IMG/VR virus record: IMGVR_UViG_3300045988_118801
Coordinates: 1-64,000 of that record
Source of the DNA: a virus
DNA length: 64,000 nt
Reading direction: 5' to 3' (one strand)
Shown: positions 1-64,000 of the stretch, piece after piece
Position numbering within the stretch: position 1 is the first letter of the stretch
Layout of the letters: each line of letters starts with the position of its first letter
Made by a program: the position numbers and the translations under genes
Notes under the pieces: model-generated
Told to the model about the DNA's origin: nothing
Seen by the model: the letters and a program-made list of their open reading frames with translations, nothing else
The model's database searches: none

Positions 1-90
1 CTCCTTTCGGACCAGCCGCTCCTGCTGGACCTTGCGCTCCCGTATCTCCTTTCGGACCAGCCGCTCCTGCTGGACCTTGCGCTCCCGTAT
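1..90. repeat. perfect 45-bp tandem duplication (2 copies seen, may continue beyond the window edge)
   Basis: Positions 1-45 and 46-90 are identical (ctcctttcggaccagccgctcctgctggaccttgcgctcccgtat). Each copy encodes 15 aa, or 5 collagen triplets. Confidence 0.9.
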
Positions 91-283
91 CGCCCTTTTC
101 TCCTTTCAACGTGCCTGCATTCAACTTCTGCTGAAATGTCTGTCCGTCCGTAAACTTAACCTGCGATGCTTTTAAATCTCCGTTCAATGCGTCTACAATA
201 GCATCAAAATTCTTTTTCAGACCTTGCGCAACTACCGCACCCGTCTGTCCGTCTACAATATAATACAAATCTTCTTTTGTCAT
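1..283 (-). CDS. collagen-like (Gly-X-Y) repeat protein, N-terminal part only; putative tail fibre
   Basis: ATG at 283. It is absent from the ORF track because it runs off the window. Translation: MTKEDLYYIVDGQTG...GTLKGEKGDTGAQGPAGAAGPKGDTGAQGPAGAAGPKG, with uninterrupted G-X-Y triplets. Confidence 0.6.
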   Translation of the reverse strand, partial: MTKEDLYYIVDGQTGAVVAQGLKKNFDAIVDALNGDLKASQVKFTDGQTFQQKLNAGTLKGEKGDTGAQGPAGAAGPKGDTGAQGPAGAAGPKG

Positions 284-289
284 AGTTAT

Positions 290-673
290 CTATTTTAAAA
301 AATTCCAATATGATTTATCTATTTCCCCCTTTCTGCTTGTTGGCTTTATCTCCTTTTGGGTTTCTACTTTAATCTTATCCTTGTATCTGTACACTCCATC
401 GTAAATAACAAATCCTGTCGGTAAGAATGAAGTACCAAAATTAAACTCGTCCTTGAATCTGAATACGCCTTCATTATTCCAAATCCCTGCCGGAAGAAAT
501 GGTGGGTTGGTAGATTGCATTTCCCACGTATCTTCTGAAATCCATATACCTTCCATTTCCCATATTCCCGTGCCGAAGCATGAAAGATAAGTGGGCGGAA
601 TGATTTTCCCTCTAGCCGTATATGGTGCAGGGTATCTTAACCCTACACCAATTCCTATATTGAATCCGCCCAT
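290..673 (-). CDS. hypothetical protein (virion module)
   Basis: ORF track. Co-oriented and tightly packed between the fibre-like gene and the portal block. No recognisable motif. Confidence 0.5.
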   Translation of the reverse strand: MGGFNIGIGVGLRYPAPYTARGKIIPPTYLSCFGTGIWEMEGIWISEDTWEMQSTNPPFLPAGIWNNEGVFRFKDEFNFGTSFLPTGFVIYDGVYRYKDKIKVETQKEIKPTSRKGEIDKSYWNFLK

Positions 674-675
674 AT

Positions 676-942
676 CTATTCCACACCGTAAAAGATTCTG
701 TAATTTGCCAAATCTTCCGGCTTTACGTTAAGTTTCGTACATACGACAGGATTCCATGTACTTGACATGAATGGAAAACCCACAAGCCCAGTAGTATCTG
801 CAAGTTGTACGTTCATTACGTAAACGGAAGCCGCAACGGTAGATTTAGGTACAAGCATGATATAGAAAGAATCAACCTTGTTAAATTCTCCCTGACTTGT
901 TATCTCTCCACCGTTTCTTATCTTGTCACTCATAAAAGACAT
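676..942 (-). CDS. hypothetical protein
   Basis: ORF track. 3-nt spacing to the downstream gene. Confidence 0.5.
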   Translation of the reverse strand: MSFMSDKIRNGGEITSQGEFNKVDSFYIMLVPKSTVAASVYVMNVQLADTTGLVGFPFMSSTWNPVVCTKLNVKPEDLANYRIFYGVE

Positions 943-964
943 GTTTACCTCCTTTTTAAAAAAA

Positions 965-1339
965 TTAGTTATTGTTTATGCCACACTGTTGACATTTCTC
1001 CTTGAAAGTCTGCATAACGATACAATCTTCTGCTTTTTTTACGAACTTGCATCCGCTTGAAGCGTAGATAGCTTCGTGCTTTATATCAACTCTCAAAGAT
1101 AATTCCTTGACCTCTTTTTTAAGGTTGTTTATCTCTTCGGTAGTAGTCCTTCGATATTCGTTGTTGCTTTCAAAATTTTGCTTGATAACATCCTGCAACT
1201 CGTTAATTACAGCCTTTAGATTTTCTATCTCTATGCTATTCTTTTTTGGTTTTGCATTGTAGAAATTGAGAATCCATCCACCGCCAAGAAATGCTCCAAC
1301 TGGGACTAATACATTTTGTACTATTTCCGACCACTCCAT
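965..1339 (-). CDS. membrane-anchored coiled-coil protein
   Basis: N-terminal hydrophobic segment VLVPVGAFLGGGWIL, a central charged heptad-like region, and a Cys-rich C-terminus. Confidence 0.45.
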   Translation of the reverse strand: MEWSEIVQNVLVPVGAFLGGGWILNFYNAKPKKNSIEIENLKAVINELQDVIKQNFESNNEYRRTTTEEINNLKKEVKELSLRVDIKHEAIYASSGCKFVKKAEDCIVMQTFKEKCQQCGINNN

Positions 1340-1342
1340 TTA

Positions 1343-2914
1343 CTATTTACTTGCGCCTCCTACGCCATTTTGATTTGAATCAACATTACTGTTTCCGCCA
1401 TCTCCGTTATTATTGTTTCCGTATTGCAAGGACATTTCCTTCTCTTTCATTTCCATTTCAGCGTCACGTTCTTTCTGCCGTCTTACCTTTTCATCAGGCG
1501 AGCTTTCAGTATTCTTGTCAATCAGCGTTTCTTCCGAAATACCACCTGCACCTTTAAGAGAAATAAGCATGTTGTTGTATTCTGTATCGTTCTGCGGTCG
1601 CCATACCTTGAACTTAGCATTAATATCTATGCTTTCAAAATCAGTCACAGCAGTAGGATTCTTGCCGTTATTGACAAGTTCCTTTGCAAGACCTTCCTTA
1701 AACAGTCTGCACATCTTATCAGCAAAATTCTGCCAGTCAATAACACCCTGCAAGGCTGTTTCAATATCCAAAGACTGTGTAAGCATGATAGCTTGTGCTG
1801 AAATATCACCTGAACTTTTCACATCTTTAGGCAGCAGGAAAGTAGCACCGCATCCTTTCTGAATGGTTTCTTCCATAAGACCGAGCGTATCAATCATATT
1901 CTGCGGACTAGGTGGTGTCTTGAAGTCAGCACTACCGTTGCCTTCCATAGATGTATCATTCAGAATAACCGCACCTGCAACCTTTTCAGACAAAGCCTTG
2001 AAGTTGCCCCTTACATACAAGATACCCCAACCGTGCCGTTTCTGAATAACCAAGAACACGTTGTATATAACCTCGTAAACTTCGATTATGCTCTGTACGT
2101 TATCCCAAGCTACACGACCTCTCTTAGTCACCAAAGGTATCTCGCTGAATCCGTGCGGCACTGGCTTTTCCATTCTCCAACTATAAGGATTTACGCTGTC
2201 GTCATTCCATTCGCATACATATCTGTACATATACGTATCGTCATAGCTGTCAATGTACTGCGTATCTCCTACTGAATAATACACCGATTCAAGTATTCTG
2301 TCACCGTTCTCGTCATTGTGAGGGCAAAGAATATATCCATCTTCGTAACTTAACAGTCTAGCCTTGATTCTTCCTTTATAGTCAAAGTAGAATAAAAGAC
2401 CTGCATCTCCGTAAGACTTCTGCGCACTTACTGCCTTTGTACGCATACCGTCCATATTTCTCAAATTCCAATACTGCTTGAAGTCAATAAACGCCTTGTT
2501 CTGTTTTTCGTCAGGCTCTGTATTCATCAGAGTAAACTGCATCGGATTTCCGCACAAGTGAAGAACGTGCTTGTCCCTGATTAATCTCTGATAAGGAACA
2601 GCCATTTTCTTGTATTCTATCTCATACATCTGCCCTTTCTTGTTCTTCATAGTAATGGATGGAATATTCTCGTCAAACAGTACTTTGTGGCTCATAGGGT
2701 CTAGTTCTCTGACAAACTCATCCTGACTTACTACGTTTCTTTTGATATTAGACAGCGTAGCCTGAATCTTGCCGTTTATGGAAACTTCCTTATCCAAGAA
2801 ACCACAGTTGCAGTTATTATCAGCGACAGTACCCCTCGTGAAAGGCTTCTTCTCCAAAAGCCTTTCGGGGTCTGCCAACAATTCGTCAATAAGTTTTCTA
2901 GTCTTGCTATTCAT
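1343..2914 (-). CDS. putative portal protein
   Basis: About 520 aa. Lies in the terminase block and has a Gly/Asn-rich acidic C-terminal tail. ATG at 2914 overlaps the upstream stop (ATGAATAG). The track start at 2959 is TTG. Confidence 0.55.
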   Translation of the reverse strand: MNSKTRKLIDELLADPERLLEKKPFTRGTVADNNCNCGFLDKEVSINGKIQATLSNIKRNVVSQDEFVRELDPMSHKVLFDENIPSITMKNKKGQMYEIEYKKMAVPYQRLIRDKHVLHLCGNPMQFTLMNTEPDEKQNKAFIDFKQYWNLRNMDGMRTKAVSAQKSYGDAGLLFYFDYKGRIKARLLSYEDGYILCPHNDENGDRILESVYYSVGDTQYIDSYDDTYMYRYVCEWNDDSVNPYSWRMEKPVPHGFSEIPLVTKRGRVAWDNVQSIIEVYEVIYNVFLVIQKRHGWGILYVRGNFKALSEKVAGAVILNDTSMEGNGSADFKTPPSPQNMIDTLGLMEETIQKGCGATFLLPKDVKSSGDISAQAIMLTQSLDIETALQGVIDWQNFADKMCRLFKEGLAKELVNNGKNPTAVTDFESIDINAKFKVWRPQNDTEYNNMLISLKGAGGISEETLIDKNTESSPDEKVRRQKERDAEMEMKEKEMSLQYGNNNNGDGGNSNVDSNQNGVGGASK

Positions 2915-3506
2915 CTCTGTTCTCGTTTTCGTGTTCTTTAATACTATTCGGGTTCTCAATTAAATTCCAATGCTGCATCGCATATTCCTTTGTCTGCACC
3001 CAACACTCCCTATGTGTATGAGGGCATATCGTATTGAACTTGGTTTCTACGATTATCCTCTGCTCGTCCTGCTTCTCCGATACGGCAAACTTGTCATTCA
3101 GCTTGGTACGGATTTCAATATCAAGCTTGATAAAATCCTTCGCATCAAGTTCACCGTTCTCGTTCATCTCTTTAATCTTTGCAAGGTTCTTAATCAACTG
3201 CTCCTTGTTTTCTTCAAACGTAATGTCCTCGTAGTTCACCTTGCCGCTGGTTGCCGTGCCCGCATCTCCCTTGTCCGCATAATTGGACTTCATGTATTTT
3301 CTCAAATACCGCATCTTCTGACTTTTGTCGTACTTGTCAAGTGCATCAGAAGTAAAGTCCTTACCGAAAAGACCTGCATAGACAATGTTCTTGTCCTTGA
3401 AGCTTCTGCAAAGAATAACGTAGAATATATCCCTGACGCTTATCTCATGCTTCAGCTTCTTGCCATCGCCTATAATCTTCGTAATGTCCTCTATCGCTAT
3501 CGCCAT
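2907..3506 (-). CDS. hypothetical protein between terminase and portal
   Basis: ORF track, charged and helical. Its position would allow a packaging role, but no motif was seen. Confidence 0.45.
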   Translation of the reverse strand: MAIAIEDITKIIGDGKKLKHEISVRDIFYVILCRSFKDKNIVYAGLFGKDFTSDALDKYDKSQKMRYLRKYMKSNYADKGDAGTATSGKVNYEDITFEENKEQLIKNLAKIKEMNENGELDAKDFIKLDIEIRTKLNDKFAVSEKQDEQRIIVETKFNTICPHTHRECWVQTKEYAMQHWNLIENPNSIKEHENENRDE

Positions 3507-3527
3507 ATATCTCTTATATTTAAAATA

Positions 3528-6191
3528 CTAACTCCAAAAACTATCGTCAAATACGTTTGCCTTATCCAATCCCAAATCGTTATCTTCTTCCAATGCCACT
3601 TCCGAAGCTATAAGCTCCTGACCGTATTCATATTTCAACAAGGGAAGCATCCTCATTGCGATAGGGTCTAGCAAGTCCATAGACCTGTTCTTTCCCAGCA
3701 TCTGATTCATTTCCTTCTTGTTGAAAAGCGTCTTTTTACCACTGGGCAAACCTTTCCATCTCACGACAGAACATTCTTCTATAAACTCTGTCTTTATTGT
3801 AATGGGATTGCTCATTCTTTTGTGAGGATAAACAGCTTCCGCAATCGAATCCTCAAATGAGAGCAAACCTCTCTTTATAACCTCTACCAATCGTCCGTAG
3901 CACTCGTCCTTCATGTTGTAGTGCATACGCCAATACAATCCGTTCGGTCTGTTATATGATTTAAAACCTATCGCACCGTTGATATAGTCGTTTATATAAG
4001 CAGCCCTGATAGCATCGTAGATTATATGATTGTCAGGTATTCCGTGCCTTTCTGCCATCTGCATCAGCATCTCTGCGTTAAGTCGTGGCGTACTTGTGCA
4101 TAATATCTTATAGTCTATGATATGCAGACCGTTCCAAACAAGTATAACCGTGTTATCGTCACCAGTATCAGCCAAGTCTGCCGTTATCCATTTGTCGTTG
4201 TTCTTTCGTGGGTCGTTGTTGAAAACGCTTTCGGCAGTAGCGTATGGGATAGGTGCTTCTGCATCGTTTTTTAAAGATACATTCCAATTACCTTCAATAA
4301 GCTGTTGTGCTTGTCTGCCACCAACTGCTGCAACACTACCAGCGTAGTCCATATTGTTACCGATAGAAGCCTTGTTCTCTGACATTCTACCCAAATAGAA
4401 TGTAAAGCTTTTTATAAGGTTCTTATATGTAAATCCTCCACCTAAAGATTTTATCTTTCTATCAATATCGTCCCTGCATTTTCTGTAAACTTCTTCTTTT
4501 GAATCACCCCAAACAACATCGTCTACATTCTCTCCTTGAAGATAGAAGTATCTCACGACACCGTTTCTATCTTCCATTATTTGCCCATCCAATCCAACAT
4601 ACCAATCAATGAATTTTCTAACCCAGCAGTCTTTTTCAGGGTTTGTAGTTCCTCTGAATTTACCCGACCATTTAGCTTTACCACGGTTACGTGATAGTAG
4701 ATATTTAAACGTAGAAAACTCATACGACGTTAATTCGTCCATGTATATTAAATCGTACTGGCTACCTTTCCAAGTTTCAGTTACCTTACGTATATTTTCA
4801 TCGTTAATCTGCCTGAAATCAACAAACGCCCCTGACGGAAACCTTACACGTGGAGGGTCTGTTGATTTCACTTCAATGTGATTACCATAGGCAGATTTAA
4901 AATCATCTGTCAAAGAACCACCACCCTTCAACTCCGAGAATGTTCTTCGTGTAAAACATGCACGGAAATTAGGGTCTAATGATGGTTCGGCAACAGAAAG
5001 GATTGCAGCAAAAGACTTTCCACAGTTTCTTGTTATAACGTATCCATCTGTTAAATATATATGCTCGTTACCCGAAACATTTATACATCTAACATTTTTT
5101 TTGCCGACAAGTTTATAATCCATAATGCTTAGCATTGTGTTACATTTTCTATCTTTTTCAGTTATAGCCTTATTTTTTTTTCTATCTAAGCAAAACAAAT
5201 CTTTATCATCCTTAGTCCACACTAACAATCCGTAAGATTTAGCACAGTTTACCTCTTTCCCATTTTGTATTCTTTTTGTTTTATCTGTAATGTGTATTGA
5301 ACATCTTCCACCTATACTCCATATTAATTCTTGAATATCTTTTGCTAATCTTTCACTTGTTGTTCTATAACTAACTCTACTTCTTTTATTTGTATTAGAT
5401 TGAGAACAGCATCCATCTGTATCAAATAAACCTCTTAGCAATTCCATTCTATCTTCTATACTTGAATACTTATATATGTTAGGTATAAATTTATCATAAG
5501 ACAATTTGCCCCACAATCCAAGTTCCTTCAAATACTCAACAACTTCTTTATTTCTGATGCAATAATGCAGGCTATTCTTATTTTTACTTTCCTTAACTAT
5601 ATCATATCCTAACCCTTTTATTCTTTCAATAGTTTGATAATCCTTAGAATGGCAAGCAAGGTCAGCTCTATGTAACTTATTAGATAAACAACCATCGCCT
5701 ATTAGACAACCTAGTAAATACGGATGTATTTTAAGATTATCTTTTTTGTAAAAAGATACAGGCTGAGTAAGAGGTATTCTCAATCTATTCACATGTCTTT
5801 TATCCCTATTCTTAGATTCATCAATATATTTTATAATATCTTCGGAAGAAATATCAATAATATTTCCATACCTTTCTTTGACCATCCAACGGTGAGAAAG
5901 AGCACTCTGAACCTTCCTTCCATCTTGTAACGTAAACTCAACAACATCTTGTAGTCCTTTGTCTATTACAAAATTAACCACTTGATTCCCACCCATTGGA
6001 TTATGTATTATATCTCCTACCTTTATATCTCCCATTTTTCTAAATCCGTCAGGAGTTGATATTAAGGCATCCATTGGTTGAGGGTTGAGTACCCCTCCGC
6101 CTATAACCACGTCTATATTGCTGCGGACGAAATTTTCTTGAAATCCTTCCTGCGGTCTGATAATTCTTATTTCACTTTCTTCATTTGCCAT
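3528..6191 (-). CDS. terL: terminase large subunit, interrupted by an intein in the Walker A P-loop
   Basis: 887-aa ORF. The exteins join to ..VVIGGGVLN|CGKSFAAIL.. (GxxxxGKS). The C-extein is about 500 aa, a terminase-typical size. The inserted domain has Hint blocks and two LAGLIDADG motifs. Confidence 0.8.
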   Translation of the reverse strand: MANEESEIRIIRPQEGFQENFVRSNIDVVIGGGVLNPQPMDALISTPDGFRKMGDIKVGDIIHNPMGGNQVVNFVIDKGLQDVVEFTLQDGRKVQSALSHRWMVKERYGNIIDISSEDIIKYIDESKNRDKRHVNRLRIPLTQPVSFYKKDNLKIHPYLLGCLIGDGCLSNKLHRADLACHSKDYQTIERIKGLGYDIVKESKNKNSLHYCIRNKEVVEYLKELGLWGKLSYDKFIPNIYKYSSIEDRMELLRGLFDTDGCCSQSNTNKRSRVSYRTTSERLAKDIQELIWSIGGRCSIHITDKTKRIQNGKEVNCAKSYGLLVWTKDDKDLFCLDRKKNKAITEKDRKCNTMLSIMDYKLVGKKNVRCINVSGNEHIYLTDGYVITRNCGKSFAAILSVAEPSLDPNFRACFTRRTFSELKGGGSLTDDFKSAYGNHIEVKSTDPPRVRFPSGAFVDFRQINDENIRKVTETWKGSQYDLIYMDELTSYEFSTFKYLLSRNRGKAKWSGKFRGTTNPEKDCWVRKFIDWYVGLDGQIMEDRNGVVRYFYLQGENVDDVVWGDSKEEVYRKCRDDIDRKIKSLGGGFTYKNLIKSFTFYLGRMSENKASIGNNMDYAGSVAAVGGRQAQQLIEGNWNVSLKNDAEAPIPYATAESVFNNDPRKNNDKWITADLADTGDDNTVILVWNGLHIIDYKILCTSTPRLNAEMLMQMAERHGIPDNHIIYDAIRAAYINDYINGAIGFKSYNRPNGLYWRMHYNMKDECYGRLVEVIKRGLLSFEDSIAEAVYPHKRMSNPITIKTEFIEECSVVRWKGLPSGKKTLFNKKEMNQMLGKNRSMDLLDPIAMRMLPLLKYEYGQELIASEVALEEDNDLGLDKANVFDDSFWS
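5025..6083 (-). mobile_element. intein with LAGLIDADG homing-endonuclease domain (class-3-like)
   Basis: Block A-like (P)QPMDALISTPDGFRKMGDIKVGD. Block B SALSHRW. LAGLIDADG motifs LLGCLIGDGCL and LLRGLFDTDGC. Block F VRCINVSGNEHIYLTDG. Block G YVITRN followed by +1 Cys. The C-junction is exact (Asn codon 5025-5027). The N-junction is uncertain by a few codons (6083-6089). Confidence 0.75.
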
Positions 6192-7186
6192 TAATCACTC
6201 TCCCACACTTCGTAGGCTAGCAATGATTTGTATGCTTTTTCAGAAATCAAGCCTTTACTGAAATAATCTTCGGCAATATCTTTAATATATGCTTCCTTTT
6301 CTTTCTTATAAGCTTGAAATGCTTCTTTTTCAGTATTGAACCGCCCCAAGTAAACTTGCTCTCCACCTTTTGATAATCTTGAACTAAAAGTCCCTTGTTT
6401 CGTTTTACTGACACCAATCATTGTGTCGCCACGATTTTTATCTGATTTTGTAAATAACGTATTAATAAATCTAGGTACTATCAGACATGTGTTGGGGCTG
6501 TAAGCCTTGTTTCCGTGAACAATAATATCCTTGTCAAGTTCATATCCGTCTTTGTACCCATTTTCAGGATTTTCAAACCATTCCCTGAATTTTTTATAAT
6601 GAAGCCATTCTTCGCAAACATAAGCATCTTTATATGTCAGATTTTCGGCTTTATAATCTTCGCAATAACATCTTCTAAGCATGTGCATCCACGCTGAATA
6701 TGCTGGATAGTATTTACCGTCTTTATCTACGCAAAATCTTTCATCATCGTTTATCCCAACACCGTAAACCAATTCTCCTCTTGAAGATTTAGATATAGCC
6801 TCTTTCGCATAACATTCGCAACCACTTCCTCTTGATATATGACTATTAGGAATTATCCAAAATTCCTTGCCACACCTTTTACATATTAAACAAACTTTAG
6901 TATGTGAATCTACATACTCTACCTTTGAATAATCATACCTGTCACCGTGTATTTTCTTTGACTTTTCTATAAAGTATTCCTTATCCATTACAACACCGCT
7001 ACACTTCGCACATTTGCACCCCTGAAGATGTATTCTTGGTAATACCCAAAATTCTCCGTGTTCGGGGCAGATAACACATACTTTTGTGTTGTTGTTTACA
7101 TATTCAACCTTTGAGTAATCATACTCATCTCCGTGAACTTTTCTTGCTTCTGCAATAAACTGTTCCGTTATTTTTCTTTTTCCCAT
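6191..7186 (-). CDS. homing-endonuclease-like protein: two zinc-ribbon repeats, an HNH-like region and an AP2-type DNA-binding domain
   Basis: Two copies of HGDxYDYSKVEYVxxxTKVCxIC...GxxC. ELDKDIIVHGNKAYSPNTCLIVPRFIN is HNH-like. GVSKTKQGTFSSRLSKGGEQVYLGRFNTEKEAFQAYKK is AP2-like. Its stop overlaps the terL start. Confidence 0.55.
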   Translation of the reverse strand: MGKRKITEQFIAEARKVHGDEYDYSKVEYVNNNTKVCVICPEHGEFWVLPRIHLQGCKCAKCSGVVMDKEYFIEKSKKIHGDRYDYSKVEYVDSHTKVCLICKRCGKEFWIIPNSHISRGSGCECYAKEAISKSSRGELVYGVGINDDERFCVDKDGKYYPAYSAWMHMLRRCYCEDYKAENLTYKDAYVCEEWLHYKKFREWFENPENGYKDGYELDKDIIVHGNKAYSPNTCLIVPRFINTLFTKSDKNRGDTMIGVSKTKQGTFSSRLSKGGEQVYLGRFNTEKEAFQAYKKEKEAYIKDIAEDYFSKGLISEKAYKSLLAYEVWESD

Positions 7187-7307
7187 AATTCTAAAATTTT
7201 AAAAATTTAACTTAATTTCACAATTCACAAAAAAATAAAGGGAAAGGCGAATCATGGAAAGTCCCTTGTCGAAAGGTTAATTACTCCTTTCTATCCCTTT
7301 ACATACG

Positions 7308-7315
7308 CAAATATA
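7308..7315 (-). promoter_or_regulatory. candidate Bacteroidota -7 promoter box (TATATTTG on the minus strand)
   Basis: The reverse complement of caaatata matches TAnnTTTG. It lies in the divergent intergenic region upstream of the terminase block. Confidence 0.4.
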
Positions 7316-7411
7316 CAAATAATAAATATAAATATAAATATGAGCCAAAGAAGTTAGTTCACTATGAACTAAGTTGATAACAATTCCTATTGTAATGATT
7401 ACAAAAGTGTT

Positions 7412-7419
7412 TATATTTG
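7412..7419 (+). promoter_or_regulatory. candidate -7 promoter box TATATTTG for the morphogenesis operon
   Basis: Matches TAnnTTTG, 32 nt upstream of the ATG at 7451. Confidence 0.45.
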
Positions 7420-7450
7420 CGATAAGTTAAATTTTTATAATTGCAAGTTT

Positions 7451-8098
7451 ATGAAATTCACTAAGGAAGAAGCCTTTGAAAGCCTCAAAGGTATTTTGAC
7501 GAATAGCGGCAAGAAACCCTTGCGCATGTCGGAAAGAAGCATACAGAAGCAGTTAGAATCCCTAATGCCTCTAGTTGCGAATGATGAAATGGAATTGAAT
7601 GACTTCATTGCAAAGGTGAAAGATACTTTCAGTGTAATGAACTCAAATGCTGAAAAGGACAATTCCGATTTTGTCAATCAATGGAAAAGGGAGCATCCCG
7701 ACCAAGAACCAGAACCTATTGGTGGTAGTGGTTCGGATAATCCGCAGATTAAAACTCTTATGGATGAAATCAAGGCGATGAGAGAGGAAATGAACGCAGG
7801 TAAGCGTGAAAATGCTATCAAGGCAAAACGTAACGAGCTTGCTTCGGCTTTGAAGGGGAAAGGTGTAAAGGATGATGAATGGATTAACGCATATCTTTCG
7901 GAAATTAATATTACAGAAGATATGGATGTTGATGCTAAGGCAGATTCTTCACTTAAAGTCTACAATCGTTCAAGAGCTGATATGGGTGATGGGGTTAATC
8001 CTAGAAGTGCTTCCAACGGTGATACCAAGAAATATAAAACTATGTTCGATGACATCAGAAAAGAAAGAGAGAAGATGCAGGAGAACGAAAAAGTCTAA
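7451..8098 (+). CDS. putative scaffolding protein
   Basis: Highly charged, helical 215-aa protein. It is the first gene of the head operon, upstream of the capsid gene. Confidence 0.4.
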   Translation: MKFTKEEAFESLKGILTNSGKKPLRMSERSIQKQLESLMPLVANDEMELNDFIAKVKDTFSVMNSNAEKDNSDFVNQWKREHPDQEPEPIGGSGSDNPQIKTLMDEIKAMREEMNAGKRENAIKAKRNELASALKGKGVKDDEWINAYLSEINITEDMDVDAKADSSLKVYNRSRADMGDGVNPRSASNGDTKKYKTMFDDIRKEREKMQENEKV

Positions 8099-8122
8099 CA
8101 AATTAAACAAGGGAAAGAAAGA

Positions 8123-8857
8123 ATGAGTAATTATTATGATGCTTACAGAGTACCCGGAGTTGCTTATGCAAGGGTACAATTAAGTGCTGCTGGTGATATT
8201 GGAGGTCAGCGTTCAGTGTTCGTTGATATTAGCGGGCAGAAAAACGATTTGGTTGCTCCCCCATTCGGTGCTACTTGGATGAATCCTTTCAAGGGATTTG
8301 CTAAAATCTATGCAGGTGACTTGTTTGAGTTCAGAACAGACGACAAGGGTGAACATCCAGAAGCTTATCTGTTGAAAACATTCAAGGTAAAATCGCAGAC
8401 AACCACTACTATTAAAATCTACCGTGACGGATATTCTCATGTTCCGTTTGTAGGTGACGTGTTGATGAAAGCACCTGAAACTGTCGGTGCTAAAGGAGGT
8501 CAGGCTTCTAAGGTTACTTCCGTAACTGAATCTACTGACGGTGGCAAAGATGTTTGGGAAGTTGTTGTAGACACTGAAATCGCAAGTCTGACTGACGGTG
8601 ATATTTTGGTTGAAGCGCAAGACAGCGGACAGACTGCTACTGGCACAATGCTTGTGAAGAATATCAGTGCTGTTGCACCTTGTGACTATGACTTCGTTTA
8701 CTATCCTATGACTAACAACTACAAGGAAGTAAGCAAGGTACGTGTAAGCATTACACCGATGCTGCATGGCAGAATGTACATTCACAAGATGTCGCCTATG
8801 CCTAAATGTGTGTTGGATTTGAACAAGAGCCGTATCAACGGTTGGTATGAGGTTTAA
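8123..8857 (+). CDS. head protein (decoration or accessory capsid protein?)
   Basis: Position between the scaffold-like and capsid-like genes. Beta-rich composition. Confidence 0.35.
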   Translation: MSNYYDAYRVPGVAYARVQLSAAGDIGGQRSVFVDISGQKNDLVAPPFGATWMNPFKGFAKIYAGDLFEFRTDDKGEHPEAYLLKTFKVKSQTTTTIKIYRDGYSHVPFVGDVLMKAPETVGAKGGQASKVTSVTESTDGGKDVWEVVVDTEIASLTDGDILVEAQDSGQTATGTMLVKNISAVAPCDYDFVYYPMTNNYKEVSKVRVSITPMLHGRMYIHKMSPMPKCVLDLNKSRINGWYEV

Positions 8858-8876
8858 TTAAAGAAGGAGGTAAGAA

Positions 8877-10046
8877 ATGGCAAAATTCGATATTAAAAAC
8901 AGCATGTACGCACAATTCTATTCGGATGCTACAATGCTGCGTACTTACATAAACGAAGATGCTCTTTTGCGCACCAATTTCGGTTTTTGGAGAAGTCAGT
9001 TTGAAATCAATCCTGAAACTACTCCTACCGATGAAAAGGGCGTAGCGGCTTATCATGTTGAGGAGGTTATTGAAACCATCGCTCCGATGGCAGAAGTACG
9101 TGCTCCGCTTGGTCGTTCTAAGGCTATTGACCGTGAAGGAACAGCGTGGAGAACTGGTACTGTTCCTGACTTGATTTCTTTCGGTTACTACGAAAACGCT
9201 TTTGAAAGAAGCTATGAAAATGACATCTTAGACCAGTACGGTCGTGACAAGGCACTTATTATGCAGTGGACTAAACAAGTTCAGAAGCAGGTGGATTCAC
9301 TGAATCAGGCTTTGTCAAACATGTCTGCACAGTTGTTGTCTACCGGTAAGATTGACTATACAAACGGTCGTGGTCTGAAATACTACCATGACATGCAGTT
9401 GCCTAAAGAAAATATTCAGAAGGCAGGTATAGGTGCTTGGGCTACCAAGTCTACAAAGATTTTAGACCAAATGGCTAAGATTGAGAATGACTTCCGCATG
9501 AAAACTGGTTTTGAAGGTGCTATGAAATGGCAGATTCCTTACGATATGTGGATGAATACATTCCTGACTAACGAGCAGGTAATTGAATGGGTTAAATTTT
9601 CTAAGGCACTTGTCGGTATTGTTGTTCCTGAAACATCTATCGTAACACATGACGAAGCAAATATTGCTATCGCTAAGTACGGTAAGATTTCACCTATTGA
9701 AATTATCGTTGAAAAACAGAACAACTTCTCCACAATGGTTAGTGGATGGAAGAGCAATATGGCTGTATTGCGTCCTGCGGGATATGCGGGTTACATCATG
9801 CACACAGATATTCTTGACAAGAAAATGCACGACAGAGCAGGTGCTAAATCTGTATCTAAGGTGTTTGCTCCTGTTGGTGAAGGCGGTTTGTTTACATTGA
9901 TTAACATTAACCGTGACAACGGTGACTATCAAGAATGGTCTACTGAAACAGTTGTTTCTGCTGCTCCTACATTGACAGAATTTACAAAACACATTCTTGT
10001 CAAGACAGACGAGGCAGGTGAAGGAACTGCAACTTTGGATGATTAA
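8877..10046 (+). CDS. putative major capsid protein
   Basis: 389 aa, in lambda-like order (scaffold, small head protein, capsid). Strong GGAGG 8 nt upstream of the ATG. Confidence 0.55.
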   Translation: MAKFDIKNSMYAQFYSDATMLRTYINEDALLRTNFGFWRSQFEINPETTPTDEKGVAAYHVEEVIETIAPMAEVRAPLGRSKAIDREGTAWRTGTVPDLISFGYYENAFERSYENDILDQYGRDKALIMQWTKQVQKQVDSLNQALSNMSAQLLSTGKIDYTNGRGLKYYHDMQLPKENIQKAGIGAWATKSTKILDQMAKIENDFRMKTGFEGAMKWQIPYDMWMNTFLTNEQVIEWVKFSKALVGIVVPETSIVTHDEANIAIAKYGKISPIEIIVEKQNNFSTMVSGWKSNMAVLRPAGYAGYIMHTDILDKKMHDRAGAKSVSKVFAPVGEGGLFTLININRDNGDYQEWSTETVVSAAPTLTEFTKHILVKTDEAGEGTATLDD

Positions 10047-10062
10047 ATTAGGGTAATGTATT

Positions 10063-10419
10063 ATGGTGCAGTTTGATATTATAGAATATATTTCCACATT
10101 GGCTGGTAATTTTGTGATGGATGCCTCGCTGTGCAAACGTATTGCAATGGAAAGGGGTGTACTTGACGTAACGGATTTTTCTCAGATTGAACAGAAACAG
10201 AAAGATTTGCTGTTAGCTGATGTTTTGTTAGCCATGTATCTTTCCCCAAATTCTTCTTCTAGTATAACACAGCAGCATGGGGCTTATTCAAAGACAGTAG
10301 GTAGTCAGACGATTAATGACAAGAAAGGTATCTATAATATGATGATTGCATTATATAGAAAATGGGATGATGAGAAACTGAGCAGTGTCGAAGAGGGCAC
10401 TGTTCAGTGGCTTGAATAA
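10063..10419 (+). CDS. putative head-tail connector/adaptor
   Basis: Small ORF directly after the capsid gene. Call is by synteny only. Confidence 0.35.
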   Translation: MVQFDIIEYISTLAGNFVMDASLCKRIAMERGVLDVTDFSQIEQKQKDLLLADVLLAMYLSPNSSSSITQQHGAYSKTVGSQTINDKKGIYNMMIALYRKWDDEKLSSVEEGTVQWLE

Positions 10420-10439
10420 TATATATAAAATGTAGCTTT

Positions 10440-10784
10440 ATGATTGAAGATAAGAACCTTATAGAAGAATATCCGTTTAAAGGTGCTTTCTACCGTTTGG
10501 AGAAAGATATGAGCAAGCCGCCTTCTCAGCAAAAACTGGAAGAGATACTTGTCTTTGAAACCAAGTGCGACATTCAGGAAGCACAAAAGAGTGATTCTTC
10601 GGGGGTGTTCGCTTCTACATACAATGTATATTTCCCTTTTGACAAGGAGAAAGGTGTTGGTGTAGAGAAAGGGATGGTGTTCAAGGGTTCTTTCTACGGT
10701 GTTAAGGTTGAGGGAGAGATATTCGGGCTTTTCCCTACACAACTTGGTGGTTGTGCGGTTTATTTAAAAGACAGAAAGGTATGA
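10440..10784 (+). CDS. putative head-closure/head-tail joining protein
   Basis: Synteny only. Confidence 0.3.
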   Translation: MIEDKNLIEEYPFKGAFYRLEKDMSKPPSQQKLEEILVFETKCDIQEAQKSDSSGVFASTYNVYFPFDKEKGVGVEKGMVFKGSFYGVKVEGEIFGLFPTQLGGCAVYLKDRKV

Positions 10785-11236
10785 GCAATTTCAAGGACAA
10801 ATACATACAGAAATATGCCGAGAAACTGGCAGAAGATGGAAGAAAGCTGATAAACAAAGCTTTTCTCACCGCAGACTTCAAAAAGGACAAGACACAGAAC
10901 TTGCACGATTCATACGGATGTGCGGTGTATTACAACAGAAGGCTGGTATTCGGTACTAAAAGATTGTTGTCACCACGTGCAAATGAGCCTAGATATAACA
11001 AGTATTCAGGTCAGAACGAGTACGGATATAACGAGATAAATGACTTTCTTGATTCGTATAAACCCGCTTCTGACGGACTTGTGCTTGTAATAGCAGTAGC
11101 AATGTTCTATGGAGAGATACTTGAAAAAAAGAAGGGTAATCTAAAGAGAAAATACAAGGTTATTTCGGGTGTAAGTTCTGATATAAAAGCTTTGGCAGAT
11201 AAATATAAAGGTACGGTAAGAGATATAAATTTGTGA
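10781..11236 (+). CDS. putative tail-completion/neck protein
   Basis: ATG at 10781 overlaps the upstream TGA (ATGA). Call is by synteny only. Confidence 0.3.
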   Translation: MSNFKDKYIQKYAEKLAEDGRKLINKAFLTADFKKDKTQNLHDSYGCAVYYNRRLVFGTKRLLSPRANEPRYNKYSGQNEYGYNEINDFLDSYKPASDGLVLVIAVAMFYGEILEKKKGNLKRKYKVISGVSSDIKALADKYKGTVRDINL

Positions 11237-11622
11237 TTATGATAAAGGATAGTCTTGAAATACAGAATGTGTACGATTTCTTTCACGGTCTTTTCTATGG
11301 AGAAGATAAGCTGACGCTGAACTTATATTTTGACCGTTTACCTGACGGTATAGAGAGGGAATTGAATGAAATGGTTCTCGTTGACATATCGGATGCCATT
11401 CAGGATTTAGGAGGCTGTGGAAAAGCTACGATAGCGGTATATTGCTATGCAGTACCCGATGGGGAAGTCAGTCTTGGCGATATAGATAGGAAACTTTCCC
11501 AGCTTATAAAAAGCTACAAAAGCGAACATTATTTCATTGCAAGGGATAAGACGTACCCTGACTATGACTACGAAAGATGTATGGATTGTCACGTTACCTT
11601 GTTGAATTTATTGATTGTTTAA
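11233..11622 (+). CDS. putative neck/tail terminator protein
   Basis: GTGA overlap with the upstream stop. Call is by synteny only. Confidence 0.3.
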   Translation: MIMIKDSLEIQNVYDFFHGLFYGEDKLTLNLYFDRLPDGIERELNEMVLVDISDAIQDLGGCGKATIAVYCYAVPDGEVSLGDIDRKLSQLIKSYKSEHYFIARDKTYPDYDYERCMDCHVTLLNLLIV

Positions 11623-11644
11623 ACTTTAAAAAACAGATATAATT

Positions 11645-12223
11645 ATGGCAATAACAAACAATGCTCTTGATAAAAACAAGATTATGCTTTACGGATTGAC
11701 TGAGTTGAAGCTTATTCCGTATGAAGGTGATGCTTTGGGCGAAAAGTCTTTTACATTTGACACTCTGCTTGCGGATAGTGTTTCCTTGCAGCAGGATGAA
11801 AATACAACCAACCAGAGAGATAGCGAAACCAAGTCTGAGCCTGCTATCAAAAACGTAGTATTGGGTTCTTGGCAGTTTGCTGCTACTTCGTTGGATTTGC
11901 AGGGTGAAATCCTTGCTAACTTCGGTGGATGGGTCGCTGGTAATACCGATACCGATGTATATCTTGCACCTTCCGCTTATAAGACACTTTACGCTATGGC
12001 TATCATGAAATTTGGTTCTAGCGACATGTGTGTCGTTTGTCCAAAGATTCAGATTGATGCCCGTGCCGTACTTGCGTCTTTGAAAACAAGTTCAGGTGAA
12101 TGTGCTATCTCAGGTACAGCCGTTGAAGGTGAATTGACTGTTGACAGCGGGAAGAAGAAAGCTACTGTTGCTTTTGTTCCTGCTGGAAAGCTTGAAACAG
12201 TTATTCCTGAATTGGGTGTTTAA
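11645..12223 (+). CDS. putative major tail protein
   Basis: 192 aa, immediately upstream of the chaperone pair and tape measure. Followed by an intrinsic terminator. Confidence 0.45.
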   Translation: MAITNNALDKNKIMLYGLTELKLIPYEGDALGEKSFTFDTLLADSVSLQQDENTTNQRDSETKSEPAIKNVVLGSWQFAATSLDLQGEILANFGGWVAGNTDTDVYLAPSAYKTLYAMAIMKFGSSDMCVVCPKIQIDARAVLASLKTSSGECAISGTAVEGELTVDSGKKKATVAFVPAGKLETVIPELGV

Positions 12224-12256
12224 TAATTTGAGGGTAAGAAAAACTCTATAAAAAGG

Positions 12257-12291
12257 AAAGGGTGGTGGTAGTTTTGCCACTGCCCTTTTTG
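12257..12291 (+). terminator. intrinsic terminator/attenuator after the major tail gene
   Basis: GGGTGGTGG (12260-12268) pairs with CCACTGCCC (12277-12285), including 2 G-U pairs, then TTTTT. Confidence 0.55.
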
Positions 12292-12313
12292 GTTATAAAA
12301 AGGTATATGAATT

Positions 12314-12841
12314 ATGGCTACAAGAAGAAAGAAAGAAATAAAGGAAGTATCATTGGAAGCAATGGAAAGACTTGCTCAGATTATGAACGACAGTCCTACT
12401 ATTGCTAAAATGGGGAAAACAGAGTTCCCTATTACAGCTTTAAAGCCAGGTACTCAATGGCTGATAGCGGAAGAATCGTGTAAGATACAAAAGGCAGAAA
12501 ACGGTAATATGGTTGATGTAATCAAGCAGTATTCGGTCAATTTGCCTTCTGTTATTCACGTAATAACATTAGCTATCCTTAACGATAAAGACCGTATTTT
12601 CAGCGATTACAAACGTAAAATATACAGTGAGGAATACGAAGCTGTACGTGACACGATAATGTGGAGTACCAATCAGAAATACTGGATAGGTCTTTTAGTA
12701 GAGATTATGAACATGCTTTCGATGGACTATTTTTTCGAGAGTACCAACGCTATAACAATGATAAGGGAGATGGCGTTGGGGATAAAGACGAGGATGGACG
12801 AACAGAAATCATTGTCAGCAGAACAGAATACGGACAAATGA
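12314..12841 (+). CDS. tail assembly chaperone (G-like)
   Basis: Located just before the tape measure. Overlapped by a -1 frame ORF, with a slippery heptamer inside. Confidence 0.6.
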   Translation: MATRRKKEIKEVSLEAMERLAQIMNDSPTIAKMGKTEFPITALKPGTQWLIAEESCKIQKAENGNMVDVIKQYSVNLPSVIHVITLAILNDKDRIFSDYKRKIYSEEYEAVRDTIMWSTNQKYWIGLLVEIMNMLSMDYFFESTNAITMIREMALGIKTRMDEQKSLSAEQNTDK

Positions 12842-13041
12842 TTGACTTCCTCAAAGCTAACCCTTATGTAACTAGAGAAGAATATCTTTGGGGATGGACT
12901 ATACCGCAGATAAGGCTTGCTTCTTACGACTTCACACATGTAAGATACCTTTCTGAAAAAGAAGCAGAGAATAAGAACGCACAATCCTTTGACAATCCCG
13001 AAGATTTGATGAAGGCTTTAGGTCTTAAACCTACGATTTAA
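12661..13041 (+). CDS. -1 frame extension of the tail chaperone (T part of a GT-like fusion); alternatively a 67-aa gene from ATG 12838
   Basis: The ORF is in the -1 frame relative to 12314-12841 and ends 12 nt before the tape measure start. Confidence 0.5.
   Translation: MEYQSEILDRSFSRDYEHAFDGLFFREYQRYNNDKGDGVGDKDEDGRTEIIVSRTEYGQMIDFLKANPYVTREEYLWGWTIPQIRLASYDFTHVRYLSEKEAENKNAQSFDNPEDLMKALGLKPTI
12730..12736 (+). promoter_or_regulatory. -1 programmed frameshift slippery heptamer T-TTT-TTC
   Basis: In the zero frame it reads taT TTT TTC. After a -1 slip the reading continues FFREYQRYNNDKGDG..., which is the 12661-13041 ORF. Confidence 0.6.
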
Positions 13042-13052
13042 AACTTATATAT

Positions 13053-16000
13053 ATGGCAGAAGATTTTGCAATAGGTAAAGAGTTGGAGATACCGAAATCG
13101 GTACTTGACAATATAGACAAGATAGACAAGAAGATTAACGACATATCTAAGGATTCTGAATTGATGGCACAGAAGTTTGGCTTGGCAATGACTAAAATGA
13201 CATCCAATTCCGACAGCTTGCTGAAGAAGTTGACCGAGATGCAGTCTAAGATAAATTCTATGGATATATCAAAGTTTGCACAAGGTGTTTCTAATGTAAG
13301 CAAAGGAACTGCCCAAATAGAACAATTCTCAAACGCAATCTCAAAAGCTGCTGCTGCTATCAATAAATACAACAACAGTCAGACTAAACATAAGTCTGTA
13401 ACAAGCGACAAGGAAATAGAACGGCTCAACAAGGAGATAGAGGCGTTAAAAAAGAAAACAGAACAATTAGAAAAATATAGAAAAAAACAGAAGCAAGTAA
13501 CCGAAAAACAAAGTAGTTCACGAGTTAATACAAAAGCTATTGATGCTTACAACCGAGCTATGGCAAGTTCAGAAGCTTTGGTTACTCAACGTATAAACAA
13601 AATAGCCAAGCTTCGTCAGGCAGAAGAAATGCTTTTAAAGACAGGCAAAGATTATTCTACAAACATATCTAAGATTCGTTCAGAGATAGAAAGACTGAAT
13701 AAACTAAATCAAGGTCAGGTAGATTCTTACGGTAAGATAATAAAGTCACATAAAAATCTGATGAATGCTTCTGACCAGTTAATGAGAAAGCTTGCTTTAA
13801 TTTTCTCTGTTTCTCAGATACAAGGCTATTTATTACAGATTAGAGATGTAACAGGTGAATTTGAAAAGCAGAATACTGCACTTGCTTCTATCTTACAGAA
13901 TAAGGATAAAGCCGATAAACTATTCGGACAGATTACAGAATTGGCGGTCAAGTCGCCTTTCACATTGAAGGAATTGATTGCTTATACCAAATCATTGTCT
14001 GCTTATCAAGTGGAATACGAAAAGTTGTATGACACGACTAAAATGCTTGCTGATGTATCATCAGGTCTTGGTGTAGATATGCAACGATTGATTTTGGCTT
14101 TCGGGCAGGTTAAGGCAAGTAATTTTTTGAGAGGTACTGAGGTAAGACAATTCACTGAGGCTGGCTTTAATGTTTTAGGGGAACTTGCTAAGTATTATTC
14201 TGAACTAGAAGGCAGAATGATTTCTGTTGGAGAGGTCCAAGAGCGTGTCACTAAAAGAATGGTAGCTTTCGGAGATGTAGAAGAAATATTCAAACGTGTG
14301 ACATCGGCAGGTGGAATATTCTACAATATGCAGGAAAAGCAATCCGAAACTATAGCTGGTCTTGTATCAAACTTGCGTGATAGTATTGACTTGATGTTGA
14401 ACGATATAGGTAGTGCAAATAGTGGAACTATAAAGCAAATAATAGTTTTTGTCCGCTCTCTTTATGAGAATTGGAGAGAAGTTGCGTGGTATATAGAAAA
14501 AGCTGTGGCTGTTTTAGGCGTTTGGAAAACTACTTCACTTTTGGTTTCAATAGGGAACTCAAATTTGGTAAAAACTCTCTTTAATGTAGCAGACGTTTCC
14601 TTACAGACAGCACAAAATATGAGCAGAATGGGAAAAGTTATGAATGGAGTAAAATCTGCCGCAAGAGGGTTGCTTACAGGTGGAGTACTTTTACTTGTTC
14701 CTTTGCTTTTTGATTTATATAGACAAGCAACTAAAACTTCAAGAGAATTAGAAAGATTGTCTGAAACATTAGGAAAACTCGTCAATACAGATGCTGGAAA
14801 CTTAGATTCTTTAATATCTTCTCTGGATGATTTGATAGCTAGAATGAAATTATCTAACGAGGGTAGCCAAGAAAGAAGAGATATAATATCTTCCTTGAAT
14901 AATAACTATGGGGAATATTTAGATTTTGTTGTTGACGAAACAACTTCTATAAAAGACCTTACTGATGCTTACGATGGGGTTATTAAAAAAATGAAAGAAA
15001 AGGCTGCTTTGTCAACTTTAGAAAAAGGCTATCAAGAAATATCTAATTTCTATGAAGAAAATCTTACAGATGCAAGGGAAACCTTTGAAAAAGAGCTTTC
15101 ACGTGGCTTGAGCACTGATTTAGGCTTTGGCGGATTTAAAAAGGCTATTAAACCGACTAAAGATGAATTGAACGACTTGTTTAATATATTACAAAATAGG
15201 ATAAGAGAAACCGACAGCGACTTGTTGCAAACCTCAAGACAGCAAAGAAATCTATTGCAGGATATAGTTAAAGAATATTATGGAAGTAACGTTACCTTAT
15301 CACAAGATTATTTGAAAACAATACCTATAATAGATTTGTTCTTGAATAAGAAGGAAAAAGAAGAGGAGTTGCAAAATAATATTAATAGCGCATATAAAGA
15401 AACTCTTAAAAGCAAAGAAGCTAATATTGCATTATCAAAAAGAGAAGCTCAATTAGAAGTTGAAAAGCAGAATATTTCAAACACCCCATTATCTCCGTTT
15501 GAAACAAAAAAGAAACTACAAGAAGCGGTAGAAAAATTTGAATTAGATAAAATAGACATCAAATTTAAGTTTGGGGAAATATCAGAAGCCGAAGCTAAAA
15601 GACAAAAAGATAAGATTATAAACTGGGCTGATGCAACTGTAAGGGATGTGAACGATAGATTGCGAAAAGAATTATCGGGATATTCTGAAGAAGATTTATC
15701 TAAAGTTTTAATAGATAGAGAAGAACAAGCCACTGGATTAACTGCTATTCAAAAAACGGTTAAACAGAATTGGGAAACGCAAGTTGCTACTATTAAACAG
15801 CTAACTGGTCTTAAAAATAAAAACATATCAATAGATGAGGAGCTTTTAGCTAACGCTCAGAAGATGAAGGTTATGTATGAAAAAAAGGCTGATATATTGG
15901 ATGTAGAATTAGAAAACAAAAAAGAGTCCGAAAAAAGAGATAACTCGGCACTCCAACGCCTTAAAGACCAAATAGCATTAATCAAGAAAGCTGGGGATGA

Positions 16001-18245
16001 ATACAAGAAGCTAAGACAATATTACAGCGAAGAAGATGCTGCCAAGCAGGTACGTGAATCATTTGCTGACGCTTTCAGTAATTTATCTCTTGATGTGTCA
16101 ATGTCTTTCGATACCGAAGGAGTGATAAACGGAATAAAGAATCTTCAATATCAAACTATTGAAGGCGGTAAAAAGGCTGTCGATGAAGCCTTAGCACCTC
16201 TGAAATCCGAACAGAATATCAAAGTTAAAGCAGAAGGTCTTGAAGAAATACAAAAAAAGATTGATGATATTTTCTCAAACTATGAGTTTAACCTCGAACT
16301 TCAATCAGCAGGAATAGATGCAGGTGCTTTCAAGAATATGCTTCAAGATTTAGGAGCAACTGATGAAGAAATATCTATGGTTGGTCTTGACGCTACTACA
16401 TTTGAAGAAGTTGCCGAAAAGGTAAGAAAGGTTATATCTGACTTACAGAAACAAGGCGGTGACGACCAAATAAAGCAAGCTAGAAAGATTCAAGAGCAGC
16501 TTACGGCTTTAGAGGTAAAAGAAGCAAGAAAAAGATTTGATGAACTTGCCAAACTGAGAGAAAAATATCAGAGCAATCAAGAAAAGATGCAGACGGTTCA
16601 GAAAAATCTGTTTGCTGATAAAGACGCTTTGGCTTTGTTGGAAGAGCAGAAGTCTATGGGTATTGCTGTAAACAAGGAACAAGAGGAGCTTCTTAAACTC
16701 AGAATACAAGCAGGAGAAGATGCTTTGTTACAACTGAAAAGCGAAGCATTGCAGCTTACTGACTTTTGGCAAAGACTATTCGGTGACTTGAATGATATAA
16801 GCGTAAATTCATTGCTTGAACTGTCTAGGATAACCGATGAAATTATCACCAACAGAACGGAAATAAAAGGCGATAGCGGTCAGATAAAAGGATATTCTTC
16901 ATCTTATACGGATAAGGATGGAATAACCAAGCATGTAACACTTACAAAACAGCAATATCAGCAATTACTGAAACAGAACAATCAGGTTGCTGATGAGATA
17001 CAGAAGAAGAATCCTTTCCGTGCGTTGTATGAAGCCATACTGAAAGGTAAACAGGAAGGAGAAACGCAGCTAGACTATTATACTAGACTTGAAAGTATCA
17101 TAAACAGTGTGTCTGATGCAGCGTTTGGAGCAGCTGAAAACCTTATGGATATATTCGGTGCAAATGACGAAGCAAAGGAAATGCTCAATAACATCAAAGG
17201 TATAGCTGACGGTGCTGTAAGTTTGGGAATGGGTGTAGGACGTATAGCGTCAGGAGATATTATAGGCGGTGGCTTGCAAGCTATAAGCGGTGTGGCAAGT
17301 GTAGTTAAGTCAATAGTAAATATCCACGACAACAAACGAGAAAAGGATATTCAGCGTCAGATAGATTTGATAGAAGAGTTGCAGCGTTCTTATGAGAAGT
17401 TGCAGGAAGCTATCGAAGGTGCATATTCTATCAACACATACAAGGCTTCATACGAACAGTCAGTTGCTAACTTGGAAGCACAGAACGAAGCTTTGAGAAA
17501 TGCAATAGCGGCAGAACAAGACAAGAAGAAAACTGACGATGATAGAATAAAGGAATGGCAGAATCAGATACAAGACAATCTTGACGCTATAAAAGAATTG
17601 GAAGAACAGTTTATAGCCGACTTAGGTGGATTCGGAAGTGACGCAAATGTCAAGTCTGCTGCACAAGAATTTGCTGATGCTTGGCTTGAAGCCTACATGG
17701 AAACTGGTGATGGTCTTGATGCTCTTAGCGACAAATGGGATGAGTACATTCAGAATGTAGTCGCAAAACAGTTAATGCTGAAAGGTACTGAAAAGTATTT
17801 GAAGCCTGTCATGGATATGCTTGACGGCATGTTGCAGGATTCAGTATTCACACCGAAAGAAGCGGAAGAGATACAGAACAAAATAGACCAAGTTATACCT
17901 CAGTTAAATGAGTTTTGGAAAGCGATAGCCGGAAGCTTTGATTTAGGTGCTGCGGACGAGGGTGATACGATGAGTGGATTGTCTAAATCTATAAGCGGTA
18001 TCACGGAAGAAACTGCTGATGCTTTGGCTGCTATAACTGAAAGTATAAGATATTTCAGTGCGGACACAAACGTCAAGGTTAGTGGAATATATAACTTCTT
18101 GTTAAATCCACCAGTAGAAAGTCCTTTGTTTGCCGAAATGAAAATGCAGACCGAACATCTGAGATTAATGTATAGTCTTTGGAACTCAATGTCTAAATCA
18201 AAGTCAGGAGTTCAAGGACGTGTATTGAAAGTAGAAGTAGTGTGA
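13053..18245 (+). CDS. tape measure protein
   Basis: 1730 aa with extensive coiled-coil sequence and hydrophobic central segments (LLTGGVLLLVPLLF). Follows the chaperone pair. Confidence 0.85.
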   Translation: MAEDFAIGKELEIPKSVLDNIDKIDKKINDISKDSELMAQKFGLAMTKMTSNSDSLLKKLTEMQSKINSMDISKFAQGVSNVSKGTAQIEQFSNAISKAAAAINKYNNSQTKHKSVTSDKEIERLNKEIEALKKKTEQLEKYRKKQKQVTEKQSSSRVNTKAIDAYNRAMASSEALVTQRINKIAKLRQAEEMLLKTGKDYSTNISKIRSEIERLNKLNQGQVDSYGKIIKSHKNLMNASDQLMRKLALIFSVSQIQGYLLQIRDVTGEFEKQNTALASILQNKDKADKLFGQITELAVKSPFTLKELIAYTKSLSAYQVEYEKLYDTTKMLADVSSGLGVDMQRLILAFGQVKASNFLRGTEVRQFTEAGFNVLGELAKYYSELEGRMISVGEVQERVTKRMVAFGDVEEIFKRVTSAGGIFYNMQEKQSETIAGLVSNLRDSIDLMLNDIGSANSGTIKQIIVFVRSLYENWREVAWYIEKAVAVLGVWKTTSLLVSIGNSNLVKTLFNVADVSLQTAQNMSRMGKVMNGVKSAARGLLTGGVLLLVPLLFDLYRQATKTSRELERLSETLGKLVNTDAGNLDSLISSLDDLIARMKLSNEGSQERRDIISSLNNNYGEYLDFVVDETTSIKDLTDAYDGVIKKMKEKAALSTLEKGYQEISNFYEENLTDARETFEKELSRGLSTDLGFGGFKKAIKPTKDELNDLFNILQNRIRETDSDLLQTSRQQRNLLQDIVKEYYGSNVTLSQDYLKTIPIIDLFLNKKEKEEELQNNINSAYKETLKSKEANIALSKREAQLEVEKQNISNTPLSPFETKKKLQEAVEKFELDKIDIKFKFGEISEAEAKRQKDKIINWADATVRDVNDRLRKELSGYSEEDLSKVLIDREEQATGLTAIQKTVKQNWETQVATIKQLTGLKNKNISIDEELLANAQKMKVMYEKKADILDVELENKKESEKRDNSALQRLKDQIALIKKAGDEYKKLRQYYSEEDAAKQVRESFADAFSNLSLDVSMSFDTEGVINGIKNLQYQTIEGGKKAVDEALAPLKSEQNIKVKAEGLEEIQKKIDDIFSNYEFNLELQSAGIDAGAFKNMLQDLGATDEEISMVGLDATTFEEVAEKVRKVISDLQKQGGDDQIKQARKIQEQLTALEVKEARKRFDELAKLREKYQSNQEKMQTVQKNLFADKDALALLEEQKSMGIAVNKEQEELLKLRIQAGEDALLQLKSEALQLTDFWQRLFGDLNDISVNSLLELSRITDEIITNRTEIKGDSGQIKGYSSSYTDKDGITKHVTLTKQQYQQLLKQNNQVADEIQKKNPFRALYEAILKGKQEGETQLDYYTRLESIINSVSDAAFGAAENLMDIFGANDEAKEMLNNIKGIADGAVSLGMGVGRIASGDIIGGGLQAISGVASVVKSIVNIHDNKREKDIQRQIDLIEELQRSYEKLQEAIEGAYSINTYKASYEQSVANLEAQNEALRNAIAAEQDKKKTDDDRIKEWQNQIQDNLDAIKELEEQFIADLGGFGSDANVKSAAQEFADAWLEAYMETGDGLDALSDKWDEYIQNVVAKQLMLKGTEKYLKPVMDMLDGMLQDSVFTPKEAEEIQNKIDQVIPQLNEFWKAIAGSFDLGAADEGDTMSGLSKSISGITEETADALAAITESIRYFSADTNVKVSGIYNFLLNPPVESPLFAEMKMQTEHLRLMYSLWNSMSKSKSGVQGRVLKVEVV

Positions 18246-18272
18246 TTTCTTTTCATAATTCATATACAAACA

Positions 18273-18310
18273 AGTTAGCCACCCCGATTATGAGGTGGCT
18301 TTCTTTATTT
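18273..18310. terminator. bidirectional intrinsic terminator
   Basis: AGCCACC (18276-82) pairs with GGTGGCT (18293-99), with T-rich runs on both strands. Lies between convergent genes. Confidence 0.6.
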
Positions 18311-19028
18311 ATCTAATATTTGCATTTTTTATTTTCGCATAAATCTCTTTATCACTCATGTCAAGTATTTTAAAAGCATCAACCATACTTGCTATTTTGC
18401 CCTCAAAATAATCAAGTCTTTCTATTTCGGAGGCGTTCAAATAATTGCGTAGATTATCTGATTTTGATATTCCCTTTTCTACCCTAATTTGTTCTATTGA
18501 TTTGCCGAAAGCCTTCTTAACCGCCAGTTTGGTATAGTTGGAGTAAACAAAAGGCTTTTCAGTGCCAAGGTTGTTCTTTATTGCATCCGTCAAAGATTTT
18601 CGTATAACTTTAGCCTTATCCCTTGTGTTGCGCCAACTATTAAGCTCTTTCTCCATTTGATTGAATGCTTTAATATAGGCTTCTTTAAATGCAGCAGCTT
18701 TCTTTCCACGATACCCCATAACCAAGAATGTAAAACCGTCACGTGTCATAGTATAATACGGTAGTTTTCTGCCTGTTGGGTCTGTGTATTCACTGAGCTG
18801 AAAATTCAGCCGAGTAAATTCCTCACTGCAATCAAGGCTTCTGATGTCTTGCAATACATTCTTGTGCTGTTTACCGAAAATGTTTGCAATATTAAGGGAT
18901 GTTGTAAGTGGCACTGCTTTATAGAAGTCAGCTACACTTTTAATGATTTCAATGCCTTTTTCGTTGGCTGACGCTGAAATTTGCAAGCTATCGTTTGCAG
19001 ATTCAGAAATTTTATCTATCTTTGTCAT
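18309..19028 (-). CDS. Rha-family phage regulatory protein
   Basis: N-terminal FGKQHKNVLQDIRSL matches the Rha signature remembered as FGKRHDNVLRDI. Confidence 0.65.
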   Translation of the reverse strand: MTKIDKISESANDSLQISASANEKGIEIIKSVADFYKAVPLTTSLNIANIFGKQHKNVLQDIRSLDCSEEFTRLNFQLSEYTDPTGRKLPYYTMTRDGFTFLVMGYRGKKAAAFKEAYIKAFNQMEKELNSWRNTRDKAKVIRKSLTDAIKNNLGTEKPFVYSNYTKLAVKKAFGKSIEQIRVEKGISKSDNLRNYLNASEIERLDYFEGKIASMVDAFKILDMSDKEIYAKIKNANIR

Positions 19029-19050
19029 AAAGATTTTTTTGTGTTTGTCG

Positions 19051-19058
19051 CAAATATA
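19051..19058 (-). promoter_or_regulatory. candidate -7 box (TATATTTG on the minus strand)
   Basis: Its nearest edge (19051) is 23 nt upstream of the start at 19028. Confidence 0.4.
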
Positions 19059-19090
19059 GTAATTAAAGCGTTAATTGCAAAATATTTTGC

Positions 19091-19125
19091 GGAAAAGTTA
19101 GCCATGCCTTAGTTAAGGTGTGGCT
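19091..19125 (-). terminator. intrinsic terminator, near-copy of the 18273-18310 element
   Basis: The AGCCA...TGGCT hairpin overlaps the stop of 19113-19427 and is followed by CUUUUCC on the minus strand. It shares AGTTAGCCA...GGCTTTCTT with the 18.27-kb terminator. Confidence 0.45.
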
Positions 19126-19427
19126 TTCTTGTATTCTTCCGTAAAGTTGTTGTACATATCTCTATATATTCTCTGATTCTCAATCATCCAGCCGATATTG
19201 CTTATTCCTTTGAATACGGCTCTTTTGCTTCTGAAAAACTCTTTGGATAATGTACCTATTGATACGTTTAATTCCTTGTGAAGATAATACCATGCAAAAT
19301 GTCTTGCAAGTGTTATCTGACTGTTTCTGCTTGAACTGTAAAGTTTTTTTTCTTCAATTCCGAAATGCTTTGAAGCAAATCTACTCAATTTCTCAATCTT
19401 CGATTCCATAAATGTACTATGATTCAA
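19113..19427 (-). CDS. DnaA domain-IV-like helix-turn-helix protein
   Basis: HFGIEEKKLYSSSRNSQITLARHFAWYYLHKELNVSIGTLSKEF follows the DnaA C-terminal pattern (R..i..aRqiamYL..el...S...ig..f). Confidence 0.5.
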   Translation of the reverse strand: MNHSTFMESKIEKLSRFASKHFGIEEKKLYSSSRNSQITLARHFAWYYLHKELNVSIGTLSKEFFRSKRAVFKGISNIGWMIENQRIYRDMYNNFTEEYKKATP

Positions 19428-19464
19428 TTAATTCACTAATGTAACAATAATATCATTAAAAAAC

Positions 19465-19472
19465 CAAAAATA
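19465..19472 (-). promoter_or_regulatory. candidate -7 box (TATTTTTG on the minus strand)
   Basis: Matches TAnnTTTG about 40 nt upstream of the start at 19427. Confidence 0.35.
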
Positions 19473-19629
19473 TTCATAAGTATTTATAAATAACTGATTA
19501 TTAATTTGATAAAATATTTTTATACTCCTTAGTGTGAATTTACCTGCATATATACTTTCGGTCAGCTTTGAGAAATCAAGGTTGTCAAGGCACGAAGACT
19601 AAAGAGTGCAAAAGTAAAAGTATGTTTTT

Positions 19630-20577
19630 ATGGATAAAACTTATGTATTCAGCAATGAGCCTTCATCGGGCTGTTGCGGCAGTAAGTTAGACATAACGGC
19701 TCTGCTTCCCAATCTGATGGGTGGACGCAGCTTAGACCCTAACTTGCTGTTGGCTTTGAACAACGGTTATCGCAACCAAGACATGTGGGGCGGTGCCGGA
19801 ATGTGGTGGATTTGGATTCTCCTGCTCTTCGGATGGGGTCGTGGCGGCTTCGGTGGATGGGGCGGTTATGGGAACGGCGGTGAATGCTGCAACAACTGCG
19901 CTGCTCTCCCGTGGGCTTTGAACAGCGACACAGGCCGTGAACTGTTGATGCAGGCTATTCAGGGTAATGGTGATGCTATCCGTCAGCTGGCTTCTACTCT
20001 GAACTGCGACGTGAAGTCTATCGAAACTAATCTGTGCAACATCCAGTCTTTGATTCAGAGTGTAGGTAACCAAGTAGGACTGACTTCTCAGCAGGTGATT
20101 AACAGCATCCAACAAGTAGGTTGCAACATCGGGACACAGATAGCATCTTGCTGCTGCGATGTTAAGCAGGCTATCGAACGTCAAGGTTATGAGGGCAGAA
20201 TTGCAACAATCAATCAGACGGACGATATTAAATCGGATGCAAATTCAAAATTCAACATCCTGTCAAGCAAAATAGATGCTCAGACGGTTTTGCTGAATGA
20301 TAAATTCTGCCAGTTGGAAAAGAGAGAATTGCAGAACAAGATTGACACTCTCAACCAGCAAAAGACGTCTCTTGAAACTTCGGCTCTCTTACAGCAACAG
20401 ACGCAAAATCTGATTAATCAGTTGCAACCCTGCGCTAAGCCAGCGTATTTTGTGCCGAATCCTAACTGCTGCTACGGATTCCCGTATTTCGGTTACGGAT
20501 ATGGCAACTTCGGTGTTTACGGCTCTAACTGCAACGGAAACTGCAATTCTTGCAACTGCGGAGGTTGCTCTTGCTAA
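19630..20577 (+). CDS. Cys/Gly/Trp-rich membrane-associated protein with a Q/N-rich coiled coil
   Basis: About 22 Cys in 315 aa, in CC, CCC and CxC clusters. MWWIWILLLFGWGRGGFGGWGGYGNGG segment. C-terminus GYGYGNFGVYGSNCNGNCNSCNCGGCSC. Visibly more GC-rich than its neighbours. Confidence 0.65.
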   Translation: MDKTYVFSNEPSSGCCGSKLDITALLPNLMGGRSLDPNLLLALNNGYRNQDMWGGAGMWWIWILLLFGWGRGGFGGWGGYGNGGECCNNCAALPWALNSDTGRELLMQAIQGNGDAIRQLASTLNCDVKSIETNLCNIQSLIQSVGNQVGLTSQQVINSIQQVGCNIGTQIASCCCDVKQAIERQGYEGRIATINQTDDIKSDANSKFNILSSKIDAQTVLLNDKFCQLEKRELQNKIDTLNQQKTSLETSALLQQQTQNLINQLQPCAKPAYFVPNPNCCYGFPYFGYGYGNFGVYGSNCNGNCNSCNCGGCSC

Positions 20578-20595
20578 TTAATAGGAGGATAGATT

Positions 20596-21024
20596 ATGGC
20601 TGTATTTCTTAGTCCGGTCGGCTTAGCCGCTGCACCTGTAGCCAACAGCTTAAACGTATTGGCTACCTATAAAGAAAAGTTGTGTAGTTGTGTATGTTCT
20701 ACTTCTACTGACCAGCCTACGGCTACCGTCACGTATAAGTATGAAACCCCTGTATTGCAAGGTACTACCGTGTTTGTTCCGATAGTGGCTACTATAACAA
20801 TAGTGACACCGAACGCTTGCAAATGCACGGCTGAAACGCAAGTTATCACTGAGCGTTTTACAGTAGCGTTCTTCGGTCAGACAGCATTGCCTACGGCAGT
20901 AACAATTACGCAAGAAGGTCTTACACAAGGCTTGTATAAGATTGTATGCGGCAAGTCAAACTGTTATGCAATACATGAGGGATTAACTATAAGTATAACC
21001 CCAGGTGCAACCCCTGCTGCATGA
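20596..21024 (+). CDS. beta-rich Thr/Val/Cys protein, partner of the Cys-rich protein
   Basis: AGGAGG 7 nt upstream of the ATG. CSCVCS, ACKC and CGKSNC motifs. Followed by a 9-bp GC hairpin. Confidence 0.6.
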   Translation: MAVFLSPVGLAAAPVANSLNVLATYKEKLCSCVCSTSTDQPTATVTYKYETPVLQGTTVFVPIVATITIVTPNACKCTAETQVITERFTVAFFGQTALPTAVTITQEGLTQGLYKIVCGKSNCYAIHEGLTISITPGATPAA

Positions 21025-21035
21025 AGAGAAGAAAC

Positions 21036-21057
21036 GGGAGAGGCAAAAGCCTCTCTC
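21036..21057 (+). terminator. GC-rich hairpin after the two-gene cassette (weak U tract)
   Basis: GGGAGAGGC-aaaa-GCCTCTCTC, 9 bp including 1 G-U pair. Confidence 0.4.
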
Positions 21058-21094
21058 TTAAAAACAAGTTTATTAACAAAAAAGTCAAATTATC

Positions 21095-21670
21095 ATGTTT
21101 CAATCATTAAGAGCAAGCAATCAGTTTTACATTCTTCACAAGGACGCTGTTCCTTATGTCGAGATAGGTTCTGTGGTAAGTGTATCTTCGCCAATGCCAA
21201 AGTTCCCAATGCCTACAAACTTTGGTCAGCCTCAGGAGATGGTAGTAGACGTAGTTGTACGTGTGAACGACAACAATGTAACTTTCCAAAAGCTGCCTGC
21301 CAATCAGGAGATAGCGGACTTTGGAATGAACGGTGCGATAGTAGTTGCCACGAGCAAGGAAGCTATGAACTCGGAACTATCATCGTTGAGACAGAAGAGC
21401 GTTGATATTATCAATAGCGTCAATTTCCACAAGTCAGTCATTGACGGATGCGACAAGACGTTGCGTGACCTGAATCCTGAATATGCCGAAAAGCAACAGC
21501 AACAGGAAGAGATAAACACGTTGAAGCAAAATATGGAAGAGATGCGAAGAGGTATGGCAGACCTTATGAAGATGCAAAGAGACTTTCTTGCGCAGATGAG
21601 TAGAGGTGCAAATATTCCACCTCAAACGAGCGATGAAACTGATAGTGTGACTGATAAAACAAGAAAATAA
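21095..21670 (+). CDS. hypothetical protein with C-terminal coiled coil
   Basis: ORF track. QQQQEEINTLKQNMEEMRRGMADLMKMQ. Confidence 0.5.
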   Translation: MFQSLRASNQFYILHKDAVPYVEIGSVVSVSSPMPKFPMPTNFGQPQEMVVDVVVRVNDNNVTFQKLPANQEIADFGMNGAIVVATSKEAMNSELSSLRQKSVDIINSVNFHKSVIDGCDKTLRDLNPEYAEKQQQQEEINTLKQNMEEMRRGMADLMKMQRDFLAQMSRGANIPPQTSDETDSVTDKTRK

Positions 21671-21672
21671 CT

Positions 21673-22005
21673 ATGGGCAAAATGTGGAAAATATTAGAAG
21701 ACTACATCCCAGACTACGGTCGTGGTGAAATGGGCTATCGTGGCGATATGGACGGCTACGAAGAAGGCTTTGAAGAAGGCTGTGAACATGGCTATAAGAA
21801 GGCTATGAAAGAGATGAGAATGATGGGAATGCGTGACAATACGCAAAGTGGCAGTAGCTATCAGAACGGCACAAACCGAATGAATAACCGCTTCATGCCT
21901 CCCTATCCTCCTTATATGAATTATCGTGATGACGATGATGATTACGATGAAATAGACGAACGTAGAGACCGTCGTCGTCGTGATGCAAGAGGACGTTATA
22001 TGTGA
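21673..22005 (+). CDS. low-complexity acidic/basic protein
   Basis: ORF track, 3 nt after the upstream stop. DDDDDYDEIDERRDRRRRD. Confidence 0.45.
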   Translation: MGKMWKILEDYIPDYGRGEMGYRGDMDGYEEGFEEGCEHGYKKAMKEMRMMGMRDNTQSGSSYQNGTNRMNNRFMPPYPPYMNYRDDDDDYDEIDERRDRRRRDARGRYM

Positions 22006-22087
22006 TAAACAATGGTTGAAACGATGTGGGGGAAGTGAGTGTTGATTTACCAATATCTTTTCCCTACTTTAATTAAAAGCTTTTGTT

Positions 22088-22513
22088 ATGGGACACGAGA
22101 CAAGATTAGATGCGAATTATAAATTTCCTTCTGGTATGCAGGAATACCTTGATTCATACGGTTGGCATTTCAGCAAGAAAATGTGCGAATGGGCTGTTTC
22201 TAAGATAAAAAGAAAGAATCCGCAAACAGGGAAAGAGGAGCCTATTGAATACATGGACAAGGATGATACGGAAGAGTTTCTGAAAAAGTACAATGTTGTA
22301 TTGGACAATGTAAAGGGTTATGACCATGTGTACATTTTAGCAATGGTTAGGAGCGATTTTTTCAAATCGGCTATCGTTGACGAACAGCATCTTGCTCTGT
22401 ATGTCAAAGATTTCTTTTCAGACCCTGATGGCTATCCTACTATGGCGTTTACAAGGTTCTATGCAGATTGTATAGGTTCAGGAACACCTATTGATTGGCT
22501 GGATTATATGTAA
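22088..22513 (+). CDS. hypothetical protein
   Basis: ORF track. Confidence 0.5.
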   Translation: MGHETRLDANYKFPSGMQEYLDSYGWHFSKKMCEWAVSKIKRKNPQTGKEEPIEYMDKDDTEEFLKKYNVVLDNVKGYDHVYILAMVRSDFFKSAIVDEQHLALYVKDFFSDPDGYPTMAFTRFYADCIGSGTPIDWLDYM

Positions 22514-22518
22514 ACAAT

Positions 22519-22923
22519 ATGAAACGTCAGGTAATACATATCCCCAAATATGAATGGAAAGTATATGTCTACTACGACACTACGCCATACGATACGGAAG
22601 AACTATTGGGTAAGTTAAGAAGCTTAGGATGCTCTGAAAGTGGCGTTTTAAGGACACGTAAGCAACTTTTAAGAGGAGGATATAACAACGGCTTTACTTA
22701 TTCCAATCATGCCTTAAAACAAAGCGTAGTGTCGTTAGGACGTGCTTCTGAATTTGCGCAGTTCCTTAATTCATTTGTGCATGAGTTGCAACATTTATCT
22801 ACTCATATAGCGCAAGCATACGGAATGCCTTTGGACGGAGAAGAGATATGCTATTTATCTGGTTGGATAGCGCAGGAAATGTATCCGATATTAATTCACT
22901 ATTTAACTCGTTGCGGATTATGA
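22519..22923 (+). CDS. putative zinc metallopeptidase-like protein (HExxH)
   Basis: FVHELQHLSTH contains HExxH. ATG at 22519; the track start at 22495 is TTG. Confidence 0.4.
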   Translation: MKRQVIHIPKYEWKVYVYYDTTPYDTEELLGKLRSLGCSESGVLRTRKQLLRGGYNNGFTYSNHALKQSVVSLGRASEFAQFLNSFVHELQHLSTHIAQAYGMPLDGEEICYLSGWIAQEMYPILIHYLTRCGL

Positions 22924-23081
22924 AAAATCAGGAAAACATTATGAAAGAAACATCATGGCTTATAAATATGATGAACGACGAGATGCCGATATATGATTTC
23001 TATCTTTTAAAGCATTACGTTATATCTCGTATTGATAAGTCGAAACGAGCAAAAAGAAAAAAGGCTACCCGATTTGAGTAG
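22920..23081 (+). CDS. hypothetical small protein
   Basis: ATGA overlap with the upstream stop. The track start at 22848 lies inside the previous gene. Confidence 0.4.
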   Translation: MKNQENIMKETSWLINMMNDEMPIYDFYLLKHYVISRIDKSKRAKRKKATRFE

Positions 23082-23103
23082 CCTTACTTGTGTTGGTTAT
23101 GAG

Positions 23104-23316
23104 TTATAATTTAAGAATCTTCTTAAATATATTTGCCGATTGTTCGTTTTGCAGAATCAGACTTTTCAGTTTTGAATTTTCGTCATTCAGATTGCTTATA
23201 GTCTGCGTATTTTCATTTATTCTGTCGTTTATATCCTTGTTTAATGCTTCCAAATCTTCTTTAGCTTTCTGAAATACACTAAGGATATTGCTTCTTCTTT
23301 CTTCAAAATTAGTCAT
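23104..23316 (-). CDS. small coiled-coil protein
   Basis: ORF track. Last gene of the minus-strand block. Confidence 0.45.
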   Translation of the reverse strand: MTNFEERRSNILSVFQKAKEDLEALNKDINDRINENTQTISNLNDENSKLKSLILQNEQSANIFKKILKL

Positions 23317-23336
23317 GGTTTTTTATTTTTAAATGG

Positions 23337-23771
23337 TTATGCGTTTTCGTAAGTAATCGTAATTTCTTCGCCTCTTTGCTTTGCAGGAATAAGGTATTTT
23401 TCCATTAAGCTCATAAATGTTTGAGTTGAATTAATTACTTGACCTTTTACTTTATTTTGACCGACAAGTAGACATCCGCTGGTGTCCTCTACTGTGTTTC
23501 CTACATGGATTAAAACTCCATCATAATTAGGCACATCTAACAATCTTGGAAGTTTACCGTCATAAGGTTTAGCCCAACTTCTGTCTTTAAACTTCGGAGA
23601 AACTACATCCATTGTGATTTTATAAGTGCCACAAGGAATAGCCGTCTTTCCGTAAATCTTTGTATCTCTTACCGCATCCTCCAAAGTGTCACACACGTAT
23701 TCACCATCTACATACAATCTGCCGATAGTATAATCTTCTTTTAATGCTACTCTTTTAACTAATAGTTCCAT
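23337..23771 (-). CDS. DUF5675-like protein (possible cell-wall-active enzyme)
   Basis: IPCGTYKITMDVVSPKF...LLDVPNYDGVLIHVGNTVEDTSGCLLVGQN matches my recollection of the DUF5675 pattern. The function is an inference. Confidence 0.4.
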   Translation of the reverse strand: MELLVKRVALKEDYTIGRLYVDGEYVCDTLEDAVRDTKIYGKTAIPCGTYKITMDVVSPKFKDRSWAKPYDGKLPRLLDVPNYDGVLIHVGNTVEDTSGCLLVGQNKVKGQVINSTQTFMSLMEKYLIPAKQRGEEITITYENA

Positions 23772-23776
23772 ATTAT

Positions 23777-24208
23777 TTATTGTTTAAATTGTTCTATCTT
23801 TATCGAACCGTCAAAACGATATTTACTTTTACATCTTTCTTTTTTGTATGGAATAAGATATACAATACGTTTAATGCCGCTTTGAATTATATTCTTTAAG
23901 CATTGGTCGCAAGGCTCATGTGTGCAATACAAAGTACACCCATTTACAGATAAACCGTTCTTTGCAGCAAACATCAAAGCGTTCATTTCAGCGTGTATTT
24001 CGTGACTATCAGACCATTCAGAATGATTGTCACGTGTAAACTCTTTATCCAAACATTCGTTGCAATTAAGACTTCCACTGATAGTACCGTTATAACCCAT
24101 TGAAATAATGCGGCTATCTTTTACAATAACCGCACCAACTTGTAGTGATACACATTTACTTTCCTTTGCAATAACCTTTGCTATCTCTATAAATGTTGAT
24201 TCTTTCAT
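23777..24208 (-). CDS. dCMP (deoxycytidylate) deaminase
   Basis: Zinc-binding motifs HAEMNA and PCDQC. Confidence 0.8.
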   Translation of the reverse strand: MKESTFIEIAKVIAKESKCVSLQVGAVIVKDSRIISMGYNGTISGSLNCNECLDKEFTRDNHSEWSDSHEIHAEMNALMFAAKNGLSVNGCTLYCTHEPCDQCLKNIIQSGIKRIVYLIPYKKERCKSKYRFDGSIKIEQFKQ

Positions 24209-24705
24209 TTTCCGCTACTACCGAAGCCTCCTTCGCCACGTTCTGTTTCTGATAATTCAGAAACCTCTTCAAAATAAATAGGGAATGTAACACCAATTTT
24301 CATTTGTGCTATTTTGTCACCTACCTTATATCGTGGCATATTTGGCATTACATGATAGAATACAAGAAAAATTTCTCCCGTGTAATCCTCATCAATGGTA
24401 GCTTGTGAATTAGCCATAGTCATACCCGTCTTCCAAATTGAACTACGAGAACGTAAGTCAATGGAAAAACACGTTTTATTATCAAGATATACTCTATCAC
24501 CTCCATAGCCATCTGTTCCGCCAATGCAAACATCGCATATTTCCTTATCTCTTTCAATCTGCAAGGCAATACCCAATCCGTATTTCCAAACATTAGGAGC
24601 GACTTCTTGTTCCGATACAGCTACCACGTCATAGCAAAAATCCGAATCGTATGTCTTAAATGGAACAACCGCATTTTCATGCAACTTCTTAATCTTTACA
24701 TTCAT
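24205..24705 (-). CDS. dut: dUTPase
   Basis: RSRSS, IDEDYTGEI and C-terminal RGEGGFGSSGK motifs. Confidence 0.8.
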   Translation of the reverse strand: MNVKIKKLHENAVVPFKTYDSDFCYDVVAVSEQEVAPNVWKYGLGIALQIERDKEICDVCIGGTDGYGGDRVYLDNKTCFSIDLRSRSSIWKTGMTMANSQATIDEDYTGEIFLVFYHVMPNMPRYKVGDKIAQMKIGVTFPIYFEEVSELSETERGEGGFGSSGK

Positions 24706-24968
24706 TTCAGTTCCTCCTTCAATTCGTTAGCTGTTCTTGTTCCGGCAATACGTTTGATTACTCTGCCTTTCTCAACCACAAGGATTGTAGGTACGTTTCT
24801 TACTTGGTATTTAGACGACATATCTACTCCCCAGTCTGTTTCGCAGTCTACATCAGTAAACTTCATGTTTTCAGACTTCATTTCTTTAGCTACTTCACCG
24901 AATACCTGTGCCATTTTAGGACATGATTTGCACCAATAGGCATGAAAGAACATTACTTCTTTTTTCAT
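24702..24968 (-). CDS. thioredoxin
   Basis: WCKSCP active site and the downstream cis-Pro motif NVPT. Confidence 0.75.
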   Translation of the reverse strand: MKKEVMFFHAYWCKSCPKMAQVFGEVAKEMKSENMKFTDVDCETDWGVDMSSKYQVRNVPTILVVEKGRVIKRIAGTRTANELKEELK

Positions 24969-24980
24969 CTTTTTGTAAAT

Positions 24981-25832
24981 TTATTGTTTGTAAAAATCCT
25001 TTGCCTTAAACAAGGCATTGTTAATTATCTCTCTGTTTGTTAAAGTCTTGTCAAGATCACGATATGCTTTCATTACATTGTCGCATTTATTCAGGTCAAG
25101 TTTACCGCATTTCCTTGAAACCCAATTACTGAAATTCTCTGCTACACGAAGCATATCTAGCATCTTATACTGACGCAAATGTACGGAATCTTTTTTATAT
25201 TTCAAACATTCCTTTACTCTATTTTCTACGTTTTTAACAGAATATCCGACTATTGTACGTGCTATCTCGGCTAAAGCTACAAAGTATGAATTTTCTACAC
25301 CGATACTGTCTAAAGCTGATTTCATCTCGTTAATGAAATCCTCTAGTTTAGGTTGAACACTTTCGTCCATACACGAGTTGTATTCAGAAAGAAACTCTAT
25401 GTTCGTTTCGATTATCTTTGAGATAAGATGTTCGTATGCTCTTTGTCTTTTCTCCAAAGCACCGAATATCTTCTGTGTTTCCTTGTCCTGATTCTTTATG
25501 AAGTCTTTCATCTGTATGATACACGCACAAGCAAGGTCGTTTACATACATGATGTTGTAGATAGAAGTAGTGACTACATAGTTTCCGTCAATCGGGCGCA
25601 CTTTATAAAACTCACATTTGCGGAATGTATCTACATAGTGGAATTTTACTTCGGGTGTATCTTCTGACTTCGATTTATAGCTGTTGTATTTGAAGCAATT
25701 AGCGCAGTTCTTACACTGCTCGTATGTTTTACTACCTTTCTTGTAAAACTTCCCGTTACACACGCTTCTGACATCTAAATTGGCTTGTCTGTAAACGGCT
25801 TCTTTTGCTTCTCTTTGTTTTTCGTTACTCAT
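24981..25832 (-). CDS. hypothetical protein
   Basis: ORF track, 283 aa. Confidence 0.5.
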   Translation of the reverse strand: MSNEKQREAKEAVYRQANLDVRSVCNGKFYKKGSKTYEQCKNCANCFKYNSYKSKSEDTPEVKFHYVDTFRKCEFYKVRPIDGNYVVTTSIYNIMYVNDLACACIIQMKDFIKNQDKETQKIFGALEKRQRAYEHLISKIIETNIEFLSEYNSCMDESVQPKLEDFINEMKSALDSIGVENSYFVALAEIARTIVGYSVKNVENRVKECLKYKKDSVHLRQYKMLDMLRVAENFSNWVSRKCGKLDLNKCDNVMKAYRDLDKTLTNREIINNALFKAKDFYKQ

Positions 25833-26299
25833 AACATCTTATCAAATTCGTCAAACAATTTATCTTCTTGTTCTCTTTCTTTTTTGAGTATTTCGCACTC
25901 GTTCGGCATTGCGCAATCACATCGTTTGATTATTTCTTCTCTCTTTTCTTTGCGCATCATACGTACTTTCTTTTCGTAGTACATTTTCTTGCCTGTCTTT
26001 TCGCAGATAAAGTCTGTAATGTATAGGCTGCCGTCACAATTTGAACCTTCCTTCGTACATTCGGAATTACCGTAATTTTCATAATCAACATCGTAATATT
26101 GACAATGCTTACATCTTTTACCTTCTGAACCTTTTATTTTACGGCTTTCTACTTTCAGATATTCACACGAAGCGCAATCAGTCCAATTCTTTGGATTTTT
26201 CTTGCAGTTCATTTCGTGTACCACCATTCCACCTTTGCCTAAAGAAAGTTTTCCGCAAAACTCGCATTGATATACTTTCTTATCTGTTATGGTTTTCAT
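25829..26299 (-). CDS. Cys-rich zinc-finger-like protein
   Basis: Multiple CxxC pairs (CEFCGK, CKKNP, CASCEY, CKHCQ). Confidence 0.5.
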   Translation of the reverse strand: MKTITDKKVYQCEFCGKLSLGKGGMVVHEMNCKKNPKNWTDCASCEYLKVESRKIKGSEGKRCKHCQYYDVDYENYGNSECTKEGSNCDGSLYITDFICEKTGKKMYYEKKVRMMRKEKREEIIKRCDCAMPNECEILKKEREQEDKLFDEFDKML

Positions 26300-26715
26300 A
26301 GCTCTTTAATTTCTAAGTCTGACTTTGTGATGAACCTTATTCCATTCTGTAACTCGTGAAGATATTGAAAATAAAAATTTCCTGCATTATATTCCCCGTT
26401 AATATCTATCTCACAAAACAATTTTCTTTTCGTCTTACAAATGGAAACATAATAATCATCGGTTTCTTTATTGTAAACCGTATATCCTTCTTCGTTTAGA
26501 TAGTCAGAAGATTCAAAACCTATCTTCAATAACAATTCTTCCGTCACCTCTATCGGCATCATGTCTTTTTCATAACCATCAAACACATCTCCTTCGTTAT
26601 TGGAAAAATCAAGATAGCAATAATCCTCTCCGACAGATACAACTTTCATTGGAAATTTACTTCTTTCGCTTTCGTAAACCCAATCTCCTATCATCAAATC
26701 TTTGTAGTTTATCAT
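26296..26715 (-). CDS. hypothetical protein
   Basis: ORF track. ATG at 26715; the track start at 26721 is TTG. Confidence 0.5.
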   Translation of the reverse strand: MINYKDLMIGDWVYESERSKFPMKVVSVGEDYCYLDFSNNEGDVFDGYEKDMMPIEVTEELLLKIGFESSDYLNEEGYTVYNKETDDYYVSICKTKRKLFCEIDINGEYNAGNFYFQYLHELQNGIRFITKSDLEIKEL

Positions 26716-26867
26716 AATCAATCTTCTTTAGTTGTTATATACTCTTTTTCAAAATCGGATTTCTTACATCTCAGCATGTATTCGGGAGTACGACAACTGC
26801 CATAACAATACCTTTCGTGTATATTATAAATCCCTAAAGAATCAAATACATCTTTGTTTTCTTTGTA

Positions 26868-27041
26868 TTATCTATTTGATACATTTATTGTGATAGTATC
26901 ACCCGCTCCCATTAAGCCGTTTATTCCGATTTGGTATATTTTCCCTTTCTTTGAAAGGTTTGTTTTCTGCCCACTCCATCTGCCTCTAGCTGGCTGATAA
27001 TACAAACCAGTAGGCTTGTGCTTTAATTTGTATATTTCCAT
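26868..27041 (-). CDS. hypothetical small protein, with its frame open for 49 more codons past the TAA
   Basis: ATG at 27041. After the TAA at 26868-26870 the same frame stays open to the TGA at 26718-26720, next to the following start codon. Confidence 0.4.
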   Translation of the reverse strand: MEIYKLKHKPTGLYYQPARGRWSGQKTNLSKKGKIYQIGINGLMGAGDTITINVSNR

Positions 27042-27048
27042 AATCTCA

Positions 27049-27309
27049 TTATTTATCTTCAACAACCATTTCCAAATGTTTAGTATCAGACCAAATCCAT
27101 TTGCGGTCTGTATTGTATATGCTACATAAATTCGCCCTTATTCGTCTTTTATCGTATACCAATCTGCGTATATAATAGCACCTGTCCCATTTAGTGCTAT
27201 AAACCATGATGTCGTTATTCACAAAGTCATTCGCCTCTTCTATGTATTCGTCCCAATCTATTTTGCGGGTTTTATACTTTGTTCCGTTGTAAATCCATTT
27301 CATAATCAA
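27049..27309 (-). CDS. hypothetical protein
   Basis: ORF track. Confidence 0.45.
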   Translation of the reverse strand: MIMKWIYNGTKYKTRKIDWDEYIEEANDFVNNDIMVYSTKWDRCYYIRRLVYDKRRIRANLCSIYNTDRKWIWSDTKHLEMVVEDK

Positions 27310-27488
27310 ATAAGTTTTAGTGATTCAAGTATTCCTGCGTTTAAATATTGTTCATATATCTCGTAATACTCTTTTGATTTTCTCCATTTTAAAGGTTTTT
27401 CCAAAAAGTCAAAGTAAGTAGCAATTCTGTATTCATATTCTATAATTTCGTACTTACGGCTGTAATGTGGTGATACAGCAACATTCAC
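27306..27488 (-). CDS. hypothetical protein
   Basis: ORF track, with a 4-nt overlap. Confidence 0.45.
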   Translation of the reverse strand: MNVAVSPHYSRKYEIIEYEYRIATYFDFLEKPLKWRKSKEYYEIYEQYLNAGILESLKLI

Positions 27489-27512
27489 AATCCCAAATGG
27501 TGTTTACTTAAT

Positions 27513-27734
27513 TTATTGTGGTAATTGTGGTTGTGTGGTAGGTGTAGTATCTTCTAAATAAGATTTAGCTGCATCTTTTGTTAAAACTTTATAGACATGC
27601 TTCTCAAACTCCTCATGTGTCATGGGAAGCATTTCTATCATGCCTTTGAAAGCAAACCGATGTTTATTTACATACATCTCAATTCCTTTACATACGCATT
27701 TTGCAATGTAGTTTTTCAAACTTTCCATATTCAT
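27513..27734 (-). CDS. hypothetical protein
   Basis: ORF track. Confidence 0.45.
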   Translation of the reverse strand: MNMESLKNYIAKCVCKGIEMYVNKHRFAFKGMIEMLPMTHEEFEKHVYKVLTKDAAKSYLEDTTPTTQPQLPQ

Positions 27735-27768
27735 ATCATTTAAGTGTTGTTTCGTATATAACTGCCTT

Positions 27769-28257
27769 TTATAAATTATTTCTTCGTGCGTATTCAGCTA
27801 TTAATAATCCATCTCTATCAGGATGTTTTACTCCTTCAAATTGCGGAAATAGCCTATTGCCAATATCCAAAGACGCTTTCTTTAATTCTTCTCCACGGCA
27901 ACCTTTGGGGAGCATTGCTTTTTGCCATTCCTTAGAATCTATGAACATGTGCTTGCAACCAAGCAATTCTATCATTATCAATTCCGCTTCGTGGCAACGT
28001 AATGCTGATGCAGTAGCAACAAATCTTGTCGGATTCACCATAGCTCGTTCCATTACTACACAAACATTGTTTTTATTCAGTCCGCTAAATAATTCCATAA
28101 ACTTTGAATAGTCAAGTCTTGTAATTATTTTCTTATCTTTCGTATAGTCTTGCTCTTTCTTGACAGGTGTCTTAACAAACACAGGGTCTATACCTTCACC
28201 AACAATACCTATTGTTCCGCTAATGCCATTATCTATTCCAACGTAAACCTTACTCAT
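27769..28257 (-). CDS. RuvC-like Holliday junction resolvase
   Basis: MSKVYVGIDNGISGTIGIV (catalytic Asp), VVMER, and C-terminal HPDRDGLLIAEYARR. RNase-H-fold resolvase pattern. Confidence 0.55.
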   Translation of the reverse strand: MSKVYVGIDNGISGTIGIVGEGIDPVFVKTPVKKEQDYTKDKKIITRLDYSKFMELFSGLNKNNVCVVMERAMVNPTRFVATASALRCHEAELIMIELLGCKHMFIDSKEWQKAMLPKGCRGEELKKASLDIGNRLFPQFEGVKHPDRDGLLIAEYARRNNL

Positions 28258-28642
28258 TCTTATTTCCCTCCTTTCCGACTTTAATATGCAAGAAATCAAG
28301 ATTTGTCATTTGAGGATATACTCTGTACCACTTTTTCAAGAAAGTCCAAGCATCAAGGTTATAAAGACGCTTTATATCTTCTTCAAGTAGCACAATATTC
28401 TTATCTTCCCAGCTTACAACCTTTGCAGTTATCTTGTCGGCAAATAATAAGTATTTGTCGCCTTTAGACAACACAAATCCGCAGTTGTTCTGTATAGCAA
28501 GCAAGGGAACAATTACCTCCTGACTGAATCTGTGTGCTATCTTGTATGTATTTTCACTGTTATTATCCATAGACATATCTGTTATATCGAAAACTCCCAA
28601 TCTGTTTAACAATCGGATTGCTTCACCTAGCGTTTGTGCCAT
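28250..28642 (-). CDS. hypothetical protein
   Basis: ORF track. Confidence 0.45.
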   Translation of the reverse strand: MAQTLGEAIRLLNRLGVFDITDMSMDNNSENTYKIAHRFSQEVIVPLLAIQNNCGFVLSKGDKYLLFADKITAKVVSWEDKNIVLLEEDIKRLYNLDAWTFLKKWYRVYPQMTNLDFLHIKVGKEGNKNE

Positions 28643-29362
28643 TAGAAATCTTCTGAATTAAGTTCAACTTTTACGTTTTTATCCGCTATAATCGGTCTTA
28701 TCCCAACTTCTTCAAATACCATTTTCTGAAATAGCTTTTCGTCACTTTGTCCGTCAGATAAATGTACAAGCATCAAAGTTCTAAGTTCGGGATTCATGTT
28801 TCTCTTGATAGCTTCTATTGTCTGATTTATCTCCATGTGATACTCGTTATGAGAACGTATTTCCTGATTCCGGCATAGATTGTCTATCATCAAATCCTCG
28901 CTATTGTTTGCCTCTATCAGTAAATGATTCAGACCTTTTATCTTATAAGGGAAGCTAACCGCATCCGTGCAAAAGACCAAACTTCCGAACTCTTTATGAG
29001 TGATCAAAAAGGAATAATTCTCACAATTATGCTGAACAGGTAAAGCCATAACCACAAATCCACCAATCTTGTACTGAATTTTAGGTTTCAATACTTTTAC
29101 TCCTTTAAAATTATTCGCTACTTCTTGATTTGAGTAGACTGGTATTTGTGATTTTAGTGCGTTAGGAATGTATTTGGAATGGTCTGACCTACGAATGGGC
29201 GTGCGAAATTAACACGCCCAATACTTTTTCTATTTTATAGTCCAACATTTCCAATACCTCATTCCACTTGCAACCTAATTCTAAGATAAGACTTTCTTTT
29301 TCGGTTTGTAGCAAGTAGCAATTTTCTTTGCTACCACTACCAATTACCTTTAGTGTTGCCAT
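28642..29362 (-). pseudogene. metallo-beta-lactamase-fold hydrolase, reading frame broken inside the HxHxDH motif
   Basis: ATG at 29362 gives MATLKVIGSGSKENCYLLQTEKESLILELGCKWNEVLEMLDYKIEKVLGVLISHAHS, then TAG at 29189-29191. The other frame continues DHSKYIPNALKSQIPVYSNQE... into the 28642-29091 ORF. Confidence 0.65.
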
Positions 29363-29364
29363 AA

Positions 29365-29475
29365 TCAATTTTGATTTACATCACACCGTCTAAAACAATA
29401 CATAGCACCAACTCTTTCTTTACGTTCATCAGAAGTTTTTTCTTTCCAATTAAATTTAATCTTCTTCTTCATCAT
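29365..29475 (-). CDS. hypothetical 36-aa protein
   Basis: MMKKKIKFNWKEKTSDERKERVGAMYCFRRCDVNQN. Its stop is 2 nt from the MBL ATG. Below the track size cutoff. Confidence 0.3.
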   Translation of the reverse strand: MMKKKIKFNWKEKTSDERKERVGAMYCFRRCDVNQN

Positions 29476-29803
29476 CTAAATATTTAAAAAATAAATCTTG
29501 TTTATAACACCATGTTTTTATATCCATATCTTTTACAAAATCTTTCCAATTATTGGTATCGTAATAATTAATCTCACTCAATGTTTTATCGGATTTAATT
29601 ATTATTAATGTATAATTTTCTATTGGTTTCTTATCTATATCATGCCAAATAGCTTTTATTATCCATTTAGCTCCGTTAGCAAAACATCTTAATGAGTTAT
29701 ACCAAGCAAGGCTTATATCACATAATTGACGATGTTCGTCATAATATCAAGAAGCTCCATCATAAATAGTTTCACTATCTATTGGTTTTACTATTTCTAT
29801 CAT
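29456..29803 (-). pseudogene. paralogue of the 50347-50673 gene with an in-frame TGA at codon 19
   Basis: ATG at 29803 overlaps the upstream TGA. MIEIVKPIDSETIYDGAS-TGA(29747-29749)-YYDEHRQLCDISLAWYNSLRCFANGAKWIIKAIWHDIDKKP...WCYKQDLF. Shares GAKW..WHD...KP and WCYK(E/Q)DL with the 50347 ORF. Confidence 0.55.
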
Positions 29804-30279
29804 ATTGTATCTATTTTTAAATGACATTCTTCTCTAAACATTAACTGGTATTTCGGTTTTATTAGATAATAAGCCAATGTTTCGATGAAATCATTATCAT
29901 CATTTGTTCTACCTTGTATTTTAAAATGATTAATTCCTAAATTTAGACAAGTATTAATCATATCGTTTGTTACAACTTGTGGAGCATCTAATATCTCATA
30001 AAGATGTCCTTTACCGCAATAACTCTCATGGGGACATTTAAATGTAATACCATCACCATTTATATTTAAACGAGATATATACTCATAATGGTTCTTTCTT
30101 GATTTACAATCGTTAGGACAAATTGTATTAACAATTATTTCAAGTTTATTACGAGTATGCTCAGGGAATAATGATATGGTTTCCCAATCATTTATCATGC
30201 TTTTACTTAACACTATGCGTTTATATTGGTCTGTCTTTTTAATTATAGTTTCAAAATCAATACAAGCAGTGGTTGACAA
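29800..30279 (-). CDS. C-terminal part of a split Cys-rich gene (reached by a -1 shift from 30339-30671)
   Basis: The track start is TTG. This frame is open upstream exactly back to the T7 run (..TFFCVANSDIEEWLGTQCVRRGQLILSTTAC..). Confidence 0.5.
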   Translation of the reverse strand: MSTTACIDFETIIKKTDQYKRIVLSKSMINDWETISLFPEHTRNKLEIIVNTICPNDCKSRKNHYEYISRLNINGDGITFKCPHESYCGKGHLYEILDAPQVVTNDMINTCLNLGINHFKIQGRTNDDNDFIETLAYYLIKPKYQLMFREECHLKIDTI

Positions 30280-30338
30280 TATTAATTGCCCTCTCCTTAC
30301 ACACTGTGTCCCTAACCATTCTTCTATATCAGAATTTG

Positions 30339-30671
30339 CTACACAAAAAAAGGTTTATTTTTATTAAAAACTTCAACAACTTTTGATGCGAATTTATCAG
30401 GGAATTGTGATTTGTCCATAAACAAGTTGCTCATAATTATTGTCGGTTGAATGTTATGCTCAATACAAAAATCGCTAACCTCCTCCTCGTTATAAAAATT
30501 TCCACTATTTCTTCCTCCGTTTGCTATACCACCATTAGAACCATAAAAAGAAGATATAACTACATTGTCCTTAAAAATGTAAGGGAATTTTTCTTTTAAC
30601 AAAACAACTCGTTTCATTATATGGAATTTCTCAAACAATCCAGCTATATTAAAATAAGATTTTTGCTCCAT
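30339..30671 (-). CDS. N-terminal part of the split gene
   Basis: ORF track. Ends two codons after the T7 run. Confidence 0.5.
   Translation of the reverse strand: MEQKSYFNIAGLFEKFHIMKRVVLLKEKFPYIFKDNVVISSFYGSNGGIANGGRNSGNFYNEEEVSDFCIEHNIQPTIIMSNLFMDKSQFPDKFASKVVEVFNKNKPFFV
30345..30351 (-). promoter_or_regulatory. T7 homopolymer (T-TTT-TTT), the only possible junction between the 30339-30671 and 29800-30279 frames
   Basis: The zero frame reads CCT TTT TTT GTG TAG. The -1 frame opens at the preceding TAA and reads ACC TTT TTT TGT GTA GCA... Confidence 0.5.
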
Positions 30672-30716
30672 AGTTCATAAAATTATGGTAGCACCCGAAG
30701 ATGCTACCGTGGTTAT

Positions 30717-31553
30717 TTAAAATTCAGGTTCGTTCTTCTTTTCTTCGGCTGGCTTTAAAACCTCACCCGTCTGAACGTCTACAACTTCTCCTTCCTCTGT
30801 TTTGATTTCTTCGGCTTCTGCGTCAATTACCTCTTTATCATTGTAGTTTGGTTTAGCATTTCCTAAATCTTTAGTGTCGCCACTAAACGATGCTTGGTCT
30901 GATTCGATAGCTGTGATAAACTCAATACTCTTAGGCGCATACTTTTTCAAAAGATATTTAAGCACTGTTTTTAGAGCCATGCTGTTAAAATCCTCACACC
31001 AAAGTCCAAAACTACGTTTGTATGTCTGTGAAAATCTCAATGCGTGCTTTTTAACTTCTTCAATAGTCCAATAAACGGTCTTTTGATAACCATTTGTCAG
31101 CTTAAATGATGCCATATAACCAATGATTTCATCAGATTCACGTTTATCCTCGTCAAAGATGTATTCTCCTGTAAAGCGGTTTTTCTTGACTAATTCACCT
31201 TTATACACTGGCTCATTTGCAATGTAAACAAACTGTCCTGTACGCAAACACAAATCCATCCAACCATCTCGCATGATTTGGAATGTCGCAGTAGTTTTCT
31301 TTGTTTTACCGTCCTTAAATGGGATAATAGCCGACAACCCCAAGTTTGGATTGATAGGTAAATCAAGTGCTGCTGCTTGTCCTGCCGCAAGAATAATGCT
31401 ATTTGTATCCGCTTCTTGAAGAAGTTTGTTATTTTGGTACACATTCATAATACTTGTTAAGAACCCTGCTGATTTCTTACCTAACATATCAGCAAATCTT
31501 TTCTGAATTGAATCAGTCGCTAATGCTTGTTTTAATGTTAATTCGTTTGCCAT
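30717..31553 (-). CDS. recT: RecT-family single-strand annealing protein
   Basis: N-terminal LKQALATDSIQKRFADMLGKKSAGFLTSI...SIILAAGQAAALDLPINPNLGLSAIIPF, typical of RecT. Acidic C-terminal tail. Confidence 0.7.
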   Translation of the reverse strand: MANELTLKQALATDSIQKRFADMLGKKSAGFLTSIMNVYQNNKLLQEADTNSIILAAGQAAALDLPINPNLGLSAIIPFKDGKTKKTTATFQIMRDGWMDLCLRTGQFVYIANEPVYKGELVKKNRFTGEYIFDEDKRESDEIIGYMASFKLTNGYQKTVYWTIEEVKKHALRFSQTYKRSFGLWCEDFNSMALKTVLKYLLKKYAPKSIEFITAIESDQASFSGDTKDLGNAKPNYNDKEVIDAEAEEIKTEEGEVVDVQTGEVLKPAEEKKNEPEF

Positions 31554-31590
31554 AATAAATACTTTTATTCTTTATAAAGTTACAAAATAT

Positions 31591-32013
31591 TTAGATTAAA
31601 TCCAAAATTTTTGTCCGATTTATTCCAATCATTCCCATGTTATACCCTTGTTTCAGGTAATCTTCCATAATCTTTGTTGCTTCCTTTACATCGGTTGCAC
31701 AAACAAGAACGGCAGATTTCTGTTCCTTTTCTTCACCTGCATCGTCAATATAAATATCCACGATTGTAGCTTTGAAGAAAGGTTTGTCTTCTGTTTTGGT
31801 GTTTACAATTTCTTTAATTTTAGAAACTACGATGCTATAAACATCGCATTTATTATTGTAAAGTTCATTTGCCTTGTAGTATGCTTCCAAAGCATTTTCA
31901 CATTCACAGATATAGTGTTCGTTTACTTGTTTCAATTCACAAGCTGTTCCTCCTGCTTTTGAAGGTTTGCAGGGAACTTCTTTTTCTACTGATAGTTTTA
32001 CTTCAAAATACAT
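31591..32013 (-). CDS. hypothetical protein
   Basis: ORF track. Confidence 0.45.
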   Translation of the reverse strand: MYFEVKLSVEKEVPCKPSKAGGTACELKQVNEHYICECENALEAYYKANELYNNKCDVYSIVVSKIKEIVNTKTEDKPFFKATIVDIYIDDAGEEKEQKSAVLVCATDVKEATKIMEDYLKQGYNMGMIGINRTKILDLI

Positions 32014-32025
32014 AGTTATTTCTCC

Positions 32026-32442
32026 TTACTTATTGTCTCTATTCGCTTCCAAAATAGGAAGATTTGCTTCTGTCGGAATATAAATCACGGTTTTATCGTT
32101 CAAACCACTTTGCTGGCGCACCCAAAGATACTGAATGTATTCTGGTGTCAAACTTCCGTTTTCAATCTTAATTGCCTCTGCTGCACCTTTGGCACGTTCA
32201 ATTTCAGCTTGTGCATTTAATTTCTCTGCTTCAAGGTTTGCTTTGGCTTCTTCGATTTTGATGCGTCTATTCTGCTCGGCTTCTGCAAATTGAGCCTTAC
32301 CGTTTTGTTCAGCTTTCCAAACTTTATATTTAGGATAGCCAAACATAAAACCTGATACAACGCATAAAAATGCTACTACTGAAATTACGATTTCTTTTAC
32401 ATTCATAATGATGTTTTTTTTATTAATATTTATGTTCTTCAT
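32026..32442 (-). CDS. single-pass membrane protein with coiled coil
   Basis: TM segment IVISVVAFLCVVSGFMFGY, then a charged helix AEAEQNRRIKIEEAKANLEAEKLNAQAEIERAKGAAEA. Confidence 0.45.
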   Translation of the reverse strand: MKNININKKNIIMNVKEIVISVVAFLCVVSGFMFGYPKYKVWKAEQNGKAQFAEAEQNRRIKIEEAKANLEAEKLNAQAEIERAKGAAEAIKIENGSLTPEYIQYLWVRQQSGLNDKTVIYIPTEANLPILEANRDNK

Positions 32443-32695
32443 ATCTCACTGGCTCAAACAATTCCCATCCGCTAAGCCAAACAGGTACTACAAGTGTTTC
32501 AACTCCAATTAAACCCCATACCACATTTTCAAGACAACACTCATAAACAACTCCATCAATTTTACGTGCGTCTGCATTTGCCCAACCGTAAGGCTCTGCT
32601 GTGAATGTTGTTCCGTCTGCTTTCTTGAATGTTTTACTGTCAGCACATGAACTAAGTGTTACCAAAGCTAATAAAATAAACAGAATTTTTTTCAT
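32423..32695 (-). CDS. lipoprotein
   Basis: Signal peptide plus lipobox: MKKILFILLALVTLSSC. Confidence 0.6.
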   Translation of the reverse strand: MKKILFILLALVTLSSCADSKTFKKADGTTFTAEPYGWANADARKIDGVVYECCLENVVWGLIGVETLVVPVWLSGWELFEPVRYEEHKY

Positions 32696-32718
32696 GTTTT
32701 TTAAATTTTAGTTATTAC

Positions 32719-33228
32719 TTATTTACTTCTCCCAACTTTCACCGCTTTAATTCGAGGTCTTTTAGGTTTCACGTATTTGATAAACTTGATTTTACTGAAA
32801 CCTTTCATCGGTTTCTGATTTGCTTTAAGAAGCACGTTCTGTAACTTGGTAATTACAAACTCTTCGCTATCTGTCGAACGGATAAACATCGGATAGAAGT
32901 TTGCTCTCATTGATTTAAAGAAAAGATTTGCCTTTGAAACTTCAATCTCATCGTTCATGTCTACCTGACGGATAACCACGTTTGCATCAGGAATAAAGAT
33001 GTCGGTTGTGATTCTGTGTCTTTGTTTTTTACCGTGAATAATCTCACAAAGAGTAAATGGCAATCCCCATTTATGCAATGTTTCAATTACCTTGTGTGTC
33101 TTTTCGTTGAACTTAGCCATGCGTTGAATACGTTTCATCTTATAGGCTTCGTTCTTTGTTTCTTCAAAATTTCCTAAGTTCTTATCTTGTGCGTACACAA
33201 GTTCTTTTAATTCATTCGGTTCTAACAT
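32719..33228 (-). CDS. hypothetical protein
   Basis: ORF track. Confidence 0.45.
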   Translation of the reverse strand: MLEPNELKELVYAQDKNLGNFEETKNEAYKMKRIQRMAKFNEKTHKVIETLHKWGLPFTLCEIIHGKKQRHRITTDIFIPDANVVIRQVDMNDEIEVSKANLFFKSMRANFYPMFIRSTDSEEFVITKLQNVLLKANQKPMKGFSKIKFIKYVKPKRPRIKAVKVGRSK

Positions 33229-33268
33229 AATCTTATTTATTTTACGATGTTGTACTTCAATATTTTTT

Positions 33269-34177
33269 CTATTTTCCCACTTGATTATATTTGATTATTA
33301 TCAATTTAATTTTGTTCTTCTTGCAATACTCTTTTAATCTTTTATCTCTTTCTACTTGTACCTTAAAATCATCTTCACTTTTATGGAAATAAGAGTTAAA
33401 CTCGTAATGCTGTATACCATTAAATTCGATGAATGTATTATGTTGTGGTAGAAAGAAATCAACCCTTAAAGAATTACGAGAAAACAAATAACGTTCTAAT
33501 GTTATTCTATATTGTCTTTTATATTCAATGTCGTTATTTTTTAAATATTCTTTTATTTTTAATTCTCCTTTTGAGGATTTACATATAGGGCATCCGTGAC
33601 CACTTAAATGAGCGTTTGGCTTCTGCTCAAATTCGCCATGTTTGGGGCATAAAATAATCACGTTAGTCCAACTATTTACATACTTAACACGACTATAATC
33701 ATAAGTATCGCCATGAATAGATTTCGCTTTTTCTATAAACCAATCTGTGTTTTTTGAATATAACTCCGAAACTTTTTCTCTTCCACATAAAAAGCAGCCT
33801 TGACCTCTCAAGTGATTATTAGGCGTTTGAAAAAAATCACAATTATGTTTTTTACATATAATACATACTTTAGTTGAACTATCTATGTATTTAACTTTTG
33901 AATAGTCATATTTATCACCATGAATTTTTTGTGCCCTACTTATAAATTCACTACAAGACATTCTTTGAGAATCTGCTATCTTTTTTCTTTTACAAAATCT
34001 ACAACCATGACCAATCAAATGTTTTATAGGTTTTTGAGAAAAAACTCTTCCACACTTTTTGCATATTATCAAAACCTCTGTAGAATTATTAATATAATTC
34101 ACTAAAGTGTAATCATAATTGCCTCCATGTATTTTTATAGCTTTTTCAACAAACTCTTCCTTTGTTAATCTCTTCAT
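33269..34177 (-). CDS. homing-endonuclease-like protein: three zinc-ribbon repeats plus a Vsr/DUF559-like nuclease C-terminus
   Basis: Three copies of IHGxxYDYSxVxYxxxxTxVxIxCxxHGxFxQxPxxHLxGxGCxxC. C-terminal RVDFFLPQHNTFIEFNGIQHY. Confidence 0.5.
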   Translation of the reverse strand: MKRLTKEEFVEKAIKIHGGNYDYTLVNYINNSTEVLIICKKCGRVFSQKPIKHLIGHGCRFCKRKKIADSQRMSCSEFISRAQKIHGDKYDYSKVKYIDSSTKVCIICKKHNCDFFQTPNNHLRGQGCFLCGREKVSELYSKNTDWFIEKAKSIHGDTYDYSRVKYVNSWTNVIILCPKHGEFEQKPNAHLSGHGCPICKSSKGELKIKEYLKNNDIEYKRQYRITLERYLFSRNSLRVDFFLPQHNTFIEFNGIQHYEFNSYFHKSEDDFKVQVERDKRLKEYCKKNKIKLIIIKYNQVGK

Positions 34178-34312
34178 TATAATACAAGATTTATAAAAAA
34201 GTTATACCCTACCACTTTCGTTTTTCTGTTGCGCATTCCACCACTCTTTCGACTTAATACGAACCTTATCTCCTACTTTATATTTCATAAGTTATTGATT
34301 ATTAATTAGTTA

Positions 34313-34699
34313 TCAGAACGGCAAATCCGATACATCATCACCATTTACTTTTTGTTCACTCGCTTTAGGCACATCACTACTACTCTGCGCAGCTACTTGC
34401 GACTGACCACCTTCCGAACGCTTGAATACAGACCAAACACGGATAGTATTGTACCATCTTCCTTGAAACTCACGAGCATCGAAGTTATACATAATATCCA
34501 CCTCGTCATTCATCTGAATGTTGAACTGCTGGATTTTCTCCGTACCGAAAACTTCAAAGCATACTTTCTGAGGATATGAATCATGTGTTTCAAGCACATA
34601 TTCCTGAGAAGCCCACGTACCTTTCTGTGAAGTTCCAGTTTTCATTTGCATTACTGCGATAATTCTACCGCTTACTTTCTGTTTGTTTTCTTCTGCCAT
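34313..34699 (-). CDS. ssb: single-stranded DNA-binding protein (OB-fold, DUF3127-like)
   Basis: Acidic C-terminal tip DDVSDLPF, like the SSB DDDIPF tail. Lies in the recombination module. Confidence 0.55.
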   Translation of the reverse strand: MAEENKQKVSGRIIAVMQMKTGTSQKGTWASQEYVLETHDSYPQKVCFEVFGTEKIQQFNIQMNDEVDIMYNFDAREFQGRWYNTIRVWSVFKRSEGGQSQVAAQSSSDVPKASEQKVNGDDVSDLPF

Positions 34700-34768
34700 A
34701 TCTATATGTTTTTAATGGTTTGTTTTCTTGTTACAAAGATAGCAAATTGGTTTGAAGCTTCAAAGTAT

Positions 34769-35068
34769 TTACTTCCAAAATTCGTACCATTTTTTGCTTT
34801 TATATTTTGATAGTTCAGATTCTATTTTAGATATTGTATCTTTTAAGTTTTGTATCACTTCTTTTGCTTCCGATAATTTTTCTTCACAATCTTTATACCT
34901 ATTAGTCCAATATATCGTATTGTTAATAGATGCGTTTCTTGATGATTGCAATTCTTCAATTTCCTCTTTTGTATATCCGTATAGTTCTACAAAACATTTA
35001 TTCGAATTTTGTATTAATTGGTTATACTCCGACAGAGGCATTGTAATAGTTTTAGTGTTTTGCTCCAT
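34769..35068 (-). CDS. coiled-coil protein
   Basis: ORF track. Confidence 0.45.
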   Translation of the reverse strand: MEQNTKTITMPLSEYNQLIQNSNKCFVELYGYTKEEIEELQSSRNASINNTIYWTNRYKDCEEKLSEAKEVIQNLKDTISKIESELSKYKSKKWYEFWK

Positions 35069-35075
35069 AATATCA

Positions 35076-35507
35076 TTATTTAAGTAAATTACCCAACCAT
35101 TTCATTCTCTGAACTATATGCAAACATAAAGTCATATATTCGTCTACTTGCTCTTTTGTAGGGATACCGCTTTCATACCCGCTTATACCTAACAATGTAT
35201 CGCAACTGCTACATGAGCCGTAATAGTTGTCAAATACGTAATAATTGCTAGCGTCAGGCTGATAACAATCCATGTGCAATAGGAATATCTGCGTGCCTTG
35301 ATAATATCCATGGTCCGACACTTCAAATTCTTCTGAAAACATTTCGTCATTTCTTAAATCACCATAGTTAAGGCAATGATGTATAAGAGCCAACACTATT
35401 TTGGAGTATTCGTCATATTCAGACTGCGGTGTTACTTCAAAATACTTTCTAAGGTTTTCCTTACCTCTTTCCCATCTTTCAATAATTTCATTTTCCATAA
35501 CTTCCAA
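35076..35507 (-). CDS. hypothetical protein
   Basis: ORF track. Confidence 0.45.
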   Translation of the reverse strand: MEVMENEIIERWERGKENLRKYFEVTPQSEYDEYSKIVLALIHHCLNYGDLRNDEMFSEEFEVSDHGYYQGTQIFLLHMDCYQPDASNYYVFDNYYGSCSSCDTLLGISGYESGIPTKEQVDEYMTLCLHIVQRMKWLGNLLK

Positions 35508-35673
35508 TTATTTTAGTCAGTAACTCAATATTTCTTTCAATTCTTTCGCAAACGATGTCTATTTCAAGAAACTCTTTCGCTTCCTCTTCTGTTTGGCAAT
35601 TTACTACTTTGCCTTTTAGTAATTCTTGCAGCTGTTTCATGTCATTCCTCCTCATACCATTTAGTAAATTCAA
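35488..35673 (-). CDS. hypothetical small protein (start uncertain)
   Basis: The track start is TTG. An internal ATG gives MKQLQELLKG... Confidence 0.4.
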   Translation of the reverse strand: MNLLNGMRRNDMKQLQELLKGKVVNCQTEEEAKEFLEIDIVCERIERNIELLTKIIGSYGK

Positions 35674-36136
35674 CGTATTTTTTTACCCAAAATAAAGTGC
35701 CTTCTTTTGTACGAGTGGGTTTAAATATCTTACCACTTCGGCAGCCTTAAAACGTATATTCGTCTGTGCAATCATCTGCCTTCCGTCTGATTCCCTGCTA
35801 TCGCACGCCCTCTTGGAATTTCGCCAAGTCTTTCATTGCAGGGTTATTCATCCAACCGAAACGTAACTTCTCCGATAAGGTTTGGATATACTCGCTTTTA
35901 AGGTATATAAAACGAGAAAAACCGAACTCAGACAAACTATCTGAACTCGGCTTCTCGTATCGTTTGCGCTTGCAGATAGAGTTATTTTAACTTTGGGTAG
36001 CCTATCTACATTTTTGCGCATATATAATATTTTATTTTATAATGTCGTCTTAATGCTTCAAATGCTACCCAATTCATCTGAATACACCGCGAATATAATA
36101 CATAAATTCCAAACATCCAAATTTATTAACTTTATT

Positions 36137-36144
36137 TAACTTTG
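36137..36144 (+). promoter_or_regulatory. candidate plus-strand -7 box TAACTTTG inside the 0.8-kb non-coding region
   Basis: Matches TAnnTTTG. No plus-strand gene lies downstream. Confidence 0.3.
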
Positions 36145-36149
36145 TGGGA

Positions 36150-36368
36150 ATTAATCACCAAATTGGCGACATTCCCGTAGGCAACATTGATTTGCTGTTT
36201 AAGCATCTTCTTACTGCCTTTTCAATTAAATAAAGAACTATTTTCATTGTTGTTTGGTTTTTGGTTAGTGCATCGGCAGGATTCGATACCTGCAATCGCT
36301 TCCGCACTTCTGCGCTGAAACCTTTTTTTGTTTAATGTGTGGTTCGGCTACCACATTACAGTTTTTTG
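36150..36368 (+). ncRNA. candidate ~220-nt plus-strand small RNA, antisense to the minus-strand leader
   Basis: Bounded by the TAACTTTG box and a plus-strand intrinsic terminator. Hairpins GGGAAT..ATTCCC, GCAGG-attcgata-CCTGC and CGCA-cttc-TGCG. Confidence 0.3.
36333..36368 (+). terminator. plus-strand intrinsic terminator in a minus-strand gene block
   Basis: TAATGTGTGGT-tcggct-ACCACATTA (5+4 bp with a 2-nt bulge), followed by cagTTTTTTg. Confidence 0.5.
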
Positions 36369-36470
36369 CGTCTACTTCCGCCACGATACCATTCTCAAAT
36401 CCAAAAGCATCTATTCTCCCGAACCAATGCTTTCAATCAAAAAAAATTATGAATTTATTATTATTCTTTG

Positions 36471-36478
36471 CAAATATA
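36471..36478 (-). promoter_or_regulatory. candidate -7 box (TATATTTG on the minus strand) at the head of the 0.8-kb non-coding region
   Basis: Lies 6 nt downstream of the stop of 36484-36774. Confidence 0.4.
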
Positions 36479-36483
36479 CAAAC

Positions 36484-36774
36484 TTATTTCGTATCTGCAA
36501 AATTTTCTATCTTTTTTTTACAAGTTTCTACTTTATCACGCAGATTCTTGTCGTATTTCAGGCGAAATTCCATGTTTATAACATGATGTCTTATGTTGGA
36601 ATGAACAAATCCGTAAATCTCGCCTAGCTTTATGTATTTCAGGTCTGTATATTGCCTTAAAAGATAAAACAATGTAGCACGTGCTTCTATGTATTCCATC
36701 TTTTTAGTGTTCCTGAACAAGTCCTCTATTCCGAAAACTTTAGAAACTACATTTTCATAATATTCAAGTTTCAT
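36484..36774 (-). CDS. DnaA domain-IV-like helix-turn-helix protein (second copy)
   Basis: VFGIEDLFRNTKKMEYIEARATLFYLLRQYTDLKYIKLGEIYGFVHSNIRHHV follows the DnaA C-terminal pattern. Confidence 0.5.
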   Translation of the reverse strand: MKLEYYENVVSKVFGIEDLFRNTKKMEYIEARATLFYLLRQYTDLKYIKLGEIYGFVHSNIRHHVINMEFRLKYDKNLRDKVETCKKKIENFADTK

Positions 36775-36777
36775 ATC

Positions 36778-37161
36778 CTATTCCTCCACACTTAATGCTT
36801 CGTCAATACTATCTTCTGTCTTAGGCTTGTTGCCCCACCTTCTCTTATAGTTAGACCACGGAAACATGTGACCGATAAACTTTACCTGTTCATAGAATCC
36901 GGCTTCCTTTATTTTCAGATACTCATGCTTCACCAACGGATTGAAACAAAGCGAAAGGTAATGTGTAATATTCTGCGGATTCGGTCGTCTTGGTGTCACA
37001 TACATTTCCATCAGCAAGTGTCCTTTACTTGTGAAGTGCATACCGTTTTCTTTTATCGGTATGCTGATACATTCTACGGTTTCTCCGTTGAAAACTCTTT
37101 CGTGAACTTCTGCACCAATCAGCCGTTCTACTTCCAATACTTGTTTATACTGCTGCGGCAT
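36778..37161 (-). CDS. hypothetical protein
   Basis: ORF track. Confidence 0.45.
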   Translation of the reverse strand: MPQQYKQVLEVERLIGAEVHERVFNGETVECISIPIKENGMHFTSKGHLLMEMYVTPRRPNPQNITHYLSLCFNPLVKHEYLKIKEAGFYEQVKFIGHMFPWSNYKRRWGNKPKTEDSIDEALSVEE

Positions 37162-37165
37162 AACC

Positions 37166-39112
37166 TCAATCTTTAATTTCTACACTAAATTCACTACCAT
37201 TGTTCCACATCTTGATAGTCTGATTTTCTATCAATGGGTAATTATCTTCATCTACCGTATGCGATTCATCAATGAATATCGGCAGATTAAGACCATAGAA
37301 CTTCTGAAAACCTAACGACAAATCAAGTCCGCATCTGACTTTGCTTGCTGCATTTGTAACTTGTGCCGACACACCTTCTGAATCGAGTATCCGGCAATCA
37401 GGTACGATATCACCGCTTTTGTTCGCCGAAGTCATTACAACGGAAATATAGTCGAACATTCCGTTTACCTTGTCAGAAACAAGCTGTGCTTTCTCCTGCT
37501 CGTACTTTATAGCTTTGTTGAGCATACCTTCAAGTCTTGCAAGTTCGATACTGCTTTCTCTAAGTTCATTCTGTTTGTGTCTGATAACCTCAATCTGCTT
37601 GTCGTATGTATCTTTTACACCGAGTTTTTTAGACAGTTCCTCAACATCATTCATAAGGTCTTTCTTCATGTTGATTAAAGCCGCATTGTCCTGCGTTGGT
37701 ACAACCGTCATATTTGCCTTCTTATTTGAGATTTCAGCCAGTTTCTCTTTTCCTTCGATAGTTCCCTTATACGGAACAAAATTCTTTCTCAAATCGGATA
37801 ATCTATTTTCAAGTTCAGTTTTGTCAAGTAAAGGCTTTTCGGTATATCCTTTTTCGATAACAGCCATTGCTTCATCAATCTCTTTCTTTACCTCGGCAAT
37901 CTTCTCATTGTTCGCTCTACCTTCTGCTACAATAGCATTGTGTTTGGCTTCTTTTCTTTCAAAGAACTGCTTCTTAGCTTCCTCAAGTTTATCTTCCGGC
38001 AAAGTCTGTCCGCAATAGGCACACTTGTCGTCAGTGAATACCATTGCTTTTACTTCTTCGTTCTGTTTAAGTAATGTGTTGCGATACTCGTTCAGCTTTT
38101 CAAGTTTAGATGTTGCCGATTTAAGCGTTTTCTCTGCGTTCTCGATAGATTGCTTGGATAATTCGTTTTCTTTCAAAATCTGCGCATTTCTAATATCAAT
38201 TTCAGCTATTTCTGCCTTAATCTTGTTGGCTTCTTCAATCGGTTTCAGATTGTATTTGCTTTCGGCTTCTGCCAACTGGTTTTCAAGTTCAGCAATCTCT
38301 TTTAATTCGGCATTTCTCTTGTCGATATACTGCTGAACACTTTCGCTGCTACCTGTAATCTGTGCGTCAATGTCGGCAATCTGTTTCTTTGTTTCTTCGA
38401 TTTCTTTCTTAACTTCGTCCAAGCCTTGAATGTCAGGTAAACTTGTCTGCAATGTCTGAATAGTGACAGGAAGGCTTTCTACGCTTGACTTTACGGCTTT
38501 TATCTTTGCCTTGTAAGAAGTCTTGACCTCGTCAATAGGATATTTCCGTAAGTCGTTTATAATGTCAGTATAGTCACCTTTCATTTCAGATTCATCAATA
38601 TCTCCTACAAGCGATTCAAAGTGCTTACGCATATCTTTCCAATCAAGTGATTCGTAATGTCTGATATTCAGCATAAGTTTCAGCTTGTCGAAAGGTGCAA
38701 ATGTTTCTTCAATAAATGACTTGTAATCTCCTGCGCTTCTTTCAATGCTGTCAATATAAAACTTGTAATCGTCAGTAGCTTTCTTTTCGTATTCCTCACG
38801 ACCTTTCTTTCTCGTCCAACCTTGCTTTGCGGTCTTTTTCAGCGTATATTCTACTCCGTCAATATCCAATACGGCTTCGGCGGACGCAAGTTTTGAGTTT
38901 TCATAAGTAAGCGACAAGGTATCATCGAACAATTTGTAGTTGATTCTGTCTTGTTCGTCCGCTCCAGTGAACAACCAAAGCCAAGCATTGAAACAGCTTG
39001 ATTTACCTGATTTGTTTCTGCCTTTTATTTCTGTATTGTGACCGAAGTTTATAACTTTGTTCTGTCCTCGCCAATCCTGCAAGGTTAGTTTTTTAAGAGT
39101 TGTTGTTTTCAT
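37166..39112 (-). CDS. Rad50/SbcC-like coiled-coil ATPase with zinc hook
   Basis: Walker A GRNKSGKSS. About 400 aa of coiled coil with a central CAYCGQ (CxxC hook). C-terminal LPIFIDESH (Walker B). Confidence 0.65.
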   Translation of the reverse strand: MKTTTLKKLTLQDWRGQNKVINFGHNTEIKGRNKSGKSSCFNAWLWLFTGADEQDRINYKLFDDTLSLTYENSKLASAEAVLDIDGVEYTLKKTAKQGWTRKKGREEYEKKATDDYKFYIDSIERSAGDYKSFIEETFAPFDKLKLMLNIRHYESLDWKDMRKHFESLVGDIDESEMKGDYTDIINDLRKYPIDEVKTSYKAKIKAVKSSVESLPVTIQTLQTSLPDIQGLDEVKKEIEETKKQIADIDAQITGSSESVQQYIDKRNAELKEIAELENQLAEAESKYNLKPIEEANKIKAEIAEIDIRNAQILKENELSKQSIENAEKTLKSATSKLEKLNEYRNTLLKQNEEVKAMVFTDDKCAYCGQTLPEDKLEEAKKQFFERKEAKHNAIVAEGRANNEKIAEVKKEIDEAMAVIEKGYTEKPLLDKTELENRLSDLRKNFVPYKGTIEGKEKLAEISNKKANMTVVPTQDNAALINMKKDLMNDVEELSKKLGVKDTYDKQIEVIRHKQNELRESSIELARLEGMLNKAIKYEQEKAQLVSDKVNGMFDYISVVMTSANKSGDIVPDCRILDSEGVSAQVTNAASKVRCGLDLSLGFQKFYGLNLPIFIDESHTVDEDNYPLIENQTIKMWNNGSEFSVEIKD

Positions 39113-39315
39113 ACTAATTTAATATTTACTCGTTTAACTTCAAGTGCTTTCAAGATTCTATCCAAAACTTCGATTGTAGTATTGCTACCTGCTTCGATAT
39201 TTCGGAACTGGTTTAAAGTAATACCTGCTCTTTTTGCAAGTTCACTTTTGCTTAATTTCTGCTTTGTTCGTTCTTCGTTTATCAGATTTATAAAAAATTC
39301 TTTCATATAATTCAC
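39109..39315 (-). CDS. XRE/Cro-cI-type HTH transcriptional regulator
   Basis: LSKSELAKRAGITLNQFRNIEAGSNTTIEVLDRILKAL. Confidence 0.7.
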   Translation of the reverse strand: MNYMKEFFINLINEERTKQKLSKSELAKRAGITLNQFRNIEAGSNTTIEVLDRILKALEVKRVNIKLV

Positions 39316-39329
39316 AAATTTATTTATTA

Positions 39330-39367
39330 CAAATATACAAATATATTTATTATTGAGTGCAAATATA
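39330..39367 (-). promoter_or_regulatory. three tandem -7 boxes/operator-like CAAATATATTTG half-palindromes upstream of the XRE gene
   Basis: caaatata at 39330, 39338 and 39360, which is TATATTTG on the minus strand. Confidence 0.4.
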
Positions 39368-39380
39368 TTGTTATTTATTG

Positions 39381-39695
39381 TTAATTGGATTCTTTTTTTA
39401 GTTCTTCGATTAAGGCGTCAGCAAACTCAACAGACCATTTTACAATATCGGTTACATAACATCCGCAGTCAACTCTCCCTTGCTCATGTTGCAAACTGAT
39501 AAATACCTTAGAGTATTCTTTTGCCAGTTCGTATCTTCTCCACTCCGAATCAATATTGCCGTTTACTTTTTCATTTTCGATAAACTCCAATTTTGAAACT
39601 CTTATATAACCACCGTCAACAATTAATGCAGTGCCATCGTCATACAAATTTTCTATATCTACTATTTCTCCAGTTTCTTTAATTCTTGCTTTCAT
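39381..39695 (-). CDS. hypothetical protein
   Basis: ORF track. Confidence 0.45.
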   Translation of the reverse strand: MKARIKETGEIVDIENLYDDGTALIVDGGYIRVSKLEFIENEKVNGNIDSEWRRYELAKEYSKVFISLQHEQGRVDCGCYVTDIVKWSVEFADALIEELKKESN

Positions 39696-39849
39696 AAATA
39701 TACCATTTAATCATTACTACCTTGTCTTTATCACTCATATCTGATTTACAGACATTGTTCATGTAGTTTATTATTCTTTCTACATCTTTAATCGGCACGA
39801 CTAAACTTCTTGGGTCTAGTTCGCTTGCTTGGTATTTGCGGAGTTTCAT
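39679..39849 (-). CDS. hypothetical 56-aa protein
   Basis: ATG at 39849, MKLRKYQASELDPRSLVVPIKDVERIINYM... Fills the gap and is below the track cutoff. Confidence 0.35.
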   Translation of the reverse strand: MKLRKYQASELDPRSLVVPIKDVERIINYMNNVCKSDMSDKDKVVMIKWYIYESKN

Positions 39850-39852
39850 AAA

Positions 39853-40284
39853 TTAACATTCACCTTTCTTCTTGTTTAGCTTTAAAATAACGTTATTTAG
39901 TGAAGTCTTTAAACTTTTAATTTGTTTTCTAAGTTCTTTGTTTTGCCTTTTCATAGAATCTATTCTTATAATATTATCAATGTCCTCTTCTGATTTACTA
40001 CATTCAATATTATGTGCTTTTATTATTTTATTTAATGATTGTATTTCTTTTTTCTGATTTTCTATTTTACTTTTAAGTTCATTAACCATTAGACCAGATT
40101 CGAGTTCTATAATATAACTTTCCAATTCTCCAAGTCTTTGCAGTTTATCTTTATAGAAAGATTTTCTTTCTTCATCATACTTTTTGAATCGTTCGATTGC
40201 GAATTTTAATTTTGCAATTTCATAATCACGAGCGTCTTTAAACAACGATTTGTTCATAATGTAATCAAATTTTTTATCATCCAC
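39853..40284 (-). CDS. coiled-coil protein
   Basis: ORF track. Confidence 0.45.
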   Translation of the reverse strand: MDDKKFDYIMNKSLFKDARDYEIAKLKFAIERFKKYDEERKSFYKDKLQRLGELESYIIELESGLMVNELKSKIENQKKEIQSLNKIIKAHNIECSKSEEDIDNIIRIDSMKRQNKELRKQIKSLKTSLNNVILKLNKKKGEC

Positions 40285-40622
40285 ACTGCATTTTCTTCAT
40301 CTTGATGTTCGCTACAATATTCAAATCCTAAACATATATACCAATTCAGCACCCAGCTATCTTTGTAGCACCAAAGCATACATTCTCTTGCGCCTAAGTC
40401 AATACATTTTTGAATCAACTTATTAAGAAGTTCACTTCCTATTGTTTTTAATCTTTCATTTTCTGAAACATGAAGTCCTTCGATATAGGCAATATCAGGT
40501 TCATCGCTGTAATAATATACTCTTCCAACGGCTTTACCGTTTTCCTCCATAAATATATAATCATTACCCCATCTGTTATGCCTTTCATGTTCTATAAATC
40601 TGTAAAATTCTTTCTTTCTCAT
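40254..40622 (-). CDS. GNAT-family acetyltransferase
   Basis: IAYIEGLHVSENERLKTIGSELLNKLIQKCIDLGARECMLW, an acetyl-CoA-binding motif-A-like pattern. Confidence 0.55.
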   Translation of the reverse strand: MRKKEFYRFIEHERHNRWGNDYIFMEENGKAVGRVYYYSDEPDIAYIEGLHVSENERLKTIGSELLNKLIQKCIDLGARECMLWCYKDSWVLNWYICLGFEYCSEHQDEENAVWMIKNLITL

Positions 40623-40653
40623 AGCTTACAATCCTAACCAACATTTAACATCA

Positions 40654-40872
40654 TCATACAAATCTTTCAATTCTGCTTATTACATCCAGTGCATCCTTGT
40701 TGCATAACGTATCAATAGGCTCTATGCTTGTTATACTTTCAAATTCAGAAGGATTGTCAAAGTCCGTTCTCACATAGTTCATAAACTCGTCCTTTACATA
40801 ATCTTCTGCCGTCTTTTCTGCGCATGACATCAAGGCAAATACGGCAAATGCTGATAAAAATAACTTTTTCAT
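40654..40872 (-). CDS. small lipoprotein (o-spanin candidate)
   Basis: MKKLFLSAFAVFALMSC lipobox. 72 aa, directly downstream of the lysozyme gene. Confidence 0.5.
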   Translation of the reverse strand: MKKLFLSAFAVFALMSCAEKTAEDYVKDEFMNYVRTDFDNPSEFESITSIEPIDTLCNKDALDVISRIERFV

Positions 40873-40876
40873 AATT

Positions 40877-41320
40877 CTACTTATTAATTAATTCCTTATA
40901 CTTCTTTTCAATATCCCTATGATAGCTATAATTCGCTCTAGGATTGTGCCGCTTAATTGCTAGATGCAAATCTTTCTCAGGATTGAAATGCGACTGATAC
41001 AAGTTAAACATCTCAATAGACTTACTTCTGCTATATCGGTCGGATAGCTTGTACTTCTCATGCCCTGCAATCTTATTACATTGCTTCAAGTAAATAGGCG
41101 TTATCTGCATACATCCGACAGCGTTTGTTTTATGATTCACTGCCCTATTGTTTCCGTTGCTTTCCCTCCAAATAATAGCTTCTATCAACTTTTCCCAATT
41201 TACTTGCTCTTTCTCTATTCTTACCACTTCGATAACTTCTTTCCCTCGTGGTATCACTTCTGCCCAGACATACGATGTTATCAGGCAGCTAATTATTGCG
41301 GTTATTAGGTTTTCTTTCAT
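40877..41320 (-). CDS. SLT-domain lytic transglycosylase with an N-terminal hydrophobic anchor (endolysin candidate)
   Basis: IWRESNGNNRAVNHKTNAVGCMQI (catalytic Glu-Ser, GxMQ). N-terminus LITAIISCLITSYVWA. Confidence 0.65.
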   Translation of the reverse strand: MKENLITAIISCLITSYVWAEVIPRGKEVIEVVRIEKEQVNWEKLIEAIIWRESNGNNRAVNHKTNAVGCMQITPIYLKQCNKIAGHEKYKLSDRYSRSKSIEMFNLYQSHFNPEKDLHLAIKRHNPRANYSYHRDIEKKYKELINK

Positions 41321-41321
41321 A

Positions 41322-42503
41322 TTAAATCAAATTTATAATATTTTCGTTTGCTTTGTCTATCTCCTTGTTCCCGAATGATGCAAGATATACTTGTGTTACT
41401 TTTTCACTACTATGTCCCATACTCTTGCTAATCACAGATAAAGGAATATTTGCTACATTTTGTGCTATACTCGCCCAACTATGTCTTGCAACATACATTG
41501 TTAAATTTGCATCAATTCCACAATAAACGGCTAGTTCTTTTAAACTTTTATTAGTATATTCAAGGCAATTCCTTTCTTTGGCGTATTCGTCAGCCTTACA
41601 TGTTGCTATCGGGAAGATATAATCACCATCAGTACGCACATACTTTTCAATAATTTTCTTAATATCTTTTTCGAGTTTGATATGAATAAGTTTACCCGTC
41701 TTTCTTCGTTGATAACTTATCATACCGTCTTGTATATTCGACTTTTTTAATGAAACAATATCAATAAAGCTCATTCCACGTGTATAAAAACTGAACATAA
41801 ACAAATCACGTGCAAAGTCAAGTTTGGGATATGCTTTCAGATTGATAGACTTTATTTTCTTAATGTCGTTTACTGATATAGCACGTTTTACTGTCACATC
41901 AACACCTTTATAAACGTGCTTAAAAGGGTCTGTCAATGTAGGAGGTAAAACTCCATTATCAACTGCTTTATTCCAAACAGCACGCAAATTACGAATATAG
42001 AAACTTGAAGTATTTCGCTTTAGTCCTCGTGACAACAGCCACGCTTCAAAGGATTCTACAAAATCACAATCTATATCATGTATGCTTGTATAATCATTCC
42101 CTACAAACTCATATATTCTTTTTGCTAGGTTTTTGTAATTGTCGCTTGTTTTTGGTTTCCCAGACATTTTTAATCTTTCAGAAATCAAAATGATATAATT
42201 TATCAAATTGTTTCTTTCGTCCTCAATAGCACGTATTACATCATCGGCAGAATAATTTGGATTTGCTTTTTCAAGTGATTCAATGCATTTGTTTATCTGC
42301 TTGATGTATTGCTTTATTCTTTCGTTTATATCCTCATCTTTTGTACATGGGAAAGAATTATTTCCTATCCACATATCATTCAATAGCCTTAAATCAGGAT
42401 TAAATTGTCTTACAACCCGTTTTCTGATTATTTGAAAATAAATCCTGCCTTTACCGAATTGTTTTTGTGAAGGTGTAAACTTCACCATTACTGACGTATT
42501 CAT
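41322..42503 (-). CDS. int: tyrosine site-specific integrase (Bacteroides type)
   Basis: C-terminal catalytic region TMYVARHSWASIA...MGHSSEKVTQVYL (R, HxxR-like, H, Y). N-terminal arm/SAM-like domain. Confidence 0.8.
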   Translation of the reverse strand: MNTSVMVKFTPSQKQFGKGRIYFQIIRKRVVRQFNPDLRLLNDMWIGNNSFPCTKDEDINERIKQYIKQINKCIESLEKANPNYSADDVIRAIEDERNNLINYIILISERLKMSGKPKTSDNYKNLAKRIYEFVGNDYTSIHDIDCDFVESFEAWLLSRGLKRNTSSFYIRNLRAVWNKAVDNGVLPPTLTDPFKHVYKGVDVTVKRAISVNDIKKIKSINLKAYPKLDFARDLFMFSFYTRGMSFIDIVSLKKSNIQDGMISYQRRKTGKLIHIKLEKDIKKIIEKYVRTDGDYIFPIATCKADEYAKERNCLEYTNKSLKELAVYCGIDANLTMYVARHSWASIAQNVANIPLSVISKSMGHSSEKVTQVYLASFGNKEIDKANENIINLI

Positions 42504-42874
42504 AACTTATTCTCCTTATTCCGTTCATACCAAGACATCTTCTTCCCGAACTCTTCGTCATATTCGTACTTTTCGTTCAGATCAGCCATATTGAAACTTT
42601 TCGACTGATTAAGCAAATACAGACATCTTTGCGTGTGTTTCTTGTCGTATTCTCGCTTATTCCCCTTTTTATAGTGAAACGATTCAAGCACACATGATTC
42701 GGCTTCAAAAAGTTTATTAAAGTTGTTTTCATTAATTGCTTTCAAAGAATCTATGTAGGCAGAATTTACATCAAGGAAATCTATCTTCCCTGCAAGCATT
42801 AAAGATACCAAAGCATATTTAATTTCATACTTTGTCTTCTTTGAAAGTTCTTCCAATAATTCAAATGTGTCCAT
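42500..42874 (-). CDS. hypothetical protein upstream of the integrase
   Basis: ORF track, with a 4-nt overlap with int. Confidence 0.45.
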   Translation of the reverse strand: MDTFELLEELSKKTKYEIKYALVSLMLAGKIDFLDVNSAYIDSLKAINENNFNKLFEAESCVLESFHYKKGNKREYDKKHTQRCLYLLNQSKSFNMADLNEKYEYDEEFGKKMSWYERNKENKL

Positions 42875-43060
42875 AACACCCTAAATTTACTATATTATTC
42901 ACGCTAATTACAATTATCTCCACCCAACCTATATAATTGCACTATTCATAAAAGAAAGTCGCTAAAATAGGCTTATATAAAATTATTTGTTAGGCTTACA
43001 TGCTGCATTAATGCTTTCGCCTAAAATTGCCAAAAACATAAGTACGATAAATACCATAAT

Positions 43061-43219
43061 TTATTCCTCCCAATTCTTTAAGTTTTCCATTAATTCGACT
43101 AGCTCGTCCTCTCCGACATTTTTATTGTCGATTGCGTCAATTATCTTTTCGGTTTCTTCATCCGTATAATTCAAGTAGCTCAGCAACCGAACGATTTTAT
43201 TCTCTTCATGTATCTTCAT
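43061..43219 (-). CDS. hypothetical 52-aa acidic protein
   Basis: ATG at 43219, MKIHEENKIVRLLSYLNYTDEETEKIIDAID... Below the track cutoff. Confidence 0.3.
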   Translation of the reverse strand: MKIHEENKIVRLLSYLNYTDEETEKIIDAIDNKNVGEDELVELMENLKNWEE

Positions 43220-43220
43220 A

Positions 43221-43421
43221 TCATTTCAGTATTTTATCTGTTAAACAGTTCATTTCCTCTTTTAAGCTCTTTGTAAACTTCTTGCCTGATTCGGTCTGCA
43301 AATTGTATGCAGTCAGCATGATGTAAAGCAAACCTATAATGTTGGGTATTACTGTTTCTGATTCATTCAACACCAACAGACAAGGCAAGAATAATATTGT
43401 GGATATAAGTAAGTTTTTCAT
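43221..43421 (-). CDS. small two-TM membrane protein
   Basis: LLISTILFLPCLLVL and IIGLLYIMLTAY segments. Confidence 0.45.
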   Translation of the reverse strand: MKNLLISTILFLPCLLVLNESETVIPNIIGLLYIMLTAYNLQTESGKKFTKSLKEEMNCLTDKILK

Positions 43422-43428
43422 AATTCAA

Positions 43429-43623
43429 TTAAATTGATGTTAATATCGCTTTTTCAATCTCTTTGTATGGTTCGGTTAATTCATCTTGTGAATATCCGTA
43501 CTGATAAGCAGAATTTAACCACCATTCATACACCATTTCACCATCCACTACGTTATTGCTTATTTCTTCTGCATACAATTCTTTGAAGTGATTAACTATT
43601 TCATTTAATGTTTCTGTTTTCAT
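43429..43623 (-). CDS. hypothetical protein
   Basis: ORF track. Confidence 0.45.
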   Translation of the reverse strand: MKTETLNEIVNHFKELYAEEISNNVVDGEMVYEWWLNSAYQYGYSQDELTEPYKEIEKAILTSI

Positions 43624-43640
43624 AATTCAATCTCCTATAA

Positions 43641-44390
43641 TTAAAGTTCATAAATATTTTTAAGTGAAACATACATCGCTCTCGCACGTTTTTTATCGAA
43701 GCACAGACCGCTCGATGTAACTTTCCCACGCTTGTTTAGCTCGTCCGAAATAGGTTGGAAGTTCGTATTTGCGGTGATTTTACCGTGAATCATTTGGTAG
43801 TCGGATATAAACTCCCAAAAAGCCTTATTTGCGGGATTCATACGCGCTTTTTCTCGTCTGCTTTGCGCGGATGCTTGGGAAGCTTCAGTAATTGCCTTAG
43901 TTCGGTCTGTATTTCCTTTCTTGCTTCCCCAAAGGTTATTCGTTCCTCCTACCTCCTTGTTGTTTGCTTTTCTTGCATCCAAACCCGCTTTAGTTCGCTG
44001 CCTGATATTATTCAATTCAATTTCGGCAGCAAGTGACAAAGCAAACAATAACGCTTTGCCTCCGATAGATTTATTTTCTATAATTGTACCATCTTTAGCC
44101 TGAACGATAGTTATTTCTCTTTCGCTTGCCTCTGTGATAATCTGGAACAAGTCCGACATATTTCTACCCAAACGTGATAATTCACTGATATAAATCGTGC
44201 TACCTTTGTCACATTGCTTTAATAGTTCGTTTAGCTTTCTTTCTGTATGCTTTACAGACCCGCTAACCTTTTCAACTACTTGCAATAGTTCGCCCTTTTC
44301 ACCTATTCGGGATAAATAGCTCGTCACTACTTCGTTTTGTTGGGCAAAATCTTGGGATTCTGTTGAGCATCTAAAGTATATTGCTTTCAT
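43641..44390 (-). CDS. small serine recombinase (resolvase/invertase family)
   Basis: N-terminus MKAIYFRCSTESQD (catalytic Ser context), ISELSRLGRN, and a C-terminal HTH-like region. Confidence 0.75.
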   Translation of the reverse strand: MKAIYFRCSTESQDFAQQNEVVTSYLSRIGEKGELLQVVEKVSGSVKHTERKLNELLKQCDKGSTIYISELSRLGRNMSDLFQIITEASEREITIVQAKDGTIIENKSIGGKALLFALSLAAEIELNNIRQRTKAGLDARKANNKEVGGTNNLWGSKKGNTDRTKAITEASQASAQSRREKARMNPANKAFWEFISDYQMIHGKITANTNFQPISDELNKRGKVTSSGLCFDKKRARAMYVSLKNIYEL

Positions 44391-44397
44391 AATTCAA

Positions 44398-44595
44398 TCA
44401 ATTTAATTTTGTCAATAATTTATCTATTTGCTTTTGAATATCACTTATAGCATCCCTTATTTCCGCTTTCTTCTTTGAGTGAAGCGTGCTAAAGTTGTAA
44501 CCGTTTAAAGCGGTTAACGTATCGTGAAACATTTCCATTTCACACATATAGCCGAACAAAATAGTTCGTTTTATCTGCTTTTCTTTGTCGGACAT
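44398..44595 (-). CDS. hypothetical protein
   Basis: ORF track. Confidence 0.45.
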   Translation of the reverse strand: MSDKEKQIKRTILFGYMCEMEMFHDTLTALNGYNFSTLHSKKKAEIRDAISDIQKQIDKLLTKLN

Positions 44596-44598
44596 GGT

Positions 44599-44892
44599 TT
44601 AATACAAATTATCGTATAGTTCACTCATATATTCAATAAATTCGCTCTTCGTCTTATATGATTCAAATCCTAAAGCAGAAAGAAACTTACGCTTACTTTG
44701 TACGCTTGATAAATCGGAGTTCTCATTGCAAAAGTCCTGAACGCTTCCGCTATTGTCATGTAGCCAAAGTTCAAACAAAGAGTCATTCTTGTCTGAAATA
44801 GATTGGAATAACTCAATAAATAAATATTCCTTTTGCTCTTCTTTTAGCTTTTCCAGACTATCGAGTAGCTCGTTAAATAATTCCTTTTTCAT
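44599..44892 (-). CDS. hypothetical protein
   Basis: ORF track. Confidence 0.45.
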   Translation of the reverse strand: MKKELFNELLDSLEKLKEEQKEYLFIELFQSISDKNDSLFELWLHDNSGSVQDFCNENSDLSSVQSKRKFLSALGFESYKTKSEFIEYMSELYDNLY

Positions 44893-44896
44893 AAAT

Positions 44897-45130
44897 TCAA
44901 TAAAACAAATTTACCAACACGCCGTTTAAATCTCTGTTTCGCTTGTATATCCCTCTAGTGATATGTATTTTTATATCTGAATATCCGCAAACATCCTTGA
45001 AAGAAAGCACTTTTATGTATAAACCATCTTTTTCGTTTGCATAACATTTTAAATGACTTGTGTTTTTGCATTCATTTATTAAGTCATTCAGGAAATAATT
45101 TGATAAATCAGGCGAAAAAACCTGTTTCAC
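44897..45130 (-). CDS. hypothetical protein
   Basis: ORF track. Confidence 0.45.
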   Translation of the reverse strand: MKQVFSPDLSNYFLNDLINECKNTSHLKCYANEKDGLYIKVLSFKDVCGYSDIKIHITRGIYKRNRDLNGVLVNLFY

Positions 45131-45287
45131 TTCGTTTGTGTTTCTTGTAATTTCACTATCTAAAAGTGAATTTAAAAAAAGATTTTAGTTTTTCCATATA
45201 GTTCTGTAGTTAAAAGTTCGTGCCCGCTTCGTGAACTTTCACACGCTGCAAAGATTTTAACTTTTACGGGCTAATTAGTTATTTAGT

Positions 45288-45461
45288 TTAAATGTTGTAT
45301 TTCTCTTTTACATTTAGAAGGTATTCCTTGCCTTCTTCTGTTTTTTCGGCTACATCGAAAATTTTTCCGTCTACTTCTAAAGCAATAAAAGGGAATGATA
45401 TAATAACTTTCCCCCTGTTTAATGTAATTGCTTCTATTAAATTATTTCCTATCTGTTTCAT
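45288..45461 (-). CDS. hypothetical 57-aa protein
   Basis: ATG at 45461, MKQIGNNLIEAITLNRGKVIISFPFIALEVDGKIF... The antisense track ORF 45292-45513 is rejected. Confidence 0.35.
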   Translation of the reverse strand: MKQIGNNLIEAITLNRGKVIISFPFIALEVDGKIFDVAEKTEEGKEYLLNVKEKYNI

Positions 45462-45558
45462 ATCAATACAATTTAATTCGTTTATTTGCGTTTTTAGCCA
45501 CTTTCACACGTAAATAGTATAAATATACCACAAACGTATGAAAGTTTAAATTTCGGGC

Positions 45559-45885
45559 TTATTTATCCTCAAAACGTTTTATTAATTCATAATAAAGTTG
45601 TACATCTTCTTTATCAGGATAAAACCAACGTATAAAACCATTATATTTTTCGTCATACGTTACAACTCGACCAGCACAAACCAGTTCACCGTTAAAAGTT
45701 AAAGCCCTTATTTCATAATCTGAAAAATCAGGGTGCAACTTTTTTATCTTTTCGTTCCAGTTCCAGAAGTGAACATATTCTACCGTTTTTTTATCACTAT
45801 GCAAAACAACTTTATCACTTTCAAATAATTCTTTTAAGGTTGTTTTACCTGATATAATTTGTTTGTACAATTTACTTTTCTTCAT
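45559..45885 (-). CDS. hypothetical protein
   Basis: ORF track. Confidence 0.45.
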   Translation of the reverse strand: MKKSKLYKQIISGKTTLKELFESDKVVLHSDKKTVEYVHFWNWNEKIKKLHPDFSDYEIRALTFNGELVCAGRVVTYDEKYNGFIRWFYPDKEDVQLYYELIKRFEDK

Positions 45886-45897
45886 AGGTATAATTTT

Positions 45898-46158
45898 TTA
45901 AATTAGTTTTACATCCTTTTGCCTCAAAGTAGTAGTGTAAGTTTTTCGGGCTTTTGGTTTTAATTTGTATTCGATAACGTAATAATAAAAGCCGTTATCT
46001 TTATACAAGTCGATAATTTCCCCAAAATTAAAGCCGTTCCCGCTTACTTTTCCGCCAACTTTATAAAGTTGTGTTTCTTTCCCTGATATTTCAGGTAGTA
46101 CAACTTTTTGCGCTTCGTTTTTTGTTTTTAGCGTGTTGTCATAGAATGAATGTAACAT
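45898..46158 (-). CDS. hypothetical protein
   Basis: ORF track. Confidence 0.45.
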   Translation of the reverse strand: MLHSFYDNTLKTKNEAQKVVLPEISGKETQLYKVGGKVSGNGFNFGEIIDLYKDNGFYYYVIEYKLKPKARKTYTTTLRQKDVKLI

Positions 46159-46235
46159 AAGACATAATTTTATAAGTAAAAAATTGTACTCTTAATAAAT
46201 TTTATAAGGCGAATAATCAATATTATTTTCTTTTG

Positions 46236-46580
46236 CTATTTCTTCAGTTTTTTCCTCGATATCTTTGCAAGATATTGCAATAATAAAATAGATTCTTTCG
46301 TTTTTTCTTGCAATTTGTTTACATTGAAATTAAAGTTTTCAAAATTAAGTTTATCAGCATACAAACCGTATTTTTTTACATATAATAGTTTATCATTTGC
46401 CCAATTTTCCATAACTTTAATATAGTTATGGTTTGCGCTCTTCTTTAATGCCCAAACACAAAAACCATCTTTAATACTTTTGTATGCTTCTTTTCTTGTT
46501 AGCAAATTACAATTTTTAGATGCTTTTTCGTTTAGCAACAAATTTGTAGCCTCAAGTTTAATTTGATATAAATCTTTCAT
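46236..46580 (-). CDS. hypothetical protein
   Basis: ORF track. Confidence 0.45.
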   Translation of the reverse strand: MKDLYQIKLEATNLLLNEKASKNCNLLTRKEAYKSIKDGFCVWALKKSANHNYIKVMENWANDKLLYVKKYGLYADKLNFENFNFNVNKLQEKTKESILLLQYLAKISRKKLKK

Positions 46581-46592
46581 AATAGTATTGTT

Positions 46593-46739
46593 TTAATTGT
46601 TAGTAACTTTCTTTATTGATAACAACACACTTGCAATAACAAGTATTGACAAGCATACAAGTAATGTTATTTTGTCTTTTGACATGAAACCGATAACAGG
46701 CAATAATATACCTAGTAACGTGATAATGTGTTTTTTCAT
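46593..46739 (-). CDS. 48-aa two-TM membrane protein (holin-like size and topology)
   Basis: MKKHIITLLGILLPVIGFMSKDKITLLVCLSILVIASVLLSIKKVTNN. Below the track cutoff. The antisense ORF 46597-46869 is rejected. Confidence 0.35.
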   Translation of the reverse strand: MKKHIITLLGILLPVIGFMSKDKITLLVCLSILVIASVLLSIKKVTNN

Positions 46740-46740
46740 G

Positions 46741-46890
46741 TTAACAAAATTTTGTTATATAAACGAACTCGTTATAAGCTTCTTTGAACGAATAGTTGTT
46801 ATTCTTTGCTATTGTGGAAAGAATATCTTTAAACACTTGAATATCTGTATTAATGAATATAGATATTAAAAATGAACTTTTTATTTTCAT
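46741..46890 (-). CDS. hypothetical 49-aa protein
   Basis: ATG at 46890. Its TAA stop is 1 nt before the next ATG (TAACATG). Confidence 0.3.
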   Translation of the reverse strand: MKIKSSFLISIFINTDIQVFKDILSTIAKNNNYSFKEAYNEFVYITKFC

Positions 46891-46897
46891 GGTTCGA

Positions 46898-47131
46898 TTA
46901 ATTTATTCTGTTTCCGTATGAATCTAACTTTGCGTTGTTAATTTCACGTATTATCATTTCATTGCCGAAAGAATCATACTTAACGTATTTGTAGTGACAA
47001 TTTCTAAGGTTGTGAAATACTTTCGCTTTCTTTGCGCTTGCAAACGATTCGTTAACCTGATATTTGCGCCAAATTGATTTAGTGAAAAGTGGCGCAATGT
47101 TCTTTAATTCGGATATAATTATAATTTCCAT
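46898..47131 (-). CDS. hypothetical protein, first gene of the minus-strand block
   Basis: ORF track. Confidence 0.45.
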   Translation of the reverse strand: MEIIIISELKNIAPLFTKSIWRKYQVNESFASAKKAKVFHNLRNCHYKYVKYDSFGNEMIIREINNAKLDSYGNRIN

Positions 47132-47623
47132 AAGACTAATATTTAAATTGTGGATACTCTATTTGTTCACTCTGTATTAATAGGCTTGTGACTATCGGAA
47201 TTTACCCGGCTACATTAAACAATAACAGGCGAACGACTTAACGCTACTTTAAAGTTCTTTACTACCTGAATGTTGCAGAAGGTTATCGGCTACTTTGTCG
47301 GCAAATATCTTACCCTTTCGATATTGCATGTTATTTCACCAGTCTTAACCAGGACATATATTACACTGTTATTCTGCTTTCCAGTTCTAACACTTGTAAG
47401 ATGTTAGCGTTTCATTAATTCAAAGAACTATACGATAAGTTCTTAACACAAAGTTTTAATATTTAAACTAATTGATACACCGCTATTCGTATATTTGTCA
47501 ATATTAATAATATCAACCAAAAAAACAGACTTACATGTATTAATGTAGCTTTTAAGTTAGCAATGTATTAAAGAACTATCTGTTTTTCTTATCTGGTACA
47601 AAGGTAAGACTTTTATTTGAAAC

Positions 47624-47641
47624 TTGCAAATATATTTGCAA
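47624..47641. promoter_or_regulatory. perfect 18-bp palindrome TTGCAAATATATTTGCAA, with a -7 box on both strands
   Basis: Self-complementary. Contains TATATTTG at 47631-47638. Confidence 0.5.
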
Positions 47642-47746
47642 TTATTTTCAAGCTATCTTACCAATACCAGAAAGAACCACTTTGTAAAGTCAGGCTTTTG
47701 TTTGTCCTTATCTTTACACAACAAAGGTACTAATTATTTTTTAATC

Positions 47747-47762
47747 TACAAATATATTTGTA
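47747..47762. promoter_or_regulatory. perfect 16-bp palindrome TACAAATATATTTGTA, second copy of the same core
   Basis: Self-complementary. Both palindrome copies share flanking CTTATCT..ACAAAGGTA motifs about 25-35 nt upstream. Confidence 0.5.
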
Positions 47763-48122
47763 ATTTATTTCTATGTAAAAGCGACTTTTAACGTTCGTTT
47801 AAAATAACCGCAATATTTTTACATTTATAAACTGTTTATTTATAAAATTGTAACTATTACAAATACTTTCTTTGGATAATATTATATATTATCTTTCTTT
47901 GTTATATATATATCAGGAATATATATTATATATATGTTTAATATAAATTTGTAATGAATACAAAAAGTAAAATATATCAATAATAAATAATTTGTAAAAG
48001 TATAAAAAATAAATACTTGTATTAATATTTAATATTTAACAAAAATAAATAAGGAAGCAAAACAAACAAAACGGCAACCTGATAATGATTCGGAACTTTG
48101 CGGATTTTCTTCACGCAAACAC

Positions 48123-48207
48123 TTTCTATTGGAAAATATTTCTTGTGTAAACTTTTCATCAGACTTAGAACTTTATGTTGGCAAATTAATTTCCATTGGA
48201 AAATATC
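48123..48207 (+). repeat. two 18-nt direct repeats TTTCyATTGGAAAATATy spaced 67 bp apart (iteron-like)
   Basis: Copies at 48123-48140 and 48190-48207, identical at 16 of 18 positions. Confidence 0.45.
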
Positions 48208-48700
48208 TGCAAGCGTGCAATACGTTCGTATTGTTCATTTGCAGCCGATGTTAGACGTGTTTTTTCTTCGTTCTTATATCTTATATCACTTTGTTTGCGT
48301 TCGTTGAATATAGCGCAAAATAATAAGACTTAGACGGGCATCCTTTTGTATCCCTGAATCGTGCCCGAAAGATACCCCCTGGTTGGGCGGGTACTGTTTG
48401 TTTTCCTCAGAGCGCAAGTTAGGCTTTGAAAATATATATTTTTAATTTTTTTTCTATTTTTTTATTTTCATTCAATTTTTCTATTCTCCATAGAATATTT
48501 TTTATTTTTTCTCCAAAAATTACCCCTTAAACATTGATTTTATCAATTTTCTCCCTATCTTTGCATAGAGAATAAGGCTATACTTCTAAAATTTGCTTTC
48601 TTATAAGCCTATTTTTCTGATTTTCTTTTGAAATTGGTACAAGTTATAGTCTTAGCCTCTAAAAATTGAAAATTTACGTTTCACTAAAATTAATTAATCT

Positions 48701-49422
48701 ATGGATATAAAAGGAAAGGTGTATTGTTTCTTTGAACAGAGCGGTACGTTTAAGAATGAGTTCATAAAATTGGGGTATGAAGCATACGACTACGACATTC
48801 AGAACAACTTCGGGCAGACTGACTATGTTATAGACTTGTTTTCTGAGATTGAGAAAGCATACGATGACAAGCCGAGTATTTTTGACAATATAAAAGTGAT
48901 GATTTGATAGTTGCATTTTACCCTTGCATATTTTTCAGCCAACAGAATACTACCTTTTTCGATGGTACAAATTGGAATTGGAAAGATAAAGATTGCAAGT
49001 ATAAAGCAGAACAGATACTTTTAAGAAGTAGAGAAAGGCAACATTTTTATGAAGTAGCATTAAAGATGTTTACCGTGTGTGATATTAGAGGTCTTAAACT
49101 TATAGTTGAAAATCCTTACACTACAATACATTACTTGTATAATAATTTCCCTTATAAACCTTCAGTTATTGACAAAAACAGGCAGTTAAGAGGGGATTAT
49201 TTCAAAAAGCCTACTCAATATTGGTTTGTAAACTGTGAACATACAAATGGAAGGTCATTGCAAAATCCTACACAAAAAAAGACTGTAAACGGATTATCTG
49301 GTCATACAGGAAGTTTATGCGATGAGGACAGGTCTTTAATTTCTCCAGACTACGCACGCAACTTTATCTGTGACTTTATTTTAGGCAAGAAGCAAGAAAC
49401 AAGTCAGCTAAGTTTGTTTTAA
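48701..49422 (+). pseudogene. cytosine-C5-methyltransferase-like gene split by a 1-nt frameshift
   Basis: Frame 1 ends ..FDNIKVMI-TGA (48905-48907). The -1 frame reads (K)SDDLIVAFYPCIFFS (PC motif-IV-like) and ENPYT (ENV-like). The junction can only lie within 48886-48904, which contains an A4 run at 48892-48895. Confidence 0.5.
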
Positions 49423-49441
49423 ATATAAAATTTGAATTGAC

Positions 49442-49888
49442 ATGAACAACTACGACCAAATCTGCAAAAAGCTATTTGAGCTGATTCCAAAAGATGAATG
49501 GGAAAGGCTGAACGGCACTTTAGGAGAGATGTGCTCTGAATTTTTAGTTTTCTGTGACACATACTATCATTTGAGCAAGATTATTCCTAAAGATTGGACG
49601 GTGATTGACTTTGGTGCTGCAAACAATCCGCAGAGTTACTTCTTTACGGAGCACAAGAAATACATTGCAGTCAACCCTATAAGTGATATTCCCGAAGAAA
49701 ACGGAATGTTTTGTCCTCTTAATTGTGAGATTTACCGAATGACTACGGGTGAATTTATAAAAACCGTAGATTATCCGAAAGAAAAAGTCTTTGCTGTATG
49801 TAACTTTGTCCCTGATTGGCACGGTGAAAATAGCATGGAACTTGTGAGAAAGAATTTTAAGAATTGTTACACATTTTATCCTGATTGA
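49442..49888 (+). CDS. hypothetical protein
   Basis: ORF track. Confidence 0.5.
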   Translation: MNNYDQICKKLFELIPKDEWERLNGTLGEMCSEFLVFCDTYYHLSKIIPKDWTVIDFGAANNPQSYFFTEHKKYIAVNPISDIPEENGMFCPLNCEIYRMTTGEFIKTVDYPKEKVFAVCNFVPDWHGENSMELVRKNFKNCYTFYPD

Positions 49889-49891
49889 TTT

Positions 49892-50188
49892 ATGAAAATC
49901 CGAGAATTAGAAAAAGAGTTTGTAAAGAAGGGTGTGAAATACACTCAGATTGAGAAGAACGATGTTTATGTTTTGTACAAATGTCAGTGTTTGGAATATG
50001 CAGACACTTACTATGAAGTATTCAGACCGAGATTAGTTCCTCCGCATCCATACGATACAGGCGGTTATGACATGGTTGAGGCTTATCCGTCAAATGAGAG
50101 TTTCGGATGCAATTCTTGGTGCTGTTCTGACATAGATTCCTTGAAAAAGGTTATGAAGAAGCAGTTTGATATATATTATAAGGCTTAA
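49892..50188 (+). CDS. hypothetical protein
   Basis: ORF track. Confidence 0.5.
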   Translation: MKIRELEKEFVKKGVKYTQIEKNDVYVLYKCQCLEYADTYYEVFRPRLVPPHPYDTGGYDMVEAYPSNESFGCNSWCCSDIDSLKKVMKKQFDIYYKA

Positions 50189-50323
50189 TTTACTGTTAGA
50201 TAAGCGTGATTTTCCGATTTTCTTTGTTTGAATGATAACTTGTATAGGTTAGTCGGAGAAAGTTCATAAATTGCGTTTGTCTAAAATTATTGGAATTTAG
50301 TTGTAGGTTTGAAACTTTATACT

Positions 50324-50331
50324 TAAATTTG
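50324..50331 (+). promoter_or_regulatory. candidate -7 box TAAATTTG
   Basis: Matches TAnnTTTG, 16 nt before the ATG at 50347. Confidence 0.4.
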
Positions 50332-50346
50332 TGGTGTTAATTTAAA

Positions 50347-50673
50347 ATGTATGGATTTATGACAAAAGAAGATATTAAAAAGGCAGCAACCGAATATGCC
50401 AATGAAGCGTGTCGCTCACTTTGGAGAACAGGTAAAGAGCAAGTATGTATGGTTGATTTTATAGAAGGTGCTAAATGGAGAATCAATTCCGTTTGGCATG
50501 ATGCTACTGAAAAGCCTACTAAAAAGAAAATTATCATAGTCGTAACAGATTACGGTTATATGTTACAAATAAGTTTTATAATAGGTGCAGATGATTGGGA
50601 TGAATTTGTAAATGAAGGATGTATAGCAAAATGGTGTTATAAAGAGGATTTATTACCTAATATGGAGGAATAA
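50347..50673 (+). CDS. hypothetical protein, intact paralogue of 29456-29803
   Basis: Shared motifs GAKWRINSVWHDATEKP and WCYKEDLL. Confidence 0.55.
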   Translation: MYGFMTKEDIKKAATEYANEACRSLWRTGKEQVCMVDFIEGAKWRINSVWHDATEKPTKKKIIIVVTDYGYMLQISFIIGADDWDEFVNEGCIAKWCYKEDLLPNMEE

Positions 50674-50675
50674 TT

Positions 50676-50993
50676 ATGGCAAGGTCTAAGACTTGTGAAA
50701 TTTACAAGAAAATACAAAGTTTGCTTGGCAGCAATGTGCCAGCGGTTGAACGTCTTGGATATTTGGATGATTCAATTTGGAAATTTGAGCTTTTGAGAGG
50801 TGCTAAAAAGAATGTAAAGGCAGATTTTACTTACAAGAAAAAGATAATTTTCGGATTTAGTCAGGTTGTTCGTAACGAGGTTGAAGTGAAGATTGACGAT
50901 GAAATCCTTGAAAGAATCATAGACATGTTTGAAGAAGAATATGAAAAGCAGGTAGAAATCTGTGAAAAATTAATCAGTAAATTAGAAAGATGA
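50676..50993 (+). CDS. hypothetical protein
   Basis: ORF track. Confidence 0.5.
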   Translation: MARSKTCEIYKKIQSLLGSNVPAVERLGYLDDSIWKFELLRGAKKNVKADFTYKKKIIFGFSQVVRNEVEVKIDDEILERIIDMFEEEYEKQVEICEKLISKLER

Positions 50994-50996
50994 TTT

Positions 50997-51209
50997 ATGG
51001 CAAAGAAAGAATTTAAAATAGGAGAAGTGTTTTAGTGCGGATTGGTGAAGTTGAAATGCGAGAAATACAAAATAAATGGAAAAGGAATTTCTTGTAATGA
51101 TTGTTACTTCGGATGGGAATGCAAGGATATGGCAGGAAAATGTAGCGCAGGAAGCCGTGAAGATAAAACCGATGTTATTTTCGTAAAAGTGGATGATATA
51201 GAAGAATAA
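50997..51209 (+). pseudogene. small Cys-rich protein gene with an in-frame TAG at codon 13
   Basis: ATG 3 nt after the upstream stop. MAKKEFKIGEVF-TAG(51033-51035)-CGLVKLKCEKYKINGKGISCNDCYFGWECKDMAGKCSAGSREDKTDVIFVKVDDIEE. Confidence 0.45.
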
Positions 51210-51214
51210 AATAT

Positions 51215-51416
51215 ATGGTAGTAGAAACAGAAAGACTGGTTAGTGTAAGAGAGTATGCCGACTACAAGGGAGTTTCCCTTACGGCAGTCTACAAAATGGA
51301 TTGACAAAGGAGAAGTAAGAGGTGTCAAGATTGGAATTTTTAACTTTGTAATGCTTGAATTGGATGAGGCAAAGAAGATTAAGGAGAGGAAAGTATCAGC
51401 CTATTTCAAAGGTTGA
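51215..51416 (+). pseudogene. excisionase/AlpA-like HTH gene with a +1 frameshift at an A4 run
   Basis: MVVETERLVSVREYADYKGVSLTAVYK, then the frame breaks at the A run 51293-51296. The +1 frame continues WIDKGEVRGVKIGIFNFVMLELDEAKKIKERKVSAYFKG. Confidence 0.5.
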
Positions 51417-51485
51417 ATACGTTGTTCAGGATTGTCCTATATTGGGGAAGAAAATTGTTGTACATTATTTAGATAACGAAAAGAA

Positions 51486-52589
51486 ATGAATATTAGAGTT
51501 AATAAGTCGGAATTTGTAAAAGGTCTTTTGGTAGGAGGCTCTTTTGCTGGCATAACAAAGTTTTTGCCTATTTTGGATTGTGTAAAGATTAAGGCAAAGA
51601 ACGGAAGCATGGTAATTGTTTCTTCTGACAATGAAAATGCTATCAGCAAGCGTATATTTGGTGTAGAATCGGACGGTGAGGTTTCGTTCTGTGCAGGTTA
51701 TAAAAGCCTTCTGTCTTACGTGAAACTTATAAAGAGCGAATTTATAGACTTGGTGGTTGACGATGAGGTCAAGAATTTGGAGGTCAAGCATGACAAGGGA
51801 AGTGTAAGTCTGCCCCTTTCTGATGCTTCTGAATTTCCTTCGATGCAGCCTGATGAAAATGCGGTATGTATCAGCATGGACAGTGCTTTGTTGAACAACT
51901 GGATTGTGGACGGTCAGGTATTTGTAGGCAATGATGAGTTACGTCCAGTTGTGGGGACTATCTATTTTTATTGTTCAAACGGTGAATTGGGAGTATGTTC
52001 TTCTGACGGTTACTACATGTTTACTGATTTTGTAAGTTCTGAGCTTGAAGATTTCAACTTTATGCTAAACAAGAGAGCGTTTAAAGCCGTATGCGATGTG
52101 TGTAAGGACACTGATATTGTGAAAGTAAGCATTGGTACTAAGAACGTCAAGTTTTCTTCAGACGATTGTTCTGTTTTGGTAAGAACCATTGAATCAAAAT
52201 ATCCAAACTTCAAGTCCGTTTTTCCCAAAAACAATCCTATAAACGCAAAACTGTTGAAGAAAGACCTTGTTGATGCAATTAACCGATGTAAACTTGGTGC
52301 AAGTCAGACTACTTGTCTTGTGAAACTGAATATTTCAGGCATGAACTTGGAAGTAAGTGCGCAAGATTTAGATTTCAATATCAAATCTGTGGAAAATATG
52401 CTTGTTGAGGCTAACGGAAGTATTGTTATAGGCTTTCATGCAGAGAAATTGCTTGCAGTATTGGGTTGTATAGGCACGGAATACGTAAATATTGAGCTTT
52501 CCGACGCTTCAAGGGCGGGATTGTTCAAGGAAGATGATGAAAACAGTCATAAGCTGTTACTTCTTATGCCTATGCTTCTGAACGATTAG
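51486..52589 (+). CDS. dnaN: DNA polymerase III beta sliding clamp
   Basis: 367 aa. N-terminus KSEFVKGLLVGGSFAGITKFLPILDCVKIKAKNGSMVIVSSDNENAI matches the clamp pattern (LPIL..v.i....g.l.i.atD.e). Confidence 0.7.
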   Translation: MNIRVNKSEFVKGLLVGGSFAGITKFLPILDCVKIKAKNGSMVIVSSDNENAISKRIFGVESDGEVSFCAGYKSLLSYVKLIKSEFIDLVVDDEVKNLEVKHDKGSVSLPLSDASEFPSMQPDENAVCISMDSALLNNWIVDGQVFVGNDELRPVVGTIYFYCSNGELGVCSSDGYYMFTDFVSSELEDFNFMLNKRAFKAVCDVCKDTDIVKVSIGTKNVKFSSDDCSVLVRTIESKYPNFKSVFPKNNPINAKLLKKDLVDAINRCKLGASQTTCLVKLNISGMNLEVSAQDLDFNIKSVENMLVEANGSIVIGFHAEKLLAVLGCIGTEYVNIELSDASRAGLFKEDDENSHKLLLLMPMLLND

Positions 52590-52630
52590 AAATATTTTGG
52601 TATTTTATTTGTTTTTACTTTATAAATACC

Positions 52631-52638
52631 TATATTTG
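52631..52638 (+). promoter_or_regulatory. candidate -7 box TATATTTG
   Basis: Intergenic, after dnaN. Confidence 0.4.
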
Positions 52639-52730
52639 CATTGTAGAATTGCTTTATTATTAACAAATCCTTGTCGGTTGGATGGTTAAACCGTCATTTT
52701 AAAATATTACAACATGAACAAAAGAGTAGT

Positions 52731-53018
52731 ATGGATTGGAATAAAATTAAAATCGAAATAGCAAAAACGGCTATGTCTTCATTTATATCCAGACCCAATC
52801 ATGGATATTCTTACGAGGAAATATCAATAATGTCAAGGAGATACGCCGAGGAAATGCTTAAGCAATTAAATGGCGATTACGAAAAAGAAATTGCCAATAA
52901 AGCAAAAGAAGAAATGATTAAAACTTTTAAAGACTGGTTTTGTGAACCTTACTGCCGATTCTACGGCAATGAGGATTATTGCAAAACTTGCCTTATGAAT
53001 AAAAAAATGAATTTATGA
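52731..53018 (+). CDS. hypothetical Cys-containing protein
   Basis: ATG at 52731; the track start at 52671 is TTG. Confidence 0.45.
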   Translation: MDWNKIKIEIAKTAMSSFISRPNHGYSYEEISIMSRRYAEEMLKQLNGDYEKEIANKAKEEMIKTFKDWFCEPYCRFYGNEDYCKTCLMNKKMNL

Positions 53019-53062
53019 AATAAAAAAAACGCAAAATATTTTGGTGGTAATATAATAATCAC

Positions 53063-53070
53063 TATATTTG
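53063..53070 (+). promoter_or_regulatory. candidate -7 box TATATTTG driving the non-coding RNA
   Basis: Matches TAnnTTTG, with TTTG about 20 nt upstream at 53040-53043. Confidence 0.45.
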
Positions 53071-53075
53071 CAATG

Positions 53076-53312
53076 TCATTAAGACAAGACATAATGAGTG
53101 GCAAAAGTTTCAGTTACTTCGGTGCTATATGAATTTTAAACTGAATCTTAAATATCCCTCTTTTATAACGTAGTGAAAAAATGGGTTACTTCAAATTATT
53201 AAGTGTTTAGGTTCGAGTCCTAATACGGTTTATCCGTATTAGCAATTGGTAGCAAAACCCATTTTAAACTATCTCGTTAATCAAAGGATACCATTCGTGG
53301 TATCCTTTTTTT
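53076..53312 (+). ncRNA. Y-RNA-like (YrlA-like) non-coding RNA with a tRNA-like module, upstream of the TROVE/Ro gene
   Basis: No ORF. T-arm TTAGG-TTCGAGT-CCTAA (53207-53223). Hairpin TACGG-tttat-CCGTA (53224-53238). 10-bp closing helix 53178-53187/53256-53265. UUCG-capped hairpin in the 5' half. Perfect terminator at the 3' end. Confidence 0.55.
53283..53312 (+). terminator. intrinsic terminator
   Basis: AAAGGATACCA-ttcg-TGGTATCCTTT (11 bp), then a T run. Confidence 0.75.
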
Positions 53313-53340
53313 GTTTATAAACATCTAAAACATTATAACT

Positions 53341-54726
53341 ATGAGTAAATTCAGCAAAAAAGAAAAATCAGTAAAAAACAGAGCTGGCGGTATCGCTTAC
53401 AAAGAGAGTGAAAACATGGAACTTGTATCTATGCTATTGTGTTCTTTTATGAACGATAAATTCTATGAGAATACAAAAGATTTTGAATCAAGACTTGAAA
53501 CATGTATAGAAAAGTGTGATAAGCTATTTGCGGCAAAAGCAATAGTATATGCCAGAAAAGAATTTGGAATGAGAAGTGTAACTCATGCAGCGGCTTCAAT
53601 ACTCGCCAAGCATGTGTCAGGTGAACCTTGGGCAAAATCATTCTATAATAATGTCGTTTATCGTTTGGATGATATTACTGAGATAATGGCTTACCATTTT
53701 TCCAAACAGAATAAGCTATCAAGTGCTATGAAGCGTGGGTTTGCTATGGCTTTCAACAGATTTGACGAATACCAGATTGCAAAGTACAAAGGCAGTAATA
53801 ACTCAATCAAGCTTGTCGATGCGGTAAATATGATTCACCCTAAAAAATCTGCAAAGAACGGAGATGCTATAGAAAAGCTGGTTAATGGAACTCTGAAATG
53901 CTCTGAAACATGGGAAAGCATGTTGTCTGATGCCGGCAACGACAAAGAAGCAAAAATAAAAGTATGGAAGAGCTTAATTTCTGAAAATAAGCTTGGATAT
54001 ATGGCACTACTTCGTAATGTGCGAAATATCGTATTGCTTGAAGACGATGAATTAAAAGCAATGTGCTATAAGGCACTTGTAAACAAAGACGCTATCCATA
54101 AATCATTGGTTTTACCTTTCAGATTTTTGACTGCATACGAACAGTTATCATTTGATTCAGAGGCGATGTCATACATAAGTCAGGCTTGCGAAATTGCTTG
54201 CGACAATGTACCTAAACTTGATGGTAAAACTCTGGTTGCACTTGATGTAAGTGGTTCTATGTATCGTGTTTCAAAGATAGCTTCTTTATTTGCGGCAGCA
54301 TTTGTTAAATCTAATCATTGTGACCTTGTTTCTTTCGATTATTCTGCCAGATACATAAATGTCAACTGGAATGACAGTTTGCTGACAATCCAAAGACAAT
54401 TAAACTTCTGTGGTGGTGGAACAAATTTCCCTTCTATATTCAATGTTGCTAACAAGAAATACGATAGGGTTATCATTCTTTCGGATATGCAAAGCTGGAT
54501 GAACAGACATTCCCCTAAACAAGCGTTTAAGTTTTATAAATCAAAATTCGGAATTAAAGACTGTAAGGTTTATTCAATAGACCTTCAAGGATATGGAACT
54601 TTACAGCTACCCCAAAAAGATGTATTCTGTCTTGCTGGCTTTAGCGAAAAAGTCTTTGACCTTATGAATCTAATAGAGCAGGGATATAATGCTCTTATGG
54701 ATAAAATCAATGAAATAACGCTGTAA
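53341..54726 (+). CDS. rsr: TROVE-domain (Ro60-like) protein with a C-terminal vWA domain
   Basis: N-terminus NRAGGIAYKESENMELVSMLLCSFMNDKFYE (TROVE-like). MIDAS LDVSGSM, then a vWA-like region to the C-terminus. Confidence 0.65.
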   Translation: MSKFSKKEKSVKNRAGGIAYKESENMELVSMLLCSFMNDKFYENTKDFESRLETCIEKCDKLFAAKAIVYARKEFGMRSVTHAAASILAKHVSGEPWAKSFYNNVVYRLDDITEIMAYHFSKQNKLSSAMKRGFAMAFNRFDEYQIAKYKGSNNSIKLVDAVNMIHPKKSAKNGDAIEKLVNGTLKCSETWESMLSDAGNDKEAKIKVWKSLISENKLGYMALLRNVRNIVLLEDDELKAMCYKALVNKDAIHKSLVLPFRFLTAYEQLSFDSEAMSYISQACEIACDNVPKLDGKTLVALDVSGSMYRVSKIASLFAAAFVKSNHCDLVSFDYSARYINVNWNDSLLTIQRQLNFCGGGTNFPSIFNVANKKYDRVIILSDMQSWMNRHSPKQAFKFYKSKFGIKDCKVYSIDLQGYGTLQLPQKDVFCLAGFSEKVFDLMNLIEQGYNALMDKINEITL

Positions 54727-54746
54727 ATCAAAAGATAAAGACTAAT

Positions 54747-55112
54747 ATGAATGTAAACTTGGATAAATTTGAAATGTACTACCTCTTGGAATCTTGCCTG
54801 AGAGGTAGTCACCTAAGAAGTGATGTAATTCTTAGATTTGTGGATGATTGGTATAAGTTGTTTACTCCTGACGAACGTGAATGTTTATATGATTGGGCTT
54901 TAAGGCTGATATATAACGGCGAATTTAAGCCATTTAACACAGCTTGTGGAGCTGACACAATCTTTATGGCAAGATATAATCCCGACAACAGATATAAAGT
55001 CACTATGATTGACGGTCAGGAAGTGGATGCGTTTCTTATGGATGATAAGTATTACATAAAGTCAAACAGATATTGCGAACCTAAGTTTATCAAAAAGATT
55101 GAGAAGATATGA
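54747..55112 (+). CDS. hypothetical protein
   Basis: ORF track. Confidence 0.5.
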   Translation: MNVNLDKFEMYYLLESCLRGSHLRSDVILRFVDDWYKLFTPDERECLYDWALRLIYNGEFKPFNTACGADTIFMARYNPDNRYKVTMIDGQEVDAFLMDDKYYIKSNRYCEPKFIKKIEKI

Positions 55113-55540
55113 GCAAGAAAGAAGAAAAAGCAAAGGAAAGCATACACAAATACTTTATGTGTAAAAGTGAAAAGTATGGATGCAGAGAAAAAGAATATTG
55201 TCAGTTTTGTAATGGGAAAAATACGGTACATGATTGCGACGAAGATTGTCAAGCTGATATTTATAACGAAGGTTTTTATGCAGGTTGGGATGAAGCTTTG
55301 AAAAATATATTAGTTGATGCTTCAAAAGAATTACCTGAATATGATATTGATGTTTGGGTGATTAATGAAGAAGGAGAGCAATTTTATTGCCATAGAAGTA
55401 AAAACAAAAGAGTGAAAGCATACAAAGATGAATGGTGCAATTATACTGGCTCTGATATTATTGCTTGGATTAGACCTATTTCATTTGAAGAAATACTTAA
55501 ATTGAATAAGGATGTTTTGGAAAGATTAAAAGATAAGTAA
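55109..55540 (+). CDS. hypothetical Cys-rich N-terminal protein
   Basis: ORF track, with a 4-nt overlap. Confidence 0.5.
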   Translation: MSKKEEKAKESIHKYFMCKSEKYGCREKEYCQFCNGKNTVHDCDEDCQADIYNEGFYAGWDEALKNILVDASKELPEYDIDVWVINEEGEQFYCHRSKNKRVKAYKDEWCNYTGSDIIAWIRPISFEEILKLNKDVLERLKDK

Positions 55541-55617
55541 TTATAGTAGGCGGTAGAAATATCGCCTATTTTAATGTTATTTAACTATATAAAATTGTAT
55601 AATGCATCTTCATATCG

Positions 55618-55625
55618 TATATTTG
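55618..55625 (+). promoter_or_regulatory. candidate -7 box TATATTTG
   Basis: Lies inside the track ORF 5' extension, 25 nt before the ATG at 55650. Confidence 0.4.
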
Positions 55626-55649
55626 TATCAAACATTAAAATATAATGAT

Positions 55650-56333
55650 ATGACAGGTATTTATATGATTACAGTTAAAGATGTGTATGCTTACATCGGT
55701 CAATCAGTTGATATTGATAACAGACTAAAAAAGCACAAAAGAGATATAGAGAATAAGTGTCATCCCAATATGGATAATGTAGGAGATTATTCTTTATCAG
55801 ATTGCAAGTTTTCTGTTTTGACGGAATGTAAAAGCGAAGAATTAAATGATATGGAATTAGAAATGTATGAGAAATACTCTACTTCATACATAATGCTAAA
55901 CAAAAGAGTGTGTGGAATACAAGGAGTAGTTGGTGAATCTTTAGTATTCTACAATGGTAAAAATCCAAATCTAAATTACAATAATGGAAGTTTTTATATA
56001 GAGGATATAAAAATAAATTCCACTGATAATATGTATTGCTTATCTGATTTAGTATTGTATATCAGAAACCATACAGACTATGACTTCAAGCTAAATGGAG
56101 TGCTTGTTAACAATGGTTTTATAGATAGAATTAACGCATTATGCGGATTGGCAATACCGAAAACAAGAAACACCGCTAAATATTTAAAGGAAGCTGGAAT
56201 TTATAAAGTTATAGGAGCAAGAGAAAACAAAAAAATATATTGCAGTTTTGAGGTTTTTGTAACATTTGCTTTTTATAGCTGCCCTCAATTTGCTGCTTCT
56301 ATTTGTATTATGATTGGAGATAAATTAAAGTAA
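55650..56333 (+). CDS. GIY-YIG homing endonuclease
   Basis: MTGIYMITVKDVYAYIGQSVDIDNRLKKHKR: GIY, then 9 residues, then YIG, plus the conserved Arg. Confidence 0.7.
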   Translation: MTGIYMITVKDVYAYIGQSVDIDNRLKKHKRDIENKCHPNMDNVGDYSLSDCKFSVLTECKSEELNDMELEMYEKYSTSYIMLNKRVCGIQGVVGESLVFYNGKNPNLNYNNGSFYIEDIKINSTDNMYCLSDLVLYIRNHTDYDFKLNGVLVNNGFIDRINALCGLAIPKTRNTAKYLKEAGIYKVIGARENKKIYCSFEVFVTFAFYSCPQFAASICIMIGDKLK

Positions 56334-56335
56334 CC

Positions 56336-57196
56336 ATGGAACATCAATTTTGCATAGAATTAGCTTCCTCTTACGGAATAGAGGAGGCTATCATAATACA
56401 CAATCTGTATTTTTGGATAAAGAAAAATGTAGCAAATGGGAGTAATTTCCACGATGGTAGATATTGGACTTACAATTCGAGTAAGGCATTTTCTATATTA
56501 TTCCCATATATGACTGAATCTAAAATATATAGAGTGCTTAAATCTCTTGAAGAAAAAGGACTTATAGTTAAAGGCAATTATAATGATACAAAGTATGATA
56601 GAACAACATGGTACTCTTTATCTGATAAAGCCTTAGAAGAATTAAATGTATTAAAATATGACACTAACGGATTTTCAGAAAGCATTTTACGAAAAGAAGA
56701 AAAGGATTTTGCAAAAATGCAAAATGGAATATACGAAAGTGAAGAACCTATACCATATAGTAAACATACAGATAGTAATACAGATAAAAAAGAAGATACT
56801 ATCGTATCTAAGAAAGATGATTTGGACTATGATTTAATACTTAATTCTTGGAATAACATTGCTGATATTGCTGTTGGAGTTAGTAAAGTCAAAAGCATAA
56901 CAGACGATAGAAAAAAAATAATCAAAAGACTTATCACCAAATGCAAGACAAGCGTTGAAGAAATAGTGAAACTTATAAATACTATTCCTTATGCCGATGA
57001 TTGGGTTTTAGGTAAAGGTGGTAAAGACTGGACTATAAACTTTGACTTCCTTATGAAAAACACAAGTAATTGGTATGTCAGAGCTTTAGAGGGTGATATG
57101 CACAGAAAAAACAGATACGAATTTGATAAGATTATGAACGGAGAATGTTTATCTTTGCATACAGAAAATAGTGATACTCCTAAATTTCAATTCTAA
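56336..57196 (+). CDS. winged-helix replication-associated protein (replisome organiser?)
   Basis: The N-terminus WIKKNVANGSNFHDGRYWTYNSSKAFSILFPYMTESKIYRVLKSLEEKGLI resembles phage replication-initiator wHTH proteins. Lies directly upstream of the primase-helicase. Confidence 0.4.
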   Translation: MEHQFCIELASSYGIEEAIIIHNLYFWIKKNVANGSNFHDGRYWTYNSSKAFSILFPYMTESKIYRVLKSLEEKGLIVKGNYNDTKYDRTTWYSLSDKALEELNVLKYDTNGFSESILRKEEKDFAKMQNGIYESEEPIPYSKHTDSNTDKKEDTIVSKKDDLDYDLILNSWNNIADIAVGVSKVKSITDDRKKIIKRLITKCKTSVEEIVKLINTIPYADDWVLGKGGKDWTINFDFLMKNTSNWYVRALEGDMHRKNRYEFDKIMNGECLSLHTENSDTPKFQF

Positions 57197-57198
57197 AT

Positions 57199-59361
57199 AT
57201 GATTGATAAAAGTGAAATATACAAATGGTGGAAACTTTTTAAGGACGAAAAAGACCTTGTTGAAATTCGTATTCTTGGGAAAAGGTCATTTAGCGGATAT
57301 TACAAGAACATAGACAATCTTATTCGTGATGTTGAGAAGTTTGACAATGACCCTGAACTGCAAATTTACTACACCTTAAATTATATCAATGACGGATGCT
57401 ACGGAAGAGCGCAAAACGAAAAGATTGCAATGTCGCCTAAAAGCACTACAAACGACACTGATATTATTGGAAGAAAGTTTGTGCTAATTGATTTAGACCC
57501 GAAAAGAACAACAAACGTAAATTCAAGCAATGAAGAATTGCAGTTAGCTAGACAGAAAGCGGCTGATATTTATAAGTTTCTTTTGGCTAACGGATTTAAC
57601 GATCCGATAGTTTGTTGCAGCGGTAACGGTTTTCATCTCAACATACCATGCCGTATTGGTGTATCAGAAGAAACAGATAACCTTATAAAGCGTTTCTTAC
57701 TTGCACTGTCAATGCTTTTTTCGGACGATAAGGTAGAGGTTGATGAAAAGGTATTCAACAGGGCAAGAATCAGTAAATTGTACGGTACTACCGCTAAAAA
57801 AGGGGCTAACATTCCTGAAAGACCGTGGAGAATGAGTAATATTCTTAAATATCCTGACGAAATAAAGCCAGTAGACATTGAGTATTTTAAGAAGATTGCT
57901 GATATGTATCCCGAAGATGAAATAAAACCTTCTTCGGATAATAATTACTCAAAAGAGAAATTTGATTTAGTTTCTTTCTTGGATAAGCATGATATAAAAT
58001 ATCGTGTTCAGTCTATTGCCGGAGGAAGAAAGTATATTCTTGAACATTGTGTTTTTAACCCCGACCATAAAAATAAGGATGCTGTAATATTTCAAAGGGA
58101 TAACGGTGCTATAAGTTACGTTTGTTTACACAATTCGTGCAGCCACTATACTTGGAAGGATGTCAGGCTTAAATTTGAACCTAATGCCTATGATAAAAAA
58201 GACTACAAGGAATTTCAATACAAACAAAGATATTACGGTCAGATAGAAGTCCCATTTGAGCCTATAAAGGAAACCGAAGAAAAAGGCAAGAAATGGTTGT
58301 CTTTCAAGGATATTAAGACTACAAAAATTAGCGATGTGACTGCAATACCTACTGGGTTTACAGTTTTAGACAGAGCTATAAAAGGATTGCTTTTAGGGGA
58401 GGTAACTTTGTTGTCGGGCATTAATGGTAGCGGAAAGTCTAGTTTGCTTAACATAGTAATGATAAACGCTATTCAAAGAGGTTTTAAAACGGCTTGTTTT
58501 TCGGGGGAACTTACACCTGAAAATATGAAAAGGTGGATGTTTCTTCCAACGGCAGGTAAGCAATACTCCATAAAAGACCCTAACCACGACAATGTTTATG
58601 ATGTAGATGATAGAGTAGTTGAAAAGATTGAAGATTGGTTTGAGGGAAAGTTTTTCCTTTTCAATAATGATTATGGCAATAGATATGAGCAAATATTGTC
58701 TGATATTAAAGAGATTATAATCGAAAAAGGTGTAAGGTTTCTTGTTATAGACAACCTTATGGCTGTAAATCTTGGTGAAAAGGGAGATAAAAACGACAGA
58801 CAAAAGAATTTTATCCTTGAAGTTGTGGAAATGGCTAAAAAGTATCAGGTACATATAATTATTGTCGCACATCCTAGAAAAGAGAGTGGTAACCAAACTC
58901 TTCTTAGAAAAGAATCCATCAGTGGCTCTAGTGACCTCGGTAATGCTGTACAGAATATAGCTATCGTTCATCGTGTAGGAGAGGATTTTGTAAAACGAGC
59001 AAGTGAGTTTTTTGGGAAACAGAAAGTCGAGAAATATATGGAGTATAGTAATGTGCTAGAATTATGCAAAAATCGCTCCATGGGAGTTGTTGATTTTCTT
59101 GTGGGAATGTACTTTGAACCCGAAACAAGGAGGTTTAAGAACTACCAAGCTGAATGTCTGCATTACGGTTGGGAAGAACAGCCATCGCAAGGGTATTTAA
59201 GATACATGGAGAATCAGAAAGTAAACGATTATCTCAATAGAAACAACTCTGATTATGAAAGAGTATCTCCCGACTTGCAATCATTCCAGCAGCAATACGA
59301 CAATGCAAGTAGTAATTTGCCTTTTGGTTATACGATAGAAAAAGGAGAAATACCATTTTAG
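57199..59361 (+). CDS. AEP-type primase-polymerase fused to an SF4 (DnaB/RecA-like) helicase
   Basis: AEP motifs LIDLD, SGNGFH and NRARISKLYGT. Helicase Walker A GINGSGKSS and Walker B FLVIDNLM. Confidence 0.75.
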   Translation: MIDKSEIYKWWKLFKDEKDLVEIRILGKRSFSGYYKNIDNLIRDVEKFDNDPELQIYYTLNYINDGCYGRAQNEKIAMSPKSTTNDTDIIGRKFVLIDLDPKRTTNVNSSNEELQLARQKAADIYKFLLANGFNDPIVCCSGNGFHLNIPCRIGVSEETDNLIKRFLLALSMLFSDDKVEVDEKVFNRARISKLYGTTAKKGANIPERPWRMSNILKYPDEIKPVDIEYFKKIADMYPEDEIKPSSDNNYSKEKFDLVSFLDKHDIKYRVQSIAGGRKYILEHCVFNPDHKNKDAVIFQRDNGAISYVCLHNSCSHYTWKDVRLKFEPNAYDKKDYKEFQYKQRYYGQIEVPFEPIKETEEKGKKWLSFKDIKTTKISDVTAIPTGFTVLDRAIKGLLLGEVTLLSGINGSGKSSLLNIVMINAIQRGFKTACFSGELTPENMKRWMFLPTAGKQYSIKDPNHDNVYDVDDRVVEKIEDWFEGKFFLFNNDYGNRYEQILSDIKEIIIEKGVRFLVIDNLMAVNLGEKGDKNDRQKNFILEVVEMAKKYQVHIIIVAHPRKESGNQTLLRKESISGSSDLGNAVQNIAIVHRVGEDFVKRASEFFGKQKVEKYMEYSNVLELCKNRSMGVVDFLVGMYFEPETRRFKNYQAECLHYGWEEQPSQGYLRYMENQKVNDYLNRNNSDYERVSPDLQSFQQQYDNASSNLPFGYTIEKGEIPF

Positions 59362-59362
59362 T

Positions 59363-59497
59363 ATGAAAGAAAGTTATGTAAAATTTGGAAAGATTACATG
59401 TCTTTACTATGAGAAGGGCAAATGTATCAAGGAAAAGAAGAATTGTGACGGAGAATGTCAGGAGTTAATTGATTTTTTAAAGAGCTTGAAGTTATGA
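59363..59497 (+). CDS. hypothetical 44-aa Cys-rich protein
   Basis: MKESYVKFGKITCLYYEKGKCIKEKKNCDGECQELIDFLKSLKL. ATGA overlap with the next gene. Confidence 0.35.
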   Translation: MKESYVKFGKITCLYYEKGKCIKEKKNCDGECQELIDFLKSLKL

Positions 59498-59748
59498 AAG
59501 AATACTTAATAAAGTTATGTCATGGAGATTTTATTTATGCAAAATATGTATATAAAAGTTGTTTTGTTAAAATAGAAATGTCAGAAGATGAAAAAAAAGA
59601 TTTTCATGAAAGATGTAATCAAGGTGAAGAAATGTATGTTGTTTTTGCGGGTAGAAATGAAAGGATTAGATTTAAAATTAAAAAACATATTCCTTTTTTG
59701 ACTAACTCTTATAAAAGTCATGTTGTTGTTGAATTGATAAAAGAATAA
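59494..59748 (+). CDS. hypothetical protein
   Basis: ORF track. Confidence 0.5.
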   Translation: MKEYLIKLCHGDFIYAKYVYKSCFVKIEMSEDEKKDFHERCNQGEEMYVVFAGRNERIRFKIKKHIPFLTNSYKSHVVVELIKE

Positions 59749-59752
59749 AATT

Positions 59753-60526
59753 ATGGAAGATATAAAGTTATGGCATGGTGATTGTCTTGAAGAAATGAAG
59801 AAAATAGCGGATAAGTCGGTAGATTGCATTATTTGCGATTTACCCTACGGTACTACCGCTAATAAATGGGATGTTATTATACCTTTCGAAGAACTTTGGA
59901 AAGAATATAAAAGGATTATCAAGGATAACGGAGCAATAGTTTTATTTGCAAACGAACCTTTTGCTTCTTATTTAAGACTTTCAAATATAGAATGGTATAA
60001 ATATGATTGGGTTTGGGACAAGAAACATACTACAAATCAATTAAACGCTAAAAAACAGCCACTTCGTCAGCATGAATTGATATGTGTTTTTTATAAAAGG
60101 CAATGTTTATACAATCCAATTATGCACGAGAATAGGCTTAAAAGGTCTTTTATAGGTAAAATAAATAAATCTCAAAAAATGAGTGATAATTACGGAAAAC
60201 AATATGACTATATATCCAACATATCTAACAAAAGTAAATCATATCCAAGAAGTATTATTTCTCAAACATCTGTCGTGGGGAACTCAAAAGAAAAAGTTTC
60301 ACATCCCACTCAAAAACCTACTGCTTTAATCGAATATCTAATAAACACTTATTCTAATGAAGGCGATTTAATTCTTGACAACACAGCAGGAAGTATGACA
60401 ACCGCCATTGCGGCTATCAACACTAATAGAAAGTGTATCTGTATAGAAAAGGATGATAAATATTTTGAGATAGGTAGTGAGAGAGTGAGAAAATATTTAG
60501 AGAATAAACAACTTAATTTATTTTGA
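59753..60526 (+). CDS. DNA N6-adenine/N4-cytosine methyltransferase (beta class)
   Basis: Catalytic DLPY (DPPY-type) at the N-terminus. SAM-binding LILDNTAGSMTT near the C-terminus. Confidence 0.75.
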   Translation: MEDIKLWHGDCLEEMKKIADKSVDCIICDLPYGTTANKWDVIIPFEELWKEYKRIIKDNGAIVLFANEPFASYLRLSNIEWYKYDWVWDKKHTTNQLNAKKQPLRQHELICVFYKRQCLYNPIMHENRLKRSFIGKINKSQKMSDNYGKQYDYISNISNKSKSYPRSIISQTSVVGNSKEKVSHPTQKPTALIEYLINTYSNEGDLILDNTAGSMTTAIAAINTNRKCICIEKDDKYFEIGSERVRKYLENKQLNLF

Positions 60527-60530
60527 AGCT

Positions 60531-60725
60531 ATGAGAAAGTATTATTATTACGTTTACAGAGTTGACGGTAGATTTGGCAATGGAATATGCTATTCAGATA
60601 GCGGAGAGTTTGAGTTATTAGGGATGATGGAGATATTGAAAGAACAGAATAAGGCAGATTGTATTATTACCTTTTGGCACGAAATATCTTCAAGTCAATA
60701 CCAAAAACTATTTGAAATGTTTTGA
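60531..60725 (+). CDS. hypothetical protein
   Basis: ORF track. Confidence 0.45.
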   Translation: MRKYYYYVYRVDGRFGNGICYSDSGEFELLGMMEILKEQNKADCIITFWHEISSSQYQKLFEMF

Positions 60726-60743
60726 AAATCAAAGTAAATAGCT

Positions 60744-60751
60744 TATTTTTG
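60744..60751 (+). promoter_or_regulatory. candidate -7 box TATTTTTG
   Basis: Intergenic, 21 nt before the ATG at 60772. Confidence 0.4.
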
Positions 60752-60771
60752 TAAAAGTAAACTTTATTTTT

Positions 60772-61275
60772 ATGGAAATAGATTTAAAGAAATACAGAGA
60801 AAACGCAAGGATTCACAATCTTTGTTCCGAGTATTCGGAGATTTGGGACAGATGTAAAAGTGACAAGCAGATTATGGATATGGCTTTAGGTTCTAAAGGT
60901 CTTGACTATATCTGTGATACAATAGCAAAAGGATGGGGCATAAGTCCCGGTATTATATGCGGCAGATTTGCAAGATTTATCAACGGTGGATATGTTGCTA
61001 GTCTTAACGGATATAATTCAAAATTGTACTGTCACTACAACGGAGAAATAGAAGCTGACACTACTATCATGGGAATCATTGAATCAGATGTTACTATCAA
61101 TGTTTCTTCTTTCAAGATTTGCGATATATATGTGACTGGCAAATGTCATATAAATGTAAAAGGCGAAGGCTCTATAGTTCTCGTATGCTATGGAAATCCC
61201 GAAGATATAACTGTGAGTGGGACTTGCGGAAATTTGAAACGTATCAATAAGAAAGGAAGGGACAGATATGAATGA
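60772..61275 (+). CDS. hypothetical protein
   Basis: ORF track. Confidence 0.5.
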   Translation: MEIDLKKYRENARIHNLCSEYSEIWDRCKSDKQIMDMALGSKGLDYICDTIAKGWGISPGIICGRFARFINGGYVASLNGYNSKLYCHYNGEIEADTTIMGIIESDVTINVSSFKICDIYVTGKCHINVKGEGSIVLVCYGNPEDITVSGTCGNLKRINKKGRDRYE

Positions 61276-61726
61276 GGACTATAAGTTTTATATGTCAAGA
61301 TACATAAATGACGAAGAAGGATGGGAAGCGGAAGTAGAACTTACCGAAAAGTTTAAGGGACTTATATTTTGTCAGGTTGAAGGATTGAGCAGTTACGGAA
61401 AAGTAAAAAATATATACACAGAATCATTTGCTGAATCAGATACGTTGAGAGTGTATTTGCCTGAAAAGGTGACAAGAGAAAGCACGGATATAAAGCTGAC
61501 GGTTGTATTCTCCGACAAAGACAGACGAGATGTGTATGACAGCTTTGTTGATTATGTCACAGGGTATAAGTTGAAATATTGGGACACAATAAGAAACCGA
61601 GAAGTTATTCTCTTGCAGACTGACAAAATAGAAGTAGAAGAGGATATTATTTACGGAAGTGCACCATATATTGCGGTTGAATTTCCGTTCAAGAACATTA
61701 AAGGTCAAACAATTAAACATGTATAA
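61268..61726 (+). CDS. hypothetical protein
   Basis: ORF track. Confidence 0.5.
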   Translation: MNEDYKFYMSRYINDEEGWEAEVELTEKFKGLIFCQVEGLSSYGKVKNIYTESFAESDTLRVYLPEKVTRESTDIKLTVVFSDKDRRDVYDSFVDYVTGYKLKYWDTIRNREVILLQTDKIEVEEDIIYGSAPYIAVEFPFKNIKGQTIKHV

Positions 61727-61729
61727 TTT

Positions 61730-62209
61730 ATGAAACCACAAGTAGAAGTAACATTAGATTTAGGTATTGAAAAAGTAGTATTGAACTTTACAGACACAGA
61801 CGATATTGACCGTCTGATTGAAGTTTTGAACAACACACGTACGGAGTTGGAACGTCTGATTGAGATGAAGCGCATCAAGAACAGAGAAAAGCGCAAACGT
61901 AGAAAAGGAAGAATTGATTTTGATAAACCAAATGTAAAACAAGGTTTGGATGAATCGTGCGCTATTCCTGATGGTTTGAGTGAGGCTATGCGTAAGGTTT
62001 TCCTTGAAATTTCAAAGAAGATGAAAGAAGATATTCTCAAAAGGGAGGTAAAAAGAAATCCTGACGCAGAAAAAGAAGAACAGCTTTATAATGATATTAT
62101 GAAGCATTATGATGAGCTTGATGATTTTACCAAGTCTATTATGCGTCCTATTATTGAGCAAGTAGAAGATGCTCATAAGAAATTCTGCGAATCTAAAAAG
62201 AATGACTAA
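61730..62209 (+). CDS. hypothetical charged protein
   Basis: ORF track. Confidence 0.5.
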   Translation: MKPQVEVTLDLGIEKVVLNFTDTDDIDRLIEVLNNTRTELERLIEMKRIKNREKRKRRKGRIDFDKPNVKQGLDESCAIPDGLSEAMRKVFLEISKKMKEDILKREVKRNPDAEKEEQLYNDIMKHYDELDDFTKSIMRPIIEQVEDAHKKFCESKKND

Positions 62210-62735
62210 ATACGTTCCATACATAGTAATAGCCGTATTGTTGGTGTCTTTGTTAGTTTCATTAACCAACAGAAAGGAGGTGGTAATAGAGAAGATTACC
62301 AGCGATACGGTTTATTTCGTAAAATTAGATACGTATAAGGTCAAAAAACCGATTTTTATTACGAAAAGGGTAGTTGATACCATTTACGTAAAAACTAACA
62401 AAAATGGCGATATACTATTACCGATTACACAGAAGTATTACAAGGACAGTCTTTACGAAGCATGGGTAAGCGGATTTAATGCAAGTTTGGATAGTATTAA
62501 TATTTACAATAAGACTAAATTTGTAACGATTACAAATACTGTGAATAGAGAAATATATCCTAAACGGACTGACTTTTATTTGGACGGAGGTATGTTGTAC
62601 ATGAATGAGAAGTTTGCTCCTAATATCGGTGCTAGTATAAAATTCAGAAATGACATGACATTGAGAGGCGGTATAGGTTACTACGACAAGAATTTATACT
62701 ATATGTTTAACGTAGGATTTAAATTAAATAAATAA
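62202..62735 (+). CDS. membrane-anchored beta-rich protein
   Basis: The ATG at 62202 overlaps the upstream coding end and stop by 8 nt. TM segment YVPYIVIAVLLVSLLVSL. C-terminal alternating aromatic pattern GGIGYYDKNLYYMFNVGFKL. Confidence 0.45.
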   Translation: MTKYVPYIVIAVLLVSLLVSLTNRKEVVIEKITSDTVYFVKLDTYKVKKPIFITKRVVDTIYVKTNKNGDILLPITQKYYKDSLYEAWVSGFNASLDSINIYNKTKFVTITNTVNREIYPKRTDFYLDGGMLYMNEKFAPNIGASIKFRNDMTLRGGIGYYDKNLYYMFNVGFKLNK

Positions 62736-62745
62736 ACGTATTTTT

Positions 62746-63285
62746 ATGCAGTTAAATATTGAAAAAGAATCGCTGGTTAAGGTTTTGAATGAATGTTACC
62801 AGCATGAATTACCTGAACCTTTGAAAGAGGGTGACAACAGAATTTGGGTAAAGGCAGTCGCTAAGGTTTGGAAATGTGACGGAAGTACAAACTATTGCGT
62901 GGTTGCAAATGACGGAAGCAACAACCCAGTAGTTATGAAAGACTTCGGCAATCCTGCTACTATTATGAAGTATGAGGAAATTTATCCCACTTTGTTTTTA
63001 AAAGACGGATATATGCCTGATTTGCGCAAGCAGTCTGACTGTATCGAATACCTTGCAAAACATGAATACAAGGCTGATGAAGTTTCCGCTTATCTTTCTT
63101 CTAAGGATGAAAACGGAGAAGCAAAGACTGATGAACGGAAAAAATCAGACCGTGACAAGGTTAAGAAATGTATTATCAAGTGTGCGATAAAAGACTACCT
63201 TAATTATTTGGAAGAAAGAAAATACGAAAGAAACTTTACTAAAGATTTTGAATATGGAAAAGAAGGAACTGAAAGCGAAAATTGA
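62746..63285 (+). CDS. hypothetical protein
   Basis: ORF track. Confidence 0.5.
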   Translation: MQLNIEKESLVKVLNECYQHELPEPLKEGDNRIWVKAVAKVWKCDGSTNYCVVANDGSNNPVVMKDFGNPATIMKYEEIYPTLFLKDGYMPDLRKQSDCIEYLAKHEYKADEVSAYLSSKDENGEAKTDERKKSDRDKVKKCIIKCAIKDYLNYLEERKYERNFTKDFEYGKEGTESEN

Positions 63286-63844
63286 TGAAGTAGTAAATCA
63301 GATTAAGACAAACAGTAAAGACGCTAAGTTTGCGGCTTCTCTTATTGACAAATTACTGTCTTTGAAAGGTCAGTTGGATGTAGAGCCTATGCGCTTTGGT
63401 ATTCCTGAAAAGGAAGTAATTAAGGAATACGACAATGATTCTATCCGCTTTGTAAGATGCAAGGGCTATATTGCTTTTCAGGTAAAGGGCGGTTTCTCTG
63501 TATTTGTCAGTCCTAGAATGTCGGGACTTTATCAGCATTTGGAAGTCATTCTTGACATGAAAGATAAATATGACGAGCTTACCGAAGAACAAAAGAAAAT
63601 ATACGACTTCCTGTATTTGGCTACTACACAGATTTTGCAGTTGGGTATCTTTGCTACTTGTGACGATGAGTTTTTCTTCGGCATTGCAGAGGATATTGTG
63701 AAACGATTCCAAACAATGACTGAAAAGTCCTTGAGCGCAGATTTGCAGGACGAAACGCATAAAGAGAACGCAGAATTTGAGAACAACATGGATTTGGCAA
63801 ATCAAGTTTTGCTCGGAGATAAGAATGAAAGAACAGTTGGATAA
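63248..63844 (+). CDS. hypothetical protein
   Basis: ORF track; the start is uncertain (ATG also at 63254). Confidence 0.5.
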   Translation: MNMEKKELKAKIDEVVNQIKTNSKDAKFAASLIDKLLSLKGQLDVEPMRFGIPEKEVIKEYDNDSIRFVRCKGYIAFQVKGGFSVFVSPRMSGLYQHLEVILDMKDKYDELTEEQKKIYDFLYLATTQILQLGIFATCDDEFFFGIAEDIVKRFQTMTEKSLSADLQDETHKENAEFENNMDLANQVLLGDKNERTVG

Positions 63845-63860
63845 TTAAATATGGGAACAG

Positions 63861-64000
63861 ATGCTTGAAATATCTAAAGAAATTTGGAAGGAATCAATAT
63901 ATCCTCAGTATTTAGTCTCAAATTTAGGGAGAGTAAAAAATAAAAATGGTAAAATATTATCTAAAAGGGTTTGCACTTCTAATGGTTACAGTTATGTATC
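63861..64000 (+). CDS. NUMOD4-motif (HNH-type) homing endonuclease, 5' part only
   Basis: MLEISKEIWKESIYPQYLVSNLGRVKNKNGKILSKRV... matches the NUMOD4 pattern (W..I..Y..Y.VSN.G.V). Runs off the window. Confidence 0.55.
   Translation, partial: MLEISKEIWKESIYPQYLVSNLGRVKNKNGKILSKRVCTSNGYSYV

Follow-up and report, generated by a model that had tools for sequence, protein, structure and literature searches.

We identified an in-frame insert within the large terminase gene (terL) of an uncultured phage; the isolate nearest to this phage infects Parabacteroides. The window analyzed, IMG/VR virus record IMGVR_UViG_3300045988_118801 from position 1 to 64,000, is a stretch of 64,000 nucleotides, and the insert divides the Walker A motif of its Terminase_6N-type TerL. 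The features of the locus are as follows.

3528..6191, minus strand: terL precursor ORF (large terminase plus intein), 887 aa, from the ORF list and a Terminase_6N match
6084..6191, minus strand: N-extein, Met1-Asn36, ending in G-V-L-N (the first half of Walker A), from the translation and collinear with intein-less homologs
5025..6083, minus strand: in-frame intein of 353 aa, precursor residues Pro37-Asn389, with junctions set by intein-less alleles
5784..6083, minus strand: N-terminal splicing region, intein residues 1-100, with blocks A and B, which could be aligned with the inteins gp41-1, Msm DnaBi1 and Mch DnaB1
5886..5894, minus strand: block B His64-Arg65-Trp66 (B:10, B:11, B:12), that is TerL His100, Arg101 and Trp102, from the translation
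5130..5783, minus strand: LAGLIDADG homing-endonuclease domain, intein residues 101-318, from Pfam LAGLIDADG_3
5691..5723, minus strand: LAGLIDADG motif 1, PYLLGCLIGDG, with intein Asp130, from the translation and alignments
5412..5441, minus strand: LAGLIDADG motif 2, LLRGLFDTDG, with intein Asp223, from the translation and alignments
5025..5129, minus strand: C-terminal splicing region, intein residues 319-353, with blocks F and G, from the translation and alignments
5085..5087, minus strand: block F:4 Cys, intein Cys333 or TerL Cys369, expected to be the first nucleophile and matching the Cys of VRCVEV in 6bs8/6rix by alignment
5025..5033, minus strand: block G Thr351-Arg352-Asn353 (G:5, G:6, G:7), with Arg in the place of the penultimate His, from the translation
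5022..5024, minus strand: +1 Cys, TerL Cys390, which opens the C-extein and stands at x4 of the Walker A GxxxxGKS, from the translation
3528..5024, minus strand: C-extein, CGKSFAAIL... to the stop, with the remaining ATPase domain and the nuclease domain, from Pfam and intein-less homologs
6191..7186, minus strand: 331-aa gene adjoining the terL start and separate from the intein, from a PHROG match

The Pfam Terminase_6N match lies on residues 387-532 of the 887-aa precursor, and 1,761 TerL homologs were found. A separate, exhaustive HMMER search returned 1,960 cluster representatives at E <= 1e-30, which, like the Pfam, profile and fold matches given below, shows that the signal is not due to chance. 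Intein-less homologs, such as P0004 (81% identical), P0005 and P0006, read GGGVLN|CGKSFAAIL, and the spliced TerL of 534 aa is collinear with homologs of 531-536 aa. An earlier note, based on the letters of this DNA, had placed an insert of about 353 aa in Walker A at 5025-6089, beginning with Pro37 or within three residues of it. The insert is exactly 353 aa long and its flanks rejoin to GGGVLNCGKS; the lower limit was right, and the upper limit has to be moved to 6083, as 6089 adds the codons of Leu35 and Asn36. The comparison with intein-less alleles, which the note had proposed, sets the N-junction at Asn36|Pro37 and thus rules out Cys, Ser or Thr as the first intein residue. At the other end, Asn389 is followed by Cys390 at +1, and Asn|Cys holds without exception across the 11 inteins at this site. 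An annotation of the ORF should divide it into a 534-aa TerL and a 353-aa class 3 intein. GC content is 0.31 in the intein and 0.40 in the extein; because the mean of the whole window is itself 0.353, the lower value in the intein is a weak sign of foreign origin. An Rfam gathering scan of the whole window gave no match, and a tRNA scan of the window found none.

The insert carries the residues that mark class 3 inteins. Each motif quoted in the earlier note (SALSHRW, LLGCLIGDG, LLRGLFDTDG, VRCINV and VITRN) is present at its proposed position, and the WCT triad (Trp B:12, Cys F:4 and Thr G:5) had been assigned correctly, being in register with Msm DnaBi1 (6bs8) and Mch DnaB1 (6rix). When the class 3 structures 6bs8, 6rix and 6riy were aligned, W, C and T were all in register: His64-Arg65-Trp66 aligned with HQW of 6bs8 and 6rix, VRCINV with VRCVEV of the same two proteins, and the Thr of VITRN with the Thr of GMVPT(HN) in 6bs8. 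The penultimate Arg and the +1 Cys were likewise borne out by the translation. Among inteins at this site, which share 58-96% pairwise identity, His B:10, Trp B:12, Cys F:4, Thr G:5 and Asn G:7 are invariant (11/11). In related intein copies, His, Cys and Asn are each found in 220/220, Thr in 219/220 and Trp in 215/220, and Cys at +1 is a minority state (about 9/193), nearly all class 3 inteins having Ser or Thr there. Away from this site, the closest inteins (32-37% identity) begin with A, P, E or L, end in THN|S/T and reside in P-loops of TerL, PhoH-like and other ATPases; every one of these nearest relatives carries the class 3 signature. By signature the insert is a class 3 intein, and from signature and phylogeny we infer a block F branched-intermediate mechanism.

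Structural comparisons gave a similar picture. A profile of the splicing domain matched PDB inteins with E values from 6e-10 to 3e-5; the best solved class 3 relatives were Msm DnaBi1 and Mch DnaB1 (6bs8, 6rix, 6riy; profile E 1.2e-5 to 2.8e-5), which share the block F/G pattern VRC.EV...EHLYL...T.N with the window intein. However, these two have Ala1, His at G:6, Ser at +1 and no endonuclease domain, and their host is bacterial DnaB, at the GK|S site. The AlphaFold model of the intein (pLDDT 92.4, pTM 0.91) matched PI-SceI in Foldseek with E 3e-16 and a TM-score of 0.66-0.70 on the query, and Mch DnaB1 and Msm DnaBi1 with TM-scores of 0.77-0.80 on the target (Mch DnaB1 0.80). In NCBIfam, the matches, to models of intein-containing DnaB, GyrA and RecA, stayed below threshold and said nothing beyond 'intein'.

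The splicing pathway is drawn by analogy with characterized class 3 inteins. Because the precursor cannot form a P-loop, TerL would be an ATPase only after splicing. In the first step, Cys369 (F:4), activated by His100 (B:10) with Trp102 (B:12) and Thr387 (G:5), would attack the Asn36-Pro37 peptide bond and form a block F thioester branched intermediate. The N-extein would then be handed to the +1 Cys390, cyclization of Asn389 would free the intein, and an S-to-N acyl shift would give GGGVLNCGKS. The prototype of this class is the MP-Be DnaB intein of mycobacteriophage Bethlehem (Tori et al. 2009/2010, PMC2807308), with Pro1, His65, Trp67, Cys320 and Thr339. Judged by described features, it resembles the window intein in Pro1, Cys F:4, Thr G:5, the terminal Asn, a phage P-loop NTPase host, size (341 versus 353 aa) and the nearly identical numbering of B:10 and B:12 (His65/Trp67 versus His64/Trp66 here). 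It differs in that its host is a DnaB helicase rather than TerL, its +1 residue is Thr rather than Cys, and its penultimate residue is His rather than Arg.

Two further systems bear on these differences. The Bvi IcmO intein of Burkholderia vietnamiensis (Tori and Perler 2016, PMC5222942) combines the class 3 signature with Cys+1, as here, and in it Cys F:4 was found by experiment to be used first, both branched intermediates being thioesters. It is, in contrast to the window intein, a 142-aa mini-intein of the plasmid IcmO protein with no endonuclease; in 2016 no other class 3 intein having Cys+1 was known (PMC5222942), and we found no later one in the literature from 2017 onward. The AceL NrdHF class 3 intein (Hoffmann et al. 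2020, PMC7891396), which comes from a phage-like metagenomic contig, also has no penultimate (G:6 / C1:6) His and nevertheless splices; its Arg at B:11 (N3:11) contacts the C-scissile carbonyl and is placed to compensate, which may be compared with SHRW in the window. AceL NrdHF differs from the window intein in being naturally split, in its MCT rather than WCT triplet, in lacking the block F His as well, and in its NrdF host and free-standing GIY-YIG endonuclease, with no in-frame LAGLIDADG domain. Asn cyclization is usually assisted by the penultimate His; since Arg388 replaces it in the window, cyclization is probably aided from another position, and the polar or basic B:11 residue, Arg101, is the candidate helper.

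An alternative to this pathway is a class 2 (KlbA-like) route, in which the N-junction is attacked directly by Cys390 at +1, the block F Cys being a dispensable relic of class 3 ancestry. Cys+1 makes a direct attack chemically conceivable, and either route is in principle open to an intein bearing the class 3 signature as long as its Cys F:4 has not been mutated (PMC5222942). However, the diverged inteins at this site all keep Cys F:4, Trp B:12 and Thr G:5, while F:3 and G:6 vary beside them, and the WCT triplet, by definition absent from class 2 inteins (PMC2807308), is present and conserved here; we regard the class 2 route as improbable. It is still harder to accept a decayed intein, either splicing-dead or capable of cleavage only, in a non-functional terL allele of a defective phage or an assembly artifact. 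Loss of the penultimate His would fit such decay, but class 3 inteins without the G:6 His do splice (PMC7891396), the 887-aa ORF is uninterrupted, and a 99%-identical protein from a 79-kb contig represents 31 member sequences. Moreover, 11 diverged copies keep all catalytic residues, dN/dS against L003 is 0.07, and TerL is essential, with no second terL among the window ORFs of at least 250 aa; decay is thus very improbable. Finally, a class 1 intein with its true N-terminus at a nearby Cys, Ser or Thr has for it only the general rule that most inteins start with Cys or Ser, and we consider it already refuted, with practically no chance of being right, as the allele comparison fixes the insert as PQP...TRN, the first Ser or Thr occurs only at intein residue 9 or 10, homologous class 3 inteins begin one-to-one at this point with A, P, E, L or D, and the sole junction ambiguity, an Asn repeated at both ends, offers an alternative register in which the intein begins with Asn, ends in Arg and has no terminal Asn.

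The most likely reading by far is therefore a mobile class 3 intein with a two-motif LAGLIDADG endonuclease, located in the TerL Walker A between Asn36 and Cys390. The endonuclease reported in the earlier note was recovered with a Pfam LAGLIDADG_3 match (E 8.9e-11) and Foldseek matches to the LAGLIDADG proteins PI-SceI, PI-PfuI and I-DmoI. Both acidic motif residues are kept, LIGDG and DTDG being present in 8/8 full-length copies; natural mini-inteins of 140 aa lack the domain. Compared with L003, the window intein has an overall dN/dS of 0.07, with 0.05 for the endonuclease domain (dS about 0.9-1.1), indicating purifying selection on the domain; dN/dS is usable for this pair and a few other regional estimates, more distant pairs being saturated with dS not computable.

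Mobility of the intein is supported by near-identical exteins with and without it, by synonymous changes clustered at the junction and by the endonuclease dN/dS of 0.05, a pattern that suggests homing in these sequences. Exteins are 99.8% identical between P0009, which has no intein, and P0013, which has this intein, and 99.4% identical between P0089, with an intein at the GK|T site, and P0097, with an intein at the window's site. The exteins of L002 and L003 differ at 8 of 1,611 nucleotides in a comparison anchored on codons at the junction, and 5 of the 8 differences are synonymous and lie within 25 nt of the junction (P about 1.5e-6). Between P0013 and the window, inteins are 88% identical and exteins 76%. 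During co-infection, the endonuclease would cut intein-less terL alleles at the P-loop codons, and repair of the cut allele would copy in the intein along with short stretches of the extein on either side. The predicted target is represented by the intein-less P-loop site of L002, GGAGGTGGAGTTTTGAAC|TGTGGAAAATCATTC. The mini-intein was also considered as a separately swapped lineage and this was set aside: the window and L004 share about 80% of nucleotides across the splicing blocks and about 86-90% across the extein, with no sharp discontinuity.

Class 3 inteins in terminase P-loops, including those with Pro1, are well known and were described in 2009-2016 (PMC2807308, PMC5050341), and the window intein is an ordinary example of this kind. 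Terminase P-loops are listed among class 3 hosts in the report on MP-Be DnaB, which tabulates 37 WCT inteins (PMC2807308). In actinobacteriophages, TerL inteins of class 3 and class 1 with LAGLIDADG domains occupy the terminase ATPase domain, at sites that include two in Walker A one residue apart; their splicing was shown, and two of them cut intein-less alleles (Kelley et al. 2016, PMC5050341; Gosselin et al. 2025 preprint, 10.1101/2025.01.02.630785). As in the window's family, their populations mix intein-plus and intein-minus alleles, whereas their hosts are Terminase_1-type TerLs. Less common features of the window intein are Cys+1, the missing penultimate His and an insertion point that precedes the x4 Cys of GxxxxGKS and so lies three residues upstream of the classic GK|S/T site.

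Other class 3 inteins of this TerL family sit at the classic site (site-b, as opposed to site-a of the window). Site-b inteins, found for example in P0012, P0021, P0089 and the TerL of Parabacteroides phage PF672P2, share with the window intein the P-loop, the class 3 signature and the LAGLIDADG domain, occur in both full-length and mini forms, and are 30-39% identical to it. They differ in being inserted at GK|S/T, 9 nt downstream, and in their THN end, +1 Ser or Thr and Leu at B:11; they begin with A, D, E, L, P, F or C. In site-a inteins, G:6 is Arg or Cys instead of His and is coupled with a polar residue at B:11 (His, Arg or Asn instead of Leu). This coupling, seen in sequence comparison as a single-clade event, is suggestive only. 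A neighbor-joining tree placed the site-a clade as sister to a TerL site-b lineage, and the pattern PQP...T[R/C]N|C, in copies diverged down to 47% identity, was found here only in this TerL family.

It is conceivable, if unlikely, that site-a inteins form a distinct class 3 sub-type in which the His role has moved to B:11, TerL is redox-gated and site-b competes. If so, block B position 11 would do the job of the penultimate His, and both branched intermediates would be thioesters, first at Cys F:4 and then at Cys+1, so that thiols or the redox state would affect how TerL matures; conditions in the host cytoplasm might then gate genome packaging in these gut-anaerobe phages. Site-a and site-b inteins would also compete for homing sites overlapping by 9 bp, with terL alleles cycling among empty, site-a and site-b states.

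The value of this locus for intein biology is modest but real: one TerL family provides a natural, diverse set of full-length site-a inteins, 140-aa mini-inteins, empty alleles and a second site three residues away. With Pro1, Cys+1 and no penultimate His, site-a inteins are convenient for studying Asn cyclization without the G:6 His, and they suit the question of whether two catalytic cysteines render splicing redox-sensitive; site-a and site-b inteins together lend themselves to studying the competition of two homing elements for a single target. Protein ligation could also profit from a compact class 3 mini-intein tolerant of Cys at +1. In the related isolate PF672P2, the intein-bearing TerL is annotated only as a hypothetical protein.

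The 331-aa gene upstream of terL had been taken in the earlier note for a homing-endonuclease-like gene and a second invasion of the packaging locus, a reading that is only partly supported. Its parts are two treble-clef/DUF723 repeats, a domain in the center and an AP2-like domain at the C-terminus. A nuclease was not apparent: with its two halves scanned separately, the C-terminal half had no Pfam nuclease match, and Foldseek on its AlphaFold model (pLDDT 86) gave only AP2, the elements overall being treble-clef and AP2. The His of VHGNK, the candidate catalytic residue, is not conserved, having Lys in its place in 2 of 16 homologs, while Lys219-Asp220 is invariant. On the other side, the gene matches PHROG 953 (E 1.8e-69) and PHROG 374 (E 4.6e-44), both labeled HNH endonuclease, and its presence is patchy: it is found in the window, L001 and L004 and absent in L002, L003, L006, L007 and L008, and L009 keeps a 61-aa remnant of it.

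The uninterrupted 887-aa ORF matched Terminase_6N (residues 387-532) and LAGLIDADG_3 (residues 249-302) in Pfam searches. Because of these domains, together with an SPP1-type portal gene downstream and a major head protein gene on the opposite strand, it was assigned as the large terminase (TerL) of a tailed phage. Removal of residues 37-389 left a 534-aa sequence with the N-terminal region ...VVIGGGVLN|CGKSFAAIL..., and a search with this spliced sequence identified 1,761 homologues, the best 120 of which fell into three length classes (~531-560, ~670-760 and ~840-905 aa). Members of the shortest class read VLNCGKSFAAIL across the junction (or VLSCGK, VLNAGK, VLGGGK and so on) with nothing inserted, as in the protein P0004, which is 81% identical. 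The related locus L002 has an intein-less P-loop allele (...GGAGGTGGAGTTTTGAAC|TGTGGAAAATCATTC...). Since the short homologues fix the junction, the insert is PQPMD...VITRN, and the features of the locus are:

3528..6191, minus strand: terL ORF, 887 aa (from the ORF list)
5025..6083, minus strand: intein, Pro37 (residue 1) to Asn389 (last residue), delimited by intein-less homologues
5022..5024, minus strand: codon of the +1 residue Cys390, the first residue of the C-extein
2907-3506, minus strand: 199-aa gene between terL and the portal gene, in a position kept in all relatives (185-210 aa)

The only formal ambiguity comes from the Asn present at both junctions, and the alternative register was rejected because the intein would then end in Arg, which is unworkable. 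The earlier note had reported an intein in the terL P-loop at 5025-6089. This observation was confirmed and its interpretation supported, with Pro37 now fixed as the first residue by comparison with intein-less alleles, but the upper limit had to be moved by 6 nt, as Leu35 and Asn36 are extein codons. No family match was found for the 199-aa gene, and a recognisable small terminase was not detected in the vicinity of terL.

The longer homologues among the best 120 formed two groups with different insertion sites. At site a, the one used in the window, the intein lies between the Asn and Cys of GVLN|CGKS, always starts with PQP and ends in T-R-N or T-C-N followed by Cys; this set contained 11 sequences including the window's, three of them natural 140-aa mini-inteins. 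Site b, 9 nt downstream, corresponds to the classic P-loop position GK|S/T; inteins inserted there had A, D, E, L, P, F or, in one case, C as the first residue and a T-H-N end followed by Ser or Thr. Among the sequences inspected, the site-a clade occurred only in the TerL family of the window, down to 47% identity (P0163). The nearest isolate, Parabacteroides phage PF672P2 (30% identity), has a site-b intein in its TerL (OP172820.1, locus tag PF672P2_00026, positions 2363-5203 of L005), which is annotated as 'hypothetical protein'; this class 3-type intein occupies the classic site (GGGK|ALIISELVLTP...DHLW...CRCIKV...VVTHN|TFG). The site-b intein of another homologue, P0114 (888 aa), had Cys as its first residue (GGGK|CNPLST...) and kept the W, C and T, and thus belongs to the minority of WCT inteins possessing an N-terminal nucleophile that was noted previously (PMC2807308). 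A further homologue, P0035 (890 aa), was chimeric: a diverged N-terminal ATPase part with a site-b intein was followed, from ~...NNDPRKNNDKWITADL... on, by a C-terminal part that looks identical to P0002 in a visual comparison of the two sequences, which suggests recombination within terL.

The AlphaFold2 model of the intein (mean pLDDT 92.4, pTM 0.91, from a 41-sequence alignment) matched known inteins in Foldseek searches against PDB. The top match was PI-SceI (E 3e-16, query-normalised TM-score 0.66-0.70), followed by the Tli and Pho VMA inteins and PI-PfuI; the endonuclease lobe matched I-DmoI, and the class 3 mini-inteins Mch DnaB1 and Msm DnaBi1 were aligned with target-normalised TM-scores of 0.77-0.80. 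A profile of the splicing domain compared with PDB detected the gp41-1 intein (E 6e-10) and the class 3 inteins Msm DnaBi1 (6bs8, E 1.2e-5) and Mch DnaB1 (6rix and 6riy, E ~2e-5). In these profile alignments SHHW was placed on HQW and VRCINV on VRCVEV, and a single-sequence alignment placed the Thr of VITRN on the Thr of GMVPT. With block numbering after MP-Be DnaB (His65, Trp67, Cys320 and Thr339; PMC2807308), the residues correspond to His at B:10, Trp at B:12, Cys at F:4 and Thr at G:5. The Trp/Cys/Thr triad proposed from the sequence at B:12, F:4 and G:5 is thus in register with class 3 inteins, and it is invariant in the site-a set: all 11 members, whose pairwise identity is 58-96%, share His64, Trp66, Cys333, Thr351 and Asn353 (intein numbering). 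The adjacent positions F:3 (R/C) and G:6 (R/C) varied among them.

When 1.84 billion cluster representatives were searched exhaustively with HMMER, 15,489 relatives were detected (E <= 1e-3). In 220 intein copies taken from the nearest relatives, His B:10, Cys F:4 and Asn G:7 were present in every copy, Thr G:5 in 219/220 and Trp B:12 in 215/220, and the commonest first residues in related inteins were Ala (118) and Pro (31). The intein of the window is therefore one member of a very large class 3 family. Many of the nearest relatives (P0164-P0204) were proteins of 1,000-2,200 aa with 2-5 matched stretches each, i.e., hosts of several class 3 inteins, such as PhoH-like ATPases with both GK|AQPL and LPG|PQPL sites.

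All residues demanded by the class 3 mechanism are present, in register and conserved, and by homology with characterised class 3 inteins the most likely splicing pathway is as follows. Cys369 (F:4) would attack the Asn36-Pro37 bond to give a block F thioester intermediate, the N-extein would be transferred to Cys390, Asn389 would cyclise, and an acyl shift would then yield an intact Walker A loop, GVLNCGKS. Two residues are in a minority state. The first, Cys+1, was found in ~9/193 related copies, including one at the equivalent ...|CGKS position of another ATPase (P0213); in the Bvi IcmO intein Cys+1 was unable to replace Cys F:4 (PMC5222942). The second is the lack of a penultimate His: G:6 was His in 210/220 copies, and Arg or Cys in the site-a clade. 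In exactly this clade the usual Leu at B:11 is replaced with His, Arg or Asn (Arg in the window). As they are confined to one clade, the G:6 and B:11 changes count as one evolutionary event. The AceL NrdHF class 3 intein also lacks the G:6 His; its B:11 Arg forms a hydrogen bond with the C-scissile carbonyl, and His introduced at G:6 kills the intein (PMC7891396). It is a reasonable guess that B:11 may compensate for the loss of the G:6 His in the window intein in the same way.

The acidic residues of both LAGLIDADG motifs (LIGDG and DTDG) were kept in 8/8 full-length site-a copies. Between the intein of the window and that of the related locus L003 (88% amino acid identity), dN/dS was 0.07 overall and 0.05 in the endonuclease domain, with dS ~0.9-1.1. 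Nearly identical exteins were found with different intein contents: P0009 (empty) and P0013 (site a) are 99.8% identical, P0008 (empty) and P0011 (site a) 97.8%, P0089 (site b) and P0097 (site a) 99.4%, and P0096 (another site-b lineage) and P0097 98.5%. The nucleotide sequences of L002 (empty) and L003 (site a) differed at 8 of 1,611 extein positions, and five of the eight differences were synonymous and located within 25 nt of the junction (binomial test, P ~1.5e-6). Similarly, 18 of the 75 differences between L006 (site a) and L007 (site b) in 1,623 positions were found between -13 and +32 of the junction. Such clustering would be expected if flanking extein sequence were co-converted during homing. 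The window and P0013 were 88% identical in their inteins and only 76% in their exteins.

The intein on which class 3 was defined, MP-Be DnaB, also has Pro as the first residue, and phage terminase large subunits and ATPase P-loops were already named as the usual homes of class 3 inteins in the same paper (PMC2807308). In mycobacteriophages, according to Kelley et al., no protein hosts inteins more often than TerL; they also reported a pair of Walker A sites offset by one residue and demonstrated both splicing and endonuclease activity (PMC5050341). A 2025 survey of actinobacteriophages reported 293 TerL inteins, and 287 class 3 inteins across all host proteins (10.1101/2025.01.02.630785); a 2020 survey of NCBI nr listed 1,701 class 3 inteins, 82.5% with LAGLIDADG motifs. 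Because class 3 terminase P-loop inteins have been described, the window intein is of a known kind, a correct example of a known phenomenon with a few uncommon details. It is particular in that its host is a Terminase_6N-type TerL from an uncultured relative of Bacteroidales phages, that it is inserted in front of the x4 Cys, that it combines Pro1, Arg G:6 and Cys+1, and that it coexists with site-b inteins in the same TerL family.

Two free-standing homing-endonuclease-like genes were also present:

6191..7186, minus strand: 331-aa ORF overlapping the terL start by one base (TAATG)
33269-34177, minus strand: 302-aa gene (PHROG 559 'HNH endonuclease', E 1.7e-68; PHROG 9084 'homing endonuclease')

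The 331-aa protein matched PHROG families labelled HNH endonuclease (E 1.8e-69). Its gene also precedes terL in L004 and in L001, a relative that has no intein. It is absent from L002, L003, L006, L007 and L008, in which terL and the divergent gene are just 140-170 bp apart. As it has been gained or lost independently of the intein, it fits a mobile gene. In L009, a 61-aa ORF (62-247) that runs up to the start of terL is similar to the AP2-like C-terminus of the 331-aa gene and has stop codons in front of it; it is apparently a decayed remnant of that gene. The suggestion in the earlier note that the locus was 'invaded twice' is therefore plausible, the second invader being a putative endonuclease gene. 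The sporadic occurrence of this HNH-family gene agrees with it, but Pfam detected no nuclease domain in the 331-aa protein, Foldseek on a pLDDT-86 model recognised only the C-terminal AP2 domain and no nuclease fold, and the candidate His is not invariant. The N-terminal repeats of the 331-aa protein have counterparts in the 302-aa protein, whose three treble-clef (DUF4379/DUF723) repeats share 44-48% identity with them. A conserved element of ~70 nt (~7215-7290, minus strand; TAAAGGGATAGAAAGGAGTAATTAACCTTTCGACAAGGGACTTTCC...CCTTTCCCTTTA) was observed in the interval that separates the 331-aa gene from the divergent gene at 7451. It is nearly unchanged in L004 and diverged with similar end sequences in L001, and may represent a structured RNA or else a regulatory site associated with the mobile gene. 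An Rfam scan of the whole window at gathering thresholds gave no hit, either to Y RNA or to any other family. One further phage-encoded protein was observed:

53341-54726, plus strand: Ro60-like protein, 461 aa (Pfam TROVE, E 1.9e-23; vWA_Ro60, E 1.4e-9)

What the first reader, a model, noticed from the sequence alone, without database searches (positions are those of the whole stretch)
53019..54726. Phage-borne Ro60/TROVE-vWA gene preceded by a promoter- and terminator-bounded tRNA-like (Y-RNA-like) non-coding RNA
The CDS 53341-54726 has a TROVE-like N-terminus (NRAGGIAYKESENMELVSMLLCSFMNDKFYE). It also has a vWA domain with the MIDAS motif DVSGSM.

The 322-nt gap upstream has no ORF but looks like an independent transcription unit:
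- A TATATTTG -7 box at 53063-53070.
- An 11-bp perfect hairpin plus T-run terminator at 53283-53312.

The predicted ~235-nt RNA contains several structured elements:
- A canonical tRNA T-arm, TTAGG-TTCGAGT-CCTAA (GGTTCGAGTCC).
- An adjoining hairpin, TACGG-TTTAT-CCGTA.
- A TTGGTAG string like a tRNA D-loop.
- A 10-bp long-range helix, AAAATGGGTT/AACCCATTTT, that encloses these three elements.
- A 5' domain closed by TTCAGTT/AACTGAA, with a UUCG loop.

Bacterial Ro60 orthologues (Rsr) are known to be encoded next to Y RNAs whose effector module mimics tRNA (YrlA). This locus has that architecture inside a Bacteroidota-type phage. No RtcB/RtcA or PNPase partner is visible nearby. A phage Ro-Y RNA particle could act in RNA quality control, tRNA-related counter-defence or RNA decay during infection.
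Basis: partly seen in the sequence, partly recalled or inferred. Interest (0 to 1): 0.8.

Follow-up and report, generated by a model that had tools for sequence, protein, structure and literature searches.

The report
Phage Ro60 gene with two Y RNAs
A temperate tailed phage, probably of Bacteroidota, carries a Ro60-type RNA-binding ring protein preceded by two small structured RNAs, one shaped like a tRNA; this is a divergent, unannotated branch of the already known Ro60/Y-RNA partnership.

Summary
CDS 53341-54726 is a Ro60 protein: TROVE and Ro60-vWA domains, an intact MIDAS motif, and a predicted fold matching every solved Ro60. The window is a phage (terminase, portal, capsid, tape measure, integrase).

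The 322-nt gap holds two tandem Y-RNA-like modules, not one RNA:
- M1, 53092-53164, is a short rod.
- M2, 53164-53281, is a permuted tRNA mimic.
- They lie between a conserved Bacteroidota-type -33/-7 promoter and an intrinsic terminator.

Both modules share a "handle". It has a closing stem, a G[U]RG/CYC helix with a bulged pyrimidine, YRA, a second stem and then UUAC-UUC.

A covariance model built only from distant loci (proteins at most 57% identical, window excluded) finds M2 as the only hit in the window, at 64 bits and E 4e-15. A model of short modules finds M1 at E 6e-4. Covariation is strong: 89% of cells paired against 63% in shuffles.

The same modules occur in arrays of up to 6 next to Ro60 genes, always on the gene's strand, in at least 81 of 98 related viral and metagenome loci and in many bacterial genome assemblies.

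Rfam YrlA scores only 23.9 bits against a threshold of 69, and the GNCGAA motif is absent. Phage Ro60/Y-RNA pairs are already published, so this is a new variant of a known kind. Expression and binding are untested.

The parts
53040..53043 (+). -33-like TTTG of a Bacteroidota-type promoter
   Evidence: TTTG lies 19 nt upstream of the -7 box. TTTG-N19-20-TAnnTTTG is kept in relatives L090, L091, L093 and L097 while the spacer sequence differs; L082 shares the window's sequence but has TATATTTA, and L084 has CTTG at -33. The consensus itself is from my knowledge of Bacteroides promoters. Not tested experimentally.
53063..53070 (+). -7 box TATATTTG (TAnnTTTG)
   Evidence: Read directly. (C)TATATTTGCA is conserved in L084, L091, L093 and L097. 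L090 has TACATTTG and L082 has TATATTTA.
53092..53164 (+). Module M1, a short Y-RNA-like rod. P1 is 53092-97 with 53159-64. GUGGCAA is 53098-104, with G[U]GG pairing CCC at 53156-58. P2 is 53105-15 with 53139-49. UUAC is 53114-17. The hairpin is UUCG 53118-21 with UGAA 53130-33.
   Evidence: R3, built from 26 short modules of IMG/VR loci only, scores 26.1 bits, E 5.9e-4. The minimum-energy fold reproduces the family structure, but its z-score is only -0.97. M1 is 73/73 identical to L082 apart from an 18-nt loop insertion in L082.
53164..53281 (+). Module M2, a YrlA-like permuted tRNA mimic on the same handle. P1 is 53164-69 with 53276-81. GUAGUGA is 53170-76, with G53170-C53275, U53171 bulged, A53172-U53274 and G53173-C53273. 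P2 is 53178-87 with 53256-65.
   Evidence: R2 (window excluded) scores 64.0 bits, E 3.9e-15, and is the only hit in the window. R3 scores 34.1 bits, E 6e-6, with a 56-nt insertion where the tRNA-like part sits. Rfam YrlA scores 23.9 bits, E 0.0078. The fold has z -4.2.
53186..53204 (+). UUAC junction (the YUAY of YrlA) and the V hairpin: ACUU 53188-91, a 9-nt loop, AAGU 53201-04
   Evidence: TTACTTC is invariant in all 24 long and 26 short aligned modules. The hairpin was read from the sequence. The window's loop is not anticodon-like.
53207..53223 (+). T-arm UUAGG-UUCGAGU-CCUAA
   Evidence: The GGTTCGA..CC core is invariant or nearly so across 24 modules. Four of the five stem pairs show changes on both sides, and 97.5% of cells are paired.
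53223..53239 (+). Closed acceptor-like stem-loop (AS): AUACGG-UUUAU-CCGUAU
   Evidence: All 6 pairs of this helix show compensatory changes across the family. The R2 alignment places it between the T and D elements.
53240..53253 (+). UA linker (53240-41) and a reduced D-arm: GC, AAUUGGUA, GC
   Evidence: The R2 alignment matches UAGC..AAUUGGUA..GC to the consensus UAGCuCAaUUGGUAGaGC. The stem is only 2 bp here, against 4 bp (GCUC/GAGC) in most relatives.
53267..53275 (+). 3' strand of the handle, AACUAUCUC (family consensus aUUUUCYC)
   Evidence: It covaries with the 5' motif in 93 distinct modules. Position 1 with the last base gives G-C 64, A-U 18, G.U 8. Position 3 with the second-last base gives A-U 55, G-C 22.
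53283..53315 (+). Intrinsic terminator: 11-bp stem, UUCG loop, T-run
   Evidence: It is conserved in position in L082-L097 with different stem sequences. L082's stem has G.U pairs where the window has A-U and U-A, which fits the plus strand.
53341..54726 (+). Ro60 orthologue: TROVE/HEAT ring plus vWA with a MIDAS site (D302, S304, S306, T361, D382)
   Evidence: Pfam TROVE 83.8 bits and vWA_Ro60 38.5 bits. PHROG 850, RNA-binding protein, E 1e-40. The phiLo Ro60 chains 9KOP/9L5Y match at E 4e-18 over residues 5-452. The AlphaFold model (pLDDT 81.9) has TM 0.65-0.72 to 13 Ro60 chains. The MIDAS residues are invariant in 35 homologues.

Best explanation
This is a phage-encoded Ro60/Y-RNA cassette.

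Transcription. A host-type Bacteroidota promoter (-33 TTTG, -7 TATATTTG) starts transcription near 53076. Most transcripts stop at the terminator (53283-53315). They give a primary RNA of about 235-240 nt that carries two Y-RNA-like modules. Read-through of the terminator supplies the Ro60 mRNA.

The handle. Each module has the same handle. It consists of a closing stem P1, a short conserved helix with a bulged pyrimidine (G[U]RG paired with CYC), YRA facing UUU, a second stem P2, and UUAC. I infer that this handle is the docking site for the Ro60 ring. It would be the counterpart of GGUCCGA and its bulged helix in animal Y RNAs, and of GNCGAAN0-1G in bacterial YrlA.

The cargo. M1 carries only a small hairpin, so it resembles YrlB. 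M2 carries a circularly permuted tRNA-like domain of the YrlA type: V hairpin, T-arm, closed acceptor-like stem, UA, D-loop. By analogy with Deinococcus, Salmonella and Thermus phage phiLo, the RNA tethers Ro60 to a host partner. That partner could be PNPase or another 3'-5' exoribonuclease, or a tRNA-binding protein that recognises the T/D elbow. The result would be redirected RNA decay or quality control during infection.

Shown here: the protein family and fold, the RNA family membership, the covariation, and the strict linkage and strand bias.

Inferred: transcription, processing, Ro60 binding to the handle, the identity of the effector, and the benefit to the phage.
For: Protein:
- TROVE and Ro60-vWA score above Pfam cut-offs.
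- The full-length sequence matches phage phiLo Ro60.
- The predicted fold matches 13 Ro60 chains at TM 0.65-0.72.
- The MIDAS residues are invariant.

RNA:
- R2, built without the window, scores 64 bits, E 3.9e-15, as the only hit in the window.
- R3 hits both modules.
- RNAalifold predicted P1, the bulged helix, P2, and the T, AS and D arms on its own. 28 of 31 pairs carry compensatory changes.
- 89% of cells are paired, against 63% in shuffles and 42-52% in slid controls. The covariation score is 0.655 against 0.207, and 0 of 500 shuffles reach it.
- In 93 distinct modules, 347 of 465 P1 cells pair, against 198 +/- 9 when partners are permuted. The bulged helix switches G-C to A-U in step.

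Linkage to Ro60:
- R1 gives 188 hits in 98 Ro60 loci and 130 hits in 80 genome loci. All are on the gene's strand and nearly all lie just upstream.
- The upstream gene differs between loci while the ORF-free gap persists.

Link to the known family:
- Rfam YrlA is the top match for the window (23.9 bits) and for 13 modules in 9 of the 10 relatives scanned (29-45 bits).
- The UUAC, UA and T/AS/D order match the published YrlA description.

Precedent: phage YrlA RNAs, and phiLo Ro60 binding two upstream Y-like RNAs and host PNPase.

Promoter and terminator are conserved in relatives.
Against: - There are no expression or binding data for this phage.
- Rfam YrlA is far below its gathering score, 23.9 against 69.
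- The published GNCGAAN0-1G motif is absent.
- The NCBIfam Rsr equivalog scores 23.9 against a cut-off of 900.
- M1 on its own is weak: E 5.9e-4, and its fold z-score is only -0.97.
- The window's D stem is reduced to 2 bp, so the tRNA-like fold may be compromised in this particular copy.
- The minimum-energy fold of M2 does not form the T-arm.
- The effector of YrlA-type RNAs is unknown even in model bacteria, so the tethering step is an analogy.
- The terminator sits 28 nt before the ATG. That also fits a cis-acting leader.
Confidence: 0.8

Rival explanations
1. The structured region is mainly a cis-acting leader of the Ro60 mRNA. Ro60, or a tRNA-related signal, binds the modules in the nascent transcript and sets how often RNA polymerase reads through the terminator at 53283-53315. 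The short RNAs would be by-products of this autoregulatory attenuator.
For: - Only 28 nt lie between the T-run and the ATG, and no second TAnnTTTG box is visible there.
- Promoter, modules, terminator and gene keep the same order and tight spacing in L082-L097.
- All modules in 178 loci are on the gene's strand.
Against: - In crAss001 the related modules lie downstream of the TROVE gene, where they cannot be its leader.
- Arrays of up to 6 modules spanning about 700 nt are excessive for an attenuator.
- No alternative anti-terminator pairing was looked for or found.
- Known Ro60 partners act in trans.
- This reading is not exclusive with the main one.
Confidence: 0.12
2. The handles are the paired leader and trailer of a phage tRNA-like precursor cassette. 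Their job is processing or stabilisation of tRNA-shaped RNAs by RNase P, RNase Z or RNase III, and the neighbouring Ro60 gene is only loosely connected.
For: - In phage csAssE-Sib two handles enclose elements that ARAGORN and the GenBank record call tRNA-Tyr and tRNA-Lys.
- Ro60 loci are rich in tRNA genes: 279 ARAGORN calls in the sequences held, which are the 181 loci and the whole window.
- M. smegmatis YrlA is cut by RNase P and receives CCA.
Against: - Only 3 of 72 distinct modules enclose an unpermuted tRNA-like element.
- Most cargos are permuted, with a closed acceptor stem, or are plain hairpins. Neither can mature into a tRNA.
- The window has no tRNA gene at all.
- The tie to Ro60 genes is near-universal in the loci sampled. 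Those loci were chosen through Ro60, however, so occurrence of the handle away from Ro60 genes was not tested.
Confidence: 0.05
3. The region holds decayed tRNA genes or chance tRNA-like strings with no function.
For: - ARAGORN finds no tRNA.
- Rfam tRNA scores 16.5 bits, below its threshold.
- The D stem is degenerate in the window.
Against: - The handle, which no tRNA possesses, is conserved with covariation across loci whose proteins are only 41-57% identical.
- The order T-AS-D is permuted in the same way throughout the family.
- The window and L082 have 100% and 92% identical handles, while the cargo has diverged yet still forms T and AS helices.
Confidence: 0.02

Closest known systems
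YrlA (Rfam RF02553), the bacterial and phage tRNA-like Y RNAs next to rsr (Chen et al. 2014, PMC4201824; structure in bioRxiv 10.1101/312249)
   Same: - It is encoded within 4 kb of the Ro60 gene on the same strand.
- It has the same permuted order: V, then T-arm, then a closed acceptor-like stem, then UA, then D-arm.
- The stem that leads to the Ro60-binding end takes the place of the anticodon stem.
- A conserved YUAY (here UUAC) precedes V.
- YrlA is the best Rfam match for the window and its relatives.
   Different: - All examined members fall below the Rfam threshold: 23.9 bits in the window and 29-45 bits in relatives, against 69.
- There is no GNCGAAN0-1G. Instead both strands of a bulged helix are conserved (G[U]RG-YRA with UUUUCYC).
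- The window's D stem is only 2 bp.
- The modules stand in tandem arrays that share one handle.
Thermus phage phiLo Ro60 with Yrl1 and Yrl2 (PMC12135203; PDB 9KOP, 9L5Y)
   Same: - It is a phage Ro60 with two Y-like RNAs encoded directly upstream of the gene.
- It is the closest solved structure to the window's protein (E 4e-18 by sequence, TM 0.72).
- No PNPase is encoded by the phage; the host PNPase is recruited in vitro.
   Different: - The phiLo RNAs were defined by a CGAA motif in a bulge and are not described as tRNA-like.
- Protein identity is only about 24%.
- The host is Thermus, not Bacteroidota.
Deinococcus radiodurans Yrn1 and animal Y RNAs (Rfam RF00019)
   Same: - The Ro60-binding end is a two-stranded conserved helix with a bulged pyrimidine, as the handle is here (for the published contrast with YrlA).
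- Yrn1 tethers Ro60 to PNPase.
   Different: - There is no Rfam Y_RNA hit in the region, even at E up to 10.
- The motif sequence differs: GGUCCGA against GURGYRA.
- Yrn1's tRNA-like part has the opposite orientation, and animal Y RNAs have none.
Salmonella YrlB
   Same: It is a second, smaller Y RNA without a tRNA-like domain, encoded next to YrlA and sharing its Ro60-binding motif. M1 stands in the same relation to M2.
   Different: - No sequence similarity was tested, and YrlB has no Rfam family that matched.
- YrlB homologues were reported only in Salmonella.
TROVE protein Gp96 of Bacteroides phage crAss001 (PMC8375218)
   Same: - It is a Bacteroidota phage TROVE gene, reported as an early gene.
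- Handle-type modules lie on the same strand in the adjacent 905-nt gap (R3 28.5 bits, E 8e-5; R1 20-22 bits).
   Different: - The modules are downstream of the gene, not upstream.
- The matches are weak.
- It is a podovirus-like Crassvirales phage rather than an integrase-bearing siphovirus-like one.
- No RNA was described there.

Membership tests
Ro60 / Rsr protein family | TROVE (HEAT-repeat ring) domain above the curated Pfam score | tested here: met
   PF05731 scores 83.8 bits against a cut-off of 23, E 1.9e-23.
Ro60 / Rsr protein family | C-terminal Ro60-type vWA domain with MIDAS residues DxSxS...T...D | tested here: met
   PF25045 scores 38.5 bits against 27.7. D302, S304, S306, T361 and D382 are invariant in 35 homologues.
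Ro60 / Rsr protein family | Ring-shaped Ro60 fold | tested here: met
   The AlphaFold model has pLDDT 81.9 and pTM 0.76. The top 13 Foldseek PDB hits are all Ro60 chains (phiLo, Xenopus, human, Deinococcus) with TM 0.65-0.72. This is a prediction, not a solved structure.
Ro60 / Rsr protein family | NCBIfam equivalog 'RNA-binding protein Rsr' NF041674 above its cut-off | tested here: not met
   23.9 bits against a cut-off of 900, and only the vWA part matched. The protein is a divergent Ro60 relative, not an Rsr equivalog by NCBI's rule.
Ro60 / Rsr protein family | Binds Y RNA and misfolded RNA | not testable with these tools
   Needs EMSA, RIP or CLIP.
YrlA (RF02553) | Encoded within about 4 kb of the Ro60 gene on the same strand | tested here: met
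   M2 ends 60 nt before the ATG, on the plus strand.
YrlA (RF02553) | Conserved T stem-loop | tested here: met
   UUAGG-UUCGAGU-CCUAA at 53207-23. The core is invariant in the family and the stem covaries.
YrlA (RF02553) | Conserved D stem-loop (GCUC-A..GG.A-GAGC) | tested here: inconclusive
   The window has GC-AAUUGGUA-GC, a 2-bp stem. Most relatives have the full 4-bp arm, with 92.6% of cells paired.
YrlA (RF02553) | Closed acceptor-like stem-loop between T and D, followed by a UA dinucleotide | tested here: met
   AUACGG-UUUAU-CCGUAU at 53223-39, then UA at 53240-41. All 6 pairs show compensatory changes in the family. The feature is as described.
YrlA (RF02553) | Conserved YUAY at the start of the variable region | tested here: met
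   UUAC at 53186-89. TTAC is invariant in 50 aligned modules. The feature is as described.
YrlA (RF02553) | GNCGAAN0-1G motif near the 5' end | tested here: not met
   The 5' strands read GAGUGGCAAAAG (M1) and CGUAGUGAAAAAAUG (M2). The family consensus is G[U]RG-YRA. It resembles GGUCCGA and GNCGAA only in the YGA core.
YrlA (RF02553) | Rfam gathering score of 69 bits | tested here: not met
   The window scores 23.9 bits. Thirteen modules in 9 of the 10 relatives scanned score 29.4-44.8 bits. Nothing reaches the gathering threshold.
YrlA (RF02553) | tRNA-type modifications (pseudouridine 55, dihydrouridine) and association with Ro60 in vivo | not testable with these tools
   Experimental.
tRNA | Cloverleaf in canonical order, recognised by ARAGORN or Rfam RF00005 | tested here: not met
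   ARAGORN finds 0 genes in the window. RF00005 scores 16.5 bits against 29.
Animal-type Y RNA (RF00019) | Match to the Rfam model | tested here: not met
   It is not among the matches listed at E up to 10 for 52950-53400.
Bacteroidota housekeeping promoter | -33 TTTG and -7 TAnnTTTG about 19-21 nt apart (consensus from my knowledge of Bacteroides promoters) | tested here: met
   TTTG at 53040-43, a 19-nt spacer, then TATATTTG at 53063-70. Both boxes, spaced 19-20 nt, are kept in L090, L091, L093 and L097 with variable spacers; L082 has the window's sequence but TATATTTA at -7, and L084 has CTTG at -33. This rests on sequence only. The sigma-70 scan is uninformative here.

The most novel reading that the evidence does not exclude
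The conserved handle may be a portable Ro60-docking cassette on which phages and bacteria mount interchangeable tRNA-shaped cargos. Three kinds of cargo are seen:
- plain hairpins;
- permuted tRNA bodies, about a third of which keep an anticodon-arm look-alike (7-nt loop, U33, purine 37);
- near-canonical tRNAs, as in csAssE-Sib.

Arrays of up to six such Ro60-bound tRNA look-alikes could act as decoys or sponges for host anticodon nucleases and other tRNA-directed defences. Alternatively they could deliver Ro60 and an exonuclease to damaged tRNAs. Either way the cassette would be a counter-defence or tRNA-surveillance device rather than a general decay factor.
Probability: 0.12. Interest if true: 0.75.

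Novelty: new variant of a known kind. Interest (0 to 1): 0.42.

Why it matters
Ro60/Y-RNA particles are well studied in animals because of lupus and Sjogren autoimmunity, and in a few bacteria. Their role in phages is nearly unexplored.

This locus belongs to a large subfamily that current annotation misses:
- It is present in at least 81 of 98 sampled viral and metagenome loci, in many Bacteroidota and Verrucomicrobiota assemblies, and probably in crAss001.
- Rfam calls nothing in these loci.
- In one phage genome the cargos are annotated as tRNAs.

Three things follow:
- The shared two-stranded handle gives a concrete, testable candidate for the Ro60 binding site.
- The handle links the YrlA-type cargo with a Deinococcus- or animal-type bulged helix.
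- The apparent presence in cultured crAss001, where the TROVE gene is reported as early, offers an experimental system in a dominant human gut phage group.

The general principle, a phage Ro60 with adjacent Y-like RNAs, is already published. The advance is therefore incremental.

Tried and rejected
- Rfam at gathering thresholds found nothing in the window. In 20 related loci it found only two tRNAs.
- ARAGORN on the window found nothing.
- A single-protein scan of IMG/VR found no relative. The alignment-based scan was needed.
- Megablast of 22 kb of the window against phage records gave no match, so the phage could not be named.
- The sigma-70 promoter scan found no more sites than shuffles. 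It does not cover Bacteroidota promoters.
- The 7-mer TTACTTC alone is not diagnostic in this AT-rich window: 23 matches against 13.5 expected.
- The supplementary tables of Chen et al. 2014 and the 2020 Annual Review were not available. I could not check whether Bacteroidota or this motif appear in their lists.
- Literature searches for Ro60 or Y RNA in Bacteroides or crAss phages gave only the crAss001 TROVE mention.
- I considered and rejected the idea that the UUCG at 53118-21 is a tetraloop. It pairs with UGAA and is part of the invariant UUAC-UUC.
- The weak R3 match at 49630-49668 (E 2.3) lies inside ORF 49442-49888. I treat it as chance.
Full report
**1. What is in the sequence**

- The CDS 53341-54726 encodes 461 aa.
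- The upstream gap 53019-53340 is 322 nt. Its only ORF is a mechanical 42-aa TTG ORF on the opposite strand.
- The pattern scan finds an 11-bp stem at 53283-53308 followed by a T-run. It is one of only two terminator-like sites in 4 kb.
- That hairpin folds at -14.2 kcal/mol, z -5.4.
- The 246-nt region as a whole folds with z -3.9, and 0 of 200 shuffles fold as well.

**2. The protein is a Ro60**

- Pfam gives TROVE at 83.8 bits (cut-off 23) and the Ro60-specific vWA domain at 38.5 bits (cut-off 27.7).
- PHROGs places it in phrog_850, 'RNA-binding protein', E 1e-40.
- By sequence the nearest solved structure is the Ro60 of Thermus phage phiLo, aligned over residues 5-452 at E 4e-18.
- An AlphaFold model built on 35 homologues has pLDDT 81.9 and pTM 0.76. 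Its 13 best PDB matches are all Ro60 chains (phiLo, Xenopus, human, Deinococcus), with TM 0.65-0.72.
- The MIDAS residues D302, S304, S306, T361 and D382 are invariant in the alignment.
- The protein is not an Rsr 'equivalog' by NCBI's model: 23.9 bits against a cut-off of 900. It is a divergent member of the family.

**3. The context is a phage**

- The window encodes a large terminase, an HNH endonuclease, a major head protein, a tape measure, an SbcC-like protein, an integrase, a sliding clamp and a primase-helicase.
- It also encodes an SPP1-type portal, a GIY-YIG endonuclease and a DNA methylase.
- All ORFs of at least 390 aa and the genes flanking the Ro60 gene were profiled. None matched PNPase or RtcB.
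- No record in the phage collection is similar at the DNA level.
- The nearest genome-collection relatives of the protein (56-57% identity) are labelled Porphyromonadaceae, Bacteroidales and, for one short contig, Roseburia. Below that come many Bacteroidota, and also Verrucomicrobiota and others.

**4. The RNA: first tests**

- At curated thresholds Rfam finds nothing in the window. ARAGORN finds no tRNA.
- In permissive mode on 451 nt, the best match is YrlA at 53179-53282 on the plus strand. It scores 23.9 bits, E 0.0078, far under the gathering score of 69.
- That alignment places the T-arm, the adjoining hairpin and the D-loop correctly. It mis-assigns the outer stems.

**5. Relatives show two modules, not one RNA**

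The protein has 3351 homologues at E<1e-20. I collected two sets of loci:
- 80 IMG/VR loci with 41-57% identity;
- 17 contig loci, representing seven homologous proteins of 60-91% identity.

In the closer contigs the upstream gene differs between loci (clamp, small ORFs, a Band_7 protein). An ORF-free gap of 320-475 nt always precedes the Ro60 gene.

Aligning those gaps shows the same flanking strings twice. In window coordinates:
- M1, 53092-53164: GAGUGGCAAAAG ... GUUACUUCG ... AUAUCCCUC.
- M2, 53164-53281: CGUAGUGAAAAA ... GUUACUUCA ... tRNA-like part ... CUAUCUCG.

The -7 box and a -33 TTTG are kept 19-20 nt apart in four of the six relatives, with variable spacers. L084 has CTTG at -33 and L082 has TATATTTA at -7. 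The terminator keeps its place with different stem sequences.

**6. The shared handle**

The 7-mer TTACTTC recurs one to six times upstream of the gene, on its strand, in most of the loci.

Searching only for complementarity around each copy gave 153 candidate sites. Most of them have the same plan: a closing stem P1, then G-Y-R-G-Y-R-A, then stem P2, then UUAC-UUC, then a variable apex, then P2', then (A)UUUUCYC, then P1'.

In 93 distinct modules defined with stricter rules, features that were not used to find them covary:
- 347 of 465 P1 cells pair, against 198 +/- 9 when partners are permuted.
- Motif position 1 against the last 3' base gives G-C 64, A-U 18, G.U 8, A.C 3.
- Position 3 against the second-last base gives A-U 55, G-C 22, A.C 15, G.U 1.
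- Position 2 is always a pyrimidine and is left unpaired.

The handle therefore contains a conserved helix with a bulged pyrimidine, with both strands recognisable. Module sizes are bimodal: about 60-90 nt and about 106-154 nt.

**7. Structure and covariation of the long modules**

On a MAFFT alignment of 24 long modules, RNAalifold predicted P1, the bulged helix, P2, the T-arm, the closed stem between T and D, and the D-arm, without guidance. 28 of 31 pairs carry compensatory changes.

I added the small hairpin that follows UUAC and counted the pairs:

| Measure | Observed | Shuffles | Slid controls |
|---|---|---|---|
| Cells forming a standard pair | 89.0% | 63.2% | 42-52% |
| Cells changed on both sides | 230 | 77 | 43-71 |
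| Covariation score | 0.655 | 0.207 (0 of 500 reach it) | 0.11-0.18 |

G.U pairs are frequent in these helices. The terminator difference between the window and L082 also involves G.U pairs. Both fit the plus strand.

**8. Independent models**

- R2 was built from 18 long modules of IMG/VR loci only. Their proteins are at most 57% identical, and neither the window nor its close clade was included. It finds exactly one match on both strands of the 64-kb window: 53164-53281, 64.0 bits, E 3.9e-15.
- R3 was built from 26 short modules of the same distant loci. It finds 53165-53280 at 34.1 bits, E 6e-6, with a 56-nt insertion where the tRNA-like part sits. It also finds 53092-53163 at 26.1 bits, E 5.9e-4.
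- M1 is thus supported, but less strongly. Alone it folds into the family structure with z only -0.97.

**9. Spread of the family**

- Model R1 gives 188 matches at E<=0.01 in the 98 viral and metagenome loci, in 81 of them. All are on the gene's strand and nearly all lie just upstream. They form arrays of up to six, for example in L062.
- R1 gives 130 matches in the 80 genome loci, again all on the gene's strand.
- Rfam YrlA hits 13 of the long modules in 9 of the 10 relatives scanned, at 29-45 bits. It never reaches 69.
- The family is therefore a divergent relative of YrlA that curated annotation misses.

**10. Comparison with published YrlA**

Chen et al. 2014 define YrlA by four features:
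- proximity to the Ro60 gene on the same strand;
- a 5' GNCGAAN0-1G motif;
- nearly invariant T and D stem-loops with an acceptor-like stem-loop (AS) between them;
- a less-conserved V stem-loop upstream of T, with a conserved YUAY beginning the V loop.

The crystal-structure paper adds a UA linker between AS and D, and a conserved UA kink.

M2 meets all of these except two:
- GNCGAA is replaced by GUAGUGA with a conserved partner strand.
- The D stem is only 2 bp here.

Chen et al. note that only the 5' strand of the Ro60 site is recognisable in Salmonella and Mycobacterium YrlA, whereas Deinococcus and animal Y RNAs keep both strands of a bulged helix. The present handle resembles the latter, while its cargo is of the YrlA type.

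**11. What is already known**

- YrlA-like RNAs were reported next to Ro60 in 22 bacteriophages.
- The phiLo study shows a phage Ro60 binding two upstream Y-like RNAs and host PNPase in vitro.
- Jumbo-phage TROVE proteins with a tRNA-like partner are mentioned in a review.
- crAss001 expresses a TROVE gene early.
- I found no description of this handle, of the arrays, or of Y RNAs in Bacteroidota phages in the held literature. Key supplements and one review were unavailable.

**12. Most likely mechanism**

- A Bacteroidota-type promoter drives a primary transcript of about 240 nt that ends at the terminator.
- Read-through probably supplies the Ro60 mRNA, because only 28 nt separate the T-run from the ATG.
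- The Ro60 ring docks on the bulged-helix handle of each module.
- M2's tRNA-like elbow recruits a host partner: an exoribonuclease as in RYPER complexes, or a tRNA-binding protein.
- The steps from transcription onward are inferred.

The main rival is a cis-acting leader or attenuator. It is not exclusive with the main reading, and it is weakened by crAss001, where the modules lie downstream of the gene.

**13. Verdict**

- The locus is a new variant of a known kind.
- Interest is moderate.

Noticed in passing
L180 (phage csAssE-Sib, OR575929.1) 2138-2268 and 2284-2415: The elements annotated in GenBank, and called by ARAGORN, as tRNA-Tyr(GUA) and tRNA-Lys(UUU) sit exactly in the apex of two complete handles just upstream of the 'Ro sixty-related protein' gene. 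They are in normal, unpermuted tRNA order but have weak A/U acceptor stems, and in the 'Tyr' one position 33 is G. They may be Y-RNA cargos mis-annotated as tRNAs, or tRNAs delivered on a Ro60 handle. Only 3 of 72 distinct modules are of this kind; the third is in L137.
   Followed up: partly
L179 (Bacteroides phage crAss001, MH675552.1) locus 8158-8774, minus strand, which is record 96157-96773: The 905-nt unannotated gap immediately downstream of the TROVE gene Gp96 holds one R3 match (28.5 bits, E 8e-5) and three weak R1 matches (20-22 bits). All are on the gene's strand. They contain UUACUUC, T-arm and D-arm strings. This is a cultured phage with published infection RNA-seq.
   Followed up: partly
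tRNA-like modules across the fetched loci, e.g. L003 2297-2428, L020 2253-2384, L072 1985-2117: In 25 of 77 distinct tRNA-like modules, the hairpin after UUAC looks like an anticodon arm. It has a 7-nt loop, U at '33' in 24 of 25, a purine at '37' in 25 of 25, A at '38' in 22 of 25, and varied 'anticodons'. A 5-nt AGGUC/UGGUC variable loop often follows. The window's own hairpin has a 9-nt loop and does not look like this. The pattern fits the published idea that YrlA arose from dimeric tRNA transcripts.
   Followed up: partly
window 53164-53281 compared with L082 2806-2941: The closest relative (protein 91% identical, CDS 88% at the DNA level) has handles 29/29 and 23/25 identical to the window. 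The tRNA-like cargo is only 42/64 identical and is 20 nt longer, with different T, AS and D stems. M1 differs only by an 18-nt loop insertion in L082. The cargo evolves, or is exchanged, much faster than the handle.
   Followed up: yes
L097 2686-2933: In this relative (protein 69% identical) both modules carry tRNA-like cargos, where the window and the other close relatives have one short and one long module.
   Followed up: partly
window 49630-49668, plus strand: There is a weak partial match to the short-module model (11.5 bits, E 2.3), containing GAGUUACUUC, inside ORF 49442-49888. It is probably chance.
   Followed up: no
window, whole: TTACTTC occurs 23 times against 13.5 +/- 3.2 expected, and 0 of 100 shuffles reach 23. 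Fifteen of the copies are on the plus strand, and most lie inside coding regions. This may reflect codon or oligonucleotide bias rather than RNA modules.
   Followed up: no
window 55602-56333, and the same position in L082, L090 and L091: The slot between the Ro60 gene and the primase-helicase holds a GIY-YIG endonuclease in the window. In relatives it holds HNH or NUMOD-type homing endonucleases. It looks like a hot spot for mobile endonuclease genes.
   Followed up: no
window 41322-42503, minus strand: This ORF is a tyrosine-integrase-like gene (PHROG 1, E 2e-27). The phage is therefore probably temperate, and the window could come from a prophage.
   Followed up: no
L001 (LR745206.1, a 635-kb uncultured phage) 2537-2609: The huge-phage Ro60 homologue (48.5% identical) also has one strong short module upstream of its gene (R3 57.6 bits, E 5e-12).
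   Followed up: partly
L057 4404-4538, L078 5170-5306, L065 3282-3353: A few modules lie downstream of the Ro60 gene rather than upstream, still on the same strand.
   Followed up: no
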